Assembly (NCBI GenBank): GCA_000437395.1
Contig: FR898192.1
Location: 54,029 to 118,028, forward strand
Length of the DNA: 64,000 bases
Source of the DNA: Clostridium sp. CAG:288
Lineage (GTDB): Bacteria; Bacillota_I; Bacilli_A; RFN20; CAG-288
Reading direction: 5' to 3'
Shown: positions 1 through 64,000 of the stretch, piece by piece
Layout of the letters: every line of letters starts with the position of its first letter
Numbering within the stretch: position 1 is the stretch's first letter
Notes under the pieces: generated by a model
Told to the model about the DNA's origin: nothing
Seen by the model: the letters and a program-made list of their open reading frames with translations, nothing else
The model's database searches: none
Made by a program: the position numbers and the translations under genes

Positions 1-1
1 T

Positions 2-175
2 ATGGAACCACCTATGACTCAAATAAGTGAAACTCATTACGCAAAAACATGGCTTTTAGACAAACGTGCACCTAAAGTTAAAAAGCCAGCTGTAATTAGA
101 AATCTTGAAGATAGAATGAAAAAGACTGCAGAAAGTTTCTTAGCTTCAAGCAATGGAGGTGAAAGTCATGAATGA
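2..175 (+). CDS. 3' end of an upstream ABC-transporter ATPase gene (OppD-like), truncated by the window edge
   Basis: Frame 2 is open from the window edge to TGA at 173-175 and overlaps the oppF start. Its position directly upstream of oppF fits the oppD-oppF order. The fragment is too short for motif support. Confidence 0.4.
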   Translation: MEPPMTQISETHYAKTWLLDKRAPKVKKPAVIRNLEDRMKKTAESFLASSNGGESHE

Positions 176-1109
176 CAATAAAAAAGAAGTTTTAGTATCA
201 ATGAAACATGTCAATATAGGCTTTAAAAGTGGTACTAAAGTTAGAGTAGTTATTGATGATTTAAACCTTGATGTTTATAAAGGTGAAATTTTAGGCTTAG
301 TCGGTGAATCTGGTTCAGGTAAAACCACTATAGGACGTTCAATTATTAGAATTGTTCCTACATTATCGGGAACTATCTTATATAAAGGAATTAAAATTAA
401 TGGTAAAATCCCTCATAAATTAGATAGAAACTTAAAAACAAAGATTCAAATGATCTATCAAGATCCTTCTGCATCTTTGAACGATAGAGCAAATATTGAC
501 TATATTGTTTCTGAAGGTATCAGAGCATATCATATGTATGATAATGAAACTGATAGATTGAAAAAAGTAAACGATATAATGATTAAGGTTGGATTAAGAC
601 CAGAACACTTAAAGAGATTCCCACATGAATTCTCAGGTGGTCAAAGACAAAGAATTGGTATTGCTCGTTCAGTTATTATGAATCCAGAATTGATTATTGC
701 TGATGAACCTATCTCTGCCTTAGACGTTTCTATTAGAGCTCAAATCTTAAATTTGATTCAAGAATTCCAAAAAGAAAGAAATATGACAGTTATATTTATC
801 GCTCACGACTTGTCAGTTGTTAAATATATTTCTGATCGTATTGCCGTTATTTACCAAGGACAAATAGTTGAAATTGCTGAAGCTGATGAATTGTTTGAGA
901 TTCCTTTACATCCATATACTCAAGCTTTGTTAACTGCAATTCCGATTCCAGATCCACACATTGAAAAAAATAAGACAATTAAGATCTACCATCCAGAAGG
1001 ACCTAGACCAGTTACTTCTCTTGAAGAAATTGGTGAAAATCACTTTGTTAGAGGTACTCCTGAAGAACTTGAAGAATACCGCAAAAAGTATAATTCTTTA
1101 AAAAAGTAG
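153..1109 (+). CDS. oppF: oligopeptide/dipeptide ABC transporter ATP-binding protein OppF
   Basis: Walker A GESGSGKTT, ABC signature FSGGQRQRIGIAR, Walker B LIIADEPISALD, and an oligopeptide-type C-terminal extension (HPYTQALL). ATG 168 (MNDNKK) is an alternative start. Confidence 0.9.
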   Translation: MEVKVMNDNKKEVLVSMKHVNIGFKSGTKVRVVIDDLNLDVYKGEILGLVGESGSGKTTIGRSIIRIVPTLSGTILYKGIKINGKIPHKLDRNLKTKIQMIYQDPSASLNDRANIDYIVSEGIRAYHMYDNETDRLKKVNDIMIKVGLRPEHLKRFPHEFSGGQRQRIGIARSVIMNPELIIADEPISALDVSIRAQILNLIQEFQKERNMTVIFIAHDLSVVKYISDRIAVIYQGQIVEIAEADELFEIPLHPYTQALLTAIPIPDPHIEKNKTIKIYHPEGPRPVTSLEEIGENHFVRGTPEELEEYRKKYNSLKK

Positions 1110-1119
1110 ATTTATTAAT

Positions 1120-1148
1120 GCCACGCTCTTAAAGGCGTGGCTTTATTT
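1120..1148 (+). terminator. intrinsic terminator after oppF
   Basis: Hairpin GCCACGC-N8-GCGTGGC followed by TTTATTT. Confidence 0.75.
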
Positions 1149-1341
1149 ATATATACATAAACAATTTAATAATATAAATAAAGTTGTCAGTAATTTTGTC
1201 GCATTTTATTAACTTATAAAATTAAATGTTAAAATATATGTTAAATTAAAGCTTTAATCGCCTTATTTTTCTTGTATGATTTTATTTAAATATGTTAATA
1301 TCTACATATATGTATATATTAACTATAGCGAGGTTAAGAAT

Positions 1342-4272
1342 ATGAAAAGAATATTTGGTGCAATTCTAATTCTTATAATTGTTGCTTTATTTATTTCTGT
1401 TCACGCTTATCAGCCACTTAATAATGTTCTTTCAAGTGGCATAGAAGTGATAAGAAAGTTTGTAGTCAACTCTTATGATAAGTTTGCAACCTTTTGCTAT
1501 GATGCTATAGGCAAACTTTCATCAAATCACTTTGGTTTGTCAATTGAAAATTGGGCTTTGGTAGGATATATAATTGTTCTTGTTTTATTCTTAATTGTTT
1601 ACTTTATATTATTTGGAATAATTGCTCATATTAGAAATAAAAGAATCATAAATAAAAAGAAAGCTGAAGGGGATTCAGATTACGAAGTTGACAAATTTCC
1701 AACTAAACGTCTCATATTTGCTTTTTTAATTATTGCTTCATCGGGATACTTATTCTTTGTTTTATCAAATCAACAAGTACATGATGCTTATATAGCTTTT
1801 ACTATTTCTGTTAGAAAATATTGTTTGATAACATATAACGCTATATCTAACACAGCTTATAAAATTGCTAATTACATTTTTAAAAACAACGCATCGAAAT
1901 TATCTCAAAGTATTTGGACGGTTATCTTTTCAAGCGTTGTAATGGTTTTGTTCTATGTCTTATATTTTGTCATCTTTGGCTTAATTGCTAAAGCACAAAA
2001 AAATAAGAAAAAGAAAACGGAAGAAAATTTCACTAAGACTAGAAGTAATATTCAAGAAATTAATAACGCTGAATTTATTTCTAAAGCTAAACAATTTAAT
2101 TGGCAAGATTATATTGGTGGTAGACCAATAAAGAGAGTCATTTTTGGAATAGTTTTGAGTATTATTCTTTTAGCTTTCTTAGCTTTGAGATTCTTTGATT
2201 ACTTTAATACAAGTGATTCTTATTCAATAGTATCTTTAGCTCCTGTATTTGATTTCTTCTCGCCGTTATTTTCAACTATGGATATTGTTGAAAATAGCAT
2301 TTTCGGTGGATTTAAAAATAATATAATTAGCAATAATTTAATAAATAATCAACCATTTAATTTAATGCAATTATTCGATTTTGTTTTTTGGATTGTTGTT
2401 TCAATAGTACTTGTAGTCATGCTAATTTTGATTTGTACTATCTTTGCACATATGTTTAGAAAGAAATATGCTATAAAGAGAGCTAAGAAAGCTGAATTAA
2501 AGTATTTAAATGAATTAAATTCTTTACCAAAAGAAGAAAGATTTTACGCTTCATCCAAATCAGGTGAACAGTTAGGTATTCCTACATCAAAAGTAGAAGG
2601 AGCTGACGTTGAAACTATTGCTAAAATATCAAATAAAAAACTTACTGGGGCAATGAGTGATGAAGTTAGTTCAGCTGATTATATAGACGATATTTCAGAA
2701 GGAGTTAGATATATCGGCATAGCTCAACCACAGGAAGATGATTCAATTACAATTCATGAAACACGTGAACCATTAGTTGAAGAACCGATGCCTGGTGAAG
2801 AAGATGTTTTAGATGTTGATAATAACACAGCAGATATTAGTGAATTAAATACAATTGATGATGATAGTGAAACTTCAACAGAACATATAGTTAACCTTTT
2901 CCAACCAGATATTTATGTTAATGTTGAAAACTGTGATATTAGCACTATTAGAACTGTTGAAGAACAAAATAATTCCGTTGATACAAACGATATATCAGAT
3001 GTTATTTTATTTGATAATGATGGATTTGCTTATTTTGAATCTGCAGGACCAAGATCTAGAAACTTTGAAGATAACAATAAAGAAATTGCAGATGAAATTC
3101 CTGAAACTTATGACTATGTAGAAGATAGAAACTTTGATAGTGGAAGATTAGTTGAAGACTTAGTTACTTCAAATGTTATTGTTGAACCATCATTTAGTAG
3201 AGTTGAAAACAATGACAAAAAAGAAAATGAAAAAGACGAAGTTCCAGAGTATTTACGTAAATTGGATTATAAAATCAAAGAAAATGATGATGATCTCAGA
3301 ATGATTGAATCTATAGAGCCTTCAAAAATTATTCCGGTCAACGATTGGCCAGATGAAGAATCATCTGAAATTGAAGATGCAGGATGTATTCATATTATTT
3401 TGGACAGCTTTGATGAATCTATTAAATACGAAAATAAAAACGTTGAAATCGCTCCTATTATTGAACAAGTATTAGACGAAAAAGTTGTAAATGAAAAGCA
3501 AGTTAAAGAGCCAGTAAAAGTAATTCCAAAAATGGCAGGTAATGTCAAACCTATGGCAGCACCAATACGACCAATAAGACCTATAAACAACGTTCCTAGA
3601 AACACAATTAAGCCTATTGCAATTAAACCAAAGGAAGAAAATACTCAAGAAGAAATAGCTTATGAAGATAAGCCTCAAATGTTTATTAATAAGCCTTTGC
3701 ATGAAATTAACGATAGGAGAAAGGATATTGCGCCAATAACTGTTGATACTAAGAAGAAATTTGATTTAAAAAAATTCTCATTTGGTACAAAGTATGATGG
3801 CAATTTAAGCTCTCAAGAGGCATTTGAAAAAGGAATATCTACTGTTGATGTAGTTGTTTCACCAGTCACAATTTCAAATGATGTGAATGATAAAACGCCT
3901 GAATGGATTAAAAAGAGACACGCTGAGAGCAATAAAGAAAACAGATATAGAAATATTAAAGAAATTGGAATTGACGAAAGCAAAGGCTTAAAAAAGCCAG
4001 TTGAAAAAGTTGAAAAGTTCACTTTAAGAAAATCTCATAAGAAATATGAAGAAAACGTTGAATCTTTAAAACTAGTTCAACCAAACACATCATTTAAAAA
4101 GCCTATTGAACCTATAAAGATTTCTAAAGTCGAACCTGAAAATAGAACTCAAGTAAATGAAGATATTAAAGCAACTGAGGTTAAGAAAGTTGCTTTGACT
4201 AAACACACTTCTAATACAAGTATTTCTAAACCAATCAAACCAATAATGCCTGTAAAGAAACCAAAGCATTAA
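1342..4272 (+). CDS. large membrane protein with triplicated TM module and long acidic/K-P-rich tail, function unknown
   Basis: ORF track gives 1276..4272. I moved the start to ATG 1342 (MKRIFGAILILII), which lies 8 nt after GAGG at 1330-1333. Three similar hydrophobic modules each end in a basic stretch (FGIIAHIRNKR, FGLIAKAQKNKKKK, CTIFAHMFRKKY). They are followed by ~600 aa of D/E-rich and KPIxP-type low-complexity sequence. Confidence 0.75.
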   Translation: MKRIFGAILILIIVALFISVHAYQPLNNVLSSGIEVIRKFVVNSYDKFATFCYDAIGKLSSNHFGLSIENWALVGYIIVLVLFLIVYFILFGIIAHIRNKRIINKKKAEGDSDYEVDKFPTKRLIFAFLIIASSGYLFFVLSNQQVHDAYIAFTISVRKYCLITYNAISNTAYKIANYIFKNNASKLSQSIWTVIFSSVVMVLFYVLYFVIFGLIAKAQKNKKKKTEENFTKTRSNIQEINNAEFISKAKQFNWQDYIGGRPIKRVIFGIVLSIILLAFLALRFFDYFNTSDSYSIVSLAPVFDFFSPLFSTMDIVENSIFGGFKNNIISNNLINNQPFNLMQLFDFVFWIVVSIVLVVMLILICTIFAHMFRKKYAIKRAKKAELKYLNELNSLPKEERFYASSKSGEQLGIPTSKVEGADVETIAKISNKKLTGAMSDEVSSADYIDDISEGVRYIGIAQPQEDDSITIHETREPLVEEPMPGEEDVLDVDNNTADISELNTIDDDSETSTEHIVNLFQPDIYVNVENCDISTIRTVEEQNNSVDTNDISDVILFDNDGFAYFESAGPRSRNFEDNNKEIADEIPETYDYVEDRNFDSGRLVEDLVTSNVIVEPSFSRVENNDKKENEKDEVPEYLRKLDYKIKENDDDLRMIESIEPSKIIPVNDWPDEESSEIEDAGCIHIILDSFDESIKYENKNVEIAPIIEQVLDEKVVNEKQVKEPVKVIPKMAGNVKPMAAPIRPIRPINNVPRNTIKPIAIKPKEENTQEEIAYEDKPQMFINKPLHEINDRRKDIAPITVDTKKKFDLKKFSFGTKYDGNLSSQEAFEKGISTVDVVVSPVTISNDVNDKTPEWIKKRHAESNKENRYRNIKEIGIDESKGLKKPVEKVEKFTLRKSHKKYEENVESLKLVQPNTSFKKPIEPIKISKVEPENRTQVNEDIKATEVKKVALTKHTSNTSISKPIKPIMPVKKPKH

Positions 4273-4331
4273 AAAAGAGCTGTAGAAAAATATATTTATT
4301 TATATTAATCTATAGCTTTTTTAATTTGTGC

Positions 4332-4458
4332 AAAATAAAAACTCCCACATTAGTGGGAGCTAGGTTAGAGGATGGTGCTCATGATGGGATTAGGACCCAT
4401 AATGTCAATAATGACGCTTCCGAAGAAGCTGCGTCTAAGTTCCGCCACTAGAGCACTT
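4332..4458 (-). ncRNA. candidate structured small RNA (tRNA-like features), family not recognised
   Basis: Minus-strand promoter TTGATT (4485-4490) N18 TAATAT (4461-4466). The transcript starts near AAGUGCUC. It has a closing helix GUGCUC/GAGCAC, a UUCG-capped hairpin (GCUUC-UUCG-GAAGC) and a T-arm-like hairpin AUGGG-UCCUAAU-CCCAU. The terminator is CUCCCAC-UAAU-GUGGGAG plus a U-run (4331-4359). No ORF is present. Confidence 0.45.
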
Positions 4459-4644
4459 ATATATTAGCAAATATCTATACAAAAAATCAACCATAAAAAC
4501 GACAAATTTATATAAATAATGTTCAAAAATACAAATATTAGCTATGGAAGTGGTTTCATAAAGGCGTAAATAACACCCTGTAGGTGTTAAAAATAAAAAA
4601 ATCCACCCATTTAACTTGGATGGATTTTTATAAAAATTAGATTT

Positions 4645-5355
4645 TTAATGACAGTAATATAGCACACACATTGCAATTGTTCCAATGACAGATATAATTG
4701 TTATAACAAAATCAATTGCATTTAATTCGTCAGCATTTTGTAAATATTTTATAGCTATAATTATTGAAGCAACTATTACTGCTATCGGTAATATGTAGAA
4801 CAGAATTGCTAGAATTACAACAAATAGTCCAACGAAAATAAATTTTAATACATAGAATACTAGAAGAAGAATTAAATCTGCTGCAACACCAACTAAGAGT
4901 GCAATTATATAAAACGGCCAAAGGACAAATGACAATAAGACAAAAATAAATGATTGCAATAACTTACCTATAAAGATACATATTGCGTTACAAATAAAGA
5001 ATGGTTTGAAAAATGTTTTCCCATCTATACATAAATTGCATACTGTTTTAAAGAAAGAGTTGCATGGAGCTGAAACGGTGTTGCTTAGAATTAGTAAGAT
5101 TCCTGATAGTAAAAGCATAGCACCACAGATTCCAAGAGTAAAAAGAAAAGAGCCACTTAATGAAATTGAAGGTAGGTGGAAAGAAAATGATGGTTTTGAT
5201 TTAGCATAATATTTCTTTTCAGCTTTTGCTGCTTTTTTTTCTTCTTTCCTTTTAGCTTTTCTAGAGCGATCGATTTCTTTGTCAATATCAGATCTATAAT
5301 AGAGATATTTTATTTTATTGATTAACCTTTTTATCCACGATTCTCTTTTAGGCAA
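4645..5355 (-). CDS. multi-pass membrane protein with basic N-terminal coil, function unknown
   Basis: 236 aa ORF with a K/R/E-rich N-terminus followed by about 5-6 hydrophobic, Cys-rich segments. Its start overlaps the stop of the upstream gene by 25 nt. A hairpin and U-run follow the stop at 4598-4630. Confidence 0.7.
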   Translation of the reverse strand: MPKRESWIKRLINKIKYLYYRSDIDKEIDRSRKAKRKEEKKAAKAEKKYYAKSKPSFSFHLPSISLSGSFLFTLGICGAMLLLSGILLILSNTVSAPCNSFFKTVCNLCIDGKTFFKPFFICNAICIFIGKLLQSFIFVLLSFVLWPFYIIALLVGVAADLILLLVFYVLKFIFVGLFVVILAILFYILPIAVIVASIIIAIKYLQNADELNAIDFVITIISVIGTIAMCVLYYCH

Positions 5356-6473
5356 AGTTTTTTGAGGTGTATTGGTATTGGTTGATTTTTTTCACCAAGA
5401 ACTATTGGCTTGAGAGACTCTGAATCTTTTTTTGTTAAAATTTCTTTAGCTTCTTCAGGCAATAATTCGCTTGAAAGATCAAAATCGGCCATACTTTCTT
5501 CTAATTTAACCCAATCGACTTGTTGAGAGTAATATCTAGAATCTTCTGCTGAGAAAGTAATATTTTCTTTCAACTCTTTTATCTCTTTTTTATAAAAGTT
5601 ACGATATTTATTTTCAGCTCTTTTTCTGCCTTTAATATAAGCTTCCAGTTTTGCGTTTTCACCTTGATTAGAGAAATTTATTCCTTTTTCGGTAACAATA
5701 GCTTCATATAATAATTTTTCGAATGTTTTAACTGTTAAATCACTTCCGCTTGTATTGAATAAAGTTTCTGTAGCTTGAGGACCACCTGATAGCTTTGCAG
5801 ATTCATCTTCAAGCCATTTTAATGCTGGATTATAGAAGTATTTATAAAATTCTTCAGGTAATTCTGTATAATATGAACGTATGCTTTCACGATAGAATAA
5901 GCGGCTTTCTCCACTATCATTAATATCATCAATTTCTTTATACATAGACTTCATTGAACTTGCAAATATCATACCTTTAACAGCCGTGGCTTTATGAGCG
6001 ACTTCTTTAATAAGATTTTTATCTGCAGTTCCATAAAAAGAATATAAATTTAATAATTCATTTAAATCTTTGAATAAATATAAAGCCCACTCAAGAAGTT
6101 CATCGCAAATGTCTGTTATTTCATTTTTGTTAATATAAAGTTTTTTTCCAGTCCTTCTAAATATTTTTGGATTATTAATAATGTTAGTGTAAATGTAAGA
6201 TATATTATCTAAAACATCACCACTGACAAACTTATCTCCATAAAACAATTCTCTGGTATTATTTTTATTGCAAAAATAATATTTTGTCAATCTTTCAAGG
6301 CCGTCACAAAATGAGCTTTGGCTTCGCTCAAAATCGTTTTGATCACCTTCGAAGTGATGATTGCTAACTGGTGCAAAAGAGCTTAAAAAACGATATGCAC
6401 CATCATAAATGTACAAATACGAAAGAATTAAATATTGTAATTCTTGTTTTTTCAATGGACCTTCAGAACTCAT
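5331..6473 (-). CDS. hypothetical soluble protein (about 380 aa), no recognisable motif
   Basis: ORF track gives 5331..6509. The start is probably ATG 6473 (MSSEGPLKK), which is preceded by AAAGGGGAAG. I recognised no catalytic or binding motif. Confidence 0.7.
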   Translation of the reverse strand: MSSEGPLKKQELQYLILSYLYIYDGAYRFLSSFAPVSNHHFEGDQNDFERSQSSFCDGLERLTKYYFCNKNNTRELFYGDKFVSGDVLDNISYIYTNIINNPKIFRRTGKKLYINKNEITDICDELLEWALYLFKDLNELLNLYSFYGTADKNLIKEVAHKATAVKGMIFASSMKSMYKEIDDINDSGESRLFYRESIRSYYTELPEEFYKYFYNPALKWLEDESAKLSGGPQATETLFNTSGSDLTVKTFEKLLYEAIVTEKGINFSNQGENAKLEAYIKGRKRAENKYRNFYKKEIKELKENITFSAEDSRYYSQQVDWVKLEESMADFDLSSELLPEEAKEILTKKDSESLKPIVLGEKNQPIPIHLKKLCLKENRG

Positions 6474-6877
6474 AACTTCCCCTTTTTGATATAGCTTTAA
6501 ATAGTGCAATGATAAAAAAACTATTTTATAATAAGTTTTTTTCTTGACCCTTTAAGAAATTGACCTTCATATTATATTTTTTAAATACAATACTTATTTC
6601 TTAATTTATATGAAATTACAAAGAAGTTTTGTAATATTCAATATATAAAAACTTATTAAATTCACGTTGATAAAATAATAAACATGGCCGAATGCAGCTA
6701 TTGTGTCATTAAATTTTTTTAATATTGCAAATATCAAGTAATTAAATTACCAACAATTAATAAAATTATGTATCTATTTTAATTTGATGTCTATTTTATA
6801 AAAATATTTTTTATTAATATTATTTTTGTTATTTTAAAATAACAATTATTTATTTGTCTTATAAGAGAATTAATTTT

Positions 6878-6960
6878 TATATTTATCCCTTCACTATATA
6901 TAACCGTAAGATTTCATGTGTTTTTGCTCACTTTTTTAATAAATTTTAATTTCTTTACAA
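6878..6960 (+). repeat. R element copy 1 (about 80 nt, non-coding repeat)
   Basis: Contains TTCACTATATATAACCGTAAGATTTCATGTGTTTTTGCTCACTTTTTT...TTTCTTTACAA. It matches 7151-7246 directly and 29737-29822 and 30114-30186 in reverse complement. Confidence 0.85.
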
Positions 6961-7000
6961 TTGACACAATTTTATAAAGGCTAAGTAAGAGAGAAAAGTA

Positions 7001-7040
7001 AAATAATAAAACCCATAAGTTAATTGGAAAACTTATGGGT
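7001..7040 (-). terminator. intrinsic terminator (minus strand) inside the non-coding island
   Basis: Hairpin ACCCATAAGT-N10-ACTTATGGGT. On the minus strand it is followed by TTTTATTATTTT. Confidence 0.6.
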
Positions 7041-7150
7041 CTTATTATCAAAAGGAGGTTTGAAGAGGAATAAATATTAACAAGTTCATAAGATGGAGGT
7101 TATATTTAGAAGATGGAACTTAATAATTAATATGAATAATCATATTTTTC

Positions 7151-7246
7151 TATATTTATCCCCTTTCACTATATATAACCGTAAGATTTCATATGTTTTT
7201 GCTCACTTTTTTGATAAATTTTAATTTCTTTACAAGTTGTTTATAA
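7151..7246 (+). repeat. R element copy 2
   Basis: Near-identical to copy 1 across TTCACTATATATAACCGTAAGATTTCAT(A/G)TGTTTTTGCTCACTTTTTT and TTTCTTTACAAGTTGTTTA. Confidence 0.85.
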
Positions 7247-7666
7247 TTTAGTGGCTAATTTATCCTCTCTATTTATTAACAAAGTTGATTTCAATTTTGT
7301 TCGAACTATATATAGAAATGTTTCGTTATAATATTTAGCAATACTGTGTAAAGAGATTCTTCTGATTGATTGTTCTCATAAATTTATCCATTATTAAAAT
7401 TTTTTATATAATTCAGCACAATTAACTAATGCTCTTGTTTTAACAAGAAATCTTCAAGAAATATACTTTCTATACCATCGATGCTTTCGACATCATATTT
7501 ATCTAATGTTACAATATATTTTGTATAGTTATCATCTATATTTTTCAAATTTTGAATTTGCTAATGTAAATATCGTAATGTTTTTTTCTTTGATTAAAGA
7601 TTCGAACCTTTTTTGTCGATCCTGGTTATTTTTGACGCTTACGATTCAACAGAGTCAATTTATGCA

Positions 7667-7698
7667 TAAAAAAAGTTTGACACATCTCTGTATCAAAC
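7667..7698 (-). terminator. intrinsic terminator of the five-tRNA operon
   Basis: Minus-strand RNA GUUUGAUACA-GAGA-UGUGUCAAAC followed by U7. Confidence 0.8.
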
Positions 7699-7712
7699 TA
7701 ATGTTTTTTTAA

Positions 7713-7801
7713 TGGTGCCCGGGGCGGGACTTGAACCCGCATGACCGATTAAAGTCGCAGGATTTTAAGTCCTGTGCGTCTACCGATTTCGCCACCCGGG
7801 C
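7713..7801 (-). tRNA. tRNA-Leu (anticodon UAA)
   Basis: Reverse complement is GCCCGGGTGGCGAAATCGGTAGACGCACAGGACTTAAAATCCTG...GGGTTCAAGTCCCGCCCCGGGCACCA. It has a long variable arm, anticodon loop CTTAAAA and an encoded CCA. Confidence 0.9.
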
Positions 7802-7810
7802 GAATAAAGA

Positions 7811-7886
7811 TGGTGTCCCGTATAAGATTCGAACTTATGACCCCTTGATTAAAAGTCAAGTGCTCTGCCAACTGAGCTAACGGGAC
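7811..7886 (-). tRNA. tRNA-Lys (anticodon UUU)
   Basis: Reverse complement is GTCCCGTTAGCTCAGTTGGCAGAGCACTTGACTTTTAATCAAGGGGTCATAAGTTCGAATCTTATACGGGACACCA. Anticodon loop is CTTTTAA. Confidence 0.9.
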
Positions 7887-7897
7887 AAATATATAGA

Positions 7898-7972
7898 TGG
7901 CTGGGGTACCTGGATTCGAACCAGGGCATATCAGAGTCAAAGTCTGATGCCTTACCGCTTGGCGATACCCCA
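7898..7972 (-). tRNA. tRNA-Gln (anticodon UUG)
   Basis: Reverse complement is TGGGGTATCGCCAAGCGGTAAGGCATCAGACTTTGACTCTGATATGCCCTGGTTCGAATCCAGGTACCCCAGCCA. Anticodon loop is CTTTGAC. Confidence 0.9.
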
Positions 7973-7979
7973 ATAAGAA

Positions 7980-8063
7980 TGGTGGAAGAAGATGGAGTCG
8001 AACCATCGAACCCGTAGGAACAGATTTACAGTCTGCCGCGTTTGGCCACTTCGCTATTCTTCC
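7980..8063 (-). tRNA. tRNA-Tyr (anticodon GUA)
   Basis: Reverse complement is GGAAGAATAGCGAAGTGGCCAAACGCGGCAGACTGTAAATCTGTTCCTACGGGTTCGATGGTTCGACTCCATCTTCTTCCACCA. It has a long variable arm. Confidence 0.9.
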
Positions 8064-8085
8064 ACAAAGCTTTTGCGCTAATAAA

Positions 8086-8161
8086 TGGTGGATGTTACAG
8101 GGATCGAACCTGTGACCTCCGCCGTGTAAAGGCGATGCTCTCCCGGCTGAGCTAAACATCC
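8086..8161 (-). tRNA. tRNA-Val (anticodon UAC)
   Basis: Reverse complement is GGATGTTTAGCTCAGCCGGGAGAGCATCGCCTTTACACGGCGGAGGTCACAGGTTCGATCCCTGTAACATCCACCA. Anticodon loop is TTTACAC. Confidence 0.9.
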
Positions 8162-8335
8162 GTTTTAGCGTCTTGTATAATATATCAATTATTGTCTGCT
8201 TAGTCAATAAATTTATCAAAAAAAATTATGTTATTAAGTAACTTTTTTACTAGTTTTGAGTAAATAGTAATTTAAAGCACATTAATATGCATAAAAAAAG
8301 AAACATTGAGCAGAAATTCAATGCTTCTTTGATAT

Positions 8336-8557
8336 TTAATGTTGCATTACATTGATTCTTGAAACGTTATGAGCTTGGTCTCCACGTGAAGTGTGGACAA
8401 GATCAAATTCGACTGAGTCTCCTTCATCTAATGATTTGTAACCTTTTTGGTTTATTTGAGAATAGTGTACGAAAATATCGTGATTAACTTCGCCATCAAT
8501 AATAATGAAGCCAAATCCTCTAATGCGATTAAACCATTTAACAGTACCTTGAATCAT
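8336..8557 (-). CDS. cold-shock protein (CspA family)
   Basis: 73 aa with RNP1 GFGFI and RNP2 IFVHY, and N-terminal GTVKWFN. Confidence 0.9.
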
Positions 8558-8640
8558 ACTTAAACCTCCTCTTCTCTATGCTAATTATATAACTATAAAA
8601 TATTTTTTTAAATATAAATCGTTCGACAAAATTTGCACTC

Positions 8641-9294
8641 TTATTGATCTATTGCGCCCATTAAAATTAAGCATTTAATTTTATTTGGTTTACCTTTCAT
8701 CAATTCGTTGTAACAAGCTTTTATTGTTGCACCAGTAGTAATAACATCATCGATTAAAAGTACTTTTTTGTCCTTTATTCTTTCAATGTTTATTGATGTT
8801 ATATTTGATCCTATTTTTGATCTTTGTAACGCGTTTTTTCCTTTTTGAGTCGCACTATCTTTTTTTCTTAATATATCGTATATTGGCATATTTAATGATT
8901 TGCACATTTCATACATATGGGAGAACTCTCTTTTTTTGATTGATGAAAGTGATGAAGGTGCAATCACAATAGCATAATTAAAGAAGTTTAATTTAATATA
9001 AGTTTTAAATAAATAAAAGAAAACAGGTGCAAGAGCAATATCAAATTGTTCTTTATACTGTAAAAGCCATTCTTTTAGTGGTGATTCATAATTGCATAGA
9101 TAAGTTATATCTATTTCATTTATTCTAATACTTTTATAAACTGGTTTAATTCTTTCTAAACATTTATCGCATAGTACTGGTTCATTAAATATATAATTAT
9201 ATGAAGTCGGAGATATTTTTTCAGCACACGCCAGACAATAATGCTCTATGGTTGATATCTTTAATTGTTTTGATAGATTTTTTAATGTTTTCAT
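8641..9294 (-). CDS. comFC: ComF operon protein C (phosphoribosyltransferase-fold competence protein)
   Basis: N-terminal Cys pairs (CLACAEK...CDKC) and a PRTase motif VLLIDDVITTGAT. It lies directly downstream of, and overlaps, comFA. Confidence 0.8.
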   Translation of the reverse strand: MKTLKNLSKQLKISTIEHYCLACAEKISPTSYNYIFNEPVLCDKCLERIKPVYKSIRINEIDITYLCNYESPLKEWLLQYKEQFDIALAPVFFYLFKTYIKLNFFNYAIVIAPSSLSSIKKREFSHMYEMCKSLNMPIYDILRKKDSATQKGKNALQRSKIGSNITSINIERIKDKKVLLIDDVITTGATIKACYNELMKGKPNKIKCLILMGAIDQ

Positions 9295-10375
9295 TATAAC
9301 TTTTACCTAAAAATATTACTTTTCCAGTTCTAGCGTTAAATTTTCTTCCAACACGTCCTGAAATTTGAATTAAACTTTCTGGTGTAAACGTCATATTATC
9401 TGCATCTATTACTATAACTTGTAAATCTTTTACCGTTACACCTCGTTCTAATATTGTGGTCGTAATCAAACATTTTAATTGTCCTTTTTTAAATTTTTCG
9501 ATAGTTATATCTCTATCTTTTTTGTATGAGTATACTAAACTTATGTCTTTAATGAAGTGCTTTGCAAGTTGATATAGTTTTTGTCCTTCGTTTATAGTTG
9601 GAACAAAGACAAAAAGAGGCTTGTTAGAATTTAAAATTTTTAAAATAACTTTTAAGCATGTAAAGTATTTACTTAGGCCATAATAAACAAATTCAGGAAC
9701 TGGTAAAAATGCACCGTGATATCTTTTATTAAGTTCTAAAATTGTTCCACCACGATTCTTAATTTCACATATATCTTTTTCAGAAGGTGTTGCGGATAGT
9801 AAGACTTTTACTCCTGTACAAGTAAGTGATTTTTCAACAAATTGATGTAGCATTTCGTTGTTTGCAAAAGGGAAAGCATCTATTTCATCAATTATTAATA
9901 AATCAAAATAATTTTTGTATCTGAACAATTGATGAGTTGTTAATACAATAATATCAGCCTCTAGTTTGTAGCTATGATTGCCATAAACTGATATGACAGA
10001 CGCATTTGGAAAAGCACTTGAAATTCTAGGCTTTAAATCTATAACAACATCCTTTCTTGGTGTGGCAAAACCGACAGTTTTTCCTTCATTTAAAGCTTTT
10101 TCCATAGCTTTATAAACAAGTTCAGTTTTTCCAGCACCAGTTACAGCATTTATTAATACATCTTTTTTTAATATAAAGTTTTGCATTACTAAATTTGATA
10201 TATTTTCTTGCTTATCAGATAGATGGTAATCTAGTTTTAATTTGATGTTTGAATTTATTGGTATTTTATTTGCTTGTCTCCCATTGAAGCTAATACATTT
10301 TCTGCAATATATTTTTCCACCTTTTTTGGAAAAGAAACGCTCGTCGTTGTTTCCACAAACTGGACAAATAGACAT
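9221..10375 (-). CDS. comFA: ComF operon protein A, DEAD/DEAH-box helicase
   Basis: N-terminal zinc-finger Cys pairs (CPVCGN...CRKC), Walker A AVTGAGKTE, a DEID box (LLIIDEIDAF), SAT, and helicase C-terminal motifs (ISGRVGR). Confidence 0.85.
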   Translation of the reverse strand: MSICPVCGNNDERFFSKKGGKIYCRKCISFNGRQANKIPINSNIKLKLDYHLSDKQENISNLVMQNFILKKDVLINAVTGAGKTELVYKAMEKALNEGKTVGFATPRKDVVIDLKPRISSAFPNASVISVYGNHSYKLEADIIVLTTHQLFRYKNYFDLLIIDEIDAFPFANNEMLHQFVEKSLTCTGVKVLLSATPSEKDICEIKNRGGTILELNKRYHGAFLPVPEFVYYGLSKYFTCLKVILKILNSNKPLFVFVPTINEGQKLYQLAKHFIKDISLVYSYKKDRDITIEKFKKGQLKCLITTTILERGVTVKDLQVIVIDADNMTFTPESLIQISGRVGRKFNARTGKVIFLGKSYNENIKKSIKTIKDINHRALLSGVC

Positions 10376-10458
10376 ATAAATTTTCTCCTTACTATATATA
10401 TGGGTTTTTAGTATAAATTTTCGAATTTGTATGAAAATAAAAATGGAGGATATATAAA

Positions 10459-10671
10459 ATGAAAATGAACTTAGGGTTAAAAGATATGGTTAAGATTAAT
10501 CAGTTGTTTGAAACAGCTTTAGAGGTAGATGTGCCATTAATAATTAGCAATAAGGAAAAAGCTCACATATATATGATGAGTGAAGCGACATACAATAAAC
10601 TTATTGGTAAAAAAGAAACAATTAGAGACAAAGAAATAAAAAAACAAGCTGGGAAAGACAAACATAAGTAA
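10459..10671 (+). CDS. small hypothetical protein (weak Phd/YefM-antitoxin-like N-terminus)
   Basis: 70 aa, with GGAGGA 8 nt upstream. PLIISNKEKAHIYMMSEATYNKL loosely resembles the antitoxin pattern (PVIITRRGKPVAVLLSxEEYESL). No toxin gene follows. Confidence 0.5.
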   Translation: MKMNLGLKDMVKINQLFETALEVDVPLIISNKEKAHIYMMSEATYNKLIGKKETIRDKEIKKQAGKDKHK

Positions 10672-10714
10672 ACATATAACAAGTTAAATCATATATTTAA
10701 TAAAGGTGATATAT

Positions 10715-11227
10715 GTGTACCGTGAGGTTTGTTGTAAAACATTAATTGGTAAAGGAAAACTTGATAAGCATAAAGAAATTTCAATTGAAGTAGGAACAAA
10801 CGCTAGTAAAACATTAGGTTGTTGGATTATAAATCATCAATGCAACGCTTATTATCACAATAAAGATATAAGGATAAAAGGAAGTTACGATGTCGAGCTT
10901 TGGATGGCTGTTGATGATGATAAAAAAAGTGAAGTATATAGGACAACAATTGATTTTGATGAGCAAGTAAATTCAGCATTTAAAGACTTAATTACTTTAG
11001 ATGATAAATTATATTTAAAGACAATAATTACACATTATCCTTCTTGTGTAGGAATGACATTATTAGACACTGGATTAGTAAAAGTTGAAATTGAAAGCCA
11101 ATATGTTGTCGATGCTTTTGCAGAAGCAATTTTAGTTGTAATGTGTTCAGATAAAAATGAACCTGATTTAACAACAGAAGAAGAAATAGTAATGAATGTA
11201 AATCCAAACTATTTAATAAATAAGTGA
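10715..11227 (+). CDS. cotE: spore coat morphogenetic protein CotE
   Basis: YREV...GKGK, LGCWIINH and C-terminal NPNYL match B. subtilis CotE landmarks (YREI, LGGWIINH, INPEFL), and the length is similar. The start is probably GTG 10715, downstream of AAAGGTGA. The ORF track begins at GTG 10706. Confidence 0.75.
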   Translation: MYREVCCKTLIGKGKLDKHKEISIEVGTNASKTLGCWIINHQCNAYYHNKDIRIKGSYDVELWMAVDDDKKSEVYRTTIDFDEQVNSAFKDLITLDDKLYLKTIITHYPSCVGMTLLDTGLVKVEIESQYVVDAFAEAILVVMCSDKNEPDLTTEEEIVMNVNPNYLINK

Positions 11228-11299
11228 TGTAGAAATATTGAATAAATTTCTTTTAACCTTTATAATGCAAAATGTATATTAGTTGAAAGGAAAATTAAA

Positions 11300-12811
11300 A
11301 TGAAAAGAAATTATAAAGAGACAGTTTTTTATGAAATTTACCCTAATTCATTCAAAGATTCTAATGGCGATGGTTATGGTGATTTACAAGGTATAATTTC
11401 AAAATTAGATTATATTGCAAGTTTAGGATTTAGTGGAATTTGGTTAAATCCAATTTACGATTCACCATTCTTTGATGGTGGATATGATATTAGGGATTTC
11501 TTTAAAGTTTCAGAAAGATTCGGTACTGAAGAAGACTTAAAGCAATTAATTGAAGAATGTCATAAAAGAGACATAAGATTGTTTTTAGACTTGGTTCCAG
11601 GACACGCTTCTTTTGAAAATAAAGAATTTTTGGAATCAGCTAAACCTGAAAGAAATGAATACTCAGATTTGTTTATTTGGAACGATAACGTATGGGCAAA
11701 TGAGCCAGGATATCGTTTGATTTCAGGATTATTTCAAAGATTTGGATGCTATATGGTTAACTTCTTCTCTCATCAACCTGCAATTAACTATGGCTTTAAT
11801 AAGGTTGAATATCCTTGGCAACATAAGGTTGGTTCACCTGAAGCAAATAAAGGTAAAGAATTTATTGAATCAGTAATGGATTATTGGTTAAACCTTGGCG
11901 TTGATGGATTTAGAGTTGATATGGCTGACTCATTAGTAAAAAACGATGGAAATGATAAGGTTGAAACAATCAAATTATGGAAATCAATCAGAGCTGATTT
12001 GGCTACAAAACATCCAAACTTCGAAATGGTATCTGAATGGGCTAATCCTGCTCAATCATTAGAAGCTGGATTTGATTCCGACTTTGTTTTAGATCACAGA
12101 GGCACATGTTCACATTTATTATTTAGATTAGATGAATATGATTCTGAAGCACATACACCACTTTTAATGAAGTACGATGAAGAAGTTTATAATAAATTTA
12201 AGACAGATTTATTAAAAAGATTAAGTGAAGCAAAGAAGTTAAATAAGAGTCTTTCATTTATATCTGGAAACCATGATACACTTAGAATTGCAAACTATTT
12301 AGACGATTTAGCTTTAAGACAAGCATACGTATTCTTATTAACTATGCCAGGTGTTCCATTTATTTATGCTGGTGATGAAATTGGTACACATTCAAAACCA
12401 ATCCCATCTGTAGAAGGTGGTTTCCAAAGAACTGGAACAAGAATGCCAATGAGATTTGATAGCACTAAAAATGCTGGTTTTTCGACTGCAAATAAGACTT
12501 TCTTACCAACAAATGAAGATGATTCAACTGTTGAAGAAATGGAAAAAGATCCTACTTCGTTATTACATTTCATTCAAAAATTAATTGAAATTAGAAATAA
12601 AGAAAGTGTTTTAACATCAGATGAATTCGAACTTTTAGACGGTAATGTCCTATCTTATAGAAGAGGAAACATTACTGTATATATAAACATAACTAACGAT
12701 ATTCAAACAATTCAAAGCGAAGAAAAAGAAATTCTCATTGCTTCAGGCTCTTTCAAGCAAGATGGTGGAAAAATTGCTTTATCACCAAAATCATCAATTG
12801 TTATTAAATAA
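11300..12811 (+). CDS. glycoside hydrolase family 13 (alpha-amylase family) enzyme
   Basis: GH13 conserved regions are present: GIWLNPIY, DLVPGH, GFRVDMADSL, EW, GNHD. Substrate specificity cannot be assigned. Confidence 0.8.
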   Translation: MKRNYKETVFYEIYPNSFKDSNGDGYGDLQGIISKLDYIASLGFSGIWLNPIYDSPFFDGGYDIRDFFKVSERFGTEEDLKQLIEECHKRDIRLFLDLVPGHASFENKEFLESAKPERNEYSDLFIWNDNVWANEPGYRLISGLFQRFGCYMVNFFSHQPAINYGFNKVEYPWQHKVGSPEANKGKEFIESVMDYWLNLGVDGFRVDMADSLVKNDGNDKVETIKLWKSIRADLATKHPNFEMVSEWANPAQSLEAGFDSDFVLDHRGTCSHLLFRLDEYDSEAHTPLLMKYDEEVYNKFKTDLLKRLSEAKKLNKSLSFISGNHDTLRIANYLDDLALRQAYVFLLTMPGVPFIYAGDEIGTHSKPIPSVEGGFQRTGTRMPMRFDSTKNAGFSTANKTFLPTNEDDSTVEEMEKDPTSLLHFIQKLIEIRNKESVLTSDEFELLDGNVLSYRRGNITVYINITNDIQTIQSEEKEILIASGSFKQDGGKIALSPKSSIVIK

Positions 12812-12823
12812 TAAGTAAATAAA

Positions 12824-12870
12824 AGGAAGTTAATTTGATGAAGCATCATCAAAAGTAACTTCCTTTTCTC
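12824..12870 (+). terminator. intrinsic terminator after the GH13 gene
   Basis: AGGAAGTTA-N23-TAACTTCCT followed by TTTCTCTTT. Confidence 0.6.
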
Positions 12871-12909
12871 TTTAAAATTAGAATTTATTAGTATATAATC
12901 TCTAATGCT

Positions 12910-12984
12910 TGGGGTATAGACAAGCGGTAAGTCAGCAGACTCTGAATCTGTCACGCATTGGTTCGAATCCAATTACCCCAGCCA
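12910..12984 (+). tRNA. tRNA-Gln (anticodon CUG)
   Basis: TGGGGTATAGACAAGCGGTAAGTCAGCAGACTCTGAATCTGTCACGCATTGGTTCGAATCCAATTACCCCAGCCA. Anticodon loop is CTCTGAA. TATAAT lies about 15 nt upstream. Confidence 0.88.
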
Positions 12985-12999
12985 TTATATTGATTGTTT

Positions 13000-13031
13000 G
13001 TTTGATACATTTGCTTGTATCAAACTTTTTT
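13000..13031 (+). terminator. intrinsic terminator after tRNA-Gln(CUG)
   Basis: GTTTGATACA-TTTGCT-TGTATCAAAC followed by T6. Confidence 0.8.
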
Positions 13032-13036
13032 AATAA

Positions 13037-13420
13037 TTAGTCTAACTTATATGTCTTTACATAGAACGTGAAGTAAACGATATGGGTAACCCACACTATA
13101 GCTAAAATAATACATAGAATATATATTCCTTTTATAAGCATAAGCGTTAGTCCAATGGCCATTAATAGAGTTACAGTTATAATTACTTTTACTTTTGATT
13201 TAAAAGACATTCCTTGTCCTTTAACATAACTTTCTAAATTGTTCTTATATAATTTAGTATTAATAAACCAATTATTTAACTTATCTGAACTTTTAGCAAA
13301 AGACACAGCTGCTAAAAGCAAAAATAGAACAGTTGGTAAAATAGGCAAAACAGCACCTAATGCTCCAAGCCCTAATCCTATAAATCCTAGTATAAGCCAC
13401 AATATTTTCTTAATTTTCAC
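13037..13420 (-). CDS. YbaN-family (DUF454) small membrane protein
   Basis: 127 aa. LGALGAVLPILPTVLFLLLAAVSFAKSS...W is typical of DUF454. Confidence 0.7.
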   Translation of the reverse strand: MKIKKILWLILGFIGLGLGALGAVLPILPTVLFLLLAAVSFAKSSDKLNNWFINTKLYKNNLESYVKGQGMSFKSKVKVIITVTLLMAIGLTLMLIKGIYILCIILAIVWVTHIVYFTFYVKTYKLD

Positions 13421-13492
13421 TTTTTTTAATCTTTCTTTTTTCTCTTTTGCTTGTAATAACGTGATTTAATGCCATTATTGGGTGATAGAATA

Positions 13493-13702
13493 TCATTCTT
13501 GACCTGAAAAGCGCATAACTTCTCTAATTTTTTCTCGCATTATTGGAGTATAGCAGTGAACTTTACAGTTTGAACAAAATGTTTTATTCTCCATAAATGG
13601 ACATCTTTCAATTCGCGTTAAAGCATAATTAGTTAGTTCTTGGCATACAGAACATAATTCTTTTTTATGTTTGTGCTTCTTTTTACAATATAACGATATC
13701 AT
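13493..13702 (-). CDS. nitrous oxide-stimulated promoter family (YgbA-like) Cys-rich protein
   Basis: CSVCQEL..Y...R...CPF...K..CSNCKVHCY.P.MREKIREVMRFSG matches the YgbA_NO family pattern. Confidence 0.7.
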   Translation of the reverse strand: MISLYCKKKHKHKKELCSVCQELTNYALTRIERCPFMENKTFCSNCKVHCYTPIMREKIREVMRFSGQE

Positions 13703-13835
13703 TAAAGAAACTACTTTTTTTCTTTGTCTCTTTTAGCTTCTTATTTTTAATAATGTATGCATTATTAAAAATAAAATGTCAATTAATATAAATGTGCAAT
13801 ATAAAAGGTGGTAAACAAACTTACCACCTAAATTA

Positions 13836-14582
13836 TTAATCTTCAGTATTAATATTTTTTAAAATTTTTATTTTGTAATCGTCAATTAAATTTGTAACCA
13901 AATTAGTTAAGTCTTCAACTGATTCAATATCTGATAAGTTTATAGCTAGAGTTGAAGGAGTAAGATCCTCATTGTTTTCTTTAGCTGAATCATAAACACT
14001 AAGCATGCTGTTAACAAAATCTATTTTTTTGTTGATTCCAAGTTTAACTAACTTATCATTAGAAACAAAGGTAATATTGTTATCTAGGCTAACGCCTAAA
14101 ACTAGATTTGGATGATAATCATCGACTATTCTTGAAATGGCTGTAATTACTAACTTTAATATTCTAACTTTGCTTTCGTTTTCTTCAAAAGGAGAATAAG
14201 TGTATATGGTTTCAGGTTTATAAGCTTTTATTAAATTAACATAGTCATCAATTATTTCTTCATCTTCGTCACTATTTTTGTGGTTTAAGATATATGTTGA
14301 ATTATATGATCCAATATTAGCAGCTTTTTGTTGCTCTGTTAATCTAATTGAAATCATATCTTCAGGATTATAAAGACTATATAATCCACCATTTTTTATA
14401 TTTGAAGGTGCCATTGTAATAACACCGACAAAAGATTTATTAGGATTATATAAAGAATCTATAATTCCATCAGCACCTAATCTTTCAATATCAGTTATTT
14501 GTTCGGCAATACAAAGAGAAATTAGTGCACCAGTTTTTGCACTTGTAGGGACATATTTTATTGTATTTTCGTTAAGTGACAT
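13836..14582 (-). CDS. hypothetical protein
   Basis: 248 aa ORF with GGAGGAAATATG at the start. I recognised no motif with confidence. Confidence 0.65.
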   Translation of the reverse strand: MSLNENTIKYVPTSAKTGALISLCIAEQITDIERLGADGIIDSLYNPNKSFVGVITMAPSNIKNGGLYSLYNPEDMISIRLTEQQKAANIGSYNSTYILNHKNSDEDEEIIDDYVNLIKAYKPETIYTYSPFEENESKVRILKLVITAISRIVDDYHPNLVLGVSLDNNITFVSNDKLVKLGINKKIDFVNSMLSVYDSAKENNEDLTPSTLAINLSDIESVEDLTNLVTNLIDDYKIKILKNINTED

Positions 14583-14621
14583 ATTTCCTCCTATGTTCTT
14601 TAATAATTATAGCATATATAT

Positions 14622-15098
14622 TTATTTATGATACGATTCACCAGAGTGAATTTTGAAAGCTCTATAGACAGCTTCTGTGGCTATTAACATTGCTTCTGGA
14701 TGGGTAAAAGTAAAGCTTGACATTTTAACTCTTAAAGCTGCTTTTTCACGTACTTTATCAGATAGCCCATTAGAGCTGCCGATAACAAAATACATGTGGC
14801 TTTTAGTTATTTGTGATTCAAATAATATATTAGAAAATTGAACTGAATCGTATTCTTTGCCTTTGGTATCAAATAATATTAAGCTAGAATTTGACTCGAT
14901 TTTTGAAAGAATTTTTTCTGCTTCTTCATCTAAACCTCTATCAATTTCGACTTTTGATGTTGAAGTTGATAAACGTGATTTGTCTAAATTTATAAACTCT
15001 ACTTGAGAATATTTTGATATTCTTTTAATGTACATTTTTATGCCTTCTTCATAAAAATGTTCTTTGATTTTGCCAACTAAGATAAATGTTAATTTCAT
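14622..15098 (-). CDS. rlmH: 23S rRNA (pseudouridine1915-N3)-methyltransferase RlmH
   Basis: 158 aa SPOUT-type protein. The C-terminus (THPEAMLIATEAVYRAFKIHSGESYHK) is typical of RlmH. It overlaps yycJ by 4 nt. Confidence 0.85.
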   Translation of the reverse strand: MKLTFILVGKIKEHFYEEGIKMYIKRISKYSQVEFINLDKSRLSTSTSKVEIDRGLDEEAEKILSKIESNSSLILFDTKGKEYDSVQFSNILFESQITKSHMYFVIGSSNGLSDKVREKAALRVKMSSFTFTHPEAMLIATEAVYRAFKIHSGESYHK

Positions 15099-15862
15099 AC
15101 TAACTCTTTATTCCAGTTTCCGCCTTTATAGACGTTTGTTTCATCGGCACAGCGCACTAGAATATTAGGTATTTCGCATAGTTGAGTCATCATAACTTTA
15201 TTGTAAGTTTCTAATGCGATTTGTGGCGTGTTGCATTCTTCGGATAAGTGAGCAAGAACAATTTCTTTTGTCTTATCACCTACTAATCCTGATAAGTAAT
15301 AACTTGCTTCTAGATTGCTTAAGTGACCGTGGTCGCTTAGAATTCGCTTTATTAACTCTTGTGGTCTTCCAGACTCACAGAGCATTTTTGGATCGTGATT
15401 TGATTCAAAAATATAATAATCAGCATTTTTGGATAGATCTAACGCTTTTTCAGAAACGTAACCAGTATCGGTAATATATACGAGTTTTTCGTTTTTATCT
15501 TCTATAATATATCCTGTTGTATTTATTGCGTCGTGGGATAAAGGAATAGGTGTGACAAAAAAGTCACCAAATTTATACTTAGTGAAAGGACATAATATTT
15601 GACTTTCAGGAATATTCTTTCCCAAGACAAAAAGTTGAGAAAACTGCATAGATTCATCAAAGTTTTTTAATCCAGCAGTGTGATCAGAATGCGAATGAGT
15701 AACTAGTACAATATTTATATCTGTAATTCCCAATCCACAAATAGCTAATCTTTCATTTAATCTTTTTTTACTAATGCCACAATCTATTAAAATATTGGTT
15801 TTACCGCTTGAAACAATAGTTGAATTACCTTTAGAACCACTAGCTAAAACTGCGTACTTCAT
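15095..15862 (-). CDS. yycJ: MBL-fold metallo-hydrolase YycJ/WalJ
   Basis: HSHSDH motif, 255 aa. Its position downstream of dnaB and upstream of rlmH matches other Firmicutes. Confidence 0.8.
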   Translation of the reverse strand: MKYAVLASGSKGNSTIVSSGKTNILIDCGISKKRLNERLAICGLGITDINIVLVTHSHSDHTAGLKNFDESMQFSQLFVLGKNIPESQILCPFTKYKFGDFFVTPIPLSHDAINTTGYIIEDKNEKLVYITDTGYVSEKALDLSKNADYYIFESNHDPKMLCESGRPQELIKRILSDHGHLSNLEASYYLSGLVGDKTKEIVLAHLSEECNTPQIALETYNKVMMTQLCEIPNILVRCADETNVYKGGNWNKELV

Positions 15863-17352
15863 CCTTGGTAATCATCCCCATCATAAATGGATTCAAAACG
15901 GCAAAATTGTTTCATAAACATGAATTTAAAAGTTGCAAGTTCTCCACTTCTATTTTTTGCTAATATGAGTTCTACCATTGAGTTACCAGAGCTAGGTGCG
16001 GATTGGCCATTAGGCTCTTCACCTTCAATAGGTGGCTCAGGTGGAATATCTGATTGGTTATTACCTTGAGCTTTATCATCTTTGTTATTGTTATAATAGT
16101 CTTCACGATAAATGAAGAATACTTGGTCGGCATCTTGTTCGATAGCACCAGAATCTCTTAAGTCAGAAAGTGCTGGCCTATGGTTAGTTCTTTGTTCGAC
16201 GTTACGTGATAATTGGCAAAGACATAAGATAGGAACTTCTAATTCTTTAGCTAATTGTTTTAAACTTCTAGAATATTCAGCAATTTCTTGTTGTCTATCG
16301 CCTTTATAATTTTTACCAGAGGAATTGATTAAACCGATATAGTCAATAACAATCAATCCCAAATCTGGATGAGAATTTTTTAATTTTCTTGCTTTGGCTT
16401 GTATATCCATCAATTTGTTGCCACCATAATCATCGATGAAAATAGGATCGTTGGCTAAGATATCTAAGGCGCTATTGAGTGAAGCAATCTTAGTTTGTTC
16501 TTCACGTTCAGTAGGGAAGTTTGTGTCAAAATATGTAGTGCCATGTTTTAAAGGTAACTGAAGAATATCACCTGTAGATAAATGAGCTTTTTCTGAAGCA
16601 AGTCTTAACATGATTTGTTCAGAACTCATTTCTAAAGAGAAAATTCCAACAGGAACACCACAATGTGCAGCTTTAGCTGCAAAGTTTAAAGCTAATGCAG
16701 TTTTACCGACAGATGGACGAGCAGCAAGAATGATTAAACTACCTTTTTGGAAACCGCCAATTTTTCTATCCATATCTTCATATCCAGTAGGTGTACCAGT
16801 AAGATAAGATGGTCGTTTACCAATGTTTCTTTCACGCTCAGCACGTTCGTTATCTAATCTTTCAACTAAGACATTAATAATATCTTTTGAAGCTAAAAAT
16901 TCTGATACGCGTCTTTGCTTTGTAATTTCCAAAATAGATTTTTCAGCTGCACCGATAAATTCAGATAAATCTTCTATTTCTTTAGTTTCATATTCGTTCT
17001 CTAGATTTTTTAGCAAGCCAAAAAAGCGTCTTGCTAAACTTTTGTCTTTAACTATATTTATATATTCTTGGACATCACTAGTTAATGGAATTTGATATGT
17101 ACAGTCGACTAAATATTGTTGTCCACCTATGTATTTAAGTTTTTTTAATAATTGTAACTGTTCAGCGACAGAAACTAAATTTACTTCTAAGCCTTTTTGA
17201 AGAAGAATGATAATAGCATCGAATATAATTTGGTTTCTTTCATCTTCAAAATCGTTTGAATTAAGTTGACCGGTAACTTTATACAAAGCGCTAGAATCAA
17301 TCATCATGCCGCCAATAACAGCCATTTCAGCTATTTGTTGGGATTGTTCCAT
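15859..17352 (-). CDS. dnaB: replicative DNA helicase DnaB (DnaC in B. subtilis nomenclature)
   Basis: N-terminal DnaB domain, Walker A ARPSVGKTALALN, SLEMS, Walker B VIDYIGLI, CQLSR and DLRDSGAIEQDAD. It lies directly downstream of rplI. Confidence 0.92.
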   Translation of the reverse strand: MEQSQQIAEMAVIGGMMIDSSALYKVTGQLNSNDFEDERNQIIFDAIIILLQKGLEVNLVSVAEQLQLLKKLKYIGGQQYLVDCTYQIPLTSDVQEYINIVKDKSLARRFFGLLKNLENEYETKEIEDLSEFIGAAEKSILEITKQRRVSEFLASKDIINVLVERLDNERAERERNIGKRPSYLTGTPTGYEDMDRKIGGFQKGSLIILAARPSVGKTALALNFAAKAAHCGVPVGIFSLEMSSEQIMLRLASEKAHLSTGDILQLPLKHGTTYFDTNFPTEREEQTKIASLNSALDILANDPIFIDDYGGNKLMDIQAKARKLKNSHPDLGLIVIDYIGLINSSGKNYKGDRQQEIAEYSRSLKQLAKELEVPILCLCQLSRNVEQRTNHRPALSDLRDSGAIEQDADQVFFIYREDYYNNNKDDKAQGNNQSDIPPEPPIEGEEPNGQSAPSSGNSMVELILAKNRSGELATFKFMFMKQFCRFESIYDGDDYQG

Positions 17353-17358
17353 AATATA

Positions 17359-17811
17359 TTACTTTGCCTTTTCAGAAACATGTACTTTTACTACGCCGAC
17401 AACGCCTTTAAATAGTTCGATTTTTAAAGATGTTGTTCCATAGGCGTTGCATGGATAGCGATCGATAAACTTTCTTTTATCAATTACAATATCGTATTTA
17501 GACTTTAATTCTTCTTCAATTTGTTTTGGCGATATTTGGCCAATCATAAGGCCGTTTTTACCGCTGGTAGCTTGGAATTCAAGAGTGATGCCTTCAAGCT
17601 TTTTAGCAACTTCTTGTGCTGCAGCTTTCTTTTGTGCAATTAAGGCTGCTTCTTCAGCTTTTTCTTTTTTATAATCACCAAGAGAATTTTCAGTTAATTT
17701 TCTTCCATAACCTTGAGGAATGACAAAGTTGCTGGCATAGCCATCACTTATTTCTACAATCTCTCCTCTTTTACCAACCTTTTTAAGGTCTTTGATCATA
17801 ATTACTTTCAT
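17359..17811 (-). CDS. rplI: 50S ribosomal protein L9
   Basis: MKVI..KD....GK.GE......GYA.NF..P.G matches the L9 N-terminus. 150 aa. Confidence 0.92.
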   Translation of the reverse strand: MKVIMIKDLKKVGKRGEIVEISDGYASNFVIPQGYGRKLTENSLGDYKKEKAEEAALIAQKKAAAQEVAKKLEGITLEFQATSGKNGLMIGQISPKQIEEELKSKYDIVIDKRKFIDRYPCNAYGTTSLKIELFKGVVGVVKVHVSEKAK

Positions 17812-17944
17812 TTATTTACCTCCTGTTGTTTTTAGTGCAAATATCTTAATCGCTTTAGCTTATATTAAACTAAAACGTTATTTTTATCATCTAATATTAT
17901 AAGTGTATTTGAGCAATAATTGTTAGCTAAATATATATAATTTA

Positions 17945-19441
17945 TTAGTTAACGTTATTTTTATTAGAAATAATGTTGATTTGATTTGTTTCCTTGTTAA
18001 AATTGAAATTAAAAGTTGCTGTTTTGCCAAATTTATTTTTGACTAAATCTAGTTCTAAAATAGAATCGATATATTTTGAGCCTTCATATTCATTGCCCAT
18101 ATCAAATGGCGTTGGTCTATAAAAAACGCTAAATAATGTATTAGTTGCTTTATGTTTATAGTTATCTATTCTACGGAGAAAATATGCTTGATCGATATAG
18201 CTTTCATTTATACCTAATTCTTTTAAATCTAAGAGATAAGGTTTTCCATTAGCTCTATAACTAACAGCACGACTTAATTGGCTTATAACTATAATTGATA
18301 TATCTAATTCAATCGCTAAATGCTTCAGCCTTAAAAGTATGTCGTTTCTATTTGCCTCTCTAGGGAAATCTTTATACTGACTATTAAGTTCTAATAGACT
18401 TAAATAATCGATTATTATCACTCCTAAATTTGGAAATGCTAATTTTAATTTTCTTGTTTTTTCCTCTATGCGTTCAATAGAGCAAAAATAATTATCATAA
18501 ATATATATTGGACAATTCGATATTATTTCTGAAGCTTTCGTTATTGATTCAATTTTTGAATCATCCCATTTAATTTTGTTGGTGTTTGAAAAAGAAGATA
18601 AGTGACTTAATTTTAAAAAAGGCATGTTGGTAATTTCTTCAGTTGAAATACCAGATACATTAGATAAAAGTCGGATCATTGAATTCTCACTACTTGCTTC
18701 CAATGAAAATATACCAACAGGTGTTCCTGATTTAGCAACATTTAAAGCTATTACTAAAGAAAGAATTGTTTTTCCAATATCTGGGCGTCCAGATATTAAT
18801 GATAAACAACCTTTTTGCAAACCGCCTATTTCGCTATCTAATTCGCTTAATCCAGTTTTAATTTTTCTAGAGTTATCTAACTTTTTTGACAAATTTTTAG
18901 CAACACAATTATTGTCACTTAGTTTTTCTATGAGAGAAGTAATAGCTTCGTTTGATGATTTAAATTCAATAGAAGTATCAAAGCTCATTTTTCTTTGTAT
19001 ATCTATGGCTATAGAATTTAAAAAAGTATATGAGCTAAATAATTTTTTATCTTTGTATTCTTTTGCAAGTTCTTTTATAGCAGGTAATATTTTATTTAAT
19101 GCACTTTGTTTTTTTATAAACTCAATATAGTCTATAAAATTAGCGTCTTTATTGTTATATAAATCAATGCACTCTTTTAAATAAATATTTAAATCGATAT
19201 CAGAAAATTCATTTTTTGAATTTAAATCAGCAGTTATTTTTTCTAAACTTAATGAAGCTTTATTTGCTAATTGATTTTTAATATAGACAAATATCTCTCT
19301 ATTTTTAATTGAAACAAAGTCATAAGGATTAAGAATGTTAAAAACATAAGGCAAAAAATCATTAGTAGATTTTTTGGCTTCTAAGTCATTTAAAATATCA
19401 CCAATAATTATTTTTTCGCTGTCAAGTTGATTCTCTTTCAT
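17945..19441 (-). CDS. second DnaB-family helicase paralog with degenerate C-terminal motifs
   Basis: Full DnaB architecture over 498 aa. Walker A SGRPDIGKT, SLEAS, Walker B IIIDYLSLL and SQLSR are present. DLRxSGxIEQDAD is replaced by DLKELGINESYIDQA. Confidence 0.75.
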   Translation of the reverse strand: MKENQLDSEKIIIGDILNDLEAKKSTNDFLPYVFNILNPYDFVSIKNREIFVYIKNQLANKASLSLEKITADLNSKNEFSDIDLNIYLKECIDLYNNKDANFIDYIEFIKKQSALNKILPAIKELAKEYKDKKLFSSYTFLNSIAIDIQRKMSFDTSIEFKSSNEAITSLIEKLSDNNCVAKNLSKKLDNSRKIKTGLSELDSEIGGLQKGCLSLISGRPDIGKTILSLVIALNVAKSGTPVGIFSLEASSENSMIRLLSNVSGISTEEITNMPFLKLSHLSSFSNTNKIKWDDSKIESITKASEIISNCPIYIYDNYFCSIERIEEKTRKLKLAFPNLGVIIIDYLSLLELNSQYKDFPREANRNDILLRLKHLAIELDISIIVISQLSRAVSYRANGKPYLLDLKELGINESYIDQAYFLRRIDNYKHKATNTLFSVFYRPTPFDMGNEYEGSKYIDSILELDLVKNKFGKTATFNFNFNKETNQINIISNKNNVN

Positions 19442-19539
19442 ATTATTACTCCTTTAAGATTAAGTTAATAATAATATTTAATTGAACTCGCTTTTATAGT
19501 TTAAAATAATTGTTTGTTTATAAAGACAAATTGATAAAT

Positions 19540-21537
19540 TTACTTGCTATTTGTTGTCTTTCTAGCATCTTGCAAGTATTCGTCTAATATGTGAATTAAT
19601 TTTTCATAAACTGATGTAATCGTTTCGTTTTGGAATTCACTAGCAGCAGCATTAAAGTGACCACCGCCATTTAACTTTTCCATCAAGAATTGACAGTTTA
19701 CTGTTCCGTCAGATCTGGCGGATATTCTAATTGATTTTTCGGAAGATCTTCCGATTACAAATGAAGCGTTGACGCCTCTGATTGAAACTGCTTCTCGTGC
19801 AGCGATAGCTAAAATAGTTCTATCGATAATATCTTCATCATCAGCAGTGCAAACTAATACTCCATAAAACGGCGTGCTTGCATTAGACATAATTCTATTA
19901 ATTAGAACGTATTCTTCATAATCTTGTTTTAAGAAGTCATCGGCAGCTTCGTTATTAGCACCGTGTTGTTTTAAAATTGTTGAAGCTTCATAAGTTCCAA
20001 TGTTTGTTTTATTTCTATAATAGTTTGTGTCTAACAAAATACCAGCTAACATCATAGTTGCTGCTTTATCGTTTAAAGCGATTGTTGATGGGTTAAATGC
20101 GATGTATTCAGCAATTAACTCTGAGGCGCTTGAAGCGCTTGAATCGATACCATTAATAAGAACAGAAGGGAAGAAGTTATCGGCTCTTCTATGGTGATCA
20201 ATAACGGCTAGCTTAGTTTTTTCGGTGATGATATTTTTATTCATTGCTTGAGAAGGGTTATTAAAGTCAACAGCAACGACTAAAGTATTTTCATTTATAT
20301 ATTCGTTAGCGGCTTTAAATCCTATAGTCATACTCTTAAATTCGTCTGTTGAATAAAGAGTCTTTAATGCACGGCGGGTTTTATTTTCGACAAGTTGGTC
20401 ATCATATATGATCTTACACTCTACTTTTGCAAAATCAGCTAATGCCTTTACGCCTAAAGCAGCACCAATTGCATCCATATCTGCATAAATGTGTCCCATT
20501 ACTAAAACGTTAGATGAATGTTGCATTAAAGTGATTAAAGATTGAGATAAAGTTCTAATCTTAACTTTGTTACGTGAAGCTTTCGACTCTGTTTTACCTC
20601 CGATGAAAATCATATTTTCACTAAATGGCGCTATTACAGATTGGTCACCGCCTCTAGAAAGAGCAACATCAATTGCGTTGCTAGCTAATTCACCTAATTT
20701 TGTATAGTCTGGGAATCCATATGCTATACCAACAGAGAGTGTGAATCCATCTTCTTCAAGATCACGTACCTTATCAACTATGGAAAAATTATCTTTTTGC
20801 ATTTCTTCGTAGTTTTCCATAGAACATATAAACATGTACATATCAGCTCTTAATCTTTTTGTTAAAGCTTTATACTTTTTTAAATATTCAGTAACTAATT
20901 TTCTAGAAGCTGATGTTAAATCGTTAAAACTTGTTTCTTTTTTGGCTGATGAAACATCTTGGAAGTTATCAAACAATATATATCCAACAACAGGAGCTTG
21001 ATTTTTTGAATAGTTAAAAATAGATTCATAGTCGGTGATATCTTTAAAAATATAAAGGTTAGCGGATTCGATAAATTTAACTTCATAATTGTGCTTTTTA
21101 TAGATGATTTTTACTATTTCTTCTTCGTAGTCGCTACTTGAAAGTTTAAGCAAATCTGAACTAATTTCATCTATTTTGCAATCGACTACATCAAAATCCA
21201 TGTCTGTTAAAAATTCGTTGATCCAAATGACATTTTTATTTCCATCTGTTACTGCTAAACCAATTTTACCAAAGTTATATGCTTCTTGAATATCTGTACC
21301 AATAACGTCGGCTGATTTAAGCTCAGTTCTTAATTTTAAGTTTTCAATAGTTCTTGATGAGAACCAGTAAAATATTGTGTTAAAACATATTATTGCTAAG
21401 CATAAACCGATTGCAATTAAAAAGTAATAATCTAATTCAAATAATGCTGATGCAACAAAAAGGCCAGAGACTATTAATATTTCAAATATAAATAAAATAA
21501 TCGATTTTATTCTTTGCTTGTGAAGTAGTGTATTCAT
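19540..21537 (-). CDS. gdpP: cyclic-di-AMP phosphodiesterase GdpP (YybT)
   Basis: Two N-terminal TM segments, a central PAS/degenerate GGDEF-like region, a DHH domain (VIDHHRR) and DHHA1 (GGGHFNAAA). Position upstream of rplI fits. Confidence 0.85.
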   Translation of the reverse strand: MNTLLHKQRIKSIILFIFEILIVSGLFVASALFELDYYFLIAIGLCLAIICFNTIFYWFSSRTIENLKLRTELKSADVIGTDIQEAYNFGKIGLAVTDGNKNVIWINEFLTDMDFDVVDCKIDEISSDLLKLSSSDYEEEIVKIIYKKHNYEVKFIESANLYIFKDITDYESIFNYSKNQAPVVGYILFDNFQDVSSAKKETSFNDLTSASRKLVTEYLKKYKALTKRLRADMYMFICSMENYEEMQKDNFSIVDKVRDLEEDGFTLSVGIAYGFPDYTKLGELASNAIDVALSRGGDQSVIAPFSENMIFIGGKTESKASRNKVKIRTLSQSLITLMQHSSNVLVMGHIYADMDAIGAALGVKALADFAKVECKIIYDDQLVENKTRRALKTLYSTDEFKSMTIGFKAANEYINENTLVVAVDFNNPSQAMNKNIITEKTKLAVIDHHRRADNFFPSVLINGIDSSASSASELIAEYIAFNPSTIALNDKAATMMLAGILLDTNYYRNKTNIGTYEASTILKQHGANNEAADDFLKQDYEEYVLINRIMSNASTPFYGVLVCTADDEDIIDRTILAIAAREAVSIRGVNASFVIGRSSEKSIRISARSDGTVNCQFLMEKLNGGGHFNAAASEFQNETITSVYEKLIHILDEYLQDARKTTNSK

Positions 21538-21902
21538 AAGTACCTCCGAGCCTTTTTTATAAAAAGGCTACTATTAATTATACTATATTAATAGTTTTTC
21601 TACTATCTATAAGTATTTTAAATAAATATTTTGTTTACGTAAATTATAAGTAGCATTAATTATATTATACAACTTATTCTATAAATCAAAAATGTTTATA
21701 GCATTTATGTTGAAGATATCAATAATTTATAAATATTTATTGCTAAATTATATCGAATTACTTAAAAATAAAGTTTAGAGTAATATTTCTTTTATTAGCT
21801 AACATCTGCATAAGCAAAATATCTTATAATGAAAAAAATAATGCTAGACTTTTTTATTTTGTTATAGTAAAATTACGAATGCGCCATAGCAACAAAAAAT
21901 GG

Positions 21903-21931
21903 TTGACATATGTACTTGTCATCCGTATAAT
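21903..21931 (+). promoter_or_regulatory. sigma-A type promoter of rpmF
   Basis: TTGACA (21903-21908), N17, TATAAT (21926-21931). Confidence 0.65.
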
Positions 21932-21974
21932 AGCATTGTTATGCAGAATTTATGCAGAAAGCGAGGTGTGGGAT

Positions 21975-22163
21975 ATGGCAGTTCCAGCCAGACGTACTTC
22001 TAAAACACGTAAAAGACTTAGAAGAACACATTTTAAACTCAGTGCAAAAGGATTAGTTAGCTGCAGCAACTGCGGAGCGATGATTCAATCACACCGCGTT
22101 TGCCCAGAATGTGGCTACTATAACGGTAAGAAAGTCATTGACGTTAAATCTTCCGCTAAGTAA
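21975..22163 (+). CDS. rpmF: 50S ribosomal protein L32
   Basis: [19 protein letters not shown] plus a CxxC...CxxC zinc ribbon. The ORF-track start at 21879 is an upstream in-frame Met. GAGGTG precedes ATG 21975. Confidence 0.9.
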
Positions 22164-22180
22164 CTTAGTTTAGAAAATTT

Positions 22181-22207
22181 GCTCCCGTGTATTTGGGGGC
22201 TTTTTTA
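22181..22207 (+). terminator. intrinsic terminator after rpmF
   Basis: GCTCCC-N8-GGGGGC followed by T6. Confidence 0.75.
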
Positions 22208-22272
22208 TTTGTTAAAACATGCTAAAATATCTAGGATATAAGCATAGCTTATAACTTTAATATGGAGAATTT

Positions 22273-23253
22273 ATGGGAAAAATTGAAAAAATTAAGAAAG
22301 ATTCAAAAAATTATTTATTGGATCACCCTCATCAAAAGTTCATAGTCGATTATTTATGGGCTTTTGTTGTTACACTTATTTCCGCTTTTGCTTTTGCTTA
22401 TGGCTTTAGAGCATTCGTTGCTCCAGCTGTAGCTGAACACTTAGTTTCAGGCGGTGCTTCAGGTTTAACTCAAGTTATTGTAAGAATAATTGAAAGAATA
22501 GCTGGTGGCTTAACTCCTGAGATGTTTAATACATTAGATTCAATAATTTTCTTTTTAGTCAATGTACCTTTGTTCTTCTTAGCTTGGTTTAAAATAGGTA
22601 AAAGATTTACTGTTACAACATTTGTCAATGTTTTATGCGTTTCAATTTTTATTAAAATTCTTCCAAACGAAATGGTAACAGTTTTCAAAATATATGATGA
22701 TACAATTGCTAGAGCTTTATTTGCTGGCCTATTGACAGGTATTTCAAGTTCATTAGCATTTATGATAGGTAGTTCAGCTGGTGGCGTTGATGTTATTTCA
22801 CTTTATATGGCTGAAAGAAAATCTACATCTATTGGTAAATATGCTCTCAGTCTTAACGCTATGATTGTTATTAGTTATGTATTGTTATCTGTTGGCTTAG
22901 ATTCATTTGACAGTACGATTAATATGGCTCTATATACTTTGATTTATTTCTTTACAAGTTCTAAAGTTATAGACGTTCTCAATCAAAAAAATAAGAAGAC
23001 ACAATTGCAAATTATTACTACAGATGAAAATATGGCACAGATACTTATTCACACATTACCACATGGATGTACAATAGTTGATGCTAAGGGTGCTTATAGC
23101 GACCAACACAAATATATTTTATATTTAGTAGTTTCATATAACGAAATTCATAAAGCTATAAAAATTATGAGAGAAATTGATCCTGCTTGTTTTGTTACAG
23201 TTATTAACACATATCAAGTTTATGGAAAATTCTATATCAAACCAATTAAGTAA
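22273..23253 (+). CDS. YitT-family membrane protein (DUF2179 C-terminal domain)
   Basis: Five or six TM segments followed by a soluble C-terminal domain (ITTDENMAQILIHTLPHGCTIVDAKGAYS) typical of the YitT family. Confidence 0.75.
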   Translation: MGKIEKIKKDSKNYLLDHPHQKFIVDYLWAFVVTLISAFAFAYGFRAFVAPAVAEHLVSGGASGLTQVIVRIIERIAGGLTPEMFNTLDSIIFFLVNVPLFFLAWFKIGKRFTVTTFVNVLCVSIFIKILPNEMVTVFKIYDDTIARALFAGLLTGISSSLAFMIGSSAGGVDVISLYMAERKSTSIGKYALSLNAMIVISYVLLSVGLDSFDSTINMALYTLIYFFTSSKVIDVLNQKNKKTQLQIITTDENMAQILIHTLPHGCTIVDAKGAYSDQHKYILYLVVSYNEIHKAIKIMREIDPACFVTVINTYQVYGKFYIKPIK

Positions 23254-23268
23254 AAGGAGATAAATAAA

Positions 23269-24933
23269 ATGAGTACTTATGAAGATTTAGCTGAATTAAT
23301 TTTCCCAGATGTAAAGGAAACAGTCGAAGATTTAGAAAAAAGATATCCACCAAGAAATTTACCTGAAGGTGCTATGGTAACAAGATTTGCCCCTTCTCCA
23401 ACAGGCTTTTTACACACTGGATCTTTATTTACAGCATTAGTCGCTTATACCGTTGCAAAACAATCAAAAGGCGTGTATTTCTTTAGACTCGAAGATACAG
23501 ATCAAAAGAGAGAAATTTCTGGTTCTGGAAGTGAATTAGTTGATCAATTAGCTTATTTTGGAGTAATTCAAGATGAAGGCTATTTTGGAAACGAAGAAAA
23601 AGGAAGTTATGGTCCTTATGTCCAATCGAAAAGAGCTGACATTTATAAAATTGTCATTAAAGAATTGATGAAGCGTGGAAGAGCTTACCCATGTTTTTGC
23701 ACACCAGAAGATTTAAACTTATTAAGACAAACTCAAGAAGCTAATAAAATTACTCCTGGATACTATGGCCCATATGCAAAATGTAGAAACTATAGCATCG
23801 ATGAAGCAATTGAAATGATTAAGGCAGGAAAACCTTATGTTATAAGATTTAAATCGATGGGAAATCACACAAACTATATTAAAGTTCACGATTTAATCAG
23901 AGGAAATTTAAATCTATCTGAAAATGATCAAGATATTGTTATTTTAAAGAGTGACGGATTACCAACATACCACTTTGCACACTTAGTTGATGATCACTTT
24001 ATGAGAACAAACTGTGTTACTAGAGGTGAAGAATGGCTTTCAAGCTTACCAATCCATCTAGAATTATTTGCTTCTATGGGATGGGAAGCTCCTCAATATG
24101 CACACTTACCAGTTATCATGAAATTAGATAATGGTAATAGACGTAAATTATCTAAGAGAAAAGATAACGAAGCAGCAGTATCTTTCTTCTTACAAGAAGG
24201 ATATCCAAAAGAAGGTATTATTAAGTACTTATTAACAATTGCTAACTCTAACTTTGAAGAGTGGTTATTAGCAAATCCTACAGCTGATGTTTCTACCTTC
24301 AACTTTACATTCCAAAAAATGAGTCTTGATGGCGCTTTATTTGATTTACCAAAGCTTTTAAATATATCTAAGGATGTCATTGCATATTACGATGCCGCTA
24401 AGGTAGTTTCAGAAGCAACTGAATATGCTAAAAAATATAGTCCTGAATTGTTGTCATTTATTCAAAAAGATGAAAATAGATTCTATAAGATTATGAATAT
24501 TGAAAGAAATCAAGATCATCCACGCAAAGACTATGAAAAGTATTCCGATATATATGGAAAAGTTAAGTTCTTTGATGCTGATATTTATAATGAAATGTTG
24601 AATTCAACTGAATTACCATTTAATGCATTTATTGATAAAAATGTTATTAAAGAAACATTGTCAGACTTTGCTGATACTTTAGACTTAACTGCTGACGAAA
24701 GTACTTGGTTTTCAAACTTAAAAGCTTTAGGCGTAAAACATGGCTTTGCAGAATCATTTAAGATTTATAAGAAAGAAAAAGAAAACTATTTAGGACACGT
24801 AGGCGATGTCGCTGAAATGGTCCGTATTGCTATGACAACAAGCAAGAATTCTCCAAATCTTTATCAAGTATTGTCAATTCTTGGTATTGAAGAAGTTAGA
24901 CGTAGAATTAATTTAACAATTAGTAAATTTTAA
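23269..24933 (+). CDS. gltX: glutamate--tRNA ligase (long form)
   Basis: Class I signature FAPSPTGFLHTGS (HIGH region variant HTGS) and KLSKRK (KMSKS). The 554 aa length includes a C-terminal extension relative to typical GluRS. Confidence 0.8.
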   Translation: MSTYEDLAELIFPDVKETVEDLEKRYPPRNLPEGAMVTRFAPSPTGFLHTGSLFTALVAYTVAKQSKGVYFFRLEDTDQKREISGSGSELVDQLAYFGVIQDEGYFGNEEKGSYGPYVQSKRADIYKIVIKELMKRGRAYPCFCTPEDLNLLRQTQEANKITPGYYGPYAKCRNYSIDEAIEMIKAGKPYVIRFKSMGNHTNYIKVHDLIRGNLNLSENDQDIVILKSDGLPTYHFAHLVDDHFMRTNCVTRGEEWLSSLPIHLELFASMGWEAPQYAHLPVIMKLDNGNRRKLSKRKDNEAAVSFFLQEGYPKEGIIKYLLTIANSNFEEWLLANPTADVSTFNFTFQKMSLDGALFDLPKLLNISKDVIAYYDAAKVVSEATEYAKKYSPELLSFIQKDENRFYKIMNIERNQDHPRKDYEKYSDIYGKVKFFDADIYNEMLNSTELPFNAFIDKNVIKETLSDFADTLDLTADESTWFSNLKALGVKHGFAESFKIYKKEKENYLGHVGDVAEMVRIAMTTSKNSPNLYQVLSILGIEEVRRRINLTISKF

Positions 24934-24991
24934 AGGAAAAAGACATTTATTGTTACATATATAAAATAGGAAACAAAAAGTACGAATTACT

Positions 24992-25090
24992 TTGACTTTG
25001 ACTCTATTTTGTAGTAACATAACGAATGGTTTAGTGAAGAAAACCATTACTTCTTGCCATCACTAGACTGATGGCCATTAGTCCAAAAGG
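24992..25090 (+). promoter_or_regulatory. rpsF promoter and structured leader (candidate S6:S18 autoregulatory leader)
   Basis: TTGACT (24992-24997), N17, TAACAT (25015-25020). Two hairpins follow: AATGGTTT/AAACCATT (25025-25048) and GCCATCA/TGATGGC (25056-25075), just before the SD GGAGGTG. Confidence 0.45.
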
Positions 25091-25100
25091 AGGTGTTCAC

Positions 25101-25388
25101 ATGAAAAAATACGAAATCATGTACATCCTTAAGCCAGAACTCGATGCAGATCAAATCAAAGCTGCTAACGCCAATCTTCAAAAGATTCTTGAATCCAATG
25201 GCGCTAAAATCGAAGATGTAAATGAGTGGGGTCTCCGTGATCTTGCTTACGAAATCAAAAAAGAGCGTAAGGGTTACTATGTCGTCATGAAGCTCAGTAC
25301 TTCGGATACAAAAGCTATCGATGAATTCAATCGTTTAACTCGTATCGACGTCAATGTTCTTCGTTACTTAATCACAGTTTCTGAATAA
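25101..25388 (+). CDS. rpsF: 30S ribosomal protein S6
   Basis: MKKYEIMYILKP matches the S6 N-terminus. GGAGGTG lies upstream of ATG 25101. The ORF-track start at 25071 is upstream and in frame. Confidence 0.92.
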   Translation: MKKYEIMYILKPELDADQIKAANANLQKILESNGAKIEDVNEWGLRDLAYEIKKERKGYYVVMKLSTSDTKAIDEFNRLTRIDVNVLRYLITVSE

Positions 25389-25410
25389 GTAAGAAAAGGA
25401 GAATGATAAA

Positions 25411-25839
25411 ATGTTAAATCGTGTCGTTATTGTGGGTCGCTTAGTTAGAGATCCAGAATTAAGAAAAACTGCTAGTGATAGATCAGTCGTCGCCTTCACA
25501 GTCGCACTAGATAATCGCACTACAAATAATGGTGAAAAATCAACAAGTTACATTCCATGCACAGCTTGGAATAGCACAGCTGAAAGTATCGCTAAATTTA
25601 TGAAGAAGGGAAGCCTTGTTGGTGTCGATGGACACCTTAATCAAAGAAGCTATACAGCTAATGATGGACGTAAGGTTTCGGTAGTTGAAGTTATCGCTGA
25701 TTCTGTTCAATTCTTAGAAAAGAAAAATGATTCTTCGGTTAATTCTTCAACAACCAGTAATAACGATTATAACCGTCAAATGCCTGAAGACGAACCAGTT
25801 GAAGGTATCGATGCTTCTGATGATGATCTTCCTTTCTAG
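25411..25839 (+). CDS. ssb: single-stranded DNA-binding protein
   Basis: [20 protein letters not shown]-fold N-terminus and acidic C-terminal tip DDDLPF. Confidence 0.92.
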
Positions 25840-25856
25840 AAAGGAAAGTAATCAAT

Positions 25857-26081
25857 ATGTTTAAAAGACCAAAGCCAAGAAAAAAGGTCTGTTATTTTAC
25901 AAAGAATAAGATTAAGACAATCGATTATAAAGATGTTGAACTCTTAAAGAGATTTATCTCTCCATCTGGTAAAATCACATCCAGAAGAGCTACAGGTACA
26001 TCTGCTAAATATCAACGTATGTTAGCAGTTGCTATCAAGAGAGCAAGATATATGGCTTTATTACCATATATTGCTGACTAA
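25857..26081 (+). CDS. rpsR: 30S ribosomal protein S18
   Basis: 74 aa. KVCYFT...[21 protein letters not shown] matches the S18 pattern. Confidence 0.92.
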
Positions 26082-26100
26082 TTAATTGGTAATATATTAA

Positions 26101-26127
26101 CTCTCACATTCAAATGTGGGAGTTTTT
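26101..26127 (+). terminator. intrinsic terminator after rpsR
   Basis: CTCTCACAT-TCAA-ATGTGGGAG followed by T5. Confidence 0.8.
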
Positions 26128-26207
26128 ATTTGCTCAAAAATAGAAAACTTTAAAATTTATATGGAAGTATTTTTAGTTATTTCTATATAATAAATGTGGA
26201 TATAAAA

Positions 26208-27146
26208 ATGAGAACTTCAGATTTGACTAGAAAAATAACTGAAGCAGCAATTTTTGTTGCAATCGGTGTTGTTATGTTATTCGCTTTACGTTTGTTAGAA
26301 CTAGGTAGTAGTTCTTTCTTTTTGATTGCTACTTTACTAGCAATATATACATATAAAAATGGTATTGAATATGCATCCATACCTGGGATTTCTTTGGCCG
26401 CTATTTCGTTTGCAATTATTTCTCCATGGGATGTTTTATTTTATTCATTACCACCTATAATTTCAGGCATCGTTTATGGATATATGTTAAAAAAGAATAT
26501 TAACAAATATTTAAGATTAACCCTTTTGGTAATTATTTCATTAATATTTGATATTTTAGGTACTTTTGTTACTGCTTATATTTATGACATAAATATATTT
26601 ACAGATTATCTTAATTTGGTTGATGAAATATCTAAATTGTTCAACATTTCTGAATCTAATACTTTAATGAATACATTAAAGTGTGTTGTTATTGGTTTAA
26701 TACCTTCAACATTTTTACTAACTGCTATACTTAATTGCTTCCTTGTCATTTTGTTATGTGAAGAAATTTTAGCTAGACTTAAATTGAAAAATAGAGAAAT
26801 TATTTTATTTAAAATGAATATAACAAAGGTCTGGGCAATATTATATCTGATAGCGTTTATTGCTGTTTTAATATATTCCAACTTTGTAGATTATTCAAAT
26901 TCACTAAGTTTAGTTTTTTATTCAATAGTTCTTACATTATTTATTATTTTAGCATTTATAATGTGTTATCAAGTTTTACTTATATCTTCAATATATTGCA
27001 ATATGCAAAATAAAAAGTGGCTATATTTCATAATTGCTATAGCCACATTACTATTTTTCCCATTAGCCGCTATTTTAGGAACAGTATTTACTTTTAAAAA
27101 TACATATAAAACTTTAGTAAATAATATTGAAAATTATAATAATTAA
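26208..27146 (+). CDS. polytopic membrane protein, function unknown
   Basis: About 312 aa from ATG 26208 (the ORF track starts at GTG 26196), with 8 or more hydrophobic segments and no motif I recognise. Confidence 0.65.
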   Translation: MRTSDLTRKITEAAIFVAIGVVMLFALRLLELGSSSFFLIATLLAIYTYKNGIEYASIPGISLAAISFAIISPWDVLFYSLPPIISGIVYGYMLKKNINKYLRLTLLVIISLIFDILGTFVTAYIYDINIFTDYLNLVDEISKLFNISESNTLMNTLKCVVIGLIPSTFLLTAILNCFLVILLCEEILARLKLKNREIILFKMNITKVWAILYLIAFIAVLIYSNFVDYSNSLSLVFYSIVLTLFIILAFIMCYQVLLISSIYCNMQNKKWLYFIIAIATLLFFPLAAILGTVFTFKNTYKTLVNNIENYNN

Positions 27147-27832
27147 ATTTCTTTTAATTGCTTTCCATATAAATCAATTGGATTTAAGCATATATCGTTT
27201 TTAATTACTTCGAAATGCAAGCTATTAGAACAGTCTCCATTTATACTTGAACTTCCTGATGTTCCTATTTTTTCACCAGACTTTACTTCTTGTCCAACTT
27301 TCACGTTAATTTCACCTAAAGAGGCATATAGAGTTGTTAAATCAGTTCCAACATGTTGAATTTCAACGATGTTTCCAAACGTCTTATCATTTGGAGTTAT
27401 TGATTTAACCACCCCATCAGCTACTGCATAGACATTGAATTTGATATCAGATTTCGTATAGTAATCTACCCCTTTACTTGAATGGTAGACACCATCTTCG
27501 ATATACATAGCGTTTTGTAATATATTATCTTCTTTAGACGGATCAAAAAAGTATCTTTTGATCTCTACTTTCTCTTCAGTAAAAGGCTTTTTTAATGTTG
27601 AATCAAGTATTGAAACTACAGGCTCGGCAGTACTAGATGGTTGAGTTATTGAACTTGATATGCTCGTCGTACTTGAGACAGGAGTTACAATGACATCATC
27701 TTTAGGTTTTCTATTTAACAAAATTCCTATTGTTGTTACTGATCCTAAAAAAAGCAAAGAGCACGCAATTACTATAATACTTGATTTTACTTCTGGGCTT
27801 AATTTATTTTTCTTTTCATATTTATCTTTCAT
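27143..27832 (-). CDS. membrane-anchored LytM/M23-domain protein, SpoIIQ-like (degenerate metal site)
   Basis: The start is probably ATG 27832 (MKDKYEKK), downstream of TGAGGT. One N-terminal TM segment and an S/T-rich linker precede an M23 fold. HxxxD reads SKGVD, and HxH reads SLH in NSLHFEV. Confidence 0.6.
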   Translation of the reverse strand: MKDKYEKKNKLSPEVKSSIIVIACSLLFLGSVTTIGILLNRKPKDDVIVTPVSSTTSISSSITQPSSTAEPVVSILDSTLKKPFTEEKVEIKRYFFDPSKEDNILQNAMYIEDGVYHSSKGVDYYTKSDIKFNVYAVADGVVKSITPNDKTFGNIVEIQHVGTDLTTLYASLGEINVKVGQEVKSGEKIGTSGSSSINGDCSNSLHFEVIKNDICLNPIDLYGKQLKEI

Positions 27833-27906
27833 ATTTTTAACCTCAATTAAAGTTTGTTCATAATATCGTACTTTATACATTTAAATTTTTAGCGTATAAT
27901 AATGGC

Positions 27907-28605
27907 ATGATTAAACAATATAAAAAGACTTGTGATTATTCTTACACACTAGGATTTTATCCAACATTAGAGCTTATAAAACGTCGCAAAGACTTGCTTA
28001 GATTCGTATATGCTTCTAATCAAGCATTAGAAAGCGATGGATTTAGGCTTATTGAAAAACTTGTAGATAAATCGAAAATAATTATTTCAGACAATGCGCT
28101 TGAAAAATTGTCAGATAAGGGAAATGATTTTGTAGCTGGTGTCTTTAATAAAGAAGAACAAACTCTCGACAAAACTAAAACACACGTTGTTTTAGTTAAT
28201 CCAAGCGATATGGGCAACTTAGGAAATATTATGCGCTCTATGTTAGCTTTTGACTATAATGATTTAGCGATTATTACACCAGCAGCGGATATGTATAATC
28301 CTAAAACTGTTAGAGCATCTATGGGTGCTATGTTTGGAATTAGAATTGAAAAATTCTCTTCATTTGAAGAATATTTATCTAAATACGAAAGACCATATGT
28401 TCCTTTTATGCTTCAAGCTAAAAGAGGATTAAAAGAAATTAGTACATTTAATTCTCCTTTTGCTCTTGTTTTTGGCAACGAAGCAACAGGCCTTCCAATA
28501 ACATTTTTAAATGATGAAGCTGTTAAAATTGAGCAAAGTGATGAAGTTGATTCTCTAAATTTGCATACAGCTGTTGCTATTGCTTTATATGTTGCCAAAA
28601 AGTAA
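27907..28605 (+). CDS. TrmH/SpoU-family RNA 2'-O-methyltransferase
   Basis: SPOUT motifs VLVNPSDMGNLGNIMRS, LVFGNEATGL and SLNLHTAVAIALY. Confidence 0.8.
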   Translation: MIKQYKKTCDYSYTLGFYPTLELIKRRKDLLRFVYASNQALESDGFRLIEKLVDKSKIIISDNALEKLSDKGNDFVAGVFNKEEQTLDKTKTHVVLVNPSDMGNLGNIMRSMLAFDYNDLAIITPAADMYNPKTVRASMGAMFGIRIEKFSSFEEYLSKYERPYVPFMLQAKRGLKEISTFNSPFALVFGNEATGLPITFLNDEAVKIEQSDEVDSLNLHTAVAIALYVAKK

Positions 28606-29062
28606 TTTAATAGGCTTTGCACCTTTTAACGTAACTGAAAACACCAAATATTTGATATTGGGATCTTTTCCTTCAGTTAAGTCTTTAGAAGGTGATTTTT
28701 ATTATTTGCATCCACAAAATAAATTTTATAAATTAATCTCTAATTTCTTTAACGAAGATTATCCACAAACAATTAGTGATAAGAAAAATGTTTTGATTAG
28801 GCATAATATTGCTTTATGGGACATAGTTAAATCTTGCAAAAGAGATGGATCTTTAGACTCGAATATAAAAGAAATTGTTGTCAATGACTTATATAGTATA
28901 AAAAACATCTCTAACTTTAGAATTGGATGTACAGGTAAAAAATCATATGAATTAACAAAAAAATATTTTCCTAATTTGAATGTATTCTATTTAAGTTCAC
29001 CTAGTCCGGCAAACGTTAAATATTTTGACATACAAACTTGGAAAATATTCTTTACTAATTGA
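28589..29062 (+). CDS. DNA-deoxyinosine glycosylase (UDG-superfamily, hypoxanthine-DNA glycosylase type)
   Basis: YLILGSFPS..S......YY.HP.N.F pattern, about 157 aa. The start is probably ATG 28589, overlapping the preceding stop. Confidence 0.6.
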   Translation: MLPKSNLIGFAPFNVTENTKYLILGSFPSVKSLEGDFYYLHPQNKFYKLISNFFNEDYPQTISDKKNVLIRHNIALWDIVKSCKRDGSLDSNIKEIVVNDLYSIKNISNFRIGCTGKKSYELTKKYFPNLNVFYLSSPSPANVKYFDIQTWKIFFTN

Positions 29063-29064
29063 AA

Positions 29065-29496
29065 TTATTCTTCGTCAGATTCTGAGTTTTCTAAATCGTC
29101 TTCTAAATCTTTAAGCTTATTTTTATCTATTTTTGTTGATTGTGGAATACTATTTTTAGATTGCTTTTTATTTTCATCAGATACTTCGACGACTTTGCCA
29201 TGATCGATTATTTTTCTAGTTACTTCCTTTTCATCGATTTTTTTGAAAAATGTTGTGTAGACAAATGTTGCAAACATAATTAATGAAAGAATGCTAAATA
29301 AAACTGTCATTAAGATATCAGCATTTTTTAAGAAAAAGTTGGTGCTATCTTTACCACCGAACAACGTTTTTCCACTTGCAATAGTGGAAATACATGCGAT
29401 TGTATAGCTAGAGATACATATTGTCATAATTAACATAATTACACAAATAATCCAGTTCTCAGCTTTAAATTTTTTGAATCTATCAAATAAGTTCAT
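29065..29496 (-). CDS. small membrane protein with acidic C-terminus, function unknown
   Basis: The start is probably ATG 29496 (MNLFDRF), downstream of ACGGAGT. Three hydrophobic segments. Confidence 0.6.
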   Translation of the reverse strand: MNLFDRFKKFKAENWIICVIMLIMTICISSYTIACISTIASGKTLFGGKDSTNFFLKNADILMTVLFSILSLIMFATFVYTTFFKKIDEKEVTRKIIDHGKVVEVSDENKKQSKNSIPQSTKIDKNKLKDLEDDLENSESDEE

Positions 29497-29581
29497 ATAT
29501 ACTCCGTTTAATTTTGAAATCACAATTAATTTCTTTAATTAGTATATCAAATATAAATCTAAATTAAATTGTTTTATAAAT

Positions 29582-29608
29582 AAAAAAGTCCTGGTTTACT
29601 ACGCCAGG
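29582..29608 (-). terminator. possible intrinsic terminator at the edge of the non-coding island
   Basis: CCTGG-N9-CCAGG. On the minus strand it is followed by ACUUUUUU. Confidence 0.4.
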
Positions 29609-29736
29609 CCTAAAAGTTTTCACTTTTTACTATTTATAATGTATTACATATATTTGCTGTGATCAATAAAAAACAAGGTTTATAGGAACGTAATACTATT
29701 ATAAAAAGACATATGTGACATTTTTAAACGCTTGAA

Positions 29737-29822
29737 TTGTAAACAACTTGTAAAGAAAATAAAAAAGTGAGCAAAACCATATAAAAACTTACGGTTATAT
29801 ATAGTGAAGGGAAAAATATAGC
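29737..29822 (-). repeat. R element copy 3 (inverted relative to copies 1 and 2)
   Basis: TGTAAACAACTTGTAAAGAAAATAAAAAAGTGAGCAAAACCATATAAAAACTTACGGTTATATATAGTGAAGGG is the reverse complement of the R1/R2 consensus. Confidence 0.85.
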
Positions 29823-30113
29823 TAAAAACTATTTAAATTTTGAAAAGATAACGTTTATCAAGGCATTTATAGTGAACGTTATTATTTAAGAAAAATATAA
29901 GATTGTCACATAGCTTTATTATTAACAAAAATAGGCAATAGAGCTTACATATCTTTTTAATATAAATTTATATGGAAATATTAGAATTGAAGCTTATACG
30001 CTATATAAATCGTTAATAATAAGAATTGGGTTACAATTGCTAATAAAATTATATAGTTTATTATCGGTTGATAATGTAGCCGATTAATGATTGACAATTT
30101 ATTGAACTTAAAA

Positions 30114-30186
30114 TGTAAACAACTTGTAAAGAAATAGAAAAAGCGAGCAAAAACATATGAAAACTTACGGTTATATATAGTGAAGT
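30114..30186 (-). repeat. R element copy 4 (inverted relative to copies 1 and 2)
   Basis: TGTAAACAACTTGTAAAGAAATAGAAAAAGCGAGCAAAAACATATGAAAACTTACGGTTATATATAGTGAAG. Confidence 0.85.
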
Positions 30187-30422
30187 GCATACTTTTAGCC
30201 AATTATGACTCGAAATTTTAAAATTAAGTTTGCAAATACAAAATATAATGTTAACGTTCATCAAAAATATGGACTATTATTCTTAAGTATATATTTCTTA
30301 AACGTTGTTATTGATTAATAAAAATATTAAAGATATAAACTTCTTATCTATTTATGATAGCTATTAACTTTTGTGTTCCTTAATAGATAAAAAGAAACAT
30401 ATTAAACGTAAGAGGTGATTAT

Positions 30423-30494
30423 AAAAAAGCCCTCATTGCTGAGGGTCTCCCTAATTCAATTAGAGATTGGTGATAACTCGTGCTATCAATTCTA
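30423..30494 (-). ncRNA. family-I structured sRNA candidate, copy A (short variant)
   Basis: Promoter TTGCTT (30524-30529) N17 TATAAT (30501-30506). The RNA is UGAUA-GCACGAGU-UAUCA, then ACCAAU, then UCUCUAAUU...AUUAGGGAGA, then terminator CCCUCA-GCAA-UGAGGG plus U6. Confidence 0.45.
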
Positions 30495-30578
30495 AAAACC
30501 ATTATATTTAAAAAATAATTATTAAGCAATAAAAATAATTAAATAAACAAAAAATATAAATTTTGAAAAAAATAATAT

Positions 30579-30651
30579 AAAAAAAGTAAGACTCGTGGGC
30601 AACGTACGCTATTATTAGCAACATACCTAAAAAGTTAAACTGTCTTACTTG
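30579..30651 (-). ncRNA. family-II structured sRNA candidate, copy 1
   Basis: Promoter TTTACA (30680-30685) N16 TATAAT (30658-30663). Outer helix is GUAAGAC/GUCUUAC followed by U7. Inner hairpin is GCUA-AUAA-UAGC, then GUACGU. Confidence 0.5.
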
Positions 30652-30720
30652 CTATTGATTATATCAAATAGTTAAAAAATGTAAATAGATAATTAAGGAA
30701 GGTAAAAAATAATATTAATG

Positions 30721-30817
30721 AAAAAAGGGGCTAAGTAGTTAACTTAGACACCCTTCTTTCTCACTAAGCATGGTTGGTCAAGTTAGTGACTGGTGATAAC
30801 TTAGTGTTATCGTAGCT
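30721..30817 (-). ncRNA. family-I structured sRNA candidate, copy B
   Basis: Promoter TTGACT (30848-30853) N18 TATAAT (30824-30829). The RNA is GAUAAC-ACUAA-GUUAUC, then ACCAGU, then UCACUAA-N15-UUAGUGA, then a terminator hairpin (30727-30753) plus U6. Confidence 0.55.
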
Positions 30818-31035
30818 GTAATTATTATATGCTTAGCAAATACAAACAGTCAATAAAAAATAAATGGTAAATAATAATCATTTAGGCTTTATCATTATAG
30901 AAGTAGCGTTATTTAAATTAAAAACCTAAATTAGATATTAAATTTTAATAGATTGTATGGCTGTCACATATCTTTATAAGATGATGAACATAAAGATAAC
31001 GCTATAGAAAAATAATTTAGTTAAAAATAATAAAC

Positions 31036-31103
31036 AAAAAAAGTAAGGATTCTGAGCACGTACGCTATTGCTAGCAACACACTTGGAATAGAATCCTTAC
31101 TTG
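31036..31103 (-). ncRNA. family-II structured sRNA candidate, copy 2
   Basis: Promoter TTTACA (31132-31137) N16 TAAAAT (31110-31115). Outer helix is GUAAGGAUUC/GAAUCCUUAC followed by U6-7. Inner hairpin is GCUA-GCAA-UAGC, then GUACGU. Confidence 0.5.
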
Positions 31104-31324
31104 CTATTAATTTTATCAAATGATTAAAAAATGTAAAGTGATTAAAGGCAATATGTTGGATAATTAAGAAATACTCAATTAAATAAGCTTAATATTAAAA
31201 ACAATAATTATGTCTAGTAAACAATTTTGCTTTTACAACTCAAATAATTATATAAGTGATAAAGAAATTAATTAGATGATATGCTATGCATCTAGTTATT
31301 ATTGTTATTTATTTTTAAGCAAAT

Positions 31325-31422
31325 AAAAAACGGGGCTGTCCTTTCGGTTTCAGTTACCCGCTTCTTTCACTAAGCATGTTTGAGTAAGTTAGTGACTGGT
31401 CTAGCTTCGTGCTAGATATTGT
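31325..31422 (-). ncRNA. family-I structured sRNA candidate, copy C
   Basis: Promoter TTGACT (31453-31458) N18 TATAAT (31429-31434). The RNA is UCUAGC-ACGAA-GCUAGA, then CCAGU, then UCACUAA-N15-UUAGUGA, then a terminator hairpin (31331-31360) plus U6. Confidence 0.55.
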
Positions 31423-31617
31423 ATTAGTATTATATATTCATCAAATACAAACAGTCAACAAAAATTAAATAATAAAGTTGTAAAACGTGTAGATAAGGTA
31501 AAGAAATACTTGTAAATAAATTATTCAATATTCGAATCTTTTTATCAAACCAGGTTGTTTTCGGTGCTTATAGTTCATTAGTTCGAACATACGGCAGAAA
31601 TCAAACTCCGTAAAAAT

Positions 31618-31649
31618 AAAAAAGTTCGACACAATTTACTGTATCGAAC
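31618..31649 (-). terminator. intrinsic terminator of the tRNA-Val/tRNA-Thr operon
   Basis: Minus-strand RNA GUUCGAUACA-GUAAAU-UGUGUCGAAC followed by U6. Confidence 0.8.
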
Positions 31650-31663
31650 TAATTCTTCAATAA

Positions 31664-31739
31664 TGGTGCCGCCTAAAGGAATCGAACCTTCAACCTACTG
31701 ATTACAAATCAGTTGCTCTGCCAGTTGAGCTAAAGCGGC
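31664..31739 (-). tRNA. tRNA-Thr (anticodon UGU)
   Basis: Reverse complement is GCCGCTTTAGCTCAACTGGCAGAGCAACTGATTTGTAATCAGTAGGTTGAAGGTTCGATTCCTTTAGGCGGCACCA. Anticodon loop is TTTGTAA. Confidence 0.9.
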
Positions 31740-31752
31740 ATGGGTTTGCTAA

Positions 31753-31828
31753 TGGTGGACGCTACAGGGATCGAACCTGTGACCTCTTCCGTGTGAAGGA
31801 AACGCTCTCCCTACTGAGCTAAGTGTCC
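31753..31828 (-). tRNA. tRNA-Val (anticodon CAC)
   Basis: Reverse complement is GGACACTTAGCTCAGTAGGGAGAGCGTTTCCTTCACACGGAAGAGGTCACAGGTTCGATCCCTGTAGCGTCCACCA. Anticodon loop is TTCACAC. There is one A-C mismatch in the acceptor stem. Confidence 0.8.
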
Positions 31829-32129
31829 GCGCAAGAGTTAATATATCAAAACATAAACAATAATGCAACATTTTTTTGAAAAAAATACAAAAATAGTTGA
31901 TGACTGCATATCTTGATTTAATTGTTTAAGCGATTTTAGGTTTTAACTTTAGTATTTAATAAATAATTATATCCATATTTTGTAATCAATTATATTTTTT
32001 ATTTAATGCTCAGTTCATGAAAGAAAAACGTTCAAATAATGCTTAAAACATAGCAAATGCATACAAAACGAGCATATAAGTTAAATTAATGTGCATATTT
32101 ACAATTTAAATGCGCAAAATATTGCATTT

Positions 32130-32147
32130 TTGTGAATATATTATTAA
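32130..32147 (+). promoter_or_regulatory. possible Rex-type operator upstream of adhE
   Basis: TTGTGAA-TATA-TTATTAA compared with the Rex consensus TTGTGAA-N4-TTCACAA. The left half is perfect and the right half matches 5 of 7. It overlaps a TAAAAT -10-like hexamer about 40 nt upstream of adhE. Confidence 0.3.
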
Positions 32148-32184
32148 AATAGCAACGTAATCAATGAGAAAGCGAGGAAAATAT

Positions 32185-34785
32185 ATGAGCGAAAAATTAG
32201 TTGTTCAAGATGAACAAAGCTTAAATGAATTGATTGAAAGAGTTAGAGAAGCTCAAAAGAAATATGCTACATATTCTCAAGAACAAGTAGATAATATTTT
32301 TAGAGCTGCAGCAATGGCTGCTGATAAAGCAAGAATTCCACTTGCTAAAGAAGCTGTTGAAGAAACAGGCATGGGAATTATTGAAGATAAAGTTATAAAG
32401 AATCACTTTGCTTCAGAATATATATTTAATAAGTATAGAGAAGCAAAAACTTGTGACGTTATTGAACACAACGAAGATATGGGATATGAAAAATTAGCTG
32501 AACCTATTGGTGTCGTTGCAGCTATCGTTCCAACAACAAACCCAACATCTACAGCAATCTTCAAAGCTTTAATTTGTTTAAAGACAAGAAATGGATGTAT
32601 TTTTTCACCTCACCCAAGAGCTAAACAAAGCACAATTGATGCAGCAAAGACAATTTTAGATGCAGCTGTAGCAGCGGGTGCACCAGAAGATATCATTGGA
32701 TGGATCGATGTTCCAAGCGTTCAATTATCAGGTGCATTAATGCATGAAGCTGATACAATTTTGGCTACTGGTGGACCAGGTATGGTTAAAGCTGCGTATT
32801 CATCAGGTAAACCTGCTATTGGTGTTGGTCCGGGTAATACACCAGCTATTATTACTGATAGTGCAGATATAAAAATGGCTGCAGCTTCAATAATTCATTC
32901 CAAAACATTTGATAATGGTATGATTTGTGCTTCTGAGCAATCTGTAATTGTCATGAAGGAAGTATATGATGAATTTAAAGCTGAACTTGTTAAGAGAGGC
33001 GCTTATATCTTAAAAGATAATGAAATTGATAGTGTTAGAAAGACTATATTAATTAATGGCTCACTTAACGCAAAGATTGTTGGACAAAAGGCAACTAAGA
33101 TTGCTGAAATGTCAGGCATAAAAGTCCCAGAAAATTCAAGAGTATTAGTTGGTGAAGTTACAAGTGTAGATTCCTCAGAAGAATTCGCTCATGAAAAATT
33201 ATCACCAGTATTAGCAATGTATAAAGCTGAAACATTTGAAGATGCATTGGCTAAAGCTACAAAGTTAGTTACTGATGGTGGCTATGGTCACACTTCAGTT
33301 ATTTATTTAAATGAAGTTAGTGATAAAGAAAGATTATCCGTTTTCGAAAACACAATGAAGACATGCCGTATTTTAGTCAACACACCAGCATCTCAAGGTG
33401 GTATTGGTGACATTTATAACTTTATGTTAACACCATCTTTAACATTAGGATGTGGTTCATGGGGCGGAAACTCTGTTTCAGAAAACGTTGGTTTAAAACA
33501 TTTGCTTAATATTAAGACTGTCGCTATCAGGAGAGAAAATATGTTATGGTTTAGAGTTCCAGAAAAGTTATTCTTCAAACGTGGATGTTTAAGAACAGCT
33601 TTAACAGAATTAAAAGATGAATACAATAAAAAGAGAGCATTTATTGTTACAGATAAATTCCTTTACGAAAGTGGATTTACAAATAAAATTACTGATAGAT
33701 TAACTGAATTAGGAATCGTCAGTGAGGTTTATAGTAAAGTTGCACCAGATCCAACACTTGCTTGTGCAAGAGAAGGTGCTAAATTAATGGAAGACTTTAG
33801 ACCAGATGTCATTATAGCTATCGGTGGTGGATCTCCAATGGATGCTGCAAAGATTATGTGGGTCTTATATGAACACCCAGAAGCAGATTTTGAAGATATG
33901 GCTGCTGACTTTATGGATATTCGTAAGAGAATTTATAAATTCCCACATATGGGTGGAAAAGCTTTCTTCGTCGCTATTCCTACTACAGCAGGTACAGGTA
34001 GTGAAGTTACTCCATTTGCAATTATTACTGATGAAAGAGATGGAACAAAATATCCATTAGCTGATTATGAACTTTTACCAAAGATGGCTATTGTCGATGC
34101 TGATTTAATGATGAATATTCCAAAGGGCTTAACAAAAGCCTCTGGTATTGATGCATTAGTTCACTCAATTGAAGCAATTGGTTCAACAATGGCTACTGAT
34201 TTCTCTGATGGTATGGCATATAAAGCTATTCAATTAATTTTCAAATATTTACCAAGAGCTTACAAAAACGGTGCTAATGATCCTGAAGCTAGAGAAGGTA
34301 TGGCTAACGCTGCTACAATTGCAGGTATTGCCTTTGCAAATGCTTTCTTAGGAATCTGTCACTCAATGGGACATAAGTTAGGTAGCTATCACCACATTCC
34401 ACATGGAATTGCTGTTTCATTAGTCTTAAATGAAGTTATGAAATTTAACAATGCAGAAAACCCAACAAAGATGGGAACTTTCCCTCAATATGAATATCCA
34501 CAATCATTAAGAAGATACGCACATATTGCTGAAGTTTTAGGATTATCAGGAAAAGATGATGAAGCTAAATTAAAGGCTTTATTAAAAGCTATAACTGATT
34601 TAAAGGTTGAATGTGATATTCCTTTAACAATTAAGGATGCTGGTGTTGATGAAAAAGCCTTCTTAGAATCTCTTGATCAAATGTCAGTAGATGCATTTAA
34701 CGATCAATGTACAGGTGCTAACCCACGTTATCCTTTAATTTCTGAAATAAAAGAATTATATTTAAAGTGTTACTATGGTAAATAA
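32185..34785 (+). CDS. adhE: bifunctional acetaldehyde-CoA/alcohol dehydrogenase AdhE
   Basis: N-terminal aldehyde dehydrogenase domain (catalytic [10 protein letters not shown]) fused to an iron-type alcohol dehydrogenase domain ([10 protein letters not shown]; [16 protein letters not shown]). The start is ATG 32185, downstream of AGGAAAA. Confidence 0.93.
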
Positions 34786-34799
34786 GAAGGAGAACAAAA

Positions 34800-35546
34800 A
34801 TGAAACTTATTGCTGAACGTCGTAATAAAAAAATTTATAAAGATGGAAATACATTAGTTAAAGTATTTAATCATGAATTAACTCCAAAAGCAGATGTTCT
34901 TGCTGAAGCAACAAATTATGCTAGAGTTGAAATGACAGGATTAAATATGCCTCATGTTACTCAAGTTAGCAAAACAGAAACAGAAGATTGGTCTATTGCA
35001 ACTGATTATATCGAAGGAAAAACTCTTCAAGAATTAATTGAAGAAGATAAAGCTAATAAAGGCGCATACATTTCAAAGTTTGTTGAATTACAAATGGAAA
35101 TTCACTCTAAGAATTGTCCTCAACTTCCAAAAATGAAAGATAAACTTAATAGTAGAATTTCTATGTCAGGATTAGATGCAACTACAAGATATGAATTGCA
35201 TATGAGACTTGAAAATATGCCTAGACACTTAAAACTTTGCCATGGTGATTTTAACCCTTCAAACGTTATTCTTGGAAACGATGGTAAATATTATATTCTC
35301 GACTGGGCTCATGCAACTCAAGGTAATGCTTCTTGCGATGCTGCAATTACATATTTAGACTTCTTACTTGCTGGAGATAACGATGGCGCAGAAATGTATT
35401 TAAACGAATTCTGCAAAAAGACTGATACAGCAAAACAATATGTTCAAAAATGGATTGCAATTGCTGCTGCAACTCAATCTGTTAAAGGTGGTCAGGCAGA
35501 GAAAGATTTCTTACTCAAACTTGTCGACGTTGTTGAATACGAATAA
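34800..35546 (+). CDS. aminoglycoside phosphotransferase/choline-kinase-like small-molecule kinase
   Basis: Brenner-type catalytic loop CHGDFNPSNVIL and ILDWAHATQGNASCD. 248 aa. Confidence 0.65.
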   Translation: MKLIAERRNKKIYKDGNTLVKVFNHELTPKADVLAEATNYARVEMTGLNMPHVTQVSKTETEDWSIATDYIEGKTLQELIEEDKANKGAYISKFVELQMEIHSKNCPQLPKMKDKLNSRISMSGLDATTRYELHMRLENMPRHLKLCHGDFNPSNVILGNDGKYYILDWAHATQGNASCDAAITYLDFLLAGDNDGAEMYLNEFCKKTDTAKQYVQKWIAIAAATQSVKGGQAEKDFLLKLVDVVEYE

Positions 35547-35603
35547 AATTTATTTAACAAAAAAAGGTAGAAAACATAAAAACAAATGTTTTCTACCTTT
35601 TCT

Positions 35604-36575
35604 TTATTTTATGTCGTATGTATAAACGTTTTTACTTGGATAAATGTTTCCTAACTTATATTTTTTGGAGGCGGATTCAAAGTTAATATAAATCTTTCCA
35701 TTGTGATAGTCTAAATCTTCTGTCATTGGCATAACAGCGATATCTTGTAATAGATTACCTTTGTCTAAGTAATAGTGATTATCTTTTGGTGATTGAGTTT
35801 CAAATACGTTGTCGTAAATTAATAATTGTGAATTTACTATAGCGTAAGAAATTGATAAAGCTATTTTTCCACTATCAGTAATACAAAATCCTTGAACTTT
35901 TTTAGGAATAGATATTTTAACGCTACTAGTTTCGGAGATGCCGTTTGTTTTAGTGCTATCGTAATCAAAACCTTCAACTATAGCTTTAAACTCTTCACCA
36001 TTATATGTGTAATGATTAGATTCTGCTGTTTCATATTTTCCTTTCATATAGAATTCACCGACCCAAAGCTTATCTTGACCGGCAAAAACGAATGATGCTT
36101 CATTATTAACTTTTAATCTGGAATCTATAGTTACTACAGATTCATTTTCAGCATTAATTAATCTTTCTTTATTAATTGTTAATATTTCTTGATCATTGCT
36201 TAAATAAACATAATTATCTTTAACTGCAATACCACCTATATGTCCTTTAAATATAGAGCTATCTTCATTAGCTAGATTAATAAGTTTTGAAGATTGATTG
36301 TTATAGTCGTAAATATATATTCTCGAAGCTTCTTTTGTAGTCATATATCCACTAAAGAAATACATATTTGTATCTTTGTCGTAATCTAGGCCTTGTGGGC
36401 AATAGTTAGCATCTAAGCCTTGTATTTTTACATCAGTCTTTTTGCCATTTTTGTAAAAATCATCGTACATTGCTCCTCTAAATAATACTAACAAAATTAA
36501 TGTGATAACTATTAGAGTGATAAGTGATGTGAAAAAAATTCCAATACCTTTAAAAATGTTTTTTACTATCTTCAT
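35604..36575 (-). CDS. membrane-anchored hypothetical protein (probably extracytoplasmic beta-rich domain)
   Basis: 323 aa with one N-terminal TM segment (GIGIFFTSLITLIVITLILLVLF). The rest is rich in Y/N/G/D beta-strand-like repeats. Its start overlaps the stop of the upstream 90-aa gene (TAATG). Confidence 0.65.
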   Translation of the reverse strand: MKIVKNIFKGIGIFFTSLITLIVITLILLVLFRGAMYDDFYKNGKKTDVKIQGLDANYCPQGLDYDKDTNMYFFSGYMTTKEASRIYIYDYNNQSSKLINLANEDSSIFKGHIGGIAVKDNYVYLSNDQEILTINKERLINAENESVVTIDSRLKVNNEASFVFAGQDKLWVGEFYMKGKYETAESNHYTYNGEEFKAIVEGFDYDSTKTNGISETSSVKISIPKKVQGFCITDSGKIALSISYAIVNSQLLIYDNVFETQSPKDNHYYLDKGNLLQDIAVMPMTEDLDYHNGKIYINFESASKKYKLGNIYPSKNVYTYDIK

Positions 36576-36847
36576 TATTTGTTCCTCCAGGAGTAGTATT
36601 CAATGTCTCTTTGAACATCGACAAATTCCTCATCGTTTTTGATTAAGACAAATTCTGAATTCTCAAAAATACTTTTGAAATCGTTTAATGATAAAGCAAG
36701 TCCAAGATTATTATTCTTCATAATTACTTTTTCACCTTTTTTGATAAATATAGTTTTTTTATTTTGAATAATACTAGATAGAATTAACCCTCGATCTAGT
36801 TTTTCTAGCGCTTCTTCAAAAGTGAGAATCTTATCAAAGTCTTCCAT
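36575..36847 (-). CDS. small hypothetical protein
   Basis: 90 aa ORF with AAGGAGTAAGTAATG at the start, translationally coupled to the downstream membrane protein. Confidence 0.55.
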   Translation of the reverse strand: MEDFDKILTFEEALEKLDRGLILSSIIQNKKTIFIKKGEKVIMKNNNLGLALSLNDFKSIFENSEFVLIKNDEEFVDVQRDIEYYSWRNK

Positions 36848-36914
36848 TACTTACTCCTTAATATGTATTATAATTATACAACAAGTTTATTTTATAAATA
36901 AATAGGAGATAAAT

Positions 36915-37430
36915 ATGCTTGAGTTAATTAAACCATCAATCAAACTTAAAGATCAAATAGAAAAATATAAAATAGATTTTTTAAATTCTAATGAAATATG
37001 CGCTGGCTCATCTGAACTTATGTCAATAGATACAGTTTCTGCTTGGTTAAAATATCTTAAAACATTAGAATCAAAGGACACATGTCCAGAAGGCTTAGTT
37101 CCATGTGTTCAATATTGCTTATTAGATACTTCGACAAACGAATTAATTGGTTTAGCTAATATTAGATTGGAATTAAACGATTATTTATATAAATATGGTG
37201 GTAATATTGGCTATAGTATTTCCCCAAGTAAAAGAAAACAAGGATATGGTACTATTCAGTTAAAGTTAGTTTTAAATGAATGTAAGAATTTAAATATTAA
37301 TCAAGTATTGATAACTTGCATAGAAGAAAATATTGCTAGTAGAAAAGTAATAGAAAAGTGTGGAGGAGTATTTCAAAACGCTGTCGAAAATAATGGTAAA
37401 TTAATTCGAAGATATATGATTAAAATTTAA
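36915..37430 (+). CDS. GNAT-family N-acetyltransferase
   Basis: Acetyl-CoA motif A is present as RKQGYGT, within a typical beta-alpha GNAT core. 171 aa. Confidence 0.75.
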   Translation: MLELIKPSIKLKDQIEKYKIDFLNSNEICAGSSELMSIDTVSAWLKYLKTLESKDTCPEGLVPCVQYCLLDTSTNELIGLANIRLELNDYLYKYGGNIGYSISPSKRKQGYGTIQLKLVLNECKNLNINQVLITCIEENIASRKVIEKCGGVFQNAVENNGKLIRRYMIKI

Positions 37431-38170
37431 TAATAAGTATCAATATATTTTAAAATAGATTTAGCCATTTGATTTGCAATTAGAGCTTTATTTTCAATAA
37501 TAAATTTAGCTTCTTTTAAATTATCGTGAAATGCAAATTCAATTAAGGCGACATGATCAGCTTTTACATTTTTAATTTCGTATAAATGTGTACCATCTTT
37601 AACGCCACGGCGTTTAAAATTTCCAAGTTCCAAAAAACTTTCATACATTGTTGTGGCAAAAGTTTTATTTGAACCTTTAGTATATATTTCTGTTCCTTGT
37701 CCACCACCTGCATTTGAATGTAATGCAAAGTGGATGTGTCTCTTTCTTGAATTGCTTTGATTAACAGATTGAGATAAAGAAAGTCCATTTTTGGCAATAT
37801 TAGCTTCAATATCAATATAACTTACCAACTTTAATTCTTTATACATTAATTCTGCTATATCTCTCATATTTTCAGCTTCAGAACCAAGATTGTTTATGTA
37901 CATATTTTTTGTTTGAACTGATGGATTTAAATATATAGATATTTTTTCTCTTGATGTAGGTTTTGAAGTTGAACTGCTACTACTAATAATTTGTGGTGAA
38001 GAAATTGATGTGTTAAATTCTATTGATGATTCAAGTGTAGATGTAGTATATATTAAGTCAGATGATGAACTGATATTTATATCGCTTGATGAATTATTTT
38101 TAGACACACAAGATGCGTTAAATAGAAGCAATCCTATTGTTACTATAAACGTTGTCGCTTTAAATTTCAT
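37427..38170 (-). CDS. N-acetylmuramoyl-L-alanine amidase (Amidase_3 type) lipoprotein
   Basis: Lipobox LLFNASC, an S-rich linker, and a catalytic domain with ALHSNAGGGQGTEIY and EFAFHDN. A CwlD-like role is possible but unproven. Confidence 0.75.
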   Translation of the reverse strand: MKFKATTFIVTIGLLLFNASCVSKNNSSSDINISSSSDLIYTTSTLESSIEFNTSISSPQIISSSSSTSKPTSREKISIYLNPSVQTKNMYINNLGSEAENMRDIAELMYKELKLVSYIDIEANIAKNGLSLSQSVNQSNSRKRHIHFALHSNAGGGQGTEIYTKGSNKTFATTMYESFLELGNFKRRGVKDGTHLYEIKNVKADHVALIEFAFHDNLKEAKFIIENKALIANQMAKSILKYIDTYY

Positions 38171-38253
38171 TAGTTATTCACGTCCTTTCTTTGTTGGATT
38201 GTAACAAAAAAAGGTTGGATAACCAACCTGTTTATACAAAAATGTGCTATCGC

Positions 38254-38817
38254 CTAGATATTTAATAATTTCATTAATTTTGCAAAGGCATTTGCTCGGT
38301 GTGATATTTTGTTTTTATCTTTTTCAGGCATTTCTCCAAAAGTTTTGTTATAGCCATCAGGCATAAAAATAGGATCGTATCCAAATCCGTTTGTTCCGTG
38401 TGGTTCGACTATTTTTCCTTTCACTTCTCCTTCACAAATTATTGGTTCTTTTTTATAGTTAAGTAGAACTATCGAGCAGTGAAATTTTGCTTCTGAATTT
38501 AGACATTTATCAGAAATTTGATTTAACGAATCTATTGTTTCTAAGTAACGATGAGAATATATTCCTGGGAATTGCTCTCCTAAAGCTTTAATTTCTATAC
38601 CAGCGTCATCAGCCAAAACAATCATATTTGTTTGGCTTGCAATAGCATTAGCTTTTATCATTGAATTTTCTGCATAAGTCTTTCCATCTTCAATAGGATC
38701 AGAATATATATTTAACTCTTTTGGAAGGATAAATTTAATGTCTGCTGAGTATTCCTTGGCTAAATCGATATATTCTTGTCTTTTACCAGGATTATTTGTT
38801 GCTAATAATATTTCCAT
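38254..38817 (-). CDS. rdgB: dITP/XTP pyrophosphatase (RdgB/HAM1 family)
   Basis: MEILLATNNPGK at the N-terminus, plus GFGYDPIF and SHR motifs. Confidence 0.88.
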   Translation of the reverse strand: MEILLATNNPGKRQEYIDLAKEYSADIKFILPKELNIYSDPIEDGKTYAENSMIKANAIASQTNMIVLADDAGIEIKALGEQFPGIYSHRYLETIDSLNQISDKCLNSEAKFHCSIVLLNYKKEPIICEGEVKGKIVEPHGTNGFGYDPIFMPDGYNKTFGEMPEKDKNKISHRANAFAKLMKLLNI

Positions 38818-38981
38818 AGTGTCTCTCTTTCATCAATAAATAGTGTAACATATATGCGTGATAATTCATATGATAATCAATAAGTAAAACTTATATTAAT
38901 ATATGGTTCAATAAGGGGCTAAAATCTTGATTTATAATAACTGTTTTGTTAAAATACAACATGTTAAGGAGGTAAATCCCC

Positions 38982-39179
38982 ATGGCAAAATGTAACGTAA
39001 ATAAAGATTTATGCATCTCCTGCGGTATGTGTACAGCTATTGCTGCTAGCGCATTCGCTTTCGGTGATGATGGAAAAGCTGAATGCATCTTAGATGATGC
39101 TGAAGTTACTGCCGATGTTGAAGATTCTGTTCAAGAAGCTGCTACTTCTTGCCCAGTTCAAGCCATCGAAGTCGCTTAA
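38982..39179 (+). CDS. 4Fe-4S ferredoxin
   Basis: 65 aa with CISCGMC...C and a distal SCP motif. Acidic. Confidence 0.85.
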   Translation: MAKCNVNKDLCISCGMCTAIAASAFAFGDDGKAECILDDAEVTADVEDSVQEAATSCPVQAIEVA

Positions 39180-39206
39180 TAACTTTTAATAAGTTAGATC
39201 TTAATT

Positions 39207-39234
39207 GCTCCCAAATAATTAAGGGGGCTTTTTT
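39207..39234 (+). terminator. intrinsic terminator after the ferredoxin gene
   Basis: GCTCCC-N10-GGGGGC followed by T6. Confidence 0.75.
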
Positions 39235-39304
39235 ATTTATAATAAAAAACTTATAGAAACCTTTAATAGTCTCTATAAGTTCTTTTAGTTATGAAAAGGG
39301 AGAA

Positions 39305-40060
39305 TTAGCTATTTGATTGAGTTTTATTTGATTCTTCTGAATTTATAACGACATTATTATCTATTGATTCAGAATCTGTATTTGTCTTTTCTTTTTTCTT
39401 TAATGTAACAATACTTCCAGAGAAATACTCTTTAAATCTCTTATCTGTTTTTAATAGATGGAAGATGACTCTATTAAATATAATTTCATAAAATGCGCAA
39501 ACAATTAATCCTTTTAAGAAATTAAATGGCAAATATATATAAGCAATTACGACTGCATAACCACCTTTTACGTTAATTCCAACACTTGTAAAATCATAGT
39601 TCCAAGCATCGATGAATGTCGCAGGTTTGCCTAAGATAAATGTTGGAGTAAAGAACAAGAAGTTCATTATTGTTAAAGCTACTGCAACAATTGAACAAGT
39701 AATTGCATAACTTGCAATTCTTCCTTTAATTCCTTTTTTGAATAAATGGAAAACTTTACTTGTTAAGAATATTCCTAAGCAATACATAAGTGAAGTAAAC
39801 AAGGCTGTAAGTTGACCTACAGCGATAGCTCCATTAGGCCCAAAAACAAGTATGTTAATTATAGTTTTTAATATTGCTATTGTTATAGCACCTTGAAACC
39901 CATATAAGGCATACCCAATTAAAATAACTGTATCGCTTGGCTCAAGTTCAAGCCATGGTGCTAATGGATACGGCATATATTTGCCTAATAACATCAATAC
40001 AATACCAAGAGCGCTTAGTACTGCTAAATTAGCAATTTTAACTACTGATTTATTTCTCAT
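39305..40060 (-). CDS. ribU: ECF-transporter S component, probable riboflavin transporter RibU
   Basis: Six-TM S-component-like protein directly downstream of an FMN riboswitch. The start is ATG 40060 (MRNKSVV), because the riboswitch terminator covers the upstream in-frame Mets of the 39305..40111 ORF. Confidence 0.75.
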   Translation of the reverse strand: MRNKSVVKIANLAVLSALGIVLMLLGKYMPYPLAPWLELEPSDTVILIGYALYGFQGAITIAILKTIINILVFGPNGAIAVGQLTALFTSLMYCLGIFLTSKVFHLFKKGIKGRIASYAITCSIVAVALTIMNFLFFTPTFILGKPATFIDAWNYDFTSVGINVKGGYAVVIAYIYLPFNFLKGLIVCAFYEIIFNRVIFHLLKTDKRFKEYFSGSIVTLKKKEKTNTDSESIDNNVVINSEESNKTQSNS

Positions 40061-40075
40061 AATAACTCTTTCCAT

Positions 40076-40242
40076 GAAAAAAGTTCCTAAAGATATATTC
40101 TTCAGGGACACAATTAAAAACGCAAAATTAGGTTCACTTCTTTCATCCAGCCTTTACTGTCGCCTTAGGAATTGCACCTAATCATGCTCAACTAGAGCTC
40201 GCGGGGTATACCGCCGAGTGGGAATTTCACCCAACCCTGAAG
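40076..40242 (-). promoter_or_regulatory. FMN riboswitch (RFN element) with terminator expression platform
   Basis: Minus strand reads CTTCAGGGTTGGGTGAAATTCCCACTCGGCGGTATACCCCGCGAGC...GATTAGGTGCAATTCCTAAGGCGACAGTAAAGGCTGGATGAAAGAAG, which matches the RFN core (aptamer 40137-40242). It is followed by hairpin GUCCCUGAAG/CUUUAGGAAC plus U6 (40077-40109). Confidence 0.9.
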
Positions 40243-40282
40243 TATAAATATTTTTACACAATACTTATGCTTTGTCAATAGG

Positions 40283-41047
40283 TTATTTTTTTGTTACTGT
40301 ATGTTTATTATTAACCTTATTTTTTAAACATTGATTTTTAATTTTGGTAATTTCTGATAAAGGAATTTCTCTATATTCACCACGTCTCATACCTTCAATT
40401 CCAATATGACCGACAAGTTTTCTTTCAAGATCAATTACAGGATGTCCGACATATTGAAGCATTCTTCTTACTTCACGTTTTTTACCTTCGTGAATAATTA
40501 ATTCAACAATAGATGTATCATCATCAAAGACCATAACTTCTTTAATTTTGGCTGGTGCAGTCAATCCATCTTCTAATTCGACACCTTGTTCAAGCATCTT
40601 CTTTTGTGCTTCTGTTAATCTACCTTCTATTTTAGCTCTGTAGGTTTTATCTAAGGAACTTGATGGGTGCATGACTAAATTAGCAAATTCACCATCGTTT
40701 GTTAGTAAGATTGCTCCATGGGTATTAATATCTAGTCTTCCAACTGGAAATAGACGACCATATTTTGGTGGCATTAAGTCTAAAACAGTTTTTCTACCTC
40801 TATCATCAGCTGCAGTAGTGATTACTCCAGTAGGTTTATTTAATACAATATATGTATACGTATCTTGGTGTTTTGATACTTCTTTTCCATCGATAGTAAT
40901 TTTTACATCTATTGGAAATTTCATTCCAAGTTGATCGACGGTTTTTCCATTAACATTAACTCTTCCATCAGATATATATTCTTCAGCTTTTCTACGACTG
41001 CAAAAACCTCTATCAGCAATTATTTTTTGTAATCTTTGTTCTTCCAT
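40283..41047 (-). CDS. rluB: rRNA pseudouridine synthase (RluB/RsuA family)
   Basis: N-terminal S4 domain (RLQKIIADRGFCSRRKAE) and catalytic PVGRLDINTHG. Confidence 0.88.
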   Translation of the reverse strand: MEEQRLQKIIADRGFCSRRKAEEYISDGRVNVNGKTVDQLGMKFPIDVKITIDGKEVSKHQDTYTYIVLNKPTGVITTAADDRGRKTVLDLMPPKYGRLFPVGRLDINTHGAILLTNDGEFANLVMHPSSSLDKTYRAKIEGRLTEAQKKMLEQGVELEDGLTAPAKIKEVMVFDDDTSIVELIIHEGKKREVRRMLQYVGHPVIDLERKLVGHIGIEGMRRGEYREIPLSEITKIKNQCLKNKVNNKHTVTKK

Positions 41048-41091
41048 ATTTTGATTTCCTTTTCTTAGCTATTATACTTTAGAAAAGAAAC

Positions 41092-41613
41092 TTAGTGAAG
41101 AAAAATTAAAGATAAAATTATTCCCATTCCCATCCCAGCTACATCTGCAATTAAACCTACTTTTAAAGCATGTTTCCATTTAGTTATTTGAACTGTAGAA
41201 AAATAAAGAGACAATACATATAAAGTTGTATCGGTTGAGCCTTGAATTGTCGAGGCAATTTTGCAAGATTGTGAGTCAGCATTAACACTACAAACGTTAT
41301 TTAAAACTGCTAGTGAAGCACTGCCTGAAATAGGTCTAAAAAATAACATAGGTGTTATATCAGCTATTATTGAAGCTTTTTTTAAGAAAGCAGATAAAAA
41401 GAAAGCTATGTCATCAATCAACCCTGAAGCTTCTAACATTGAAATTGCTAAAAGCATTGCCATTACTGATGGAAAAACTTCAACGAATAAACTTAATCCG
41501 TCTTTGCATCCTCTCGTAAACGAATTATATGGTTTTTTCTTCTTTATTAAGGATAGAAATAACGCTATTACTACTACTCCAGCAATTAGCCACAAAGATA
41601 ATTTAGATATCAT
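41092..41613 (-). CDS. spmB: spore maturation protein B
   Basis: 173 aa nucleoside-recognition (Gate) type membrane protein. It is the last gene of a dacB-spmA-spmB arrangement and overlaps spmA by 4 nt. Confidence 0.75.
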   Translation of the reverse strand: MISKLSLWLIAGVVVIALFLSLIKKKKPYNSFTRGCKDGLSLFVEVFPSVMAMLLAISMLEASGLIDDIAFFLSAFLKKASIIADITPMLFFRPISGSASLAVLNNVCSVNADSQSCKIASTIQGSTDTTLYVLSLYFSTVQITKWKHALKVGLIADVAGMGMGIILSLIFLH

Positions 41614-42200
41614 TTTTTATTTTTCCTTAGCCTTTTATTTCGATAGTAAACATCAAAAAGTAATCCAACTATGCATGCAAATAATGTTGATATAATTCCA
41701 CAGATAACAAAGTCGGCAGGATTTATCGCACCATATTGTTGCCTAATTGCAATTACGGATGTAGGAATTATTGTTACTCCAGCTGTGTTTAAAACTAAAA
41801 AAGTAACCATCGCATCACTTGCTACTCCTTCTTCTTCATCACTCAATAATTTGAGTCTTTTCATTGCTTTTAAACCACTAGGAGTTGCGGCAAAGCCTAA
41901 GCCTAACATATTTGCTGCTATGTTAGTCGATATTAATTCACGTGCTTCTTTATCTTTCATTTGAGGCATAATTAAATCTAATAAAGGTGTTAATAGTTTG
42001 CTTATAAACTGAATTGCTCCGCAGTCAGCTAATATATACATTATTCCGTTCCAAAACACTGCAGAAAAAACTAATGTACAAACAAGCTCTAAACCCTTTT
42101 GTGGCAATGATAAAATTATAGTTGCCATTGTATCGAATCTTTTTGTAATTATTCCGTATAAAAAAGAAATTAACAAAATACCTAACCATATTTTATTCAT
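41610..42200 (-). CDS. spmA: spore maturation protein A
   Basis: 196 aa Gate-domain membrane protein (MNKIWLGILLISF...). It lies between dacB and spmB, as in B. subtilis. Confidence 0.75.
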   Translation of the reverse strand: MNKIWLGILLISFLYGIITKRFDTMATIILSLPQKGLELVCTLVFSAVFWNGIMYILADCGAIQFISKLLTPLLDLIMPQMKDKEARELISTNIAANMLGLGFAATPSGLKAMKRLKLLSDEEEGVASDAMVTFLVLNTAGVTIIPTSVIAIRQQYGAINPADFVICGIISTLFACIVGLLFDVYYRNKRLRKNKK

Positions 42201-43191
42201 ATAAGTTTACCTTTATACGTTCTCCATCATCTGTAATATATTCCATATATAAAAGTTGACCAGAAGAAGAGAATTTATATAATTTAATTCCATTTTTAAA
42301 TTTTTCTATTGGAACAACAATTCCAATCCTCTTTTTACTTTCAATTTTATAATCGTATATTTGATTTATACCTGGCTTTAAGAATTCTATAAAAGCCAAT
42401 CTAGAAAAGTATTTTTCGTACATATTTTTATGAAATTCGAAGTCGTTTCCGCAATTTAATGTGCACATAGCTATTTTTAGGCCATTTTTAGTCGCTCCTG
42501 ATACAAAAGTTCTCTTGGCTTTATATGTATATCCTGTTTTTCCACCATCTGTGTATTCGTACATTTTTAACAATTTATTTTTGTTTATCCACGTGTTTAT
42601 ATGTTTGCAAGAATAAGACTGAGTTTTTGAAATTTTACTAAACCAAACATTTTCTAGTGCATAAGACATTAAAACAGCCATATCATAAGCAGTAGACAAG
42701 TTACCTATCTCGTCTATATCTAATCCACTTGCATTTGTAAATTTAGTATTTTTCATTCCAATTTCAGAAGCTTTAGAATTCATTTTTTTAACAAATCCAT
42801 CGATGGATCCACCAATATAGGTTGCGATTGTGTAAGCTGCATCATTTCCACTTCTCAACATTAAACCATAACACAAATCTAACAAGGATAACTTTTCATT
42901 TTCTTGAATATAAATGGAACTACCAATTTGCTTTGTTGCTTCATTAGGTGCTACTATAACATCAAATATTCTATTACTTTCTAAAGCGATAATGCATGTC
43001 ATTACTTTTGATATACTTGCAACTGATCTAACTTTATGTATATTTTTCCCTTCTAGTACTTCTAGATTATCTCTATTAATAATGACATAACATTCTGAAA
43101 AATATGTTTTGTTTGAATTATCTATTGTTTTAGTGTTTTTTAAAGTTGCTAAAGATAATAAGGATAAGAATATAATAAAAATTTTTTTCAA
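42193..43191 (-). CDS. dacB: D-alanyl-D-alanine carboxypeptidase (S11, DacB-like, sporulation-type context)
   Basis: SxxK (SISKVMT), SGN (LRSGNDAA) and KTG (GGKTGYT) motifs, plus a signal peptide. Upstream of spmAB. Confidence 0.85.
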   Translation of the reverse strand: MKKIFIIFLSLLSLATLKNTKTIDNSNKTYFSECYVIINRDNLEVLEGKNIHKVRSVASISKVMTCIIALESNRIFDVIVAPNEATKQIGSSIYIQENEKLSLLDLCYGLMLRSGNDAAYTIATYIGGSIDGFVKKMNSKASEIGMKNTKFTNASGLDIDEIGNLSTAYDMAVLMSYALENVWFSKISKTQSYSCKHINTWINKNKLLKMYEYTDGGKTGYTYKAKRTFVSGATKNGLKIAMCTLNCGNDFEFHKNMYEKYFSRLAFIEFLKPGINQIYDYKIESKKRIGIVVPIEKFKNGIKLYKFSSSGQLLYMEYITDDGERIKVNLYE

Positions 43192-43248
43192 AGTTACTCA
43201 CCTCATATAAGTAAATGAAAAAACGTCTTATATTAGAACAATAAGACG

Positions 43249-44067
43249 TTAGTTATTAGCTATAAATTTTTTAATTATTTCTTCAAATTCATCAGCTTTT
43301 TGAGGAGAGTTTAGTTTTATTTGAAAAGTTTGTCCATTTCTTTCATATGTGCTTTGAACGTTTTGGTAGAAAGATGATTTTTTGAATTCACCAGCTATTC
43401 TTTCAGCTTCTCTAACAGAAATGTCTTCGTCTTCAAATTTGTGCATCAATGTTATTTGTTGCTCTTTGGATAATCCTAATAGAACTCTAACTTGGGCATA
43501 TGATAAATGACCTTTTACTACTGAAGACTTTATTTCTTTTGGCAAAGATAATATTCGCATTAAGTTATTTACTTGACCATGACTTTGATTTGTAATTAAA
43601 CAAATATCTTTTTCGGTATAGCCATATTTTGTTATTAGAGTTTTAAATGCAGTGCCTTTTACAAATGCATTATCACCGTTTTGAATTTCATTTTGAAGAA
43701 TGTAAGCAAACAGTTCATCTTTTTCAACGTTTAAAATAATTGTTGGAACTTCTTTGATTTTTAATTTTTTGGCAATAAGGAATCTTTTTACTCCATTTAT
43801 TACATAGCGGTTTGTATTTTCGACAATAGCAAAAATAGGAAATAAAACACCGTTTTTTTCAATCGAGTAACAAAGTGGTGAGTTTGATATATCGTAATTT
43901 GATTCATCAAAAAGAGGGTGAATCTTTAATTCGGTTGTAGGAATTAAAGATGAACTTGAAAAGCGGACGTTTTTCTCAATTTCTTGAACTACTGAAGAAT
44001 CTTTATATTTTTCTAGTAATTCAGCAAGCGTTGGATTATTTTTCTTCTTTTCTTCTGACATATTCAA
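43249..44067 (-). CDS. parB: ParB/Spo0J-family partition protein (divergent arginine patch)
   Basis: ParB N-terminal domain and HTH (GYTEKDICLITNQSHGQVNNLMRIL). The canonical GERRxRA box reads GVKRFLIA. Downstream of parA. Confidence 0.75.
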   Translation of the reverse strand: MNMSEEKKKNNPTLAELLEKYKDSSVVQEIEKNVRFSSSSLIPTTELKIHPLFDESNYDISNSPLCYSIEKNGVLFPIFAIVENTNRYVINGVKRFLIAKKLKIKEVPTIILNVEKDELFAYILQNEIQNGDNAFVKGTAFKTLITKYGYTEKDICLITNQSHGQVNNLMRILSLPKEIKSSVVKGHLSYAQVRVLLGLSKEQQITLMHKFEDEDISVREAERIAGEFKKSSFYQNVQSTYERNGQTFQIKLNSPQKADEFEEIIKKFIANN

Positions 44068-44821
44068 TAACCTCTCTAGCTAAAGATGAATAAGCAATTG
44101 AACCTGCTGCTTTTGGCTTATAAAAATTAACTGGTTTTCCTAATGCTGAACATTCAGCGAGAGAAACATTTCTTGGAATTTGTGTTGCGAAAGTTTTTTC
44201 TTTGAAAGTTCCAGTAACTTCTGAAGTAATCATAGTTGATAACTTTGTTCTATTATCGTACATGGTCAATAAAAAGCCTAATATGTCTAATTGTGGATTA
44301 GTACTCATTCTGACATTGTTGATAGCTGCTAATATTTGAGCTACAGCTTCCATTGCAAAATATTCACATTGAACAGGAATTAAAACTGAATTTGCAGCTG
44401 TTAAAGCATTTAAAGACAAAAATCCAAGTGATGGTGGACAATCTATAATTATGTAATCATAATCGTTATTTATTTTAGTCAAATATTGCTTTAAAGTGTT
44501 AAGTCCAGAGGTGATCCCTAAAGATATTAATTTTCCTTCGGCGGCTGCTAAATCTAGATTAGCAGGCAAAATATCGACATATTTAATAACTGTTTTTATT
44601 ATTACATTTTTTATACTCTTTTCTCCAATGATTACATCGAAGATAGTCTTTTTTAAAATTGTTGGATCGATTCCTATACCTCTGGAGCAATTTCCTTGAG
44701 GGTCAAGATCGACAATCAATACTTTTTTTTGATACTTTGCTAAACAAGAAGAAAGGTTTATAGCAGTTGTTGTTTTACCTACTCCACCTTTTTGATTTGC
44801 TATAGCAATAATTTCACTCAT
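44036..44821 (-). CDS. parA: ParA/Soj chromosome-partitioning ATPase
   Basis: Deviant Walker A NQKGGVGKTTT, and Walker B IIIDCPPS. The start is probably ATG 44821 (MSEIIAIANQ). The ORF track starts at 44836. Confidence 0.9.
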   Translation of the reverse strand: MSEIIAIANQKGGVGKTTTAINLSSCLAKYQKKVLIVDLDPQGNCSRGIGIDPTILKKTIFDVIIGEKSIKNVIIKTVIKYVDILPANLDLAAAEGKLISLGITSGLNTLKQYLTKINNDYDYIIIDCPPSLGFLSLNALTAANSVLIPVQCEYFAMEAVAQILAAINNVRMSTNPQLDILGFLLTMYDNRTKLSTMITSEVTGTFKEKTFATQIPRNVSLAECSALGKPVNFYKPKAAGSIAYSSLAREVIEYVRRKEEK

Positions 44822-44994
44822 TAAAAAAGACCTCACAGTGTGCGAGTTAAAGTATACATTATTTAGGCTATAATCACAAGGTTATATAATGTAAATAAAT
44901 TAAATTATATTGTTATAATATAAAAATTAACGCATATAAAAAAACACGTGTATAAATTTGTTAAGTAATATTTATTTGAACACGTGTTTAGATT

Positions 44995-46866
44995 TTATTT
45001 TGTGTTGTATTTTTTTATGTGAAGAATTAAGTTGTTTATATCAGCAGGGTGAACATTTGTAATTCTTGATGCTTCACCGACAGTTTTTGGTTTGATTAGA
45101 TTAAGTTTTTCTCTTGCTTCGAGAGATATTCCATCGAGATGTAAGAAATCTAAATCGCTTGGAATTAATAATTCTTCTAATGACTTGATTTTTTGAGCTT
45201 CTTTAATTTCTAAATTGATATATCCTTCGTATTTGATATCTGTTTCTAATTTGAATGTTTGTCTATCAGATAAGTGTGGCAAAGAAGGCTCTGTATCTCT
45301 TAAACCATTATAGTCAATTCTTTGTCTTCTTAATAAAGAATCGAATGAAACGTTTGGATCTACATCTAGATAATCTTTACTTTTGACATACTCAACTACT
45401 TTTTCGTTCTTTCCTACGTGGATTTCTTTTAAAAGTTGTTTTGTGTCTTCTATTTCTTTGTGCTCTTTCAAATATGTATCAAATCTCTCTTGAGAATTTA
45501 ATCCAAGTTTATAACCATATTCCATTAATCTATCATCAGCGTTATCTGATCTAGTTAATAGTCTATACTCAGATCTAGAGGATAGTAATCTATAAGGCTC
45601 TGTCGTACCTTTTGTAACTAAGTCATCTATCATAATACCGATATATGCTTCATCTCTTCTTAGAATAAATGGCTTTTCGCCTTTAATATATAAAGAAGCG
45701 TTGATTGCAGCCATAAGTCCTAATGCTGCAGCTTCTTCATATCCTGATGTACCAATTATCTGACCGGCACCATATAATCCTTTATATTTTCTTAATTGAA
45801 GTGTCTCATCAAATTGTAAAGGCTTAATTGCATCGTATTCAATAGCGTAAGCATATTTTATAACTTCTGCATGTTCTAAACCAACAAGAGAATGAATCAT
45901 TTCATCTTGAACGTTTATAGGCATCGATGTAGAAAAGCCTTGAACATAAATGGATTCAAAGTAATTAGATTCTGGTTCTAAGAATAATTGATGTCTTGAT
46001 CTCTCAGAAAATCTCACTACTTTATCTTCTATAGATGGACAATATCTTGGGCCAACACCTTTAACAACTCCACCATACATAGCAGATTCATTTAAATGAG
46101 CTCTAATAATCTCATGTGTTTTTTCGTTAGTATAAGTTAAGTAACAAGGTACTTGATCTTTTAAAGGCTTGAATTCTTTAGTGTCAAAGGAAAAAGCTAG
46201 TTGTCCATCCATACCATATTGAGGCTCTAGTTTTGAGTAATCTATTGATGAATGAACAATTCTTGGAGGGGTACCAGTTTTAAGTCTAAATAGTTCAATT
46301 CCATGCTCTCTTAATGAATCAGATAGACCATGTGCAGCATTTTCTCCGTCTGGTCCACCGCTTGTAACGTTGTGTCCACGCATTATTGTGCTATCAAGAT
46401 GAGTTCCAGTTGTTAATATAACAGCCTTAGATTTTACTATTTCGCCTGTTTTTAATTTTACGCCGACAATTCTATCGTCTTCAGTAATAATTTCTGTAAC
46501 TTCCTTTTCAACAATTTCTAAATTAGGAGTATTTTGTAATAAATTTTGAACATATGCTGGATATGTTTTTTTATCTTCTTGGGCACGTAGCGATCTAACT
46601 CCAGGTCCTTTTGACATGTTTAAAATTTTAATTTGCAAGTAATTAGCATCAGCTGCTTTGCCCATTATTCCGCCAAGAGCATCAATTTCTCTGACGACTA
46701 TGCCTTTAGCACTGCCACCAATATGTGGGTTGCATGGCATGTTAGCAATCATTTTAATATTTAGACATAGTAATAAAGTGTCCATTCCTAAAGTAGCTGC
46801 AGCATGTGCAGCTTCACTTCCAGCGTGTCCACCACCTACAACGATTATATCGTATGATTCTTTCAT
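44995..46866 (-). CDS. mnmG: tRNA uridine-5-carboxymethylaminomethyl modification enzyme MnmG (GidA)
   Basis: FAD motif VVGGGHAGSEAA, GPRYCPSIEDK, 623 aa. Confidence 0.93.
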   Translation of the reverse strand: MKESYDIIVVGGGHAGSEAAHAAATLGMDTLLLCLNIKMIANMPCNPHIGGSAKGIVVREIDALGGIMGKAADANYLQIKILNMSKGPGVRSLRAQEDKKTYPAYVQNLLQNTPNLEIVEKEVTEIITEDDRIVGVKLKTGEIVKSKAVILTTGTHLDSTIMRGHNVTSGGPDGENAAHGLSDSLREHGIELFRLKTGTPPRIVHSSIDYSKLEPQYGMDGQLAFSFDTKEFKPLKDQVPCYLTYTNEKTHEIIRAHLNESAMYGGVVKGVGPRYCPSIEDKVVRFSERSRHQLFLEPESNYFESIYVQGFSTSMPINVQDEMIHSLVGLEHAEVIKYAYAIEYDAIKPLQFDETLQLRKYKGLYGAGQIIGTSGYEEAAALGLMAAINASLYIKGEKPFILRRDEAYIGIMIDDLVTKGTTEPYRLLSSRSEYRLLTRSDNADDRLMEYGYKLGLNSQERFDTYLKEHKEIEDTKQLLKEIHVGKNEKVVEYVKSKDYLDVDPNVSFDSLLRRQRIDYNGLRDTEPSLPHLSDRQTFKLETDIKYEGYINLEIKEAQKIKSLEELLIPSDLDFLHLDGISLEAREKLNLIKPKTVGEASRITNVHPADINNLILHIKKYNTK

Positions 46867-48266
46867 TATCCTATACTACCTTCCATGTCAAATTTAATAA
46901 GTTGATTTAGTTCAACAGCATATTCCATAGGTAATTCTTTAGAGAACGGTTCAATGAATCCCATAACAATCATTTGTGTAGCATCTTTCTTTGAAAGGCC
47001 TCGACTCATTAAATAGAACAACTCATCATCGTTTATCTTACTAACTGTTGCTTCGTGTTCAATAAACGAAGAACTATTACTGACGATATTTGTTGGAATT
47101 GTATCTGATTTGGATTTATCATCAAGTATTAAGGTGTCACATTCGATATGGCTGTGCGAACCGCTAGCTGAAGGAGTAATTTCAGCTAAGCCACGGTAAT
47201 TAGCAACGCCACCTTCTTTAACAATCGATTTTGAAATAATTGTTGAAGTTGTTTCTTTGCCAATATGTATCATTTTAGCGCCAGCATCTTGATATTGGCC
47301 TTTGCTTGCAACAGCGATAGAAATACATGAACCTTTAGCTCTATCTCCTTTTAAAACACAAGCAGGATATTTCATATTAGTTTGAGAGCCTATGTTTCCA
47401 TCAACCCATTCCATCAACCCATCTTCATCAACTATTGCTCTTTTTGTAACTAAGTTAACAATGTTATCTGACCAGTTTTGGATGGTTGAGTATCTGCATT
47501 TAGCTCTTTTTCCAACAAATATTTCCACAACTGCAGCGTGAAGTGAGTCTTTTGAATAAAGTGGTGCGGTACATCCTTCGACATAATGCAAACTTGCATC
47601 ATCATCGACTATGATAAGTGTTCTTTCGAATTGTCCACTTCTTTCGTTGTTGATTCTAAAATAGGATTGAAGGGGCTTATCTAAAGTAACACCTTTTGGA
47701 ACGTATATAAAAGAACCACCAGACCAACAAGCTCCGTTTAAAGCTGCGTATTTATTATCAGTATATGGAACTAATTTTCCAAAGTACTTCATAAATAAAT
47801 CTGGATATTTTTTTAATGCAGTGTCTGTATCTAAGAAAATAACACCTTTATCAACGACTTCTTGAAGCATATTGTGATATACAGCTTCTGATTCGTATTG
47901 TGTGGAAACACCAGCTAAATATTTTTGCTCTGCGTCTGGAATACCTAATTTGTCAAAGGTGTTTTTGACAGTTTCTGGAACTTCTTCCCAATTGCTTTTA
48001 ACGCCATTTGATGTTCTTGTAAAGTAAGTGTAGTCTTGGAATTGCAAAAAATCTAAAGATGGGCCAAAACTTGGTTGATGGTGGGTTTCAAATTCTTTTA
48101 AACTTTTGAGTCTATATTCAGTCATAAAAGATGGCTCATTTTTTAATGTAGATATTTCTTTGACAATATCTTCATTAATTCCTTTAGGTGTTTTGACAAT
48201 TGAGACATCTTTATCTTTAAAACCGTATTTGTATTCTCCACCGATATTTGGTTTTTCATTACTCAT
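46866..48266 (-). CDS. sufB: Fe-S cluster assembly protein SufB
   Basis: Typical SufB core ([17 protein letters not shown]; [15 protein letters not shown]). The start is ATG 48266 (MSNEKP), overlapping the sufU stop. The sufB stop overlaps the mnmG ATG (TAATG). Confidence 0.9.
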
Positions 48267-48705
48267 GGTGGTGTTCCTCCTCGTCAAAGATTTCTTCAAG
48301 TCCTCTCCAGCCTATTGTTGCACAATTAATTCTTGATGCTTGTTTAGAAGTGTTCATAAAAGCTATTGCTTCACCAAGAACTTCAGGATCATAAGGCTTT
48401 TCTAAAATCATATTTTGGTAGTTTTGCATAATATTTTCAGCTTCTTTAACGCTTTTACCAGTAACTAGTTCAGTCATTATAGAAGTTGATGCAGTAGAAA
48501 TTGCACAACCTACTCCATGGAATTTACAATCTTTGACAATATCATCTTCAATTAACACTTGAATATAAATGTCATCTATACAAGATGCGCTATCCATTCT
48601 TATTGTTTTATAGCGTGGGTCGTTAACTTCTTCTTTGTTTCTAGGGTTTTGATAGTGATCCATGATTATTTCACGGAGCAACATTGGATCATTTAAAAAA
48701 GGCAT
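48259..48705 (-). CDS. sufU: SUF-system Fe-S scaffold/sulfur-transfer protein SufU
   Basis: HYQNPRN, Cys ligands ([22 protein letters not shown]), 148 aa. Confidence 0.88.
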
Positions 48706-49918
48706 CTAAGAAATCACCTCCATGTCTACAAGCTTCTAAGAAGGCATCTATATCTTCTTCTGTGTTATAAAAATATATCGATGCTCTAAGAGTTGCAGTT
48801 GTTTTTAAAAAGTTCATTAATATTTTTGCACAATGTTGACCAGAACGCACACATACTCCATAAGAGTTAAATAGTGACGCAGCATCTTGAGCAAAAACAC
48901 CATCAATATTAAAAGTGATAATTCCAGAATCAGCATCAGGATTATATACTTTTACGCCTGGAATTTTCTTTAAGCCATCAATAGCTCTTTTTCTTAATTT
49001 TGCTTCGTATTCTCTAATATTGTCTAATCCGATAGATTCGACATATTGAATAGCGCGTGCTAATCCGATAGCTCCAGCAATATTTTGTGTACCTGCTTCA
49101 AATTTTAAAGGCGGAATTTGAAGTGAAACATTTCCACATGTTTCAAATCTTGTGTTCATACCACCACCTGAAAGAAGAGGAGAAATTTTCTTTAAGAGTT
49201 CATACTTTCCGTACATTACTCCAATTCCAGTTGGCCCACAAATTTTATGTCCTGAAAAAGCTAAAAAATCACAATCGATATCTTTAACGTCTACTTTCAT
49301 ATGTGGAACACTTTGGGCTCCATCAACTATAAATAAGGCATTATGTTCATGAGCAATTTTTGCAAGCTCTTTAACATCAACTGTGTATCCTAAGACGTTT
49401 GTTACTTGGGCTAAAGATATTACTTTAGTTTTTGGAGTAATAGAATTTTTTAAGTTTTCTGCAGTCATCCGCCCATCTTCTGTGAGTGGAATATAACCAA
49501 TTGTACAATGCTTTATTTCAGCAATTTTAAACCAAGGTAAAACGTTTGAAGCGTGCTCAGCTTCACTTAATAAAATTTCATCGCCTTCATCGAGTAATTC
49601 TGCAAGTCCATAAGCAATCATATTCATAGACATAGAAGTGCCAGATGTAAAAGCTACTTCATTTGGCTCGGCATTAATAAATTTTGCTACGATGTTTCTT
49701 GCCTCTTCATATTTTACATCAACTTTATGGGCTAAGTCATAATCGCCACGATGAGAATTAGCAGTATAACTAGAATAATATTCTGATATAGCGTCAATTA
49801 CACATTGAGGCTTAAATGTCGTTGCAGCATTATCTAGATACACTAAAGGATGTCCTTGCATAGTAGGACAGTTATCGAACATTGGAAAATCCTTTCTAAT
49901 TTTATATGGATCGAGCAT
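48689..49918 (-). CDS. sufS: cysteine desulfurase SufS
   Basis: PLP-lysine FSGHKICGPTGIG and active-site RSGQHCA. 409 aa. Confidence 0.92.
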   Translation of the reverse strand: MLDPYKIRKDFPMFDNCPTMQGHPLVYLDNAATTFKPQCVIDAISEYYSSYTANSHRGDYDLAHKVDVKYEEARNIVAKFINAEPNEVAFTSGTSMSMNMIAYGLAELLDEGDEILLSEAEHASNVLPWFKIAEIKHCTIGYIPLTEDGRMTAENLKNSITPKTKVISLAQVTNVLGYTVDVKELAKIAHEHNALFIVDGAQSVPHMKVDVKDIDCDFLAFSGHKICGPTGIGVMYGKYELLKKISPLLSGGGMNTRFETCGNVSLQIPPLKFEAGTQNIAGAIGLARAIQYVESIGLDNIREYEAKLRKRAIDGLKKIPGVKVYNPDADSGIITFNIDGVFAQDAASLFNSYGVCVRSGQHCAKILMNFLKTTATLRASIYFYNTEEDIDAFLEACRHGGDFLDAFFK

Positions 49919-50633
49919 GATGATTCACCTTACTTTCGATATATTCACTTAATTTTTCTTGGCTTTCTTTAGAGTCAATTAAATTGATTACTGGTTTAAG
50001 ATATCCAAGAGTAATTATTGTTTCTGCTTCTTGTTTTGTTAATCCTCTAGACATAAGATAGAATAATTGATTCTCTTCAATTTGACCTAAAGCTGCACCA
50101 TGGCTAGCCATAATATCATTTTCGTCAATTAAAAGAGCAGGTGAACAAACGCTTCTAACTTTGTCTGATAAATCAGCAATTCTACTTTCTTGACGAGCGG
50201 TAGACTTGATAGCTCCTTTATATATTTTTGTCGAACCTAAAAATTCAAGTTTTGATTCATCTGTAGCAACGCCTAACATGCTTACTAAAGATTTTGATTT
50301 AACTCCTTTTTGATCAACGTTTAGAATGTATTTTTTATGTGATATAGAGTCACTTAATGCGCCTAATTTTAATGTTGCTTCAGAAAAATCATCTAAAGTA
50401 ACAGTTCCTTCAATAGTTGAATTTCTATTGCTTAAATCAACTATGACAATTTCAACTTTAGCATTTTTTTCTACTGAAATTGAAAAGTTGGTATTAAGTT
50501 CTTCTTTTTCGTTTAACCTAATTAATTCAAGTTTAAAATCTGTGCCTGATTTAATTACGATATTAGATAATTGATCAAAATTTGTTATAGATAAATGTTC
50601 GTTTTTTGTGATTTCAATTATGTTGCTTGTCAT
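49902..50633 (-). CDS. sufD: Fe-S cluster assembly protein SufD (short form)
   Basis: The C-terminal SufBD beta-helix ends in [14 protein letters not shown], parallel to the SufB C-terminus. Only 243 aa. Confidence 0.75.
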   Translation of the reverse strand: MTSNIIEITKNEHLSITNFDQLSNIVIKSGTDFKLELIRLNEKEELNTNFSISVEKNAKVEIVIVDLSNRNSTIEGTVTLDDFSEATLKLGALSDSISHKKYILNVDQKGVKSKSLVSMLGVATDESKLEFLGSTKIYKGAIKSTARQESRIADLSDKVRSVCSPALLIDENDIMASHGAALGQIEENQLFYLMSRGLTKQEAETIITLGYLKPVINLIDSKESQEKLSEYIESKVNHHARSI

Positions 50634-50634
50634 A

Positions 50635-51444
50635 TTAAATCACTTTCTTGACAGCACAGTTTTCTAATATTACTGGTCTATCAGATTCTTTTTGAATTTC
50701 AATTCCGTATTCTGTTTTAATCCATTCATAACCCTGTGTATCAACTTTTTGAACAAGTTCTGGGCCACCGTCAACAACGATTCTTCCATCAATCATTATT
50801 GCTGCACGTGTAGGTTTAACCATTTCAAATAAACGAGCATAGTGAGAGATGATTAAAAATGAAGCTCCAGCTTCTTTTTGCTTTACTATTGCTGAACTAA
50901 CTAATTTCAAAGCGTCAACATCAAGACCTGAGTCGATTTCATCTAATAAGCAAAATTCAGGTTTTAATAAAAGCATTTGAAGAATTTCGTTGCGTTTTTT
51001 TTCTCCACCACTAAAGCCTTCGTTTAGGTGTCTTTCTTTCATTGAGTCAGGAAGATTAACTTCTTTATAAGCGTTAGATAAATTTCTATAGTATTCTAAA
51101 AGAGATATTGGCTTTTCTCTATGAGAATTAATTGCTTGCTTGAAAAAATCAATGTTAATAACACCAGCAACCTCTGGTGGATTTTGGAAAGCCATGAAAA
51201 TACCAAGCTTTGATCTTTGGTCTACACTCATAGCTAATAAATCTTTTCCATCATAAGTTATACTGCCATTTGTTACTTTGTAATGAGGGTGTCCCATTAA
51301 AACATTTAACAAAGTTGATTTTCCGTGTCCGTTTGGACCAAGTAATGCGAGAGTATCGCCACCATTAATAGTTAAATTTACACCTTTTAGGATTTTATTG
51401 CCTTCTACTTCGGCTTCTAAGTCTTTTATAATTAGTTCTTTCAT
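50635..51444 (-). CDS. sufC: Fe-S cluster assembly ATPase SufC
   Basis: Walker A GPNGHGKST, signature FSGGEKKRNE and Walker B LLDEIDSGLD. Confidence 0.93.
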   Translation of the reverse strand: MKELIIKDLEAEVEGNKILKGVNLTINGGDTLALLGPNGHGKSTLLNVLMGHPHYKVTNGSITYDGKDLLAMSVDQRSKLGIFMAFQNPPEVAGVINIDFFKQAINSHREKPISLLEYYRNLSNAYKEVNLPDSMKERHLNEGFSGGEKKRNEILQMLLLKPEFCLLDEIDSGLDVDALKLVSSAIVKQKEAGASFLIISHYARLFEMVKPTRAAIMIDGRIVVDGGPELVQKVDTQGYEWIKTEYGIEIQKESDRPVILENCAVKKVI

Positions 51445-51468
51445 GAATCTAGGCTCCTACGGCTTAGT

Positions 51469-51497
51469 ATTGTAACGCCATAGTATTTTTAATTCAA
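51469..51497 (-). promoter_or_regulatory. sigma-A type promoter of the suf operon
   Basis: Minus strand TTGAAT (51492-51497), N17, TACAAT (51469-51474), about 25 nt upstream of the sufC ATG. Confidence 0.55.
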
Positions 51498-51513
51498 ATA
51501 AAACGATAAAAAA

Positions 51514-51539
51514 TAAAAAAGGCAAGAATTACTCTTGCC
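51514..51539 (-). terminator. intrinsic terminator after the tiny YjcZ-like genes
   Basis: GGCAAGA-N5-TCTTGCC. On the minus strand it is followed by U7. Confidence 0.75.
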
Positions 51540-51547
51540 TCCAAAAG

Positions 51548-51643
51548 CTAGCAGCCGCAACCGCAGCCGTTAAACCAACCGCCACAACCGACAATCACTA
51601 AGAGAATGAATAAAACGAGAATGACGCAGAAATAGTTGTTCAT
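51548..51643 (-). CDS. yjcZ: YjcZ-family tiny sporulation membrane protein (31 aa)
   Basis: MNNYFCVILVLFILLVIVGCGGWFNGCGCGC. GGAGGTG lies 7 nt upstream. This ORF is not in the supplied track. It shows the family pattern: a Gly/Cys-rich end and an LFILLxIVG core. Confidence 0.75.
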   Translation of the reverse strand: MNNYFCVILVLFILLVIVGCGGWFNGCGCGC

Positions 51644-51655
51644 CTTGTACACCTC

Positions 51656-51760
51656 CTAACAACATCCACAGCCGATGATAGCAATGAGGATGAATAGTAT
51701 TAAAATGAAGGAAAAGAAGTTGTTTGTGCCGCCACAACCGGCACCTCTAGATGGAATCAT
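51656..51760 (-). CDS. yjcZ: YjcZ-family tiny sporulation membrane protein (34 aa)
   Basis: MIPSRGAGCGGTNNFFSFILILFILIAIIGCGCC. GGAGGT lies 5 nt upstream of ATG 51760. The 66-aa track ORF (to 51856) is an upstream extension without an SD. Confidence 0.75.
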   Translation of the reverse strand: MIPSRGAGCGGTNNFFSFILILFILIAIIGCGCC

Positions 51761-51982
51761 GTTTACCTCCGGTTTCCATGTTATACTATGTATAAACTTT
51801 ATTTTTTGTTCTTTTGAAATGTAAAAATAGGCTTTTGTTCTATTGAAAAAAGTCAAATATTAATGTTTTGTTAATAATATTTATATTTATATATAAAAAA
51901 GAGCATAAATATGTACGATATTTCTTGAAACTGAAGCTAATTTATTCTATTATTAATTAGTTGAATATAAAGGAGGAAATAT

Positions 51983-53728
51983 ATGAAAAAACGCCTTTTG
52001 ACACTTTCACTCGTATCTCTTATGTCAGCCACATTCCTTGGTTCTTGTGCCTCTGACCCATATACCTGGAAAGAAGGTGTCTTAATTACTGTTAATGGTA
52101 AAGATATTAAAGTAGATGATATCTACGGAGAATACAACAATAACATTGATGGTGCTAAAGCATATTATGAAGCTATCAACAACATTTTAGTTTGGTTAGT
52201 CCAACCTACAACAGCTGCAATGGAATCTGAAGTTCAAGCAAAGATTGATGACTTTAATCAAACTGTTTCAGATAATGCTAAAACAAATGGAACTAGCGAA
52301 AAAGAAGAAAGAGAAGCTCTTTTAGCATCTAGTGGTTTCAAAACAATGGAGCAATTAAGAAATTCTTACGTGCTCGAACAAAAACAAAAAGCAAACGAAA
52401 ATGCTTTCTATGATGATGACACCTATTTAGGTGAAAAAGATGCAAATGGAGATAGAAAGTATGATGGATTAATTCACAAATTCATCGAAGAATATCATCC
52501 ATATCATGTCCGTCATATTTTAGTTAAAGTTGATGCATCCAGCGATCAAATTGTCGATGGAAAGATCAGCGAAGATGACGCTAAACAATTAGCTAATGTT
52601 TATAGCCGTTTAACATCAGGCGAAGAAACATTCGGTGAAGTTGCAAGAGCTGCAAGTGACGATACATCATCTGCTGCTAACTTTGGCGATACAGGTATTA
52701 TGAGTACATCAACATCATTTGTTAATGAATTCAAGTATAGCCTTTATGCTTATGATGCTTATTTCAATGAAAAGACATCTTCAGAAAGAGCAGCTGTAAA
52801 GAGTGCTTTAAATATTCCAGATGATGCTGATTCAGTCATTGGTGATGGTTTATTCGGCATTCCATCATATGTCTTTGAAGAATTAGAAACATATGCAGAT
52901 GTTACAAAGAATAAAGACAAGAATAGTGTCGATAACGCAAGTGAAGTCAACTATCCAAGAAATATTTTATTCAATAAGTATCTTAATAACCACGGTACAT
53001 CACTCATTTACTATTCTCCAAAAGATGGTAATATCGATGAAAGCAATATCCCACACGGATTTGTTAAGATGAGCAATGTCAAACTCAAGAGCTTTACAAA
53101 TTCAGGCTCTGATGGCTTAGGACAAACATCACTTTCAGAAGTTGAAACAAGTGATAAATACATTCTTTGTGACGAAAATCAAAATCCAATCTTAGTTACA
53201 AGAGCTGGAACAGGTTCTGGTGATAGTGGCTACCAAGGCATACACTTCATCATCGCTCAAAGAAGTCCATTTGTTGGTACAGATACACTTGATTATTACT
53301 ATAATCTTGATATCCCATCAACAACAGATAGAAATCCAGATTTAGAACCAACATACATTAATTTCATCAAGACTGATAACAGAAAAACATATACAGATCG
53401 TGCAACCGAAATTAAAGATGCATCAAAGAATGTTTTCTCAAATATCAACTTTGAAATTTACAGATCAAATTTAGCTAAGGCTGTTTCAGAATATAAAGTT
53501 ACAATCCCAGCTAATATTAATAACTTAATTGAAAAGTATATTAGTTCTGTTGAAGAAAGTTCAAAGACAACAGCTAAAGAAACATATGAAAACAACTGGA
53601 CATCATACATTGATATGTTAGGTGTACAAAGAGACTTAGTTGGTAGAATTTTACCAGAAGGTTGTATTGATGTTTTCTATAATGGCGATGGCTCAATCGA
53701 GAAAGGAACAACATGTTATGTCAAATAA
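51983..53728 (+). CDS. PrsA-like lipoprotein with parvulin-type PPIase signature
   Basis: Lipobox FLGSCAS. YHVRHILVKV...FGEVA resembles the start of a parvulin domain. 581 aa is much longer than typical PrsA. Confidence 0.6.
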   Translation: MKKRLLTLSLVSLMSATFLGSCASDPYTWKEGVLITVNGKDIKVDDIYGEYNNNIDGAKAYYEAINNILVWLVQPTTAAMESEVQAKIDDFNQTVSDNAKTNGTSEKEEREALLASSGFKTMEQLRNSYVLEQKQKANENAFYDDDTYLGEKDANGDRKYDGLIHKFIEEYHPYHVRHILVKVDASSDQIVDGKISEDDAKQLANVYSRLTSGEETFGEVARAASDDTSSAANFGDTGIMSTSTSFVNEFKYSLYAYDAYFNEKTSSERAAVKSALNIPDDADSVIGDGLFGIPSYVFEELETYADVTKNKDKNSVDNASEVNYPRNILFNKYLNNHGTSLIYYSPKDGNIDESNIPHGFVKMSNVKLKSFTNSGSDGLGQTSLSEVETSDKYILCDENQNPILVTRAGTGSGDSGYQGIHFIIAQRSPFVGTDTLDYYYNLDIPSTTDRNPDLEPTYINFIKTDNRKTYTDRATEIKDASKNVFSNINFEIYRSNLAKAVSEYKVTIPANINNLIEKYISSVEESSKTTAKETYENNWTSYIDMLGVQRDLVGRILPEGCIDVFYNGDGSIEKGTTCYVK

Positions 53729-55148
53729 ATTTGTATTAAGCATTTTAAGTGTTGCTTCAATTACATTATTACTTACTTCTTGCAATAGCAGCAGTTCTAA
53801 AAAGAATTATCCTACTAATGCTAGTGACAAGATTGTTGATGTAAACGACAATCCATATAACTCATATGAAAAATTCTATGATGCAGTTAACAATGGTGAT
53901 ACAGTTGCTTCAAAAGTATTAGACAAGATTTTATTAGGTATTGCTGATGAAAAAATGAACGACACAACAACTGCTGATTGGATTGATCCTGATTGGCTTA
54001 AAGAACAAGAAGAACAATATTTAATTGATGCAGTCAGTTCAGGAACATACGATAAAGACTACAAGTTCAATGAAGAAAAATATGTTGCTTCATTAACTAA
54101 GAATCTTTATAACGTTACTTGCCCAGCTGAAGGTGCAAATAAAGATTATGTTATTACTTCTGATAGCACTTATGCCGATATCTTTAAATGCGATTACTCT
54201 GAATACATTGAAAAAGTTGTCAAACCAAGCATTTTAAAGAAGAGATTAATTTCCGATTATATTTATAACGAAAGTTATTCTTCAATTGGAAGCACAAATG
54301 CCCGTAAGGTTAAGTTAATTGCTATTTCTGATAGCACAGATAAGCCAGGTATGGCTGCAAAGTTAGTTAAATACTTTGTTAAAAATTATATCGATACTGA
54401 AACACCATTAGATGGTGAAGGCAATCTTGAAGTCTTAGGAAGACTTTGGAGAGGCATTGATATTAAAGAATCTGATGGAACAACATTAGATACTCTTCAC
54501 ACATTAGGCATTACAACATTAAATGATAAGATTGATGAAGATGTTACTAAGATTGATTTATCAGATAAAGACAAGACTGATTTAAACCTCGAAAGCAAAT
54601 ATACAGGAAGCTACACATATTCCTTAGCAAAAGGTATTGAATTAGCAAGAAATAGTTTAAGAAAAGAAGATTATATTACTGAAGGTTACTATCTTAAATC
54701 TAATGGTTTATCAAGTTTACCATCAGAATTAAAGTCACGTATTTTCACAAGTAACTATAACATTGATTCTTCTTCAACAAAGAAAGATGTCACAGTTACA
54801 ATGAAAAATGGAAAACGTTACTTAACTTCTCCACTTACTGAAAGCAATTCAACAGATGCAGATAGTGTTGTCTATTATGATAGCTCATCCAAGACATATT
54901 ATATTGTTGAAATTAACGATGTAATTACAAACTCTGCTCTTGAACGTAAATCAGATGATTCTGAAGAAGTTGCAGCAAGTAAAAAAGCTAGAGCTCTTGA
55001 AGTTGCTTACGAAATGACAACTACTTCTAACTACGAAAAGAACTCAACAGTTTATTATCTTAAGAATGCTAAACTTAGTTATCATGATGAAGATGTTTAT
55101 AACTACATCAAGACTAACTACCCAGATGTCTTCGAAGAAGATAAATAA
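53718..55148 (+). CDS. lipoprotein, function unknown
   Basis: The start is ATG 53718 (MSNKFVLSILSVASITLLLTSCNS, with a lipobox), downstream of GAGAAAGGAA. It overlaps the preceding stop. The track ORF start at 53640 is upstream. Confidence 0.7.
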   Translation: MSNKFVLSILSVASITLLLTSCNSSSSKKNYPTNASDKIVDVNDNPYNSYEKFYDAVNNGDTVASKVLDKILLGIADEKMNDTTTADWIDPDWLKEQEEQYLIDAVSSGTYDKDYKFNEEKYVASLTKNLYNVTCPAEGANKDYVITSDSTYADIFKCDYSEYIEKVVKPSILKKRLISDYIYNESYSSIGSTNARKVKLIAISDSTDKPGMAAKLVKYFVKNYIDTETPLDGEGNLEVLGRLWRGIDIKESDGTTLDTLHTLGITTLNDKIDEDVTKIDLSDKDKTDLNLESKYTGSYTYSLAKGIELARNSLRKEDYITEGYYLKSNGLSSLPSELKSRIFTSNYNIDSSSTKKDVTVTMKNGKRYLTSPLTESNSTDADSVVYYDSSSKTYYIVEINDVITNSALERKSDDSEEVAASKKARALEVAYEMTTTSNYEKNSTVYYLKNAKLSYHDEDVYNYIKTNYPDVFEEDK

Positions 55149-55165
55149 ATAACTATTAAAAATTA

Positions 55166-55200
55166 AGCTATAAGTTCAAAATGAGCTTATAGCTTTTTTT
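55166..55200 (+). terminator. intrinsic terminator after the lipoprotein pair
   Basis: AGCTATAAG-N10-CTTATAGCT followed by T7. Confidence 0.8.
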
Positions 55201-55240
55201 AAACAGTGAGTTATAATATTACTATATAAAGGAGCTTATT

Positions 55241-55654
55241 ATGGATAATTGTATATTTTGTAAAATGGTTAAAGGTGAGATACCTTGTGCTAAAGTATAT
55301 GAAGACCAAGATATTTTAGCTTTTCTAGATATTAATCCAGCATCTAAGGGACATACATTGGTTATAACAAAAGAACATTTTGCTAACTTTACTTTAGTTC
55401 CTAAGGATCTTCTTGGAAAAGCTTATGCTGTAGCACAAAAGATTGCTCAAGCACAAATTAGTCAATTAGGTGCTGAAGGAGCTAATGTCATAACTAATAT
55501 AAACGAAATTGCTGGACAATCAATAATGCACTTCCACATTCATGTAATACCAAGATATAAAAAGGATGATGGATTACAACTTAATTTTGTTCCAAATAGT
55601 ATTGAGACATTTAATCTTCCAGCTGTCGCTTCACAAATTAAACTTGGATTATAA
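55241..55654 (+). CDS. HIT-family nucleotide hydrolase/transferase
   Basis: CIFCK at the N-terminus and histidine triad HFHIHVIPR. Confidence 0.88.
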   Translation: MDNCIFCKMVKGEIPCAKVYEDQDILAFLDINPASKGHTLVITKEHFANFTLVPKDLLGKAYAVAQKIAQAQISQLGAEGANVITNINEIAGQSIMHFHIHVIPRYKKDDGLQLNFVPNSIETFNLPAVASQIKLGL

Positions 55655-55681
55655 AAAGACATCTCTAGGATGTCTTTTTTA
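55653..55681. terminator. bidirectional intrinsic terminator between the HIT gene and spo0A
   Basis: AAAAAGACATC-TCTAG-GATGTCTTTTTT, with A- and T-runs on both sides. Confidence 0.75.
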
Positions 55682-56551
55682 CATTATAGAATAGCTATAT
55701 TTATCAATTTGTTTATTGACGTTATTTGTATTTTCTATTTTTTCAATTATCTTTCTTTGTTCATCTCTAAACTTAACAGCTAAATGATCAGCTATGTTTG
55801 CTATAAATTCACCATTTGTTGGTTTACCTTTTTCTGATGAATATGAATAGCTGAATATGTTTTCAATAATATCTACATTTCCACGTAACCATCCTGTTTC
55901 AATAGCGTGTCTCATTGCTCTTTCTACTCTAGATGGAGTTGTATTATAATATTCGGCAACAGAAGGATATATTATTTTTGTTATTCCACCTACAACTGTA
56001 TCTAAACATAAAAAGGCAATTTCTATAGCTCTTTTTAAATACATATATCCTTTAAGTGATGCAGGTATACCAACTTCATGTAATATATTTGTTAAATAAC
56101 CATGAAATTCTGGTATATCAATTTTGTAATTTATATATTTTTCATAGTTCATAATTCTTTTTTGCTTTTCCATATATAATCTCTCTAACATATTTAAATT
56201 TTCAATGACGGATAGGTTTTTATCAATAACAGCTTGATAACCATAATCCATATACTTTTTAATGTTTTTAGGCGTAATATTATCGCTCATAATTGCTTTA
56301 ATACTCTTTGCTCCTGAAGGTCTTTTAACACATTCAGCATTTATTAATGACATTATACCTACAGGACTAATTTCAGGTATACTCTCATCTACTAAGATAA
56401 TATCAGCTTTTATTACGTCTTCTATATGCTGTTTTATATCGCTTCCTTTTTGTAACGTTCCTACAATTTTAAAATCTTTTGACATATTGATTCCATTTAT
56501 TGTATTTACTAAAAAATTGTGGTCGTCCTCAATTATAAAAATCGTTAACAT
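55679..56551 (-). CDS. spo0A: sporulation master regulator Spo0A
   Basis: Receiver domain (IIEDDHN; ILVDESIP; IDKN) plus the C-terminal Spo0A DNA-binding domain, with signature ITKIIYPSVAEYYNTTPSRVERAMRHAIETGW. The start is ATG 56551, downstream of GGAGGAG. Confidence 0.88.
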   Translation of the reverse strand: MLTIFIIEDDHNFLVNTINGINMSKDFKIVGTLQKGSDIKQHIEDVIKADIILVDESIPEISPVGIMSLINAECVKRPSGAKSIKAIMSDNITPKNIKKYMDYGYQAVIDKNLSVIENLNMLERLYMEKQKRIMNYEKYINYKIDIPEFHGYLTNILHEVGIPASLKGYMYLKRAIEIAFLCLDTVVGGITKIIYPSVAEYYNTTPSRVERAMRHAIETGWLRGNVDIIENIFSYSYSSEKGKPTNGEFIANIADHLAVKFRDEQRKIIEKIENTNNVNKQIDKYSYSIM

Positions 56552-56735
56552 ATTCTCTCCTCCACCTATTCCCCTTTCCCATCTCAACAAGTGCATTTTA
56601 AAACAATTTTAAATAATGTTCAATTAAAGTGTAAAAAACGACACATTTCATGAAATAAATTTATAAAAAAAGGCTTTACTTTGTCGATATTGTTTGATTT
56701 AAACATCAATGCATATGACAAAATAAAGCTTTTAA

Positions 56736-57671
56736 TTATTTATGTGTTTTATAGAACATTCTACTGTCAAATGGTGTAAGTTTAACAGTATATTCTCCTT
56801 CTTTAATATCTTTTAAAGCTGTCTCTAATATATCCATTTTGGAGTCTATGTCGTCTGCAAAATGTAATACAACTGCTTCAGCTGTTTGAGGATAGACAGG
56901 AGATCCATACTCAGGCTTTTCGTGATGAGAAAGAACCATGTGTATAAGAATGTTTCTAACTTCTAAGTCAGTTTTAAGTTTATCAGCGTAGGAAGCAACC
57001 ATGCTAGCACCGATAGAAATATGACCGAGCATCTTTCCCTCAGGTGTATATTGAGTTCCTATATTGCCACTCAATTCAACGATTTTACCTATATCGTGTA
57101 AAAGTGAACCAGCAATCAAATAATCTTTTAACAAATAAGGATATCTTTGTTGGATAGCTAAACTAAGTTTCATTACGCTTAAAGAGTGATATGCAATACC
57201 CCCTCTATAAGAATGGTGGAATGTCATTGCTGCTGGATAAGTGAAGTATTTTTCCTCATTATCTTTAATCATTGTTTTAACTAACTCGCGCATTGATTCG
57301 TTAGCTATTTGATCGATATATCCATAAACTTCTTTTTTTAATTGATCATCACTCATTGGGCAGGAGACTATGTATTCTCGCATATCTATTGTGCTTTGAG
57401 GTATGCTTAAAAGGTTTAAAATTTTCATTTGTGGTTTGCCTTTATAGTTTATGACTTCACCTTCAACATAGACTACTTTTCCAGGTGTTAGGATAATATC
57501 ATCTTCAGCTGTTGCGTCCCATTTTTTAGCTTCAAGGACGCCACTAATATCTTGGAATACAACTGTATAATATGGTAATCCGTTATTTGTAACACCACGT
57601 GTACTTGTTTTTATAAGAAGATTTCCAACAAATCTTCCTCCGTTTGTAATTGCTTCTTTAATCAAACTCAT
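56736..57671 (-). CDS. yhaM: 3'-5' exoribonuclease YhaM (OB-fold plus HD domain)
   Basis: N-terminal OB fold and HD domain (FHHSYRGGIAYHSL, LLHDIGK). 311 aa. Confidence 0.82.
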   Translation of the reverse strand: MSLIKEAITNGGRFVGNLLIKTSTRGVTNNGLPYYTVVFQDISGVLEAKKWDATAEDDIILTPGKVVYVEGEVINYKGKPQMKILNLLSIPQSTIDMREYIVSCPMSDDQLKKEVYGYIDQIANESMRELVKTMIKDNEEKYFTYPAAMTFHHSYRGGIAYHSLSVMKLSLAIQQRYPYLLKDYLIAGSLLHDIGKIVELSGNIGTQYTPEGKMLGHISIGASMVASYADKLKTDLEVRNILIHMVLSHHEKPEYGSPVYPQTAEAVVLHFADDIDSKMDILETALKDIKEGEYTVKLTPFDSRMFYKTHK

Positions 57672-58488
57672 ATTCTCCTCCTTCTAATAATTCGAGTATG
57701 TCGTTATATTTGAAACCTTTAGATAGTAAATATCTTATAAATTTTTGTTTTGAATCATAAGGATTTTTTCCTCTAGATAGAGCTGAGTTATAAGCATTAT
57801 TAGCAGCCTTATAAAGAATTTTTGTTTCATTTTCTTCGTCTTTACCGCCATTTAATTCATAATACTTATCAACATATTGATGAGCTTTTTCGTGATTGAA
57901 TCCTTTTGAGATTAAATAGTTATAAATTGCTTTCTTTTTAACATCATAAGGCTTTGAATTGTATCTTTTACTACAATTTTCAATAAGAGTATAAACGGCT
58001 TCATCGTTTTCTTCATAATCTTCTAATAAAGTTTTTATTAGTTCGTAATTAAACATTTTGCTCATCATTTTTTGATAAGCATATTCTCTTGATTTTCCTT
58101 TTTCTTTAAGGTCTTCAATTAATTCAGTGGCGTAACTTTTATCGTTTACTCTTCCGTTATCTATAAATATTTCAACAATCTTTTCGGCATCAGTTAAATC
58201 GTATTTTTTGGTATTTTGAAGTTTATTTATTAACTCATGCGATGTATAAAGATTTCTAGCTAAAAGGTTATTGATGTAGTTTATTCCTTCTTGGAGCTTT
58301 GCTAAATAGATTATTTTTTCTAATTGAGATATATCAATCTGTTTTCCACTATAGAGATAACCGCATGATAAATATGAAATCTCATTAAGTTCTATTTTTT
58401 CTCCACTATCAAAATAGATTGTGAATTTACCTTGACGAGTGCTGATTTTAGCAATTACTTTACCAGTATTGTCTAACTGCTCTTTCAT
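57658..58488 (-). CDS. recX: RecX-family regulatory protein
   Basis: Repeated three-helix modules ending in YLISKGFNHEKAHQYV and YLLSKGFKYNDILELL. Located next to yhaM, as in Bacilli. Confidence 0.65.
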   Translation of the reverse strand: MKEQLDNTGKVIAKISTRQGKFTIYFDSGEKIELNEISYLSCGYLYSGKQIDISQLEKIIYLAKLQEGINYINNLLARNLYTSHELINKLQNTKKYDLTDAEKIVEIFIDNGRVNDKSYATELIEDLKEKGKSREYAYQKMMSKMFNYELIKTLLEDYEENDEAVYTLIENCSKRYNSKPYDVKKKAIYNYLISKGFNHEKAHQYVDKYYELNGGKDEENETKILYKAANNAYNSALSRGKNPYDSKQKFIRYLLSKGFKYNDILELLEGGEYEFD

Positions 58489-59644
58489 AGACTTTAATCA
58501 TCCTTTCATAATATTTATCTAAGGAAAATTGGTCGTTATTTGTATCAAAAGCTTGTTTGATTACTTTGTCTATAGATTCTTTATCTAACTGCTTAATATA
58601 AGATAATTTTTTTACAAAAGAATCAGGTGTATCAAAGCAAAAACCTGTTACTCCATCTTTTAATAAGTATTTAAGGTTATCATCATATCTTGCTAAAACT
58701 GGTGTTTGCATAGCCATTGCTTCATTAAAAGTGAGGCCTTGAGTCTCAGTGATAGATGCAGAACAATAAAGATCGGCTAAGGCATAAAAGAATGGAACTC
58801 TCTCATGCATAACTTTACCAATAAATCTAACGTGTTCATCAATACCGATTTCTTTAACGTGATTTTCTAAAGAAGCTTTATCAGGTCCATCTCCAACGAC
58901 AAGTATTTCAATCGAATCATCTTTTGTATCATTGATATATTTTTTGACGTTATCTATGACGACGTCATGGCTTTTTTCTTTAGCTACACGGCCTAATAAA
59001 AGAATGATAAATTTATCTTCTAATCCGTTTTCTTTTCTATATTTAATCAATTCATTTTCATCGATTTTTTCTCTTTTTAGAGAACTCATATCAACTCCGT
59101 TTGGAACAATATTGATATATTTAGTAACTCCATATCTTCTTAGAGCATTTTTTGTCTTTTCAGATGTCGTGGTAAATTCAGTTGAACTATCGCCTACTGC
59201 TTTTGAAAATTCAGCAACGACTTTTTTAGCAAATTTATCGAAGTGTTTTTTGCCTTTAGTAACATAATATGTATAGTCTTCATACATAGTGTGATATGTA
59301 TAAACTAGAGGTATTTTATATTTTTTTGCTATTAAACGAGCAAATATGCCAATACCAATCTCGGTTTGAACATGAATGATATCCAAATCAAATTTTTTTA
59401 TGAAGTTAGCAACACGTTTATTCCAAATCCAAGTAAGCTTATAGTCATAGAGTCTTTTCATAACTATTCCTGGAATTCGGCATACACCGTTTTCATATGT
59501 TATCTTCTTTTGGTTTTTAGGTGCTGTGGTAACAACAATAACTTCGTGACCGTGATTTTTAAGAACTTTGCATAGAGTTGCAGTTGCAGTTGCAACTCCA
59601 TTTATTTCTGGTGGATATGTGTCTGAAAATAATCCGATTTTCAT
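58460..59644 (-). CDS. GT4-family glycosyltransferase (glycolipid synthase-like)
   Basis: MKIGLFSDTYPPEINGVA at the N-terminus and an E-x7-E region (TETQGLTFNEAMAMQTPVL). Confidence 0.82.
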   Translation of the reverse strand: MKIGLFSDTYPPEINGVATATATLCKVLKNHGHEVIVVTTAPKNQKKITYENGVCRIPGIVMKRLYDYKLTWIWNKRVANFIKKFDLDIIHVQTEIGIGIFARLIAKKYKIPLVYTYHTMYEDYTYYVTKGKKHFDKFAKKVVAEFSKAVGDSSTEFTTTSEKTKNALRRYGVTKYINIVPNGVDMSSLKREKIDENELIKYRKENGLEDKFIILLLGRVAKEKSHDVVIDNVKKYINDTKDDSIEILVVGDGPDKASLENHVKEIGIDEHVRFIGKVMHERVPFFYALADLYCSASITETQGLTFNEAMAMQTPVLARYDDNLKYLLKDGVTGFCFDTPDSFVKKLSYIKQLDKESIDKVIKQAFDTNNDQFSLDKYYERMIKVYERAVRQYW

Positions 59645-59656
59645 ATTTGTACCTCG

Positions 59657-61177
59657 CTAATTGTTTTGATCTTCTTCTTTAGAAGAACTCCTTTCCAAAG
59701 CTTGTCTATCTTTTTCTAATTCTTTGGTTATCTCTTCATCAACTTCGCTATTTGAAATATTTTCTTGTTGTTGTGTCTCTTCAAAAACAATCTTTAAATA
59801 TTTTTTAGTTTTTTCGTATGTTTCTTCATTTATTCCATCATCTATTTTTTCAGAATCTTCAGATGCTTGAATCAATTTATTAATCTTATTAAATGATCTT
59901 TTAACAGCTTTAGCATCTAATAATTTAGCACCTTTTTTTCTTTCTTGTTCTATTTTTGCATCTCTGCTTGAAAGCATTTCATAGGTGGATGCTTCTTTTT
60001 CACTTCTAGCTAAAGCGATAATTTCTAAATCGATAAAAGTCCTTGTATCTGCTAAAACAGCATATTTTTTGGGTGATTCGTGATAACTAAAGAAAATAAT
60101 TCCACCAAGAATTAATCCGAAATAATAACTAATACCACGCCATAGAAGGTTACTAGCGCTTAATACAGCATTTGAACTATATATGTGACTAAATAATGCT
60201 TGATATGCAAGTTCGGCGCCTCCAGAAGCTCCTGGAATAGGAATAAAGCAAGTTATCATTGTTAAATATGAGTTTGACCATAGACATTGCAAATATTTAC
60301 CACTTAAATCTTCGCCCATAGCTAATCCAGCAAAATATGGAAGAGAATTAAGTAATGTCATTTTTAAAAGCATTAAAATAATAACAGCTATGAGCATTCC
60401 AAAGTTGCTCATTAATCTTCTTAGCTCAACTCTAAATGTTGCAACTTTAACAGTGAGATCTTTTCTCTTTTGTTCTGGATTTTTAACTAAGTGTAATTTT
60501 GCAAATAAATTTATGCCTGTATTTAAAATAAAGCGATGTAGAGGTTTGCAATAAGCTAATACAAACAAACTAAGTATTGTAAAAATATTAATAGCAAAGC
60601 CGACAATTGATAGTGAAATAGGCGAAAATGAAATGCCAAAGAAATTAATATTACCCATTAATTTAATTGTATTTTCATATCCAAAAATAAAAGCTACAGC
60701 GCCGTATAATATTATGGCTGTTTGATAAATAATAAAGTGCATAACAAGAATTGAAGCAGAGTTAGCTACTTTAACGCCTTGTTTTGAAAAAGTGTAAGCT
60801 TGAACAAATTGACCGCCACTAGCAAAAGGGGTGATATCGCTAAAGAATACACCTATTAATCCGTTAAAAACACCTTGATATAAGTGATATTTTTTCTTAT
60901 AAAGTCTAGCAAATAAAGTTAATATAAGTCCTTCAAATATGAAAGAAATAATAACTAATCCAAACATTGCTAATATTGGACCGATTTTGGCTTTTGTGAT
61001 GATACGTATAACTTCGTTAAAATCATTTTTAACTATATAGTAAATAGATAATGCACTGACAAATACAATTAATATGATATAAAAAATATAGTTTCTTTGT
61101 TGTTTGCTAAGCTTTTTTTTCTTTTTAGGCTCAGTTGAATTTTCTTTAACAGAGTTTTCATTTGTTTCTACGCTCAT
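59657..61177 (-). CDS. flippase-like/LPG-synthase-TM-type (UPF0104) membrane protein with coiled acidic C-terminus
   Basis: The start is probably ATG 61177 (MSVETNEN), downstream of AAAGGAGAG. About 8 TM segments resemble the MprF N-terminal/UPF0104 pattern. The C-terminal 120 aa are charged. Confidence 0.55.
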   Translation of the reverse strand: MSVETNENSVKENSTEPKKKKKLSKQQRNYIFYIILIVFVSALSIYYIVKNDFNEVIRIITKAKIGPILAMFGLVIISFIFEGLILTLFARLYKKKYHLYQGVFNGLIGVFFSDITPFASGGQFVQAYTFSKQGVKVANSASILVMHFIIYQTAIILYGAVAFIFGYENTIKLMGNINFFGISFSPISLSIVGFAINIFTILSLFVLAYCKPLHRFILNTGINLFAKLHLVKNPEQKRKDLTVKVATFRVELRRLMSNFGMLIAVIILMLLKMTLLNSLPYFAGLAMGEDLSGKYLQCLWSNSYLTMITCFIPIPGASGGAELAYQALFSHIYSSNAVLSASNLLWRGISYYFGLILGGIIFFSYHESPKKYAVLADTRTFIDLEIIALARSEKEASTYEMLSSRDAKIEQERKKGAKLLDAKAVKRSFNKINKLIQASEDSEKIDDGINEETYEKTKKYLKIVFEETQQQENISNSEVDEEITKELEKDRQALERSSSKEEDQNN

Positions 61178-61320
61178 AGTCTCTCCTTTAAAAAAGCTAG
61201 CTATATCATACCATAATCTATACCTATTCTCTACTGACTTATAGACTAATTTAGTATGGTTTTTCATAAATAAGCTTACTTATAGTAAGCTAATGCGAAA
61301 AAGATGGTATAATAAACAAT

Positions 61321-62244
61321 ATGAAAAGTAAAAGAAATTTAGTTAAAAATAGGGAGATAGCTTTAGCTGGAATTGCACTTAGTTTAAGCATTATATTTTT
61401 GGGATTAAGTTATGTAATTCCATTCTCTTCATTTTTAATGATCATTTTTATTCCTTTTCTTTCAGCACTATTAGCTATTAGATCAAGTTTGAAAAACCAA
61501 TTTATTTTTTTATTAGCTGTAGTTTTGATTTCTTTTATAGATATTCAAGAAGGCTTATTTTATTTGATACCTAATGTCATAATTGGATTAGTATATGGAA
61601 ATTTAGTTAATTTCAAACTTGATAGATCTTTACTATTTTTAGGTACGTCAACTATAAGTTTTTTATTGTCATACGTAGCTATATATTTGATAAATTTTAT
61701 TTATAAAATTGATTTGTTTTTAGTTTTTTCTAATCTTTTTCGATTGGAAGAAAGTCAATTTAAACTAATTGCTCCTCTCTTCTTTTTTGCTTTGTCAGTT
61801 ATTCAAACATTAATAATGACCTTGACTGTTCAAGATGAAATGAAAAAATTCAATGTTTCCACATACGATAATAGATATCAGTTCTATATTTTAGTTGGGA
61901 TAAATCTTTTGTTTTATCTTTTGTCTTTATTAATTAAAAATAAAGCAATATCTTATTTGTTATTAGGATATTCGGTTTTATACGGAACTATAAATATAAT
62001 TTATGAATTTTCTTATAAGTGCAAGATTAATAAGATTATTTTATCGATTTTATTAATAATATCAATTTTTGTAAGTTTGTATATTTTCGTTGGAATAGGA
62101 AATAATTTAAATTCACTTGTTTTAGCCCCACAAATTATAACTATTATTATTAGCTGCATATTTATAACAATGTACAGCTATATGCACAAACACGAAAAAC
62201 TAACATTGAATTCGTTTTATTTTGACAATAATATGGTAGAATAA
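61321..62244 (+). CDS. polytopic membrane protein, function unknown
   Basis: 307 aa with 8 or more hydrophobic segments and no motif I recognise. Confidence 0.6.
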   Translation: MKSKRNLVKNREIALAGIALSLSIIFLGLSYVIPFSSFLMIIFIPFLSALLAIRSSLKNQFIFLLAVVLISFIDIQEGLFYLIPNVIIGLVYGNLVNFKLDRSLLFLGTSTISFLLSYVAIYLINFIYKIDLFLVFSNLFRLEESQFKLIAPLFFFALSVIQTLIMTLTVQDEMKKFNVSTYDNRYQFYILVGINLLFYLLSLLIKNKAISYLLLGYSVLYGTINIIYEFSYKCKINKIILSILLIISIFVSLYIFVGIGNNLNSLVLAPQIITIIISCIFITMYSYMHKHEKLTLNSFYFDNNMVE

Positions 62245-62259
62245 GAATGGAGTAAATTT

Positions 62260-62859
62260 ATGCTTTCATTTTTAAAAACATGTGGACGTGGATTTATCGT
62301 AATAATCTCTAGCCCTTTATGGCTACTATTTTTTGCGTTGTATATAGTTTATGGCCTAATGTTATTTATTTATATGGTTATAAAAGCTATAGTTAAGCTC
62401 TTTTCTAAGAATCACTTAACAATTGAAACTGAATATGATAAAAAAGCAAAGATTATTTTATCTAATCCAAGTTTTGATTTTAGATATGGAACGACAAATA
62501 GACAGGATATTTATCCTCAACAGCAATATTTTTATCAACCACAATTCCAACAACCTACATATCAACCTCAGCCACAGCCTCAACCTGCTCCGCAATATAA
62601 CAATCCAAATTATCAACAACAACCAGGTCCATCAAATTTTAACTCATATAACAATGGACAAGTTAATAATCAATTTGGAAACTTTAATAATCCACAAGTG
62701 AATTCGAATAATTATCAACCACAAGGTGGACAAACAAATATAAATTCTCAGCAACAAACCCAATACAATAACAACAATCAACAGTATAATAACAATTATG
62801 GTCAAAATGATTTTAACAATAATCAGTATGATCAAAATAACAATGGAAGGAATGAGTAA
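62260..62859 (+). CDS. membrane-anchored protein with Q/N/P/Y-rich prion-like low-complexity tail
   Basis: Two N-terminal TM segments followed by about 130 aa of QPQ/NNN/QQY repeats (YQPQPQPQPAPQYNNPNYQQQ...). Confidence 0.6.
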   Translation: MLSFLKTCGRGFIVIISSPLWLLFFALYIVYGLMLFIYMVIKAIVKLFSKNHLTIETEYDKKAKIILSNPSFDFRYGTTNRQDIYPQQQYFYQPQFQQPTYQPQPQPQPAPQYNNPNYQQQPGPSNFNSYNNGQVNNQFGNFNNPQVNSNNYQPQGGQTNINSQQQTQYNNNNQQYNNNYGQNDFNNNQYDQNNNGRNE

Positions 62860-62861
62860 TT

Positions 62862-63479
62862 ATGTTTACAATGCTTATTAAACTTTCAGAAAATGACAAA
62901 AGAGTTCTTATTGCTATTTGTTTAATTGTTCTTTTGATTATCGTATTAGTTGGATATCTTTCTCTTTTAGTAAGAAATGTCATGCGTCGACAAGGCAAAA
63001 AAGTTGATTTTATGATGTATGACATCATGAAAGCACGCGTTATTGTTGATTCAAAAACTTTTGGAAAAGTAGCAAGATATAAATCTAATGTTTATTTTTT
63101 GAAAAAAACATGGGTTCCACTTCTAATCTTAGCAGTATTTATCAGTGCACTTTTGATTTATGGAACAATTATAGGCGATATTGGGCTTAATTATTTCGCT
63201 AAGAGTATTAATACCCTCTCTTTTGGCTTTGTTTGGCCTATGGGTGAATTCTTTGGATTACACGTTCCAGTTGATTGGCCAACAATAACTCATTATCCTG
63301 ACTTGAGTTTTGAATTTGGTAAATATTTGTCATATGTATGTCTTATTGGATTAACGTATGGAGGAATTAAATTCTTTATTTGTATACAATCGTTAATTGC
63401 CCGTGAGTTAAGAATAAGTAGCTTGAAAAAGACATACTTTACAAAAGATTTGAACAAACTATCAGAGTTACAAAACTAA
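62862..63479 (+). CDS. membrane protein, function unknown
   Basis: 205 aa with 4 hydrophobic segments. It starts 3 nt after the preceding stop. Confidence 0.6.
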   Translation: MFTMLIKLSENDKRVLIAICLIVLLIIVLVGYLSLLVRNVMRRQGKKVDFMMYDIMKARVIVDSKTFGKVARYKSNVYFLKKTWVPLLILAVFISALLIYGTIIGDIGLNYFAKSINTLSFGFVWPMGEFFGLHVPVDWPTITHYPDLSFEFGKYLSYVCLIGLTYGGIKFFICIQSLIARELRISSLKKTYFTKDLNKLSELQN

Positions 63480-63492
63480 AAATATATTAAGA

Positions 63493-63531
63493 GCTTGATA
63501 TTCGTTTAATTAATGAATATTAAGCTTTTTT
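63493..63531 (+). terminator. intrinsic terminator after the membrane-protein trio
   Basis: GCTTGATATTC-N11-GAATATTAAGC followed by T6. Confidence 0.7.
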
Positions 63532-63535
63532 GATA

Positions 63536-63571
63536 TAAAAAAGACAACCGAGCCAAATAGCACAATTGTCT
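63536..63571 (-). terminator. possible terminator of the partial minus-strand gene
   Basis: AGACAA-N18-TTGTCT, with a U-run on the minus strand. The large loop makes this a weaker call. Confidence 0.35.
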
Positions 63572-63585
63572 TATTAAAGTATTGA

Positions 63586-63999
63586 TTAGAATAAAATATT
63601 TTTAAATTCAGTTGCTAAATTTAAATTTGAATTAATGTGATATGCAGTTTTGCCTACATGCCCAACTTGATTTGCTTTAAAACTACAGGTATTATGATTG
63701 TCATACAAATAGCAAGATCCTGCATTTTGGATATATCCAGACATCTCTCTAATGAAATCATCTGAGTCATAGCCAGATAGTTTTCCTGTTTCTATTTTTG
63801 TTGAATCGACATATCCATTTGAAATAAGAGTGTTGTTAGAGTTATAGCCTGATTTTATTTTTTCATCTTGCTCATCGATTAAAACAGCACGTGGTGAATT
63901 AATTAAACTTGATTCTTTAATTAGCTCATCTATTGATTCGCTATATATGACTTTAATCTTATATTGTTTTAAAGAGTTAGGAATTTCTATGTTTTGTTT
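63586..63999 (-). CDS. C-terminal part of a hypothetical protein, truncated by the window edge
   Basis: The minus-strand frame is open from 63999 to TAA at 63586-63588 (...KQNIEIPNSLKQYKIKVIYSESIDELIKE...HINSNLNLATEFKNILF). It is absent from the track because no Met lies in the window. Confidence 0.5.
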   Translation of the reverse strand, partial: KQNIEIPNSLKQYKIKVIYSESIDELIKESSLINSPRAVLIDEQDEKIKSGYNSNNTLISNGYVDSTKIETGKLSGYDSDDFIREMSGYIQNAGSCYLYDNHNTCSFKANQVGHVGKTAYHINSNLNLATEFKNILF

Positions 64000-64000
64000 T

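Follow-up and report, generated by a model that had tools for sequence, protein, structure and literature searches.

An alternating array of small-RNA genes beside a tRNA-Thr gene, probably left behind by decayed integrative mobilizable elements

RNA-OUT of IS10/Tn10 is an antisense RNA to the IS10 transposase mRNA and is known for multicopy inhibition, in which extra copies repress the recombinase. The immunity RNAs of P4-type satellites and of the phages P1 and P7 (CI RNA, C4 RNA) are small structured RNAs of integrated elements; they are processed from leaders, act by premature termination at complementary sites, and their alleles set the specificity of immunity. Streptococcal ICE, integrative mobilizable elements (IMEs) and CIME accrete in tandem at tRNA genes, where serial integration, decay and recombination leave a mosaic beside the tRNA. 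Sets of several homologous sRNA genes with their own promoters and terminators, some of them in tandem, are represented by Listeria LhrC1-5 and Vibrio Qrr1-5, each a single family of host regulators whose seeds and targets are known (Qrr: PMC3730234). Finally, the sgm-sRNA of Salmonella Genomic Island 1 maps between mpsA and oriT. It arises by processing of a longer primary transcript, of which it forms the 3' end, and it is needed for the life cycle of its own element, being required for transfer (PMC9299015).

Here we describe an array of five small-RNA genes in the window, that is, the whole 64,000-nt stretch of Clostridium sp. CAG:288 DNA that was analysed. Its likeness to LhrC and Qrr is limited to copy number: the array interleaves two unrelated families, and its units appear to descend from mobile elements. 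The nearest functional analogue is RNA-OUT, with which the units would share a short, stable stem-loop RNA, a strong promoter facing a mobile-element recombinase gene, and inhibition in trans by extra copies, which for the units is a prediction. They differ from RNA-OUT in that the recombinase is the tyrosine integrase of an IME and in that the inferred pairing would fall in the leader, some 45-150 nt before the start codon, rather than on the ribosome-binding site; RNA-OUT has no sequence or Rfam similarity to the units. The P4/P1/P7 immunity RNAs would be matched by alleles found in one hairpin of family I (hairpin 1), but the units have no Rfam match, the C4 family included, and a search of the IMEs for target repeats was negative. 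As in streptococcal accretion, the units point to elements that integrated one after another at a single tRNA 3' end and then decayed and recombined; unlike there, the survivor is the small-RNA gene of each element, and internal att repeats are lacking from the window. The nearest analogue in element type is sgm-sRNA, likewise an IME-encoded small RNA in a recombinase/mobilization module, which belongs, however, to an unrelated gammaproteobacterial element family and is unrelated in sequence (PMC9299015). Judged from sequence, the array is best read as akin to mobile-element antisense RNAs, an already known kind.

The array lies on the minus strand at 30423-31422 and comprises five promoter-hairpin-terminator units, three of family I and two of family II, which follow one another from 31458 to 30423 in the order I_C, II_b, I_B, II_a, I_A. 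A first-pass annotation had described five self-contained minus-strand units of two structural families at these positions, and sequence, promoter scan, folding and repeats agree with it; the promoters it had proposed are present in all five units. I_C (31325-31458; promoter 31458-31429, RNA about 31422-31325) carries the promoter TTGACT-N18-TATAAT and an RNA composed of hairpin 1 (UCUAGC/GCUAGA), CCAG, hairpin 2 (UCACUAAC/GCUUAGUGA) and the terminator. The promoter of I_B (30721-30853; promoter 30853-30824, RNA about 30817-30721) is also TTGACT-N18-TATAAT, and its hairpin 1 reads GAUAAC/GUUAUC in the window and UCUGGC/GCCAGA in other strains. I_A (30423-30529; promoter 30529-30501, RNA about 30494-30423) is a shortened variant with hairpin 2 formed by UCUCUAAUU/AUUAGGGAGA and a terminator located by scan; its promoter, TTGCTT-N17-TATAAT, is missing from the list of the consensus promoter scan that returned the other four because its weak -35 box matches the consensus at only three of six positions. 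In family II, II_b (31036-31137; promoter 31137-31110, RNA about 31106-31036) is preceded by TTTACA-N16-TAAAAT and has the outer helix GUAAGGAUUC/GAAUCCUUAC around the inner hairpin GCUA-GCAA-UAGC, and II_a (30579-30685; promoter 30685-30658, RNA about 30654-30579) is preceded by TTTACA-N16-TATAAT and has the outer helix GUAAGAC/GUCUUAC. Both family II promoters have a TG 5' of the -10 box, and the two units scored 85 (II_b) and 90 bits (II_a) in cmsearch.

The -10 box matches the consensus at five or six of six positions in every unit, and RNAfold returned the hairpins described, followed by U6-7, for all five. Fold z-scores against shuffled sequences were -3.65 for I_A, -5.77 for I_B, -3.38 for I_C and -4.27 for II_b, with a weak value of -1.79 for II_a, and the division into two families is borne out by a repeat search (repeat families D2, D3, D4, D8 and D10). 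A family III repeat, considered as a further sRNA, was rejected as it gave no fold signal on either strand. Open reading frames between 30.4 and 31.5 kb reach only 32-38 codons, cross promoters and terminators and differ between copies, on which grounds a reading as small ORFs or as a type I toxin-antitoxin system was also rejected. Rfam 15, whose families include RNA-OUT, the C4 antisense RNA and Gram-positive sRNAs, was searched at gathering thresholds over the window and at E<=10 over 29300-31900; it returned only two tRNAs and matched no unit, in keeping with the earlier statement that neither fold could be assigned to a known RNA family, and an Rfam search of the IME-borne units in L033, L047, L053 and L066 gave nothing. 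The array is thus a real feature, and it represents two small-RNA families that Rfam lacks; a third candidate is described below. Scanning a genome collection, apparently without the window's own genome, with a degenerate family I pattern yielded chance hits and a Streptococcus coding motif only; no copy of family I or II was present in the viral_contigs, phages and plasmids collections, and a literature sequence search with the conserved cores found nothing relevant. The gene order of the window does not agree with that of Clostridium perfringens, in which CPE2524 is metS (PMC2706048), cpe2521 neighbours yabE (PMC1084345) and CPE2532/2533 are spmB/spmA, and an assignment of the locus to the SR1-SR93 transcripts listed for that species (Low et al. 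2016; PMC4877802, Table S6) was rejected.

Across 40 further array loci the order seen most often is that of the window (tRNA-Thr, I, II, I, II, I), and variants have three units, or six units together with an integrase, giving a copy number of 3 to 6. About 30 of 36 strains keep intact orphan units, without any integrase gene (int) in cis. Compensatory change in the helices, proposed initially from the copies in the array itself, is borne out in these loci by stem variants that are fully paired. Five stems were recorded for hairpin 1 of family I, namely UCUAGC/GCUAGA, UCUGGC/GCCAGA, UUUGGC/GCCAGA, GAUAAC/GUUAUC and UGAUAGC/GUUAUCA, with four of six positions changed on both sides and none broken. 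Three paired versions of the family II outer helix were seen (GUAAGAC/GUCUUAC, GUAAGGAUUC/GAAUCCUUAC and AAGGCGG/CUGCCUU), and over eight distinct family II sequences 98.3% of the cells are paired, against 20-57% in a control in which the partners were slid by one to three columns. On this comparison of sequences, the unit structures are evidently maintained through double changes in the stems.

A 15-nt core, next to a varying stem, is the same in B- and C-type family I copies and differs at three positions in the A type, and the segment ACCAGUCACUAACUU is invariant in B- and C-type copies. The invariance claimed at the outset for UAGCGUACGU in family II holds in all copies extracted from this array or from beside an integrase, an invariance that partly reflects the search, as these copies were chosen by a match to TAGCGTACG; it does not extend to a diverged copy elsewhere (L047:2938-3012). 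Nucleotide diversity (pi) is highest in I_B (0.104) and II_a (0.059), compared with 0.004 in I_A, 0.003 in II_b and about 0.01 in the spacers. This uneven diversity along the array indicates allelic replacement of some units, and recombination between units is evident from the three-unit variants and from hybrid alleles of family II.

The array is placed just downstream of tRNA-Thr(UGU) (31664-31739, minus strand), the second gene of a pair that begins with tRNA-Val(CAC) (31753-31828, minus strand), both identified by Rfam; a terminator on the same strand (31623-31650, a 12-bp stem followed by a T run) stands between the tRNAs and the array. The last 11 nt of tRNA-Thr, AGGCGGCACCA (31664-31674), are the attachment core of an integrative element. 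At the other end, the first core gene past this integration hotspot encodes a 143-aa membrane protein (29065-29496, minus strand) and is matched in more than a thousand assembly blocks; among the matches listed, all loci are metagenome assemblies, with sample names that indicate human gut studies. The related sequences used throughout this work are metagenome or read-archive assemblies.

Three loci (L001, L003, L055) carry a 1484-bp insertion between tRNA-Thr and I_C that is flanked by an 11-bp direct repeat of AGGCGGCACCA and encloses the gene for a 358-aa tyrosine integrase together with a unit of family I; the left junction seen in L001 recurs in L033, L053 and L066. In L033, from a related lineage whose neighbouring protein is 87% identical, one element replaces the interval matching window positions 29632-31664 and occupies all the space from tRNA-Thr to the 143-aa gene, with no array. 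Its genes are arranged from tRNA-Thr as a 179-aa methyltransferase-like gene, int, a family I unit, a 144-aa gene, a Rep_trans gene (436 aa), a 462-aa gene and an 83-aa gene. We assign these elements to the IMEs on the basis of a tyrosine integrase next to a tRNA 3' end, repeats at both junctions (in L001) and a Rep_trans gene, which was found in L033, L052, L066, L069, L070 and L072. They encode a tyrosine integrase, matching Pfam PF00589/PF14659, together with a Rep_trans/MobT-type protein. In the window itself the IME is present as remnants only, and a search for degenerate att repeats inside the array found none.

Within these elements, some intact and others partly decayed, the units occupy a fixed slot. 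Family I adjoins int in L001, L003, L004, L010, L033, L071 and L072, in L004 and L010 with int directly against a unit of the I_B type. Family II takes this position in L052 and L053, two loci recovered by scanning metagenomes for the core of family II, and there a 118/121-aa gene and then Rep_trans come next. The integrases that adjoin family I share 95-97% identity with those that adjoin family II. In L066, a more distant but syntenic species whose integrase is 51% identical, the slot holds a third unit, unrelated in sequence and resembling family I in layout, with the promoter TTGACT-N17-TATAAT, an RNA of ~75 nt with two hairpins and a terminator, and a fold z-score of -4.4. All three unit types are divergent from int and convergent with the upstream operon of rep and a gene for a small protein, at whose 3' end, not in whose leader, they sit, and the distance from the -35 box to the int ribosome-binding site is 6 nt for family I, 0 nt for family II and 2 nt for the L066 unit. 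A consensus-like int promoter between unit and int was sought and not found. Unit-less elements also exist (L065, L069, L070), in which int follows 10-46 nt behind the upstream gene; one of these, L070, combines a truncated small ORF with an integrase of 97% identity, so the unit is dispensable for the element. Nor is family II tied to int, since L047 has two family II-like units that neighbour a lipoprotein gene, and no int. L054, in which a family II unit seemed to stand inverted beside a prophage, was discarded, as the contig has low coverage and is a chimera with a Lactococcus 936-type phage.

The orphan units of the window are accompanied by traces of the genes that flank their IME-borne counterparts. 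The 144-aa gene of the IME, which in intact elements runs towards the family I unit in convergent orientation, is represented by a decayed 3' end after I_C (31240-31324, plus strand; blastn to L001 and L033, and alignment) and by a second after I_A (about 30345-30422, plus strand; alignment). After II_b lies a decayed 3' end of the 118/121-aa gene (30965-31037, plus strand; collinear tblastn and alignment), which reads HISL*DDEHKDNAIEK..NLVKNNKQ against the intact HMSSEDDDYVDRIIEKRINYAKNNKK and contains an internal stop codon; the tblastn hits came from a low-stringency search with E values of 0.047 and 1.6, and the argument rests on their position, not their score. The trace of an IME gene at II_a is weak and I_B has no recognisable remnant, so that four of the five units, one of them weakly, keep flanking IME gene remnants. 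A search for int remnants beside the orphan units gave nothing significant. Orphan copies share 87-98% identity with IME-borne ones over the RNA body and 53-80% over the promoter-side and downstream flanks; for I_C and the copy in the L001 element the values are 98% and 67-70%. The higher identity of the RNA bodies could stem from gene conversion, not from selection.

The presence of IME gene remnants beside the orphans argues for descent from the element to the chromosome. The array, anatomy included, is therefore very probably a set of orphaned IME small-RNA genes left by element decay and by recombination between units. The alternation of the families had originally been attributed to duplication of a cassette of one unit of each. 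Such a simple duplication fails to explain the array, as the spacers from I to II differ (183 and 31 nt), and it is also at odds with the finding that I_C, I_A and II_b, and weakly II_a, each have their own flanking IME gene remnant.

How a unit might act on the neighbouring int can be proposed from the geometry of the slot. As there is no room for an int promoter between unit and int, and as int is fused to the upstream operon in the unit-less sister elements, the int mRNA would either cross the small gene head-on or start inside its promoter. The near-consensus promoter of the small RNA would fire toward the int transcript, and its terminator would insulate int from the rep operon. Being fully complementary, the RNA could pair with the int transcript, and antisense pairing together with transcriptional interference would hold int down; low int expression would in turn limit integration and excision, comparable to the action of RNA-OUT on the IS10 transposase. 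Three unrelated sequences in a single position are consistent with a function resting on location and cis-complementarity rather than on a trans seed common to all. Alternatively, an int promoter overlapping the small-RNA promoter may lead to promoter competition without any RNA pairing. We hold this antisense/insulator mechanism tentatively, at slightly less than an even chance, and regard the combination of origin, anatomy and mechanism, taken together, as somewhat favoured.

The orphans have no int in cis and, if functional, would act in trans, either against the int leader of allele-matched IMEs, whether resident or incoming, or on host targets; a trans or host function fits their retention without int at least as well. 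RNAduplex predictions for family I against its IME were no better than those for shuffled sequences, and exact complementarity of at least 12 nt to IME mRNAs was absent, with 9-11-mers at chance level only. In its most far-reaching form, a trans function would make the array a chromosomal immunity record, in which orphan antisense RNAs repress the integrase of matching incoming or resident IMEs, and families I and II and the hairpin 1 alleles are specificity determinants diversifying in an arms race between element and host. We consider this quite unlikely, and the interest of the array would be higher if it were true.

A more conventional reading, implicit in the first-pass annotation, is that the units are ordinary sibling sRNAs of the host, controlling its mRNAs through base pairing in trans, with ACCAGUCACUAACUU or the loop of hairpin 2 as candidate seeds in family I and the conserved core in family II, and that the IME carries or has captured them as moron-like cargo. 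Such sRNAs would be expected to have their own promoters and terminators, as every unit does, and to persist as orphans, as they do in most strains; the 15-nt core fixed in B- and C-type family I copies next to a varying stem, the family II-like units of L047 without int and the absence of the unit from some IMEs can be cited in the same sense. We nevertheless find this rather unlikely, because both families and a third lie in a fixed slot beside the int of elements that insert at tRNA-Thr. Three unrelated RNAs in exactly one slot, at the int ribosome-binding site, point to a role that depends on position and not on sequence, and the IME coding remnants by the orphans speak for descent from IME to chromosome, not the reverse; the lack of 12-nt or longer complementarity to IME mRNAs also counts against pairing of this kind.

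If the units came from IMEs, they might still be functionless fossils, the slowest-decaying or most recently homogenised parts of dead elements, kept alike by gene conversion with incoming ones. They do lie in an integration hotspot rich in remnants and vary in number from three to six, and the excess of pi in I_B and II_a over the spacers is what allelic replacement by recombination would produce. However, all five retain the -10 box, the stems and the U-tract while neighbouring coding remnants have acquired stops and deletions, the stem variants are all fully paired, and I_A and II_b are almost invariant, which makes the fossil reading unlikely. It is very improbable that the units work as DNA, either as arm or core sites of the integrase or as a transfer or replication origin for the Rep_trans protein. 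This would account for their position next to int in a Rep_trans-encoding element and for the inner hairpin of family II being an invariant palindrome (GCTA-NNAA-TAGC), which we take to resemble the pT181 nick hairpin. A protein-binding site would not, however, tolerate stems that co-vary to arbitrary sequences, and it would not call for a correctly spaced promoter on the 5' side and a U-tract terminator on the 3' side in constant orientation; the units moreover sit at the 3' end of the rep operon and not in its leader, and the array is without an att-like repeat.

Read as orphaned small-RNA genes of IMEs, the five units add two, probably three, undescribed small-RNA families that are tied to a fixed position by the int of tRNA-targeting mobilizable elements in gut Clostridia, and they offer a testable model for integrase silencing in such elements. 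For genome scans they counsel caution, as a tidy tandem array of sRNA genes beside a tRNA may be the remnant field of an integration hotspot rather than the product of gene duplication. Element decay that spares the small-RNA gene would be a route by which regulators of mobile elements become multi-copy chromosomal sRNA genes.

Units related to the array also occur away from any integrase. On an unrelated 41-kb gut contig (L047), a lipoprotein gene is flanked by two family II-like units on the minus strand, at 3621-3689 (66 bits) and at 2938-3012 (47 bits, with the diverged core GCGUGUAUACGU), each with its own promoter and its own terminator, and no integrase was present nearby. In another assembly (L054:3725-3800), the segment enclosed by the 10-bp outer-helix arms of a family II unit lies in inverted orientation; this contig is chimeric, being joined to a Lactococcus 936-type phage, and the inversion is therefore probably an assembly artefact.

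The integrative mobilizable element of a related, syntenic species (L066) encodes a third integrase-proximal small unit (5875-5995, minus strand), which shares the hairpin-ACC-hairpin-terminator layout of family I, is unrelated to it in sequence, and had no match in an Rfam search. Here and in three further loci, the interval between the Rep_trans gene and the small-RNA unit holds a gene for a small basic protein (L033:4229-4663, L052:1135-1500, L053:3953-4309 and L066:5397-5876). These proteins are 118-159 aa long, and all but one of the four begin with MWY. Searches of them against Pfam and PHROG returned no matches; given their position, they may be an excisionase or a relaxase accessory factor.

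Elsewhere in the window, an FMN riboswitch (40131-40248, minus strand, 94.5 bits) precedes an ECF-type transporter gene (39305-40111). Downstream of a suf operon, mnmG is followed by parA-like and parB/noc-like genes and next by dacB and two ORFs of spmA/spmB-like size (42193-46866, minus strand), an unusual location for origin-region-type genes.

A third type of repeat, approximately 94 nt long and distinct from both families, was observed in the window. Two copies lie just past the array (29716-29809 and 30092-30185, minus strand) and two adjoin the other tRNA cluster at 7713-8161 (6889-6938 and 7165-7248, plus strand). The copies are 84-95% identical and contain a direct repeat, TTTACA-N5-TTTACA; a fold signal was found on neither strand, and the repeat was not found in the mobilizable elements examined. 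Its copies may serve to bind a protein, or they may be a further remnant of the hotspot.

Upstream of the 143-aa membrane-protein gene, a candidate further short transcript (29583-29700, minus strand) has a TTAAAA-N18-TATAAT promoter (29727-29698) and, at approximately 29610-29583, a hairpin (GGCCUGGCG..CCAGGAC) and then a U run. This predicted terminator is kept in the L033 lineage, which carries the mobilizable element and no array, and its conservation there places it in the core genome.

Finally, in some strains the tRNA-Thr 3′ end also carries a separate prophage-like insertion, with HTH repressor-like and structural genes (L010:1-7283, L042:1-1601 and L064:1-1602). Thus, this attachment site is a multi-element hotspot.
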